A stretch of DNA of 32,000 nucleotides from an uncultured Actinomycetes bacterium (GTDB lineage: Bacteria > Actinomycetota > Actinomycetes > S36-B12 > CAIYMF01). Made by a program: the position numbers and the translations under genes. The notes under the pieces are model-generated. The model was not told where the DNA came from and did no database searches. It was given only the letters and a program-made list of their open reading frames with translations. Numbering within the stretch: the stretch's first letter is position 1; each line of letters begins with the position of its first letter. Shown one piece after another: positions 1 to 32,000 of the stretch. The stretch covers positions 2,190,001 to 2,222,000 of the forward strand of contig CAWJMG010000003.1 in the NCBI GenBank assembly GCA_963843975.1. Reading direction: 5' to 3'.

Positions 1-1593
<1,593 letters not shown>

Positions 1594-1656
1594 GGTGAGG
1601 GCTCCGAATCCGAAGTTGTCTGTGGGTCTGGGTGCTGCTCGGGACGAGCGGCGGGT

Positions 1657-2127
1657 CTACCAGCGGTAGTGCGCGAAGGCCTTGTTCGACTCGGCCATCT
1701 TGTGCATGTCCTCGCGGCGCTTGACGCTCGCACCGAGGCCGTTGCTGGCGTCGAGCAGCTCGTTCATGAGGCGCTCGGTCATGGTCTTCTCGCGACGCTG
1801 GCGCGAGAAGGTGATCAGCCAGCGCAGCGCCAGCGTGGTGCTGCGGCCGGGGCGGACCTCGACGGGGACCTGGTAGGTCGCACCGCCGACGCGGCGGCTG
1901 CGGACCTCGAGGGTCGGCTTGACGTTGTCCATCGCGCGCTTGAGCGTGACGACGGGGTCGGTGCCGGTCTTCTCGCGGCAGCCCTCGAGCGCGCCGTAGA
2001 CGATGCGCTCAGCGGTGGACTTCTTGCCGTCGAGCAGCACCTTGTTGATCAGCTGCGTGACGAGCGGCGAGCCGTAGACCGGGTCGACGACGATCGGACG
2101 CTTCGGAGCGGGGCCCTTGCGAGGCAT
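1657..2127 (-). CDS. rpsG: 30S ribosomal protein S7
   Basis: 156 aa, [48 protein letters not shown]...[10 protein letters not shown]. The ATG at 2127 overlaps the rpsL stop (ATGA). The track ORF 1657..2694 is only an in-frame upstream extension. Confidence 0.98.
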
Positions 2128-2501
2128 CAGCTCTTCTCCTTCTTCGCGCCGTAGCGGCTGCGAGCCTGCTTGCGGTTCTTGACGCCCTGGGTGTCGAGCG
2201 CGCCGCGGATGATCTTGTAGCGGACACCGGGGAGGTCCTTCACACGACCACCGCGGACGAGCACGATCGAGTGCTCCTGCAGGTTGTGACCGACACCGGG
2301 GATGTACGCGGTGACCTCGATGCCGCTGGTGAGGCGGACACGAGCGACCTTGCGAAGCGCCGAGTTCGGCTTCTTCGGGGTCGTCGTGTAGACGCGCGTG
2401 CAGACGCCCCGGCGCTGGGGGCTTCCCTTGAGCGCCGGGGTCTTGTTCTTCGAGACCTTGTCCTGCCGGCCCTTGCGGACCAGCTGCTGGATCGTGGGCA
2501 C
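2127..2501 (-). CDS. rpsL: 30S ribosomal protein S12
   Basis: 124 aa from the GTG at 2501: [103 protein letters not shown]. Canonical S12 sequence and str-operon position. Confidence 0.98.
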
Positions 2502-2712
2502 TGCGTCTCCGTCGTGTTCGCTGACGTTTCTCGGTCGTCCCGTGCGGTTCTCTGGTGCCTGGTGCACCGACCCCCGCGCTCGGGCGTGTCGCTCTGTGCC
2601 CTTGCGGGCAGCGACGCAGTCTCCCGATATGGAGGTCAGCCGTGCGACGTGGCCACGAAGTCGGGCCGCGCACGCGCGCAGGCACCCGGGACACGCCCAG
2701 GCACAGGGAGAG

Positions 2713-2742
2713 AGACTACCCAGGCACGGAGGCTGGGGTCAA
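2713..2742 (-). promoter_or_regulatory. Candidate housekeeping-sigma promoter of the rpsL-rpsG-fusA operon
   Basis: On the minus strand: TTGACC (2742..2737), 18-nt spacer, TAGTCT (2718..2713, fits TAnnnT). It lies about 210 nt upstream of the rpsL start. Motif match only. Confidence 0.35.
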
Positions 2743-2827
2743 AACGCGGGACCCCGGAGGGACCCTCGCCCGGCGTGTCCCTGCTCACGCCGTACTCAAC
2801 GGACGTTTCCGTCCGGCTATCGGTTGA

Positions 2828-3175
2828 TCAGCCAGATGTCGTCGTTGTGGTGATCGACGCGGTCGCGATGAGCAGGATGAAGCCGAGGATTCCGGCGATG
2901 CACAGGCCGATGTTGATCCAGGACGCGATCTTGGCCCCCTTGACGAGGCCGTCGCCGGTCACCCATCCGCCTGAGGCGTCGATCTCGCGCTGCGCGGAGT
3001 TCGCCAGGAACAGCGCCACGACCGCCGGGATCAACGGGCAGACGAGGAACGAGCAGATCGCCAGCACGAGGGCCACCACGGCGTTGGACGAGGTCCGCGG
3101 CATCGGGTTGGGCGCCGGCACCGGAGCAGCCCCGTAGCCGGGCGGAGGGGGCGGGGGCGGGTACTGGTCGGACAT
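2828..3175 (-). CDS. Small Pro-rich membrane protein, DUF4190-type (two predicted TM helices)
   Basis: 115 aa from the ATG at 3175: MSDQYPPPPPPPGYGAAPVPAPNPMPRTSSNAVVALVLAICSFLVCPLIPAVVALFLANSAQREIDASGG...IGLCIAGILGFILLIATASITTTTTSG. The Pro-rich N-terminus followed by two hydrophobic helices is typical of actinobacterial DUF4190 proteins. The family name is from memory. Confidence 0.75.
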   Translation of the reverse strand: MSDQYPPPPPPPGYGAAPVPAPNPMPRTSSNAVVALVLAICSFLVCPLIPAVVALFLANSAQREIDASGGWVTGDGLVKGAKIASWINIGLCIAGILGFILLIATASITTTTTSG

Positions 3176-3220
3176 GGGACCACCCAACCACGCGGGGTCC
3201 CGTGGGGAGGCGTGGAAACG

Positions 3221-3260
3221 CCGAGAGGGGCGCCCCGCTCGCGCGGGACGCCCCTCTCGG
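3221..3260 (-). repeat. Inverted repeat / stem-loop between the rpoC terminator and the DUF4190 gene start
   Basis: CCGAGAGGGGCG ... CGCCCCTCTCGG forms a 12-bp outer stem enclosing an inner CCCGC/GCGGG stem. Seen directly. Function unknown; it could be a second terminator or a 5'-UTR element. Confidence 0.5.
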
Positions 3261-3324
3261 GCCGTTCAGTGGCCGTGGATCAGCCCGTATCGCCTCGCTG
3301 CGCTCGGCGAACAGGGCTTGGCTC

Positions 3325-3367
3325 GGAGAGAGCACTCACGCCTCGTTCCTCGGCGTGCGCTCTCTCC
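3325..3367 (-). terminator. Stem-loop immediately downstream of rpoC (probable intrinsic terminator)
   Basis: Minus strand GGAGAGAGCGCACGCC-gaggaacga-GGCGTGAGTGCTCTCTCC: 9 + 6 bp with a small internal bulge, beginning 7 nt after the rpoC stop. Confidence 0.6.
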
Positions 3368-3373
3368 TCACCT

Positions 3374-7253
<3,880 letters not shown>

Positions 7254-7297
7254 TTATGTCCTCACTCGTGGTTCGGTCTCGTCTGGTGTCCGAGGGC

Positions 7298-7326
7298 GCG
7301 GCGGCCGGCTGATAGCCGGCCGCCGC
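7298..7326 (-). promoter_or_regulatory. Perfect 13-bp stem-loop in the rpoB-rpoC intercistronic spacer
   Basis: GCGGCGGCCGGCT-gat-AGCCGGCCGCCGC. It is palindromic, so it folds on either strand. It lies between the rpoB stop (7333) and the rpoC start (7250). Confidence 0.55.
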
Positions 7327-7332
7327 AGCGGC

Positions 7333-10803
<3,471 letters not shown>

Positions 10804-11297
10804 GAGGCATCCTTTCCGAGGCTTCGCGGACCTACGAGCGCGCACGCCGATCACGCCGTGTCCAGCGGACACGGCAGGGAAAGGACAGCGCAAAGCGGCA
10901 GCATACCCACGAGGGCGTGCTGCTGTCGAGTCCCGGTCGTCGGCCTCCGCGGGACATCGTCTCGTCCCGGAGCCCTGCCCTCCGCTCGACAGCGGGCGGT
11001 AGGCGGCTCGCACGGGGCGGACCTCGTCCCACGGGCGTTCCGCCCGGGGGTCTAGCGCGGTCCGATGGTGACCGCACTGAGGGTGGGGAGTCAAGCACCC
11101 CGCCCACATGTGGACGAGTTGGTGCCCTGTTCGTGACCCGAATCCCACCGATATCCGGACAAGAGACCGCCTCACAGCGCTCTGGCGTCCGGTTGGCCTC
11201 CGAGAGGCCGGCAGTGGTGCTCAGTTCCCAACCGCGGCAGCCGTCCGGGCATTCCGAGCCCGGCCGGCGCCGGCCCGCGGGCCCGCTGTGAGACAGC

Positions 11298-11333
11298 GAA
11301 CGGGCGGCACCCCAGCTGGGGTACCGCCCGTTC
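11298..11333 (-). terminator. Stem-loop downstream of rplL (probable terminator/attenuator before rpoB)
   Basis: Minus strand GAACGGGCGGTACCCC-agct-GGGGTGCCGCCCGTTC: 16-bp stem with one mismatch, about 45 nt after the rplL stop. No U-tract, as in many actinobacterial terminators. Confidence 0.6.
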
Positions 11334-11379
11334 GTGCAGTGCGGTGGAGCAGGTCGTGCGGTTCTGGCGTGAGCCGGAA

Positions 11380-11769
11380 CTACTTGACGGTGACCTTGGC
11401 GCCGGCGGCCTCGAGGGCCTCCTTGGCCTTGTCCGCGTCGTCCTTCTTGACCTTCTCCAGGACCGGCTTCGGCGCGGCCTCGACGAGGTCCTTGGCCTCC
11501 TTGAGGCCCAGGTTCGTGAGGGTGCGCACCTCCTTGATGACCTGGATCTTCTTGTCGCCGGCGTCCTCGAGGATGACGTCGAACTCGTCCTGGACCTCGG
11601 CCTCCTCGGCGGCAGCGCCACCGCCGGCGCCCGGCGCGGCGGCCATGGCGACGGGAGCGGCCGCGGTGACCTCGAAGGTCTCCTCGAACTGCTTCACGAA
11701 CTCGGAGAGCTCGATGAGGGTCATCTCCTTGAAAGCCTCAAGGAGCTCGTCGGTGCTGAGCTTCGCCAT
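11380..11769 (-). CDS. rplL: 50S ribosomal protein L7/L12
   Basis: 129 aa: [39 protein letters not shown]...[56 protein letters not shown]. Confidence 0.98.
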
Positions 11770-11837
11770 GATCGGCGTTCCTTCCTGGTTGCTGTGCGTG
11801 CGGCCGGTGCCGACGTACGTCTCGGGTGGAGTGGGCG

Positions 11838-12575
11838 TCAGCCCTCGGTGGTCTCGTCGGCCTCGGCCGCAGCCTCGGCAACGACCTCGTCAGCGGCGTC
11901 GGCGGGAGCCTCGGCAGCCTCAGCGGTCTCGACGACGGCGTCCTCGACGACCTCGGCGGCGTCCGCGGCGTCAGCAGCGGGCTCCTCCTCGGCAGCAGGG
12001 GCAGCCTCGGCAGCAGGAGCGGCTGCAGCAGCAGCGCCCGCACCACCGATGACCGAGGGGTCGGCCTCGGCCTTGACACGCAGGGCCTCGATCGTGCGAG
12101 CGGCCTGCGCGAGCGGGGCCTGGAAGAGCGCGGCTGCCTGCGACAGCGACGCCTTCATGGCACCCGCGAGCTTCGCGAGGAGAACCTCGCGCGACTCGAG
12201 ATCCGCGAGCTTGGAGATCTCGGCGGCGGACAGCGTCTTGCCGTCCATGTAGCCGCCCTTGATCACCAGGAGCGGGTTTGCCTTGGCGAAGTCACGCAGA
12301 CCCTTGGCGGCCTCGACCGGGTCGCCCTTGACGAACGCGAGTGCGGAGGGGCCGGCGAGCAGGTCGTCGAGACCCTCGACGCCCGCCTCCTTCGCAGCGA
12401 TCTTGGTCAGCGTGTTCTTCACCACGGCGTAGCTGGTGGTCTCACCCAGCGAACGGCGCAGGGTCTTCATCTGCGCCACGGTGAGTCCGCGGTACTCGGT
12501 CAGCACGGTTGCGGTCGAGGTGCGGAAGTTCTCCGCGATCGCCGCGACGTCGGCTGCCTTGTCGGGCCGCGCCAT
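11838..12575 (-). CDS. rplJ: 50S ribosomal protein L10 with a long acidic Ala/Glu-rich C-terminal extension
   Basis: 245 aa from the ATG at 12575 (RBS GGAAGGAG): [65 protein letters not shown]... The last ~67 aa are low-complexity ([67 protein letters not shown]). Confidence 0.93.
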
Positions 12576-12763
12576 GGTTCTCCTTCCAGTGGTACCGCCG
12601 AGAAGTGCCCGTACATGACAAAAGCCCCGCGCAGGATGCACGGGGCGGCGCCCACCTTCGCGGTGGAGCGTCGTACGGGCACCTGCGCTGGCCCTCCGCA
12701 TGCGGCGGAAGCTTCGGTCGGACCCCTTGCGGGCTCCGACGACCGGCGGTCTTCGGCGTGATG
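12576..12763 (-). promoter_or_regulatory. Structured rplJ 5' leader (L10-leader-like autoregulatory element)
   Basis: Minus-sense RNA: GUGCCCGUAC (12682..12673) pairs with GUACGGGCAC (12614..12605). This pairing encloses two hairpins, CCACC-gcgaa-GGUGG and GCCCCG-ugcauccugcg-CGGGGC-UUUU. The structure ends 30 nt before the rplJ AUG. The position matches the widely distributed L10(L12)4-binding leader. No covariance model could be run. Confidence 0.45.
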
Positions 12764-12791
12764 AGAGTACGTGCTCGGGGCCCGCGGACAA
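12764..12791 (-). promoter_or_regulatory. Candidate promoter of rplJ-rplL
   Basis: Minus strand TTGTCC (12791..12786), 16-nt spacer, TACTCT (12769..12764). Motif match only. Confidence 0.35.
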
Positions 12792-12870
12792 AATCCGTGG
12801 ACCCCGAGGACGGACGTTCGGGGTGTTCGGGTCGATCAGGGTCGTGCAGGCGGTGCGGGCTGGCTCGGCG

Positions 12871-13590
12871 TCAGGCCGAGCCCTCCTCGGACGACATGAG
12901 GTTGCGCGTGCGGTTCGGGTCGACGGGGACGCCGGGGCCCATGGTCGTGGTGACCGTGGCCTTCTTGAGGTAACGGCCCTTGGCGGCGGACGGCTTGAGA
13001 CGCAGCACCTCGTCGAGGGCGGCGGCGTAGTTCTCGACGAGCTGCTCGTCGGTGAAGGACGCCTTGCCGATCACGAAGTGCAGGTTCGAGTGCTTGTCGA
13101 CGCGGAACTCGATCTTGCCGCCCTTGATCTCGGTGACGGCCTTCGCGACGTCCATCGTGACCGTGCCGGTCTTCGGGTTGGGCATGAGGCCGCGCGGGCC
13201 CAGCACCTTGCCGAGACGGCCGACCTTGCCCATGAGGTCGGGGGTCGCGACGGCGGCGTCGAAGTCGGTCCAGCCCGCGGCGACCTTGTCGATCAGCTCG
13301 TCGCCACCGACGACGTCGGCGCCGGCGGCGCGCGCCTCCTCCGCCTTCTCACCGTTGGCGAAGACCAGGACCCGAGCGGTCTTGCCGGTGCCGTGCGGGA
13401 GGTTGACGGTGCCGCGGACCATCTGGTCGGCCTTGCGCGGGTCGACGCCCAGGCGGAAGGCGACCTCGACGGTGGCGTCGAACTTCGCGGGGTTCGTCTC
13501 GCGTGCGAGGCGGACGGCGTCCAGCGGCGCGTAGAGGGCGTCGCGGTCGATCTTCTCCGCGCCTGCGTTGTAGGCCTTGCTGCGCTTCAT
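12871..13590 (-). CDS. rplA: 50S ribosomal protein L1
   Basis: 239 aa: [70 protein letters not shown]... GAGGAG RBS upstream. Confidence 0.98.
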
Positions 13591-13715
13591 TGCTGCTCCT
13601 CAGGGAGTCGAGTGAGTCGTGGTCGGACGGGCCGCGCTCGGCCCTGCCACGTCGTGCTGGTCGTGCGGGTGCTGCCGGGGGCCGAAGGGCCCTGCGACGG
13701 CGGTGACGCGGTGCG

Positions 13716-14147
13716 TCAGTCGGTGACGGTCACGCCCATCGAGCGGGCGGTGCCCTCGATGATCGACATCGCGTTCTCGACGTCGTTGGCGTTGAGGTCG
13801 GCCATCTTGGTCTCGGCGATCTCGCGGACCTGCGCCTTGGTGATCGAGGCGACCTTGGTGGTCTTCGGGTTCGCCGCGCCCTTGTCGACGCCCGCGGCCT
13901 TGAGGATCAGGCGGGCAGCCGGCGGGGTCTTGAGCACGAACGTGAACGAGCGGTCCTCGTACACCGTGATCTCGACGGGGATGACCTGACCGCGCTGCGA
14001 CTCGGTCGCGGCGTTGTAGGCCTTGCAGAACTCCATGATGTTGACGCCGTGCTGACCCAGCGCCGGACCGACCGGGGGCGCGGGGTTGGCGGCGCCGGCC
14101 TGGATCTGGAGCTTGATCAGGCCGGAGACCTTCTTCTTCGGGGGCAT
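13716..14147 (-). CDS. rplK: 50S ribosomal protein L11
   Basis: 143 aa from the ATG at 14147: [78 protein letters not shown]... The track ORF to 14645 is an upstream extension. Confidence 0.98.
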
Positions 14148-14200
14148 GCGTTCGGGTCCTTGCTCGTGATGGGTGCGGACGGCCTGGGCGGGCCGGACGC

Positions 14201-15106
14201 CTAGTTCTTCTGGATCTGGTTGAAACCGAGCTCGACCGGAGTCTCGCGGCCGAAGATCTCCACCAGTCCGGTGACCTTCTGGGCGTCCACGTTGATCTCG
14301 GAGACCGTGGCGTGGAGCGTCGCGAAGGGACCGTCGATGACGGTGACCGAGTCGCCGACCGAGAAGTCGACGGTGATCACCTCGCCGGCCGCGGCGGCGG
14401 CCGGGGAGCCGGGCTTCTTCTCCGGGACCGGGGCGAGGATGTTGACGACCTCGTCCAGGCTGAGCGGCGCGGGCTGGTGCCCGTGGCCGACGAAGCCGGT
14501 GACGCCCGGCGTGTGCCGGACCGTGCCCCAGGAGGCGTCCGTGAGGTCCATGCGGACGAGGACGTAACCCGGGAACTTGTTGCGACGCACCAGCTTGCGC
14601 TGGCCGTTCTTGATCTCGGTGACCTCCTCCATGGGGACCTCGCACTGGAAGATGAGGTCCTCCATGTTCAGGGAGGTGATGCGGCTCTCGAGGTTGGTCT
14701 TGACCTTGTTCTCGTAGCCGGCGTAGCTGTGGATGACGTACCAGTCGCCCAGCTCGGTGCGCATCCGCTCGCGGAAGGCCTCGACGGGGTCGGTGTCGTC
14801 GTCGACGTCGGACACCTCGACCTCGGCGGCCGCAGCCGGCTCGGCGGGGGCCTCGGGCTCGTCGGCCTCGTCGACCTCGGGGGCCTCGTCGACCTCGGGG
14901 ACCTCGTCGGCGACGACGGCGTCGGGCTCGTCGACCTCGTCGTCCGCCTCGTCCATGACGTCGTCGGCCGGGGCCGGGGTGACGTCCGCGGGGACGACGT
15001 CGCTGAAGGTCGCGGCGGGCGCGTCAGCGGCGTCCTCGACGTCGACGCTGCCGCCGTCCACGAGCGCAGGCTCGTCAGGCAGGGCGTCGTACGTGGGCTC
15101 GGACAC
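14201..15106 (-). CDS. nusG: Transcription termination/antitermination factor NusG with a ~110-aa acidic N-terminal extension
   Basis: 301 aa, GTG start at 15106 with a GAGGAG RBS. The NGN/KOW core is [65 protein letters not shown]...[24 protein letters not shown]. Confidence 0.96.
14864..14899 (-). repeat. Perfect 18-bp in-frame tandem duplication inside the nusG N-terminal extension
   Basis: GGCCTCGTCGACCTCGGG occurs at 14864..14881 and again at 14882..14899. It encodes the repeated PEVDEA motif. Confidence 0.9.
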
Positions 15107-15154
15107 GGTGCTCCTCGTGCTGGTCTGGTGTGGTGCTCGGGGTGCCGGGTGGCT

Positions 15155-15397
15155 CTAGGAGCCGAAGACCTTGAGGACCAGCTGGCCGAAGCCGTAGTCC
15201 AGGATCCCGACGATCGTGGCGATGATCGTGACGAAGACGATCACGACCCACGTGTAGGTGATGAGCTCCTTGCGCGTGGGCCAGATGACCTTGCGGAGCT
15301 CGGCCACCACCTGGCGGTAGAACAGCGCGAGCCGTGCCCCGAAACCGGGACGGTCCTCGGAGCCGCCCGTGGGGCGCTCGGCGACGGTGTCGCTCAC
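15155..15397 (-). CDS. secE: Preprotein translocase subunit SecE
   Basis: 80 aa from the GTG at 15397 (GAGGA RBS): VSDTVAERPTGGSEDRPGFGARLALFYRQVVAELRKVIWPTRKELITYTWVVIVFVTIIATIVGILDYGFGQLVLKVFGS. Single C-terminal TM helix, upstream of nusG. The longer track ORF would run through tRNA-Trp. Confidence 0.9.
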   Translation of the reverse strand: MSDTVAERPTGGSEDRPGFGARLALFYRQVVAELRKVIWPTRKELITYTWVVIVFVTIIATIVGILDYGFGQLVLKVFGS

Positions 15398-15515
15398 GCG
15401 GTCCTCGCTCGCGTCGTGGGCCGCTGGGCCCGAGATCCGGCCCGACCGGGTGGTCGGTCCGTGGTGCTGCCCGCCGTGAGGCGGGGTGGTGCGCCGGCCA
15501 GGAGGCCGGGTGGAG

Positions 15516-15588
15516 CAGGGCCGGAGGGACTTGAACCCCCAACCGCCGGTTTTGGAGACCGGTGCTCTACCAATTGAGCTACGACCCT
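15516..15588 (-). tRNA. trpT: tRNA-Trp (anticodon CCA)
   Basis: AGGGTCGTAGCTCAATTGGTAGAGCACCGGTCTCCAAAACCGGCGGTTGGGGGTTCAAGTCCCTCCGGCCCTG. Cloverleaf folded by hand: acceptor AGGGTCG/CGGCCCT with one G-U pair, anticodon loop CTCCAAA, GGTTCAAGT T-loop. No encoded 3' CCA. Confidence 0.95.
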
Positions 15589-15775
15589 CGAAGACGCTCC
15601 CTGAGCACGAGCGCATACCGGGTCAAGGCATGCTTGCGCAGGGGTGGACGTCCACCAGGAGGTCCGAGCATACGGGACGCGGAGGCAGCGACCCAAACCG
15701 CCTGCGACCGCCCCGCCCCCCGGCCGCGGGGTACCGGGTCGGCCTATCGCGGCGGGTTGCGGAAGGATGGGGCGC

Positions 15776-16984
15776 ATGACCTCCCAGCAGCGGATCTCGC
15801 ACCGCATCGGCTCCATCGCGGAGTCGGCCACGCTCGCCGTGGACGCCAAGGCCAAGGCCCTCAAGGCCGCCGGGCGCCCGGTCATCGGCTTCGGCGCGGG
15901 CGAGCCGGACTTCCCGACCCCCGACTACATCGTCGCCGCGGCCATCGAGGCCTGCCGCGACCCGAAGTGGCACCGGTACACCCCGGCCGGCGGCCTCCCG
16001 GAGCTCAAGGAGGCGATCGCGGTCAAGACGCTGCGCGACTCCGGCTACCAGGTGAGCGCCAGCCAGGTCCTCGTGACCAACGGCGGCAAGCAGGCGCTCT
16101 ACAACGCCTTCGCGGCCCTGCTCGACCCGGGCGACGAGGCGCTGCTGCCCGCGCCGTACTGGACGACCTACCCCGAGTCGATCCGCCTCGCCGGCGGCGT
16201 CCCGGTCGAGATCCTGACCGACGAGACGTCGGGCTACCGGGTCACGATCGAGCAGCTCGAGGCCGCGCTCACCCCGCGCACCAAGCTGCTGGTGTTCGTC
16301 TCGCCGTCCAACCCGACCGGCGCGGTCTACTCCCCCGCCGAGGTCGAGGCGATCGGCCGTTGGGCCGTCTCGAAGGGCATCTGGGTCGTCACCGACGAGA
16401 TCTACGAGCACCTGGTCTACGGCGACGCCGAGTTCGCCTCGATGCCCACGCTCGTGCCCGAGCTCGCCGACCGCTGCGTGGTCGTGAACGGCGTGGCCAA
16501 GACCTACGCCATGACCGGCTGGCGCGTGGGCTGGATCGTCGGCCCCCAGGACGTCGTGAAGGCGGCCACCAACCTGCAGTCGCACGCCACGTCGAACGTC
16601 GCCAACGTGTCGCAGGTGGCCGCTCTGGCCGCCGTCTCCGGCGACCTCACCGCCGTGGCCGAGATGCGTACCGCGTTCGACCGCCGCCGCCAGGCCATCG
16701 CCGCCATCCTCGACGCCGTCGACGGCGTCACCTGCCCGCTGCCCGAGGGTGCGTTCTACGTCTACCCGTCGGTCAAGGGGGTCCTCGGTCGGACGATCCG
16801 CGGCCGGGTCGCCGACTCCTCGGCCGAGCTCGCCGCGATCATCCTCGACGAGGCCGAGGTGGCGGTCGTGCCGGGCGAGGCGTTCGGCACGCCCGGCTAC
16901 CTCCGTCTGTCGTACGCCCTCGGCGACGACGACCTGCGCGAGGGCGCGACCCGCATCGCGAACCTCCTCGGCGAGGTGCAGTAG
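15776..16984 (+). CDS. aspC: Pyridoxal-phosphate-dependent aspartate aminotransferase (class I)
   Basis: 402 aa from the ATG at 15776 (GGAAGGA RBS): [53 protein letters not shown]...[10 protein letters not shown]...[16 protein letters not shown] (PLP-lysine motif). Same position next to secE as in Streptomyces. Confidence 0.9.
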
Positions 16985-16996
16985 CAGCACGACGTT

Positions 16997-17036
16997 CGAC
17001 GAAGGCCCCCGACCGCGTGGTCGGGGGCCTTCGTCG
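16997..17036. terminator. Bidirectional terminator hairpin between convergent aspC and the SHOCT gene
   Basis: CGACGAAGGCCCCCGACC-gcgt-GGTCGGGGGCCTTCGTCG: perfect 18-bp stem, 12 nt after the aspC stop and 10 nt after the SHOCT-gene stop. Confidence 0.8.
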
Positions 17037-17045
17037 TACGTGCGA

Positions 17046-17441
17046 TCAGCCGAGGAGCTTGGCCTTGGCGGCCGCGAACTCCTCGTCCGACAGGATGCCG
17101 GCGCCCTTGAGCTCGGCGAGCTTGGTGAGCTCGGCGACGACGTCGACCGCGCCGGCCGGCGCCGCGGGGGCGGCTGCCGGAGCTGCCGCAGCGGCCTGCT
17201 GCGCGGCCTGGGCCGCGAGGGCGGCCTGCACCTGGGCGTCGATCTGCGCCTGCTGGGCGGCCGCGGCCTCCTGGGCGTGGTACTGGGCGAGCTCGGCCTC
17301 GTTGGCGGCATTCTGCTGCTGCGCCTGCGCCTTGCCCATCTGCTTGCGCTGCATCGATCCGCTCACCGCGGTGGCGGTGCCTGCGATGACGGCCGTACGG
17401 GCCATGGTCCCGACCAGGCCGGGGCGTCCTCCACGTCGCAT
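17046..17441 (-). CDS. SHOCT-domain protein with a Gln/Ala-rich linker
   Basis: 131 aa, ATG at 17441 with a GAGGGA RBS. The C-terminus VDVVAELTKLAELKGAGILSDEEFAAAKAKLLG matches the SHOCT short C-terminal oligomerisation motif. The centre is low-complexity Q/A-rich. Confidence 0.75.
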   Translation of the reverse strand: MRRGGRPGLVGTMARTAVIAGTATAVSGSMQRKQMGKAQAQQQNAANEAELAQYHAQEAAAAQQAQIDAQVQAALAAQAAQQAAAAAPAAAPAAPAGAVDVVAELTKLAELKGAGILSDEEFAAAKAKLLG

Positions 17442-17452
17442 GTCTGTCCCTC

Positions 17453-17893
17453 TCAGTTCTCGTCGGCCGCGAGCACGGCCTCGACGTCGGCGGCGGCGAT
17501 GCGCTCGAGGGCGACCACCTGTCCGCCGTTGGCTCGGATCGCCTGGCCGACGCGGATCGCCCAGGTGTTCTCCCAGGCGAGCATCAGCACGGCGCTGTCG
17601 TTGGGCATCTCGGACACGACCGAGGTGGCGTCGTCCTCGCCGATGAGGCCCGGGATGTCGCCCTGCAGGGCGATGAGGTCCGGGATCCCGTCACCGTCGA
17701 TGTCGGTGATCTCCGCGAGCGTGATCGTGCCGTCCTCGGCCTTGTGAATCATGATCGCGTCGAGCAGGCGGACGGTGCCAGCGCGCACGAGGTCGGCGAT
17801 CGCCGAGGCGACCGCGCCGTTGAACGTGGGCTCGTCGAACGCGATGACCGCGACGTCGACGGGGCCGGCCGGCTTGAGTGCTGCGTCGACCAT
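17453..17893 (-). CDS. Conserved acidic hypothetical protein (DUF6325-like; family name from memory, unverified)
   Basis: 146 aa from the ATG at 17893: MVDAALKPAGPVDVAVIAFDEPTFNGAVASAIADLVRAGTVRLLDAIMIHKAEDGTITLAEITDIDGDGIPDLIALQGDIPGLIGEDD... Its stop is 11 nt before the SHOCT gene start, so the two are probably co-transcribed. Confidence 0.65.
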   Translation of the reverse strand: MVDAALKPAGPVDVAVIAFDEPTFNGAVASAIADLVRAGTVRLLDAIMIHKAEDGTITLAEITDIDGDGIPDLIALQGDIPGLIGEDDATSVVSEMPNDSAVLMLAWENTWAIRVGQAIRANGGQVVALERIAAADVEAVLAADEN

Positions 17894-17991
17894 GACGCGT
17901 CTCCCCTCTGGTGGCGCCCGGGTGGACGCCGTTACGCAGGGAAACCTAGCCCGCACTCCCCGTGGGAGTCACCCGAACCCCGCAAAGTTGG

Positions 17992-19020
17992 TCATCCGTC
18001 CAGGGAGCAGCCCACCAGGACGGGCTCGGCCTCCAGCGAGACGCCGAACTGGTCGCGGACGCCGTCGCGCACCTCGCGGGCCAGGGCGAGGAGATCGGCG
18101 GTCGAGGCGCCGCCCCGGTTGGTCAAGGCGAGGGTGTGCTTCGTGGACAGCGTCGCGGGCCCGGCGCCGTGGCCCCGGGCGAACCCCGCCCGCTCGATCA
18201 GCCACGCGGCGCTCGTCTTCACCCGCCCGTCGGCCGTCGGCCAGCGCGGGGCGTCGTCGGGGAGCGCTGCCGCGGCATCGGCCGCGAGCAGCGGGTTGGT
18301 GAAGAACGAGCCGGCGCTCCACGAGTCGTGGTCGGCGGCGTCGAGCACCATCCCCTTGCCGCGGCGTAGGGCGAGGACGGCCTCGCGGACGTCGGCGAGC
18401 GGTGCGCGGGCGCCGATCTCGACTCCCAGGCTGCGCGCGAGCTCGGCGTACTGGATCGGGGTGCTCGTGCCGGAGAGCTTCATCTGGAACGTCACGTCGA
18501 GCACGAGGTAGCGGTCGGGCTCGGCCTTGAACCGGCTGGTGCGGTAGCCGAGGCCGAGGTCGGCGTGCATGAACGTGCGCTGCTCGCCGGTGGAGCGGTC
18601 GAGGGTGCGGACGCGGGCGAGGACGTCGCCCACCTCCTGGCCGTAGGCGCCGACGTTCTGCAGAGGGGTGGCGCCGACGGAGCCGGGGATGCCCGCGAGG
18701 CACTCGACTCCTGCCCAGCCCTCGGCCCCTGCCCGGGCCACGAAGGAGTCCCACTCCTCCCCCGCGGCGACCGTCACGTAGGCGCCGCCGCACATGTCGG
18801 AGTCGACCTGCACGCCCGTGGTCCGGACGAGGACGACGACGCCGGGGAAGCCCTCGTCGGCCACGACGAGGTTGCTGCCGCCGGCCACGACCAGGACGGG
18901 CTCGCCCGCGGCGTCGGCCGCGCGCACGGCGTCGACCAGCGTGCGCTCGTCCTCGGCCACCACCAGGCGGCGGGCGGGGCCGCCGAGGCGCAGCGTGGTG
19001 AGGTCGGCCAGGGTCGTCAC
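17992..19020 (-). CDS. murB: UDP-N-acetylenolpyruvoylglucosamine reductase
   Basis: 342 aa, GTG start: MTTLADLTTLRLGGPARRLVVAEDERTLVDAVRAADAAGEPVLVVAGGSNLVVADEGFPGVVV...GIPGSVGATPLQNVGAYGQEV...SAGSFFTNP...SAAWLIERAGF...STKHTLALTNRG. FAD-binding and MurB C-terminal signatures. Confidence 0.93.
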   Translation of the reverse strand: MTTLADLTTLRLGGPARRLVVAEDERTLVDAVRAADAAGEPVLVVAGGSNLVVADEGFPGVVVLVRTTGVQVDSDMCGGAYVTVAAGEEWDSFVARAGAEGWAGVECLAGIPGSVGATPLQNVGAYGQEVGDVLARVRTLDRSTGEQRTFMHADLGLGYRTSRFKAEPDRYLVLDVTFQMKLSGTSTPIQYAELARSLGVEIGARAPLADVREAVLALRRGKGMVLDAADHDSWSAGSFFTNPLLAADAAAALPDDAPRWPTADGRVKTSAAWLIERAGFARGHGAGPATLSTKHTLALTNRGGASTADLLALAREVRDGVRDQFGVSLEAEPVLVGCSLDG

Positions 19021-19051
19021 GGGGACGAGCCTAGGGCGGCGGGCTGCGTGC

Positions 19052-19480
19052 TCAGGCCAGGCGGACGACGGCCTGGGCCTTGCCCAGCACGGTGGAGCCG
19101 TCGAAGACCGCGGTGAGGTCGACCCGGACGGTGCCGTCCTCGCGCTTGTCGGCCACGACGCCGCTGATCTCGACCGTGGCTCCGGCGTCGTCGTTCGGGA
19201 CGACGACCGGCCGGGTGAAGCGGACGCCGTACTCGAGCACGGCTCCCGGGTCGCCGACCCAGTCGGTCACGACGCGGCCTGCTGTGGCCATCGTGAGCAT
19301 GCCGTGGGCGATCACGTCCGGGAGGCCGACGGCCGTCGCGAACTTCTCGTTCCAGTGGATCGGGTTGAAGTCGCCCGAGGCGCCGGCGTACATCACGAGG
19401 TTGACCCGCTGGAGGCGGGCGGTGATCGAGGGCAGGGCGTCGCCCACCTCGACGTCGGACCAGGCGACGGTGGTGGCCAT
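19052..19480 (-). CDS. MaoC-like (R)-specific hydratase/dehydratase, catalytic hot-dog subunit (HadB-like)
   Basis: 142 aa from the ATG at 19480: [65 protein letters not shown]. It contains the hydratase-2 motif region (SGDFNPIH...HG). The start overlaps the upstream stop (ATGA). Confidence 0.85.
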   Translation of the reverse strand: MATTVAWSDVEVGDALPSITARLQRVNLVMYAGASGDFNPIHWNEKFATAVGLPDVIAHGMLTMATAGRVVTDWVGDPGAVLEYGVRFTRPVVVPNDDAGATVEISGVVADKREDGTVRVDLTAVFDGSTVLGKAQAVVRLA

Positions 19481-19941
19481 CAGGACTCCCCGCCGGTGCC
19501 GCGGGCGACCGTGACGGTCCACGCGGAGCAGATCGGGTCGCCGTCGACGGTCGCGATGTCCGACCGGGTCGTGAGGATGTCGTTGCCCGCGGCGACGCGG
19601 ATGTTCTCGATCGTGGTGGTCGTGGTGACCTCGTCCCCGGCCCGCAGCGGGCGCGTGTACGCGAAGCGCTGCTCGCCGTGCACCACCCGGCTGTAGTCGA
19701 GGCCGAGGCCCGGGTCGAAGACCGCGGCCGCCATCGCCCGCATCGCGAGGGTGAAGGCGAAGGTCGGCGGCGCGACGAGGTCGGGGTGTCCGAGGGCCTG
19801 GGCGTGCGCGACGTCGTGGTACGCCGGGTTCATGTCGCCGATGGCGATCGCGAACTCGCGCAGCTTCTCGCGGCCCACCTGGTACGGCGGGCTCGGCGGG
19901 TAGACCTTGCCGAGGTAGTCCTGGTTGAGTGCCACGGTCAC
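19480..19941 (-). CDS. MaoC-like N-terminal-type hot-dog subunit (HadA/HadC-like, non-catalytic partner)
   Basis: 153 aa from the GTG at 19941: (M)[62 protein letters not shown]...[20 protein letters not shown]. The start overlaps the SDR stop (ATGTGA). Confidence 0.85.
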
Positions 19942-20748
19942 ATGCCTCCGAGCTGTCCGCCGGTGACGGGGATGGTGACGCCCGAGACGAAGTCGGCGTC
20001 GCCGGACACGAGGAACGCGTGCACGTTGGCGATGTCCTCGGGAACGCCGAGACGGCCCATGGCGATGAGCATGAGCGACATCTGGCGCATCTGCTCGGGG
20101 ATGCCGAGGTCGCTGGCGTCGGTCTTGGCCTGGGTCAGGCGGGTCTCGATGAAGCCGGGCGCCACGGCGTTGACGTTGATGCCGAACGGCCCGAGCTCGC
20201 GAGCGAGCGTCTTGGTCGTGGCGATGAGCGCGCCCTTGGCCGCCGTGTAGTTGTACTGGCCGGCGTTGCCCATCAGGGCCGCGACCGACGACGTGAAGAC
20301 GATCTTGCGGTTGTAGGCGACCTTGCCGTCGGCGGCGATCTCGGCCTTGGCGACGTCGCGGAGGTACGGCATCGAGGCGAGCGTGGTGTGGAACGCCGTC
20401 TTCAGGTTGACGTCGAGGACGAAGTCGAAGATCTCGTCGGTCATGCCGTGGAACATCTTGTCGCGGGTGATGCCGGCGTTGTTGACGACGATGTCGAGCT
20501 TGCCGAAGCCGTCGACCGCGGCCTTGGTGAGGCCGTGGGCCTGCTCGAGCCTCGACGGTGTTCGCCACGTGCAGGAGCGCCTGGCCGCCCTCGGCCTCGA
20601 TCAGGGCGACGGTCTCGGCGGCGGGCTCGGCGTCGATGTCGTTGACGACGACGGAGGCGCCGTCCCTGGCCAGGCGCAGCGCGGTTGCCCGGCCGATGCC
20701 GCGGCCCGCGCCGGTCACGATCGCGACCCGGTCGTCCAGTCGTCCCAC
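19938..20748 (-). pseudogene. Short-chain dehydrogenase/reductase, MFE-2 dehydrogenase-like (FabG-like), with one +1 frameshift near 20550 as sequenced
   Basis: GTG at 20748 (AAGGGGAG RBS): (M)[65 protein letters not shown]. After skipping one base it continues [53 protein letters not shown]...[50 protein letters not shown]... Carries the TGxxxGxG, NNAG and YxxxK motifs. Length 811 nt, which is 270 codons plus 1 extra base. Confidence 0.88.
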
Positions 20749-20861
20749 GATGCTCCCCTTCGTCCGGGCGGCACCGCGCGGTGCCGTCGCCGCGACGCTA
20801 GCCCACCGACCCCCGCGGCGCACCGGCCCCGCCCGACCTTGGACGGGACGGCCCGGAACGT

Positions 20862-20902
20862 CAGGAAGGCCCGCACCCCGGTCGGGGCGGCGGGCCTTCC
20901 TG
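20862..20902 (-). terminator. Stem-loop downstream of rpmG
   Basis: CAGGAAGGCCCGC ... GCGGGCCTTCCTG forms a 13-bp stem enclosing a small CCCCG/CGGGG stem, about 30 nt after the rpmG stop. Confidence 0.6.
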
Positions 20903-20934
20903 GAACGGCTGTGCGGGGCGCGAGGCCCTCCCGG

Positions 20935-21099
20935 CTAGCGGGTCTCCTTGTGGAGGGTGTGCTTGTTGCACTTGGGGCAGTGCTTGTTCATCTCCAGGCG
21001 ATCCGGGTCGTTGCGCCGGTTCTTCTTGGTGATGTAGTTGCGGTCCTTGCACTCCTGGCAGGCCAGGGTGATCTTCGGGCGGACGTCGCTCTTGGCCAC
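20935..21099 (-). CDS. rpmG: 50S ribosomal protein L33 (zinc-ribbon C+ form)
   Basis: Absent from the ORF track because it is under 60 aa. Translated by hand from the GTG at 21099: (M)[53 protein letters not shown], then TAG. 54 aa with two CxxC pairs. Confidence 0.93.
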
Positions 21100-21136
21100 G
21101 GGAGTGCCTTTCGGGTCTGTCGAAACGTTCGTACGG

Positions 21137-21213
21137 TGGTAGCGGAGGCCGGACTTGAACCGGCGACACAGCGATTATGAGCCGCTTGCTCTGCCAGGCT
21201 GAGCTACTCCGCC
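21137..21213 (-). tRNA. metT: tRNA-Met (anticodon CAT), elongator type, 3' CCA encoded
   Basis: GGCGGAGTAGCTCAGCCTGGCAGAGCAAGCGGCTCATAATCGCTGTGTCGCCGGTTCAAGTCCGGCCTCCGCTACCA. The cloverleaf folds. The anticodon stem lacks the three G-C pairs of initiator tRNA, and positions 1-72 are paired (G-U). Confidence 0.93.
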
Positions 21214-21259
21214 GAGGTTCGGCCCCGCCCCCGGATGGGACGGGTCCGCTTGTTTTCCG

Positions 21260-21332
21260 AGCCCCCATACGGAATCGAACCGTAGACCTTCTCCTTACCA
21301 TGGAGACGCTCTGCCGACTGAGCTATGGGGGC
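21260..21332 (-). tRNA. thrT: tRNA-Thr (anticodon GGT)
   Basis: GCCCCCATAGCTCAGTCGGCAGAGCGTCTCCATGGTAAGGAGAAGGTCTACGGTTCGATTCCGTATGGGGGCT. Acceptor GCCCCCA/TGGGGGC, anticodon loop ATGGTAA. Confidence 0.95.
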
Positions 21333-21448
21333 GTAGAGCCTGAGCAGCGTACCCGGTGGGCATCTGATCCTCCAAAACGAGGGCGGCCGGACGGCCGGGC
21401 AGGCCGGCCCGGGACGCGGAGGCCCTTCGGGCGGGCGAGGATGACCCC

Positions 21449-22408
21449 ATGAGCACCTGGACCGCCGCCGACATCCCCGATCTCTCCGGCCGCCGCGCCC
21501 TCGTCACCGGGGCCAACTCCGGCATCGGGTTCGTCACCGCCCTCGAGCTCGCCCGGCACGGCGCCGGCGTGCTCCTCGGCGTCCGGGACGCCGGCCGCGG
21601 CGAGACCGCCCGCGCGCGGATCGCCGAGGCCGTGGGCGACGGCCCCGGCAGCGTGGCCGTCGTCCCCCTCGACCTGGCCGACCTGGCGTCGGTGCGCGCC
21701 GCCGCCGAGACGGTCGGCGCCGCGCCGCTCCACCTGCTGGTCAACAACGCCGGGGTCATGGCGATCCCGCGGCGCGAGACCGCCGACGGCTTCGAGATGC
21801 AGCTCGGCACCAACCACCTCGGCCACATGGCCCTCACGCTGCAGCTCCTTCCGGCCATGGCGCGGGCGGGCTCGGCGTCGGCGCCGTCCCGGGTGGTCAC
21901 GGTGTCCAGCAACGCGCACAAGATGGGCCGGATCAAGCTCGACGACCTCATGGGTGCGCAGAAGTACCAGCCCTGGGTGGCCTACGGGCAGAGCAAGCTG
22001 GCCAACCTGCTCTTCACCTTCGAGCTCCAGCACCGGCTCGACGCCGCCGGTCTGCCCGTGGGGGCCTACGCCGCGCACCCCGGCTTCGCGGCCACCAACC
22101 TCCAGGGTGTGGCACCCGCCATGACGGGGAGCACGATCGGCGCCCGCCTGTCCGAGCTCGGCACCCGACTGCTCGGCCAGCCCGCCGAGATGGGCGCTCT
22201 GCCGACCCTGTACGTCGCCACCGAGCCGGGGCTGCCGCCCACGTCCTACGCCGGGCCGGACGGGTTCCTCGAGCAGCACGGGAACCCGCGCCTGGTGGGC
22301 ACGACCGCGGCTGCTCGCGACCCCCGGATGGCCGAGGCGCTGTGGAGCGCGTCCGAGGCGCTCGTCGGCCTTCGGTTCGAGGACGCCGTGGCCGGGATCC
22401 CCGGCTGA
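21449..22408 (+). CDS. SDR-family oxidoreductase (retinol dehydrogenase / WWOX-like subgroup)
   Basis: 319 aa, ATG at 21449 with a GAGGA RBS: MSTWTAADIPDLSGRRALVTGANSGIGFVTALELARHGAGVLLGVRD...LLVNNAGVMAIP...VVTVSSNAH...YGQSKLANLLF. Carries TGxxxGxG, NNAG and YxxxK motifs. Confidence 0.88.
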   Translation: MSTWTAADIPDLSGRRALVTGANSGIGFVTALELARHGAGVLLGVRDAGRGETARARIAEAVGDGPGSVAVVPLDLADLASVRAAAETVGAAPLHLLVNNAGVMAIPRRETADGFEMQLGTNHLGHMALTLQLLPAMARAGSASAPSRVVTVSSNAHKMGRIKLDDLMGAQKYQPWVAYGQSKLANLLFTFELQHRLDAAGLPVGAYAAHPGFAATNLQGVAPAMTGSTIGARLSELGTRLLGQPAEMGALPTLYVATEPGLPPTSYAGPDGFLEQHGNPRLVGTTAAARDPRMAEALWSASEALVGLRFEDAVAGIPG

Positions 22409-22428
22409 GGGGTCGTCCCACGAACGAG

Positions 22429-22462
22429 AGGAGGCCCGACCCCCGTGGGGGTCGGGCCTCCT
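22429..22462. terminator. Bidirectional hairpin between the SDR gene (+) and tRNA-Tyr (-)
   Basis: AGGAGGCCCGACCCC-cgtg-GGGGTCGGGCCTCCT: a nearly perfect 15-16 bp palindrome, 20 nt after the SDR stop and 7 nt after the tRNA-Tyr 3' end. Confidence 0.75.
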
Positions 22463-22468
22463 GCCGTG

Positions 22469-22550
22469 TGGCGGGTGATGGATTCGAACCATCGAAGGCA
22501 AAGCCGACGGATTTACAGTCCGCTCCCATTGGCCGCTCGGGCAACCCGCC
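22469..22550 (-). tRNA. tyrT: tRNA-Tyr (anticodon GTA), long variable arm
   Basis: GGCGGGTTGCCCGAGCGGCCAATGGGAGCGGACTGTAAATCCGTCGGCTTTGCCTTCGATGGTTCGAATCCATCACCCGCCA. Acceptor GGCGGGT/ACCCGCC, anticodon loop CTGTAAA, GGTTCGAATCC T-arm. Confidence 0.95.
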
Positions 22551-22660
22551 TTTGCCGTCCGAGGACAGCAGAGGGGAGGATACATAGGAGGCACGGCGAG
22601 GGCGAAATCCCCGCCTGGCGCCCAGCCCGAACGACCGACCGCGAAGGGACGACACCGGCC

Positions 22661-23152
22661 ATGGCCGACAGCAGCTTCGACATCGTGAGCAAGGTCGACC
22701 GCCAGGAGGTCGACAACGCCCTGAACCAGGCGGCCAAGGAGCTCTCCCAGCGGTTCGACTTCAAGAACACGAGCACCACGATCGAGTGGAAGGGCGAGCT
22801 CGCGGTCGAGATCACGTCCTCCACCGAGGAGCGCGCCGCAGCCGCCCTCGATGTGTTCCGCGACAAGCTGGTGAAGCGCCAGCTCTCGCTCAAGTCGCTC
22901 ACGGCCGAGGACCCGCGCTCCTCCGGCAAGGAGTACAAGATCGCCATGACCTTCCAGGCCGGCATCAACCAGGAGCAGGCCAAGAAGCTCGGCAAGCTCA
23001 TCCGCGACGACGGCCCCAAGACCGTCAAGGCGCAGGTCATGGGCGAGGAGCTCCGCGTCACCTCCAAGAGCCGCGACGACCTGCAGGCCGTCCAGTCGCT
23101 CGTGCGCGACGCCGACCTGGACTTCGCCGTCCAGTTCGTGAACTACCGCTAG
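22661..23152 (+). CDS. yajQ: YajQ-family nucleotide (cyclic-di-GMP)-binding protein (UPF0234/DUF520)
   Basis: 163 aa from the ATG at 22661: [80 protein letters not shown]...[33 protein letters not shown]. The track ORF from 22445 would overlap tRNA-Tyr. Confidence 0.9.
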
Positions 23153-23154
23153 TC

Positions 23155-23184
23155 GCGACCCAAGCCGGGCGTGCGGCGGGTCGC
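23155..23184 (+). terminator. Stem-loop right after yajQ
   Basis: GCGACCC-aa-GCCG-ggcgtg-CGGC-GGGTCGC (7 + 4 bp), starting 3 nt after the yajQ TAG. Confidence 0.45.
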
Positions 23185-23289
23185 AGCACCCGCCCGCGCT
23201 CGCACCATCTGCGACTCCGTCGTTTCCGGGGAGCGTCGAGGCCCGGGAAGCGACGGATTCTCAGTTCGTACCCCAGGTTGGGAACGAAG

Positions 23290-23299
23290 CCCCCCCCCC
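23290..23299. repeat. C10 (G10 on the minus strand) homopolymer tract in a convergent intergenic region
   Basis: aagCCCCCCCCCCgcc, counted directly. It lies between the yajQ and nuoI-like 3' ends. Confidence 0.9.
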
Positions 23300-23329
23300 G
23301 CCACACACGGTCGGTTCGCGTCTGACGCG

Positions 23330-23701
23330 TCAGGCGTCGCGCTTGTCTGCCTCGGGTGCGCTCGCTTCCCAGCCGGCCAGGCGGTCGCGCTCGTGGGTGA
23401 GCTCGGTGAGGGTCGTGCCGGCGTACTCGTGCTCGGGCGACCAGTGCAGCGCGTCGAACGGGCACACCTCGATGCAGATGCCGCAGTAGAGGCAGAGCGA
23501 GAAGTCGATCGCGAACCGGTCGAGCACGTTCTCGGTGCGCGGGCGGCGGTGCACCTCGTCCGCGGGGAGCGTCTCGGTGTGACCCTCGATGTGGATGCAC
23601 CAGTCGGGGCACTCACGGGCGCAGAGCATGCAGACCGTGCAGTTCTCCTCGACGAGGGAGATCACCCCGCGGCTGCGAGCAGGGACGACGTGGTCGCTCA
23701 T
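23330..23701 (-). CDS. NuoI-like 2x[4Fe-4S] ferredoxin-type subunit
   Basis: 123 aa from the ATG at 23701: [93 protein letters not shown]. It has two CxxCxxCxxxCP motifs with NuoI-type spacing. The start overlaps the nuoC-like stop (ATGA). Confidence 0.85.
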
Positions 23702-24240
23702 GCCTCGCTCCCCCAACCCTCGGGGACGCCGGGCGGCAGGGTGCGGCGACGCGCGCGGCCGGTGTCGCCGGCCGGGTCCTTCTCGCCGGGCCACGGCCGC
23801 GCGACGCGGGCGGCCAGCACGAAGTCCTTGCGCAGGGGGAAGGCGCCGAGCGACGGCTGGGTGCGCAGCGAAGAGAGGTCGGGGTGCCCGACGAACACGA
23901 CGCCGAACATCTCGTGCACCGACCGCTCGTGCCAGGCCCAGCCGCGGTGGACGCCGACGGCGCTCGCGACCTCGAGCCGGTCGGCCGGCACCCGGGTGCG
24001 CAGCAGCACGTGGTCGGCCGCGTCGGGCGTCGCGACGTGCGCGACCACCGCGATCCCGAGGTCGAGCTCGTCGTAGGCGGTGAGGTAGTCGGCGTACGTC
24101 GCCGCCGCAGCGGCGGCCGCGGCGAGCGCCGGCACCCACGCCGACGGCGAGACGTCGACCGTCACCGGGCCGAATCCCGCCGTCACGGCCAGCACCTGCT
24201 CGCCGAGCGCGGCGCGGACCGCCTCGACCAGCGCGCTCAT
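23698..24240 (-). CDS. NuoC-like (complex I 30-kDa subunit family) protein
   Basis: 180 aa: [39 protein letters not shown]...[40 protein letters not shown]. This is the NuoC signature (ERE..DMFGI.F.GHPDL...FPLRKD). The start overlaps the nuoB-like stop. Confidence 0.85.
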
Positions 24241-24728
24241 CGGGCCACCCCCGGGAGGCGGCGCAGGCCGTCGGCGAGCGCCTCGGGGCGCGGCGGGCAG
24301 CCGGGCACGTAGACGTCGACGGGCACGACCTGGTCGACGCCCTTGGTCACGGAGTACGAGTCCCAGTAGGGCCCGCCCGAGCTGGCGCAGGCGCCGAACG
24401 ACACCACGGGCGTGCCCGGAGGAAGCGACGCGTGCAGCTCGCGCAGGGCCGGGGCGAGGACGTCGGTGCAGGTGCCGGAGACCACCAGGACGTCGACGGC
24501 GTCAGCCTCGGGATCGGCGTCCGCGATCAGTCCGGCCGCACGGGCCTCGGGGCGGCGCAGCGCCGCAGCCACGAGCTCGACGGAGCAGCAGGCGAGGCCC
24601 GCGCCCGCGACGTGCAGGGCGACGACCCGGTCGTCGGCGCCGTCGAGGTCGACGGTCAACCGCAGCGGCGCTCCGGGGCCGGGCCGGCCGAGACCGGGGA
24701 GGCCGAGAAGGACATCGCCGTCCGCCAC
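24237..24728 (-). CDS. NuoB-like (complex I 20-kDa / hydrogenase small-subunit family) protein
   Basis: 163 aa, GTG at 24728 with an AGGGAGG RBS: ...[23 protein letters not shown]...[72 protein letters not shown]. All four N2-cluster cysteines (CC, C, C) are present. Confidence 0.88.
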
Positions 24729-24773
24729 GTCCGCCTCCCTCTCCTCGCGCTCTCGCTGCTGCTCTCAGCAGAG

Positions 24774-24779
24774 CCTAGG
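24774..24779. repeat. Left copy of the 6-bp target-site duplication (CCTAGG)
   Basis: CCTAGG immediately abuts the left IS end. An identical hexamer abuts the right end at 25861..25866. Confidence 0.9.
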
Positions 24780-25860
24780 TGTACTCGGCCAGGACGTTGG
24801 TGACAGTCCGCGTGGCGGCTTGAACGAAGTGAAGACCCCCGATGCGGTGGGTGGTGTCTAAGCAACCGCCCGCACGGAGGTCTTCATGGCCCACGCTAAT
24901 GCCCGTCTGACGTTCCACGGCCGCTGCCTGCTGGTCCAGCGGGTCCGGTTCGACCGACGCCCGGTCTCCCACGTCGCGAAAGAGCTCGGCGTCTCCCGGC
25001 AGTGCGCGCACCGCTGGGTGGCCCGGTTCGACGCCGAGGGCTGGGCCGGCCTGCACGACCGGTCGAGCCGACCAGCGTCGATGCCTCGCCGGACCGCCGA
25101 GCGGGTCGAGGCCGCCGTTGTGCTGGCCCGTCAGGAGCTGCGGGCCGGGCCGGGGTTCATCGCGGCCGCGACCGGGGTCTCGGAACGGACCGTGACCCGG
25201 ATCCTGCGCCGGGCGGGGATGCCCCGGCTGGCCGAGTGCGACCCACTGACCGGGCAGGTGATCCGGGCCTCGCGGCAGACGTTCCAACGCTATGAGCGCG
25301 ACCACCCGGGCGCGCTGATCCACGTGGACGTCAAGAAGCTCGGCCGCATCCCCGACGGCGGCGGCTGGCGCGCCAACGGCCGCGGCCCACGGCCGGGCAG
25401 CAAGCGCGGCCCCGGGTTCGACTACGTCCACTCCGCGGTCGACGACCACTCCCGGCTGGCCTATTCCGAGATCCACCCGGACTCCCAGGGCGCCACCTGC
25501 GCCGGGTTCCTGACCCGGGCTGTGGAGTTCTTCGCCGGCCACGGCGTCACCGTCGAGCAGGTGATCACCGACAACGCCAAGGAGTATCTGCTCTCGCACG
25601 CGTTCCGGGACGCCGCCGCCACCCACGGCATCACCCAGCTATTCATCCGGCCGCACTGCCCATGGCAGAACGGCAAGGTCGAACGGTTCAACCGCACGCT
25701 GCAGGTCGAGTGGGCCTACCGGCAGGTCTTCCTCAACAACGACCAGCGCTCAGACGCTCTGGCACCCTGGCTCGAGCACTACAACCACCGACGCCCCCAC
25801 ACCGCCCTCGGAGGCAAGCCGCCGATCAGCCGGGTGTCACCAACGTGACGGCCGAGTACA
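24780..25860 (+). mobile_element. Intact IS481-family insertion sequence (1081 bp)
   Basis: Terminal inverted repeats TGTACTCGGCCaggACGTTGGTGACA (24780..24805) and the complement of TGTCACCAACGTgacGGCCGAGTACA (25835..25860) match at 23 of 26 positions. It carries a single rve-type transposase ORF and is flanked by a direct CCTAGG duplication. An NCTAGN target with 6-bp duplication is the known IS481 behaviour. Confidence 0.92.
24886..25848 (+). CDS. IS481-family DDE transposase (HTH + rve integrase core)
   Basis: 320 aa, ATG at 24886 with a GGAGG RBS: MAHANARLTFHGRCLLVQRVRFDRRPVSHVAKELGVSRQCAHRWVARFDAEGWAGLHDRSSRP...HPGALIHVDVKKLGRIPDGGGWR...GFDYVHSAVDDHSRLAYSE...RPHCPWQNGKVERFNRTLQVEWAY...YNHRRPHTALGGKPPISR. 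The stop codon lies inside the right IR. Confidence 0.93.
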   Translation: MAHANARLTFHGRCLLVQRVRFDRRPVSHVAKELGVSRQCAHRWVARFDAEGWAGLHDRSSRPASMPRRTAERVEAAVVLARQELRAGPGFIAAATGVSERTVTRILRRAGMPRLAECDPLTGQVIRASRQTFQRYERDHPGALIHVDVKKLGRIPDGGGWRANGRGPRPGSKRGPGFDYVHSAVDDHSRLAYSEIHPDSQGATCAGFLTRAVEFFAGHGVTVEQVITDNAKEYLLSHAFRDAAATHGITQLFIRPHCPWQNGKVERFNRTLQVEWAYRQVFLNNDQRSDALAPWLEHYNHRRPHTALGGKPPISRVSPT

Positions 25861-25866
25861 CCTAGG
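25861..25866. repeat. Right copy of the 6-bp target-site duplication (CCTAGG)
   Basis: See the left copy. Confidence 0.9.
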
Positions 25867-25911
25867 CGAGCCGGACGCGCGGCTACGCCCTCGGCGAAGT
25901 TCGCGACGCGC

Positions 25912-25929
25912 GGTCCCGCTGACGGGACC
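25912..25929. promoter_or_regulatory. Inverted repeat GGTCCCG-N4-CGGGACC upstream of korA (possible operator or small hairpin)
   Basis: Perfect 7-bp arms about 130 nt upstream of the korA GTG, flanked by GCGCGC runs. Seen directly. Any function is speculative. Confidence 0.25.
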
Positions 25930-26055
25930 CGTGCGCGCGAAAGGGGGCATCACGCGGGAGGATGGTGACTCGTACGACCGGGCCTGCCCGGCCGTCGTCC
26001 CAGCACCACTCCCCAGGAGCGCCGGCGCACCCGGCCGCAGCAAGGCGAGGACACC

Positions 26056-27904
<1,849 letters not shown>

Positions 27905-27912
<8 letters not shown>

Positions 27913-28963
27913 GTCCGTCGATCTGGGCTTCCCGTCGCTGAAGCTCGTCCCGAAGACGGACGAGAAGCAGTCGGCGAAGGACTTCAAGACCGACCAGGAG
28001 GTGCGCTGGTGCCCCGGGTGCGGCGACTACGCGATCCTGGCCGGCGTCCAGAGCTTCATGCCCGAGCTCGGCCTCGCCAAGGAGAACATCGTCTGGATCT
28101 CCGGCATCGGCTGCTCGAGCCGCTTCCCGTACTACATGAACACGTTCGGGATGCACTCGATCCACGGCCGTGCCCCGGCCATCGCCTCGGGCCTCGCGAT
28201 CACCCGCCCGGACCTCTCGGTCTGGGTCGTCACCGGTGACGGCGACGCGCTCTCCATCGGCGGCAACCACCTGATCCACGCGCTGCGCCGCAACGTGAAC
28301 CTCAAGATCCTGCTGTTCAACAACCGGATCTACGGCCTCACCAAGGGCCAGTACTCGCCCACGTCCGAGGTCGGCAAGGTCACGAAGTCGACGCCCATGG
28401 GCTCGCTGGACCACCCCTTCAACCCGGTCTCGCTCGCGCTCGGCGCCGAGGCGTCGTTCGTCGCGCGCACGATCGACTCCGACCGCAAGCACCTCACCGA
28501 GACGCTGCGCCAGGCGGCGCTTCACGACGGCACGGCGCTGGTCGAGATCTACCAGAACTGCAACATCTTCAACGACGGTGCGTGGGACCCGCTGAAGGAC
28601 TCCGACCACCGCGACCAGCTCACGCTGCGCCTCGAGCACGGCAAGCCGATCACGCTGGTCGACGGCACCCGCGGCGTGATCCGCAACGCCGACGGCGGTC
28701 TCGAGATCGCCGACGTCGCCGAGGTGGGGCTCGACGCGATCGTCGTGCACGACTCCCACCGTCCCGACCCGTCGACGGCGTTCGCGCTGTCGCGGCTCTC
28801 GGACTCGGTCACGCTCGCCAACACGCCGATCGGCGTGTTCCGCGACGTGCCGCGCCCGTCGTACGACTCCACGTTCCAGGCCCAGCTCGCCACGGCCAAG
28901 GCCGCGGGCAACGCCGACCTGGGTGCGCTGCTCGCCGGCAGCGACACGTGGGAGATCGCCTGA
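27905..28963 (+). CDS. korB: 2-oxoglutarate:ferredoxin (acceptor) oxidoreductase subunit beta (TPP-binding)
   Basis: 352 aa, GTG at 27905 overlapping the korA stop by 8 nt: ...DQEVRWCPGCGDYAILAGVQSFMPELGL...ISGIGCSSRFPYYMNTFGMHSIHGRAPAIASGL...VVTGDGDALSIGGNHLIHALRRNVNLKILLFNNRIYGLTKGQYSPTS. Confidence 0.93.
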
Positions 28964-28985
28964 TCAGGCGGCACCTGCTCCACCC

Positions 28986-29020
28986 GGGAGGCCCCGACCG
29001 CACGCCGGTCGGGGCCTCCC
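28986..29020 (+). terminator. Strong hairpin after korB
   Basis: GGGAGGCCCCGACCG-cacgc-CGGTCGGGGCCTCCC: perfect 15-bp stem, 22 nt after the korB stop. Confidence 0.75.
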
Positions 29021-29055
29021 GCACGTCCAGGCGGCTGACGGCCATGCGCAGCCTT

Positions 29056-29200
29056 GTCGGGGGTGTCGGCGTCATTCGGGCCGGGGTTTCTCCGCCCTCC
29101 CGGCCCGGATGATGCCGCCCCCGACCCAACGCGGGGGTGTCGGCGTCTTTCGGGCCGGGGTTTCTTTGCTCTCCCGGCCTGGAAGATGCCGACGCCCCCG
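29056..29200 (+). repeat. Two tandem copies (74-bp period) of a ~70-nt extended-hairpin element
   Basis: Copy 1 spans 29056..29125 and copy 2 spans 29132..29200. Both start CGGGGGTGTCGGCGTC.TTCGGGCCGGGGTTTCT and end CCCGGCC.GGA.GATGCCG(ACG)CCCCCG. Copy 2 folds into a continuous 28-bp helix with a 13-nt loop. Copy 1 is the same with a 3-nt bulge. Confidence 0.9.
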
Positions 29201-29293
29201 CCACCCCATCGTGAGGGGCGACCGCCGACGGCCGTCTCGGCTGGCGAATGGGGAGAGCGGCGGGAGAGCCGGACGGCGTACCGTGACGGAGCG

Positions 29294-30268
29294 ATGAGCG
29301 ACTCCCCCAGCACCCCGGCCGAGGCCGCGCGCGCCAGCCACCGGCTGGGCCTGCTGCTCGGCATCGGCGCGTACGCGCTCTGGGGGCTCTTCCCGCTCTA
29401 CTTCCCGCTGCTCAAGCCCGCGTCGCCGCTCGAGGTGCTCGCCGACCGGTTCGTGTGGTCGTTCGTCTTCCTCGCGCTGATCATGACGGTGACGCGGTCG
29501 TGGTCGCGCATGCGCGACGTGCTGCACAACCGCCGCGTGATGCTCATGCTGATCGCCGCAACGTTCCTGATCTCGGTCAACTGGGGCGTCTACATCTGGG
29601 CGGTCAACAACAACCACGTCGTCGAGGCCTCGCTCGGCTACTTCATCAACCCCCTCGTCGTGGTTCTCACCGGCACGCTCCTGCTCGGCGAGCGGCTGAG
29701 GCCGCTGCAGTGGACGGCCGTCGGGATCGCGGCGGTCGCCGTCGCGGTGCTCACCCTCGGGTACGGCTCCGTGCCCTGGGTCGCACTGGCACTGGCGTTC
29801 TCGTGGGCCGGCTACGGCCTGGTGAAGAAGCTCGCCGGCGTCGACCCGGTCGCGAGCCTCACCGTGGAGACGGCGTACGGCACGCCCTTCGCCCTCGCCT
29901 TCCTCGTGTGGCTCTCGACGCAGGGCACGCTGGTGTTCGGCCACTCGTCGACGGCCAACACGCTGCTGCTCATGATGACCGGCGTCGTGACGGCGATCCC
30001 GCTCGTGCTGTTCGGCGCCGCGACCAACCGTGTGCCGCTGTCGACGATCGGCGTGCTGCAGTACCTCACGCCGAGCCTGCAGTTCCTGCTCGGCATCTTC
30101 GTGTTCGGCGAGCAGATGCCGGCCTCGCGCTGGGTCGGCTTCGCGATCGTGTGGGTCGGGCTCATCGTCTTCACGTGGGACAGCCTGCGCAACGGCCAGG
30201 CCAACCGCGCCGGACGCCGGGCCGAGGAGTCCGACGGCGTGCACGAGGGCGTCACCGAGCCGGCCTGA
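29294..30268 (+). CDS. rarD: EamA/RarD-family (DMT superfamily) transporter
   Basis: 324 aa from the ATG at 29294: MSDSPSTPAEAARASHRLGLLLGIGAYALWGLFPLYFPLLKPASPLEVLADRFVWSFVFLALIM...VNWGVYIWAVNNNHVVEASLGYFINPLVVVLTGTLLLGERLRPLQW... About 10 TM helices with RarD-type motifs. The track ORF from 29054 is an extension through the repeat. Confidence 0.88.
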   Translation: MSDSPSTPAEAARASHRLGLLLGIGAYALWGLFPLYFPLLKPASPLEVLADRFVWSFVFLALIMTVTRSWSRMRDVLHNRRVMLMLIAATFLISVNWGVYIWAVNNNHVVEASLGYFINPLVVVLTGTLLLGERLRPLQWTAVGIAAVAVAVLTLGYGSVPWVALALAFSWAGYGLVKKLAGVDPVASLTVETAYGTPFALAFLVWLSTQGTLVFGHSSTANTLLLMMTGVVTAIPLVLFGAATNRVPLSTIGVLQYLTPSLQFLLGIFVFGEQMPASRWVGFAIVWVGLIVFTWDSLRNGQANRAGRRAEESDGVHEGVTEPA

Positions 30269-30343
30269 TCCGGTCCGACGCACTATCGGGATCCCGGGCG
30301 CTGCGTCCCCACTCATGGAAGCCTGGGCACCTCATGCGATGGG

Positions 30344-31000
30344 GTGCTGATGGGCGGGCAGGCTGTGGTGGCCGCGCTAGCAGCGTGTGCCGCGCTGACC
30401 GCGTGCACCTCGCTCCCCGGCACCTCGGCGCCCCGACCGACAGCGGTCGTGAGCACGTCCGCCGCCGACCCCTACGGCTTCGCCTCGGTGCCGTGGCCCG
30501 CCGACGAGGATGCCGCGACGGCGTGGCTCGACCGGCTGCCGGCCGAGGTCGAGAGCATGACCAAGGTGGGCGGAGAGCGCGTCAGCAGCGGCTTCGACTT
30601 CGTCGTGTACCGCTCGGGTCCGGAGAGCGACGACCGCAGCGTGAGCTGGTCTGTCGACGACCTCGGCGCCGTCAACTCGCTCATGGCGACGCTCGACGTC
30701 GGCGACGGCACCGTGCCGTGCGAGCAGTGGCAGTCGTCGCCGTCGCTCGCATCGCTGGGTGGCAAGGCCGGGGAGTCACTGCGCACGGCCCAGCTCGCCC
30801 TGCCCGAGACGCTGCCGGAGACCGTGCCGTGGTGGACGTGCACGTTCACCCACGACGACCTCGGGGAGCCGCTCGACCGGGCCGACTGGGAGTGGTACGC
30901 CACCTGGGGCTCCGGCACCCGCGCGTTCGCCGTCTCGACCGGTGACGAGGCCGAGCGCGACGCCCTGATCCGAGCAGCCGTCCAGGCTGCCGCCAGCTGA
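30344..31000 (+). CDS. Hypothetical secreted lipoprotein
   Basis: About 216-218 aa (GTG at 30344 or ATG at 30350). The N-terminus MGGQAVVAALAACAALTAC|TS has a hydrophobic signal and a lipobox-like LTAC. I recognise no family for the remainder. Its codon pattern resembles neighbouring genes. Confidence 0.5.
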   Translation: MLMGGQAVVAALAACAALTACTSLPGTSAPRPTAVVSTSAADPYGFASVPWPADEDAATAWLDRLPAEVESMTKVGGERVSSGFDFVVYRSGPESDDRSVSWSVDDLGAVNSLMATLDVGDGTVPCEQWQSSPSLASLGGKAGESLRTAQLALPETLPETVPWWTCTFTHDDLGEPLDRADWEWYATWGSGTRAFAVSTGDEAERDALIRAAVQAAAS

Positions 31001-31016
31001 GGCAGGTGCGGAGAAG

Positions 31017-32000
31017 TCAGACGGAGCGGTCGACGACGACGTCGCACATCATCGAGAGCGCGTCGGTCACCGGGCCGGCGGGCAGCGGCGCCAGCTCGGC
31101 GCGGGCGGCCTCGGTCCAGCGGACGAGCTCGGCGCGGGCCTCGGCCATGGCGGGCGAGCTGCGCAGCAGGCCCAGCGCCTCAGCGTGCAGGTCGTCGTCG
31201 ACGAGCGGCTCGGCGAGCAGCCCGCGCAGGCGGGCGCCCTCGGGGTCGGTGCCGCGCAGGGCGAGCAGCACCGGAAGCGTGCGGATGCCCTCGCGCAGAT
31301 CGGTGCCGGGCGTCTTGCCCGACTCCTCCGACTCGCTCGCGATGTCGAGGAGGTCGTCCGAGAGCTGGAATGCGACGCCGAACTTCTCGCCGTACGCCGA
31401 GATCGCCTCGGCCACGCTATGCGGGGCGCCCGAGGTCATGGCACCCATGCGGCCGGCGGCGGCGATGAGCGAGCCGGTCTTGCCACCCAGCACGTCGAGG
31501 TGGTGGACGACGGGGTCCTCGCCCTCGGCCGGGCCGACGGTCTCGCGGATCTGGCCGGTGCAGAGACGCTCGAACGTGCGCGCCTGAAGCCGCACGATGT
31601 CGGTGCCGAGGTCGGCGGCGATGTCGGCCGCGCGGGCGAAGAGGAAGTCGCCGGTGAGGATCGCGACGGTGTTGTCCCAGCGCGCGTTGGCACTCGGGGC
31701 ACCGCGGCGCAGTGGCGCCTCGTCCATCACGTCATCGTGGTACAGAGTCGCGAGGTGCGTCAGCTCGGCCACGACGGCGCCGGGCACGTTGCCCGGGGCG
31801 TCGGCGTCGCCGTACTGCGACGCGACGAGGGCGAGCAGCGGACGGAAGCGCTTGCCGCCCGCGTTCACCAGGTGGCTCGACGCCACGGTGACGAACGGGT
31901 ACTCGCTCGTCACGGCCTTGCGCAGCGCGACCTCGACGTCGTCGAGACCGGTGCGCAGGCGGTCCGCGAGGGCGTCGTCGACGTGCGACAGCCCGAACGG
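31017..32000 (-). CDS. Polyprenyl diphosphate synthase (trans-isoprenyl, GrcC/HepT-like), 5'-partial (start lies beyond the window end)
   Basis: The frame is open to position 32000 (PFGLSHVDDALADRLRTGLDDVEVALRKAVTSEYPFVTVASSHLVNAGGKRFRPLL...). First DDxxD motif in LATLYHDDVMDEA and second in FQLSDDLLD. Stop at 31017. Confidence 0.9.
   Translation of the reverse strand, partial: PFGLSHVDDALADRLRTGLDDVEVALRKAVTSEYPFVTVASSHLVNAGGKRFRPLLALVASQYGDADAPGNVPGAVVAELTHLATLYHDDVMDEAPLRRGAPSANARWDNTVAILTGDFLFARAADIAADLGTDIVRLQARTFERLCTGQIRETVGPAEGEDPVVHHLDVLGGKTGSLIAAAGRMGAMTSGAPHSVAEAISAYGEKFGVAFQLSDDLLDIASESEESGKTPGTDLREGIRTLPVLLALRGTDPEGARLRGLLAEPLVDDDLHAEALGLLRSSPAMAEARAELVRWTEAARAELAPLPAGPVTDALSMMCDVVVDRSV

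Follow-up and report, generated by a model that had tools for sequence, protein, structure and literature searches.

NuoB, NuoC and NuoI are, in the textbook view, obligate parts of a NuoD-centred membrane machine, complex I, in whose Q module these three subunits are exactly the partners of NuoD. The closest described relative of the locus studied here is nuo2, which appears in the literature as a gene cluster whose function is called unclear (PMC9239103, PMC8622039, PMC3765725); in Streptomyces coelicolor it corresponds to SCO4599-SCO4608, and the B, C and I genes of the 32-kb stretch of DNA analysed here (hereafter the window) are orthologous to nuo2 subunits. The trio shares with nuo2 a NuoC of 47-53% identity with an identical invariant C-terminal tail, a position in the same slot beside korAB, with yajQ behind in several genomes, and a lack of nuoD, E, F and G. 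The clade to which the trio belongs differs from nuo2 in that seven of the ten genes (A, H, J, K, L, M and N) are absent, which leaves three, and in that the NuoB2 motifs and C-terminal helix as well as the terminal extensions of NuoI2 are gone.

The nuoB2-nuoC2-nuoI2 trio

Three minus-strand genes, translationally coupled through ATGA overlaps at positions 24237-24240 and 23698-23701, make up the trio. A nuoB2-like gene (24237..24728; 163 aa; GTG start, with GAGGGAGG just ahead of it) is followed by a nuoC2-like gene (23698..24240; 180 aa) and by a nuoI2-like gene for a 2x[4Fe-4S] ferredoxin-type subunit (23330..23701; 123 aa). Gene calls and sequence bore out the gene content, motifs, 4-nt overlaps and insertion sequence (IS) described in an earlier sequence-only reading of this DNA, and its family assignments (NuoB-, NuoC- and NuoI-like) were upheld by profile searches. 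The NuoB-like protein matched Pfam Oxidored_q6 (E = 1.2e-20) and passed the cutoff of 116 bits for the NCBIfam NuoB model PRK06411 with 123.6 bits, the NuoC-like protein, searched against Pfam and NCBIfam, matched Complex1_30kDa (E = 6e-21), and the NuoI-like protein matched Pfam Fer4 and dicluster models and scored 70 bits against the NCBIfam NuoI model TIGR01971, under the cutoff of 113. The best PDB matches of the NuoB-, NuoC- and NuoI-like proteins were complex I chains (107, 48 and 52 bits, respectively). The earlier reading had also considered that the genes might be a decaying duplicate of the housekeeping nuoB/C/I; the proteins are not recent copies of this kind, and the NuoC-like protein scored only 31 bits against NuoC of Mycobacterium smegmatis.

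When the window was searched by tblastn with the E. coli NuoA-N and the Streptosporangium nuo2 proteins (E <= 1e-5), no Nuo homolog was detected beyond the trio, in agreement with the earlier statement that nuoD, the membrane genes and the NADH module are missing from the locus. At the same threshold, tblastn with E. coli NuoCD gave no match to the D part in the window or in ~90 related 20-kb loci, and NuoE, NuoF and NuoG had zero matches in the window and the related loci.

The cluster cysteines are complete, with four in the NuoB-like and eight in the NuoI-like protein. The four-Cys N2-type pattern of NuoB (CC...C...C) is invariant across eight trio loci, and the nuoB2-like protein would, judging by these ligands, bind one N2-type [4Fe-4S] cluster. 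Compared with operon-type NuoB2 and E. coli NuoB, the trio NuoB2 lacks the N-terminal NWGRxxSLW motif, the PRQAD loop and the C-terminal helix, and compared with operon-type NuoI2 the trio NuoI2 is shorter by ~35 residues at the N-terminus and by the proline-rich tail at the C-terminus. In complex I, the lost NuoB2 (N-terminal and PRQAD) and N-terminal NuoI2 segments presumably contact NuoH/NuoA and line the quinone cavity. The GGPYWDSY loop of NuoB2, which we take to be the loop that faces NuoD and the cluster in complex I, is invariant, and the AF2 monomer model of NuoB2 retains the alpha/beta core (mean pLDDT 72). NuoC2 combines the fold of the 30-kDa subunit with a family-specific C-terminal tail that the alignment shows to be invariant (W150-P-G ... 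RR..PPGVP..W176). In the AF2 monomer model of NuoC2 the core has pLDDT values above 90 and the tail values below 50; that is, the tail is predicted to be disordered, yet it is invariant. The best Foldseek match of the NuoC2 model was complex I chain C (TM ~0.6).

The chromosomal slot of the trio and its parent operon

The gene order of the window (yajQ, I, C, B, IS, korA, korB) is that of a slot in its relatives, korB<-korA | ... | <-yajQ, which houses a ten-gene nuoABCHIJKLMN operon in Streptomyces, Streptosporangiales and other actinomycetes. The full nuoA-B-C-H-I-J-K-L-M-N set was found in the slot in 80 of the 89 related loci, without any match to D, E, F or G. The korA gene was located upstream and divergent in 74 of 86 related loci, and was absent within 6-10 kb from several operon-type loci (L012, L051, L059 and L067). 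The trio, regarded as an orphan set in the sequence-only reading, is thus what is left of a known partial operon, nuo2, that occupies this korAB/yajQ slot in relatives. NuoD is already lacking from the ten-gene parent operon, so that its absence is a trait of the family and not peculiar to this locus. Two candidates for a concealed NuoD among the relatives were rejected. A 312-aa ORF between nuoH2 and nuoI2 in Streptosporangiaceae had neither a Pfam match nor tblastn similarity to E. coli NuoD, and long NuoC2 homologs (438-626 aa), which might have been NuoC-NuoD fusions, comprised just the 30-kDa domain and low-complexity tails.

In the window, korA (26056..27912, plus strand) encodes the alpha(/gamma) subunit of a 2-oxoglutarate:ferredoxin oxidoreductase (KOR), as assigned from cluster source names and from POR and POR_N domains in orthologs, and korB (27905..28963, plus strand) encodes its TPP and [4Fe-4S] beta subunit (TPP_enzyme_C in orthologs). 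The downstream border of the conserved slot is formed by yajQ (22661..23152, plus strand), which is likewise placed in L087 and L089-L093 and lies behind nuoN2 in L023, L029, L038 and L076. The trio is convergent with yajQ and, with the IS discounted, divergent from korA, as had been noted from the sequence. Beyond korB lie an EamA-family transporter ORF (29054..30268, plus strand), the true start of which is probably later, and a polyprenyl synthase gene (31017..32000, minus strand), which extends past the window end; the final 100 nt of the window are still within this gene, and nuoN is not reached. In relatives, the EamA marker is located between korB and the canonical nuo operon, and the polyprenyl synthase gene directly after canonical nuoN. 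Canonical nuo genes were found ~5-6 kb past korB in every relative with enough flank, the part in view being nuoL-M-N (nuoH-N in the P0081 locus), and this canonical operon probably carries nuoD as well. Synteny, that is, the shared EamA and polyprenyl synthase markers, suggests that a canonical nuo operon also lies beside korAB of the window, and the retention of both markers means that a NuoD protein is probably available in the cell. The conserved syntenic block as a whole spans canonical nuo, korAB, yajQ, L33 and secE-nusG-L11.

An IS481 element upstream of the trio

An IS481-family element (24780..25860, plus strand), whose boundaries were set by comparison with the IS-free loci L086 and L087, separates the trio from the native korA-nuoB2 intergenic region. 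It encodes a transposase of 320 aa (24886..25848, plus strand; Pfam rve, rve_3 and LZ_Tnp_IS481), and its ends are imperfect terminal inverted repeats starting TGTACTCGGCC. The element is flanked by a 6-bp target-site duplication, CCTAGG, the trio-proximal copy of which (24774..24779) is situated 46 nt upstream of the nuoB2 start codon and the korA-proximal copy at 25861..25866, and in IS-free relatives GCTCGCCTAGGCTCTG is continuous across the insertion point. The element has landed recently and may have altered trio expression in the source genome. In this single strain the IS may have silenced the trio; if so, the event would be a recent one, as both copies of the target duplication are identical and there is no sign of decay. 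A scan for promoters and terminators around the trio and the IS gave nothing usable; promoter-like sites were neither found anywhere in the region nor expected by the scan. An Rfam search over the window detected only four tRNAs.

Recurrence of the reduced form and selection on its genes

Comparison of gene neighbourhoods, as proposed in the earlier reading, revealed that B-C-I recurs as a unit: the trio-only state was found in 12 further loci, i.e. 13 trio loci in all (named trio-only loci: L003, L004, L035, L086, L087, L089-L093 and P0081). In P0081, korAB is missing from the slot. The concern that IS-free relatives might show the trio embedded in a longer nuo operon applies to distant relatives, but not to the close ones. 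The carrier lineage is a Sporichthyaceae-like clade that includes the cultured Longivirga aurantiaca (GCA_042660085.1). Trio carriers have small genomes (2.4-3.4 Mb).

Phylogenetically, nine trio loci were monophyletic in 200 of 200 bootstraps, on long branches, and this clade was nested in the nuo2 family, far from E. coli, with the operon-type locus L088 as its sister (175/200). The L035 trio, which retains NWGRRYSLW and PRRAD, joined the others in just 2 of 200 bootstraps, and this placement apart from the main clade implies that reduction to exactly B-C-I happened independently at least twice. The fragmented membrane genes of L088 were considered as a possible decay intermediate, but korA and yajQ are fragmented at this locus too, and assembly frameshifts are likelier.

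The ORFs are intact in 13 of 13 trio loci, with ATGA or GTGA overlaps, and all 12 Cys ligands as well as the NuoC2 tail are invariant. The dN/dS ratios, taken from the four closest genomes, were 0.14-0.22 for B, 0.17-0.28 for C and 0.09-0.21 for I, and ~0.1 for KorA/B; the range for trio B2 lies above the operon-type B2 median of 0.08, indicating a looser constraint. Distant pairs (dS > ~0.6) gave ratios of 0.3-0.7 that are probably inflated by saturation. Furthermore, of the 120 best-matching clusters of NuoB homologs, 118 retain all Cys motifs and 111 are without both NWGRxxSLW and PRQAD; trio-type NuoB, clustered at 90% identity, is thereby represented in public data by 111 distinct clusters. 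Taken at the sequence level, these data identify the trio as the surviving NuoB2-NuoC2-NuoI2 part of nuo2, kept under purifying selection.

Possible functions of the trio

The reading that we favour, tentatively and at a little short of an even chance, is that B2, C2 and I2 form a functional soluble module with three [4Fe-4S] clusters, most likely a redox partner of KorAB. The seven membrane-subunit genes (A, H, J, K, L, M and N) were deleted in the Sporichthyaceae-like lineage, the B, C and I genes were retained and re-joined via 4-nt overlaps, and their proteins were trimmed of the segments that, as we take it from published complex I structures, face the membrane arm and the quinone site. 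The loss of the NuoB2 motifs and the N-terminal truncation of NuoI2 point to detachment from the membrane and the quinone site. The product would then be a three-protein complex, soluble or loosely attached, whose three [4Fe-4S] clusters (a pair in NuoI2, a single one in NuoB2) would form a chain, while NuoC2, by way of its conserved disordered tail, would provide scaffolding and docking. Most likely, this complex would serve as a dedicated redox partner of the adjoining, divergent KorAB; the trio might accept electrons from the KorB cluster (or, conversely, donate them) and hand them on to a further acceptor. KorAB is a two-subunit enzyme without a ferredoxin-like delta subunit, and NuoI2 could play the delta-subunit (PorD/KorD) role. 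The soluble complex, the cluster chain, the link to KorAB and the direction of electron flow are what we infer from these features. The link to KorAB is supported by the divergent korA found upstream in 74 of 86 related loci. For the mycobacterial KOR, it has been reported that NAD+, NADP+, FMN, FAD and menadione are not reduced (PMC2773412). Moreover, SCO4594 (KorA) and SCO4599-4608 (nuo2) were found at far higher abundance in S. coelicolor than in S. lividans (PMC8981147, PMC9739823).

Several observations count against this reading. Since the region is a conserved syntenic block, the adjacency of the trio and korAB may simply be inherited, and korAB is missing from one trio locus, P0081, as is a nearby korA from the operon-type loci mentioned above. 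NuoC carries no cofactor, and its known role is to clasp NuoD; the retention of NuoC2 thus suggests a possible continued role for a NuoD-type partner, as does the invariant NuoB2 loop, presumably NuoD-facing in complex I. That a free-standing B-C-I set has been exapted as dedicated redox partner of an aerotolerant actinobacterial KOR, with neither NuoD nor a membrane arm, is a possibility that we consider rather doubtful. If true, a complex I peripheral arm would have been turned into a three-cluster 'ferredoxin', the gap left by the missing physiological electron donor or acceptor of KorAB would be filled, and complex I Fe-S subunits would be able to work as an autonomous soluble unit.

The retention of the cofactorless C2 and the invariant GGPYWDSY loop would also fit a hybrid complex I, in which B2, C2 and I2 assemble around canonical NuoD, possibly docked on the canonical membrane arm, as an isoform that would have altered redox or regulatory properties. 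The partnership of B, C and I with NuoD in the Q module argues for such a hybrid, as do the canonical nuo genes past korB in relatives, where nuoD is probably present, and the NWGRRYSLW and PRRAD sequences kept by the independent L035 trio. A nuo/nuo2 hybrid has already been suggested for Streptomyces (PMC9239103). However, with the segments that main-clade NuoB2 and NuoI2 have lost, docking on the membrane arm is unlikely, the sequences have moved very far from canonical actinobacterial subunits (as in the 31 bits of C2 against M. smegmatis NuoC), and B2 is under looser constraint than its operon-type counterparts, so that we consider a hybrid unlikely. The same two features, C2 retention and the invariant B2 loop, could be accommodated by a four-subunit soluble module as well, that is, by the trio together with an unlinked candidate NuoD2-like protein, which would make up a complete Q-module without a membrane arm, or a hydrogenase-like unit, and bring a substrate pocket of its own. 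Streptomyces genomes are reported to have nuoD2 at a distance from nuo2 (PMC8388888, PMC3765725), but NuoD matches were nil within +/-10 kb of ~90 loci, and we regard a module of this kind as quite improbable.

A non-functional remnant, i.e. leftovers of a decayed nuo2 that in this genome have also been severed from their promoter by the IS, would be in line with the loss of the membrane genes, the long branches of the trio clade, the IS 46 nt ahead of the start codon, which separates the genes from the shared intergenic region, and the lack of a promoter-like site, although the scan gave none anywhere in the region. Against it stand the intact ORFs in all 13 trio loci, the dN/dS ratios of 0.09-0.28 among close relatives, the invariance of the 12 Cys ligands and the C2 tail, the 111 distinct clusters of trio-type NuoB in public data, the maintained start/stop overlaps, and the arrival of two independent lineages at the same three genes. 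Mere decay is therefore very unlikely.

Since a whole lineage keeps B-C-I alone under purifying selection, a state reached twice, it can be argued that the Fe-S part of the machine can have an independent life. The trio sharpens the question of the role of the widespread NuoD-less nuo2 in Streptomyces and its relatives, and it is a concrete, testable candidate partner for the actinobacterial 2-oxoglutarate:ferredoxin oxidoreductase, an enzyme of relevance to the TCA cycle of Mycobacterium tuberculosis, for which a ΔkorAB phenotype of CO2-dependent growth has been reported. The cultured carrier L. aurantiaca makes experiments feasible.

Comparison with known systems

The folds and cluster ligands of NuoB, NuoC and NuoI are common to the trio and the Q-module of canonical complex I, whereas NuoD, the quinone pocket, the membrane arm and the NADH module are absent from the trio locus, and the trio sequences are far from those of housekeeping actinobacterial complex I subunits. 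Membership among the group 4 [NiFe]-hydrogenase relatives (Ech, Mbh, Mbx/Mbs, Hyc or Fpo) was rejected, as no large-subunit homolog was found at the loci; the NuoB-like protein scored 107 bits against complex I NuoB/NDUFS7 versus 67 bits against MbhJ, MBS subunit B and HycG. The PorD/KorD delta subunit of four-subunit 2-oxoacid:ferredoxin oxidoreductases has, like NuoI2, a 2x[4Fe-4S] dicluster domain, and passes electrons on from the TPP/[4Fe-4S] beta subunit. Membership of NuoI2 in this family (TIGR02179) was rejected at 40.4 bits against a cutoff of 60.05, a generic dicluster match, NuoI2 being of the NuoI type (70 bits with TIGR01971).

In Campylobacter jejuni, flavodoxin is reduced by a 2-oxoacid:acceptor oxidoreductase. 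The complex I of this species, which has no NADH-oxidising NuoE/F, is fed by flavodoxin, a low-potential carrier (cited in PMC4453560). By analogy, it is the best precedent for a KOR-type enzyme coupled to Nuo Fe-S subunits, although the Campylobacter enzyme is a quinone reductase with NuoD and a complete membrane arm, neither of which the trio has. The nNDH of Marinimicrobia is a second, uncharacterised NuoD-less nuo-type cluster (without nuoDEF) beside the canonical one (PMC6143742); compared by description, it differs from the trio in phylum and in that its subunits include G and membrane ones. Finally, a partial nuoAHJKLMN operon has been reported in marine actinomycetes as a 'marine adaptation' gene set (PMC8622039). 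By its description in the literature, this operon is the mirror image of the trio, made up of precisely the seven genes missing from the latter, with no Fe-S subunits, which suggests that B-C-I and A-H-J-K-L-M-N are separable modules.

Genes of the trio and their slot

Three minus-strand ORFs lie where the sequence-only reading had placed them, encoding a NuoB-like (24728..24237; 163 aa, GTG start with GAGGGAGG just before it), a NuoC-like (24240..23698; 180 aa) and a NuoI-like protein (23701..23330; 123 aa), with an ATGA overlap at both the B/C and C/I junctions, and every motif quoted in that reading was found in them. The NuoB-like protein matched Pfam Oxidored_q6 (E = 1.2e-20) and passed the NCBIfam NuoB subfamily model PRK06411 (123.6 bits; cutoff 116), the NuoC-like protein matched Pfam Complex1_30kDa (E = 6e-21), and the NuoI-like protein matched several 4Fe-4S dicluster models, with 70 bits against the NuoI model, under the cutoff of 113. 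These family assignments are far beyond chance. The trio (B-C-I) is convergent with yajQ (22661..23152) and divergent from korA (26056..27912) and korB (27905..28963), which lie past an insertion sequence (IS). No further Nuo homologs were found in the 32-kb window by tblastn with E. coli NuoA-N and the Streptosporangium nuo2 protein set. An inverted repeat spans the stop codon of the NuoI-like gene, nuoI2 (GACGCCTGACGCGTCAGACGC), immediately preceding a ten-G run (minus strand; window 23290-23299) in the short convergent spacer before yajQ.

Lying between the trio and korA, the IS belongs to the IS481 family and encodes a 320-aa transposase with rve, rve_3 and LZ_Tnp_IS481 domains. Comparison with two close relatives whose intergenic region lacks the IS sets its limits at 24780..25860, with a perfect duplication of CCTAGG on either side (24774-24779 and 25861-25866), and in the relatives ...GCTCGCCTAGGCTCTG... 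runs uninterrupted across the insertion point. The insertion is therefore a recent one. The IS sits 46 nt upstream of the nuoB-like start codon, separating the trio from most of the shared divergent region.

Elsewhere in the window, two very long plus-strand ORFs (3212-6742, 1176 aa; 7147-11055, 1302 aa) are, we presume, most likely rpoB and rpoC, which would place the trio within the conserved secE-nusG-L11-L1-L10-rpoBC core, where its counterparts in relatives also lie. Four minus-strand tRNA genes (Trp, 15515-15588; Met, 21137-21213; Thr, 21259-21332; Tyr, 22468-22550, just upstream of yajQ) are all overlapped by long spurious high-GC ORFs.

Family relationships and predicted structures

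The NuoB-like protein scored 107 bits to NuoB/NDUFS7 chains versus 67 bits to MbhJ, MBS subunit B and HycG, and the NuoI-like protein matched TYKY/NuoI; by these comparisons the trio proteins are of the complex I type and not of the hydrogenase type. The sequence-only reading had allowed that they might be near-identical recent copies of the housekeeping nuoB/C/I, which is not the case: the NuoC-like protein reached 48 bits to 30-kDa subunits and only 31 bits to mycobacterial NuoC, and is an old paralog rather than a recent duplicate. The AlphaFold2 model of NuoB kept the alpha/beta core (mean pLDDT 72), and Foldseek confirmed the NuoC fold of the predicted NuoC2 model, with pLDDT >90 in the 30-kDa core and <50 in the tail. 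The signature of this tail, W150-P-G...RR..PPGVP..W176, is invariant in trio and operon types alike; invariance combined with disorder is typically seen in peptides that bind a partner.

A NuoC2 profile search yielded 227 clusters (50% identity) at E <= 1e-30. In many Streptomyces-type NuoC2 proteins (P0167, P0286 and other long homologs), the conserved tail is followed by 250-450 aa of low-complexity sequence rich in Pro, Ala, Glu and Ser, in which 'SASEGSAS' repeats recur. That these long homologs might be NuoD fusions was considered and rejected, their extensions being low-complexity tails with no NuoD part.

Relation to the nuo2 operon

More than 1,100 NuoC-like homologs, nearly all actinobacterial, were present in public data. 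From species-representative genomes we retrieved 80 loci surrounding such homologs and placed Nuo, KorAB and YajQ homologs in them by tblastn. The order korB<-korA followed by divergent nuoA-B-C-H-I-J-K-L-M-N was seen in 80 of 89 loci, with convergent yajQ after nuoN in several genomes, and NuoD, NuoE, NuoF and NuoG gave no tblastn match in any related locus. Among the taxa with this 10-gene layout are Streptomyces, Embleya, Streptosporangiales, Micromonospora, Jiangellaceae and Propionibacteriales MAGs. In Streptomyces it had been described before, as 'nuo2' or the partial nuoABCHIJKLMN operon. Of SCO4599-4608 (nuo2) it has been written that 'its function is unclear' and that hybrids with the canonical enzyme are possible (PMC9239103); the operon is reported to lack the N-module (PMC3765725) and to occur in both terrestrial and marine strains (PMC8622039).

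In the window this slot reads yajQ, I, C, B, [IS], korA, korB; it thus keeps the three non-membrane genes of nuo2 and none of its seven membrane genes. The trio is therefore a stripped, reduced derivative of a known but uncharacterised NuoD-less operon, from which its lack of NuoD is inherited.

Some variation was observed within nuo2 itself. A conserved extra 312-aa ORF lies between nuoH2 and nuoI2 in some Streptosporangiaceae (L001:11705-12643; also loci L016, L020, L021, L027, L033 and L054); neither a Pfam domain nor similarity to NuoD was found in it, and it could be a lineage-specific accessory subunit of the nuo2 complex. In Streptosporangium sp. NBC_01756 (L001:12703-15486), nuo2 is split between nuoH2/u312 and nuoI2 by two genes, one for a DDE transposase and one, in opposite orientation, for a Ser/Thr kinase. 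Two rearranged Micromonospora loci (L039, L059) have gaps of ~3-5 kb between nuoB2 and nuoC2 and of ~2-4 kb of other sequence between nuoH2 and nuoI2, and no nuoA2 or korA match was found upstream in them.

Recurrence, selection and remodelling

The arrangement, which might have been confined to this genome, was found as exactly B-C-I in the slot of twelve further loci (including L003, L004, L035, L086, L087, L089, L090, L091, L092, L093 and the P0081 locus), the IS being absent from all of them. L093 comes from a cultured member of the Sporichthyaceae, Longivirga aurantiaca; its NuoB-like protein shows 90% identity. The P0081 locus, from an abundant metagenomic lineage (19 contigs), has korAB missing from the slot and reads canonical nuoH-N, polyprenyl synthase, EamA, then directly B-C-I and yajQ. 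In a neighbour-joining tree of concatenated B+C+I (200 bootstraps), the main-clade trio loci (n=9; a Sporichthyaceae-like lineage) were monophyletic in 200/200 replicates and sister to the operon-type locus L088 in 175/200, whereas L035 grouped with them in 2/200 only; the B-C-I end state was therefore reached at least twice. In L088 (ENA ERZ25039574 contig_7383), nuoA2, J2, L2 and M2 are fragmented, as are korA and yajQ, the cause being assembly frameshifts or else a genome in the course of losing its membrane genes.

The eight fully annotated trio loci all have intact ORFs, 4-nt start/stop overlaps and invariant cluster ligands (NuoB Cys 4/4, NuoI Cys 8/8). Nei-Gojobori dN/dS among the four closest genomes (window, L086, L087, L093) was 0.14-0.22 for B, 0.17-0.28 for C and 0.09-0.21 for I, with ~0.1 for the neighbouring KorA/KorB and 0.07-0.24 for YajQ; medians in operon-type Streptosporangiaceae were 0.08 (B), 0.32 (C) and 0.29 (I). 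Main-clade NuoB is devoid of the N-terminal LNWGRRYSLWxFNFG motif, the PRQAD loop and the C-terminal helix, all present in operon-type NuoB2 and E. coli NuoB, and NuoI of the same clade is devoid of ~35 N-terminal residues (GLAKGLxVTLRxM...QYPE) and of the proline-rich C-terminus. Among the best 120 NuoB homolog clusters (52-95% identity), the NWGRxxSLW and PRQAD motifs were both missing in 111 and every Cys motif was kept in 118. The trio is thus maintained by selection yet changed. In complex I structures the lost segments presumably abut NuoH/NuoA and border the quinone cavity, so losing them is in keeping with a module no longer attached to a membrane arm. L035, reduced independently, retains them, which suggests a younger event.

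Within the literature searched, the lineage-wide loss of seven membrane genes with B-C-I kept under selection and remodelled appears to be new, as does the convergent second reduction. A mirror-image nuoAHJKLMN operon is reported from marine actinomycetes (PMC8622039), which suggests that B-C-I and A-H-J-K-L-M-N behave as separable modules.

Possible partners of the trio

In relatives, the order canonical nuoL-M-N, polyprenyl synthase, EamA, korB, korA places a canonical nuo operon ~5-6 kb beyond korB, of which only the distal genes are in view (nuoL-M-N; nuoH-N in the P0081 locus). Both markers, EamA and polyprenyl synthase, recur in the window, which ends within the latter gene (31017-32000; 298 aa from the first in-window start versus 332 aa in relatives), and canonical nuoN lies immediately beyond it in every relative with enough flank. 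This synteny makes it almost certain that a canonical complex I operon adjoins the region, and housekeeping NuoD is probably available in the cell. The sequence-only reading was right that no characterised system has this composition, and it saw the locus correctly, but its label of orphan misframes genes with a nuo2 origin, an inherited lack of NuoD and, almost certainly, a canonical operon next door.

Retention of a cofactor-less NuoC and of an invariant NuoB loop hints that a NuoD-type partner may still take part. The trio might assemble a hybrid Q-module around canonical NuoD, which we regard as unlikely, the NuoB and NuoI motif losses speaking against it; somewhat less likely still is pairing with an unlinked NuoD2, as annotated in Streptomyces (PMC8388888, PMC3765725). 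That the trio is a functionless remnant of nuo2 is very improbable, given the selection and recurrence data.

The trio genes are co-translated, and their proteins possess the ligands to hold three [4Fe-4S] clusters in a chain; together these proteins may make up an electron-transfer complex that is soluble or peripheral. KorAB, a 2-oxoglutarate:ferredoxin oxidoreductase, would be the most economical choice of partner. [quoted passage not shown] Against it stand the hints of a NuoD-type partner given above; adjacency in a strongly syntenic core region could simply be inherited, and the P0081 locus, having no korAB in its slot, is a weak point and an important test case. Campylobacter jejuni offers a precedent for a complex I relative that is fed by a low-potential carrier instead of NADH (PMC4453560).
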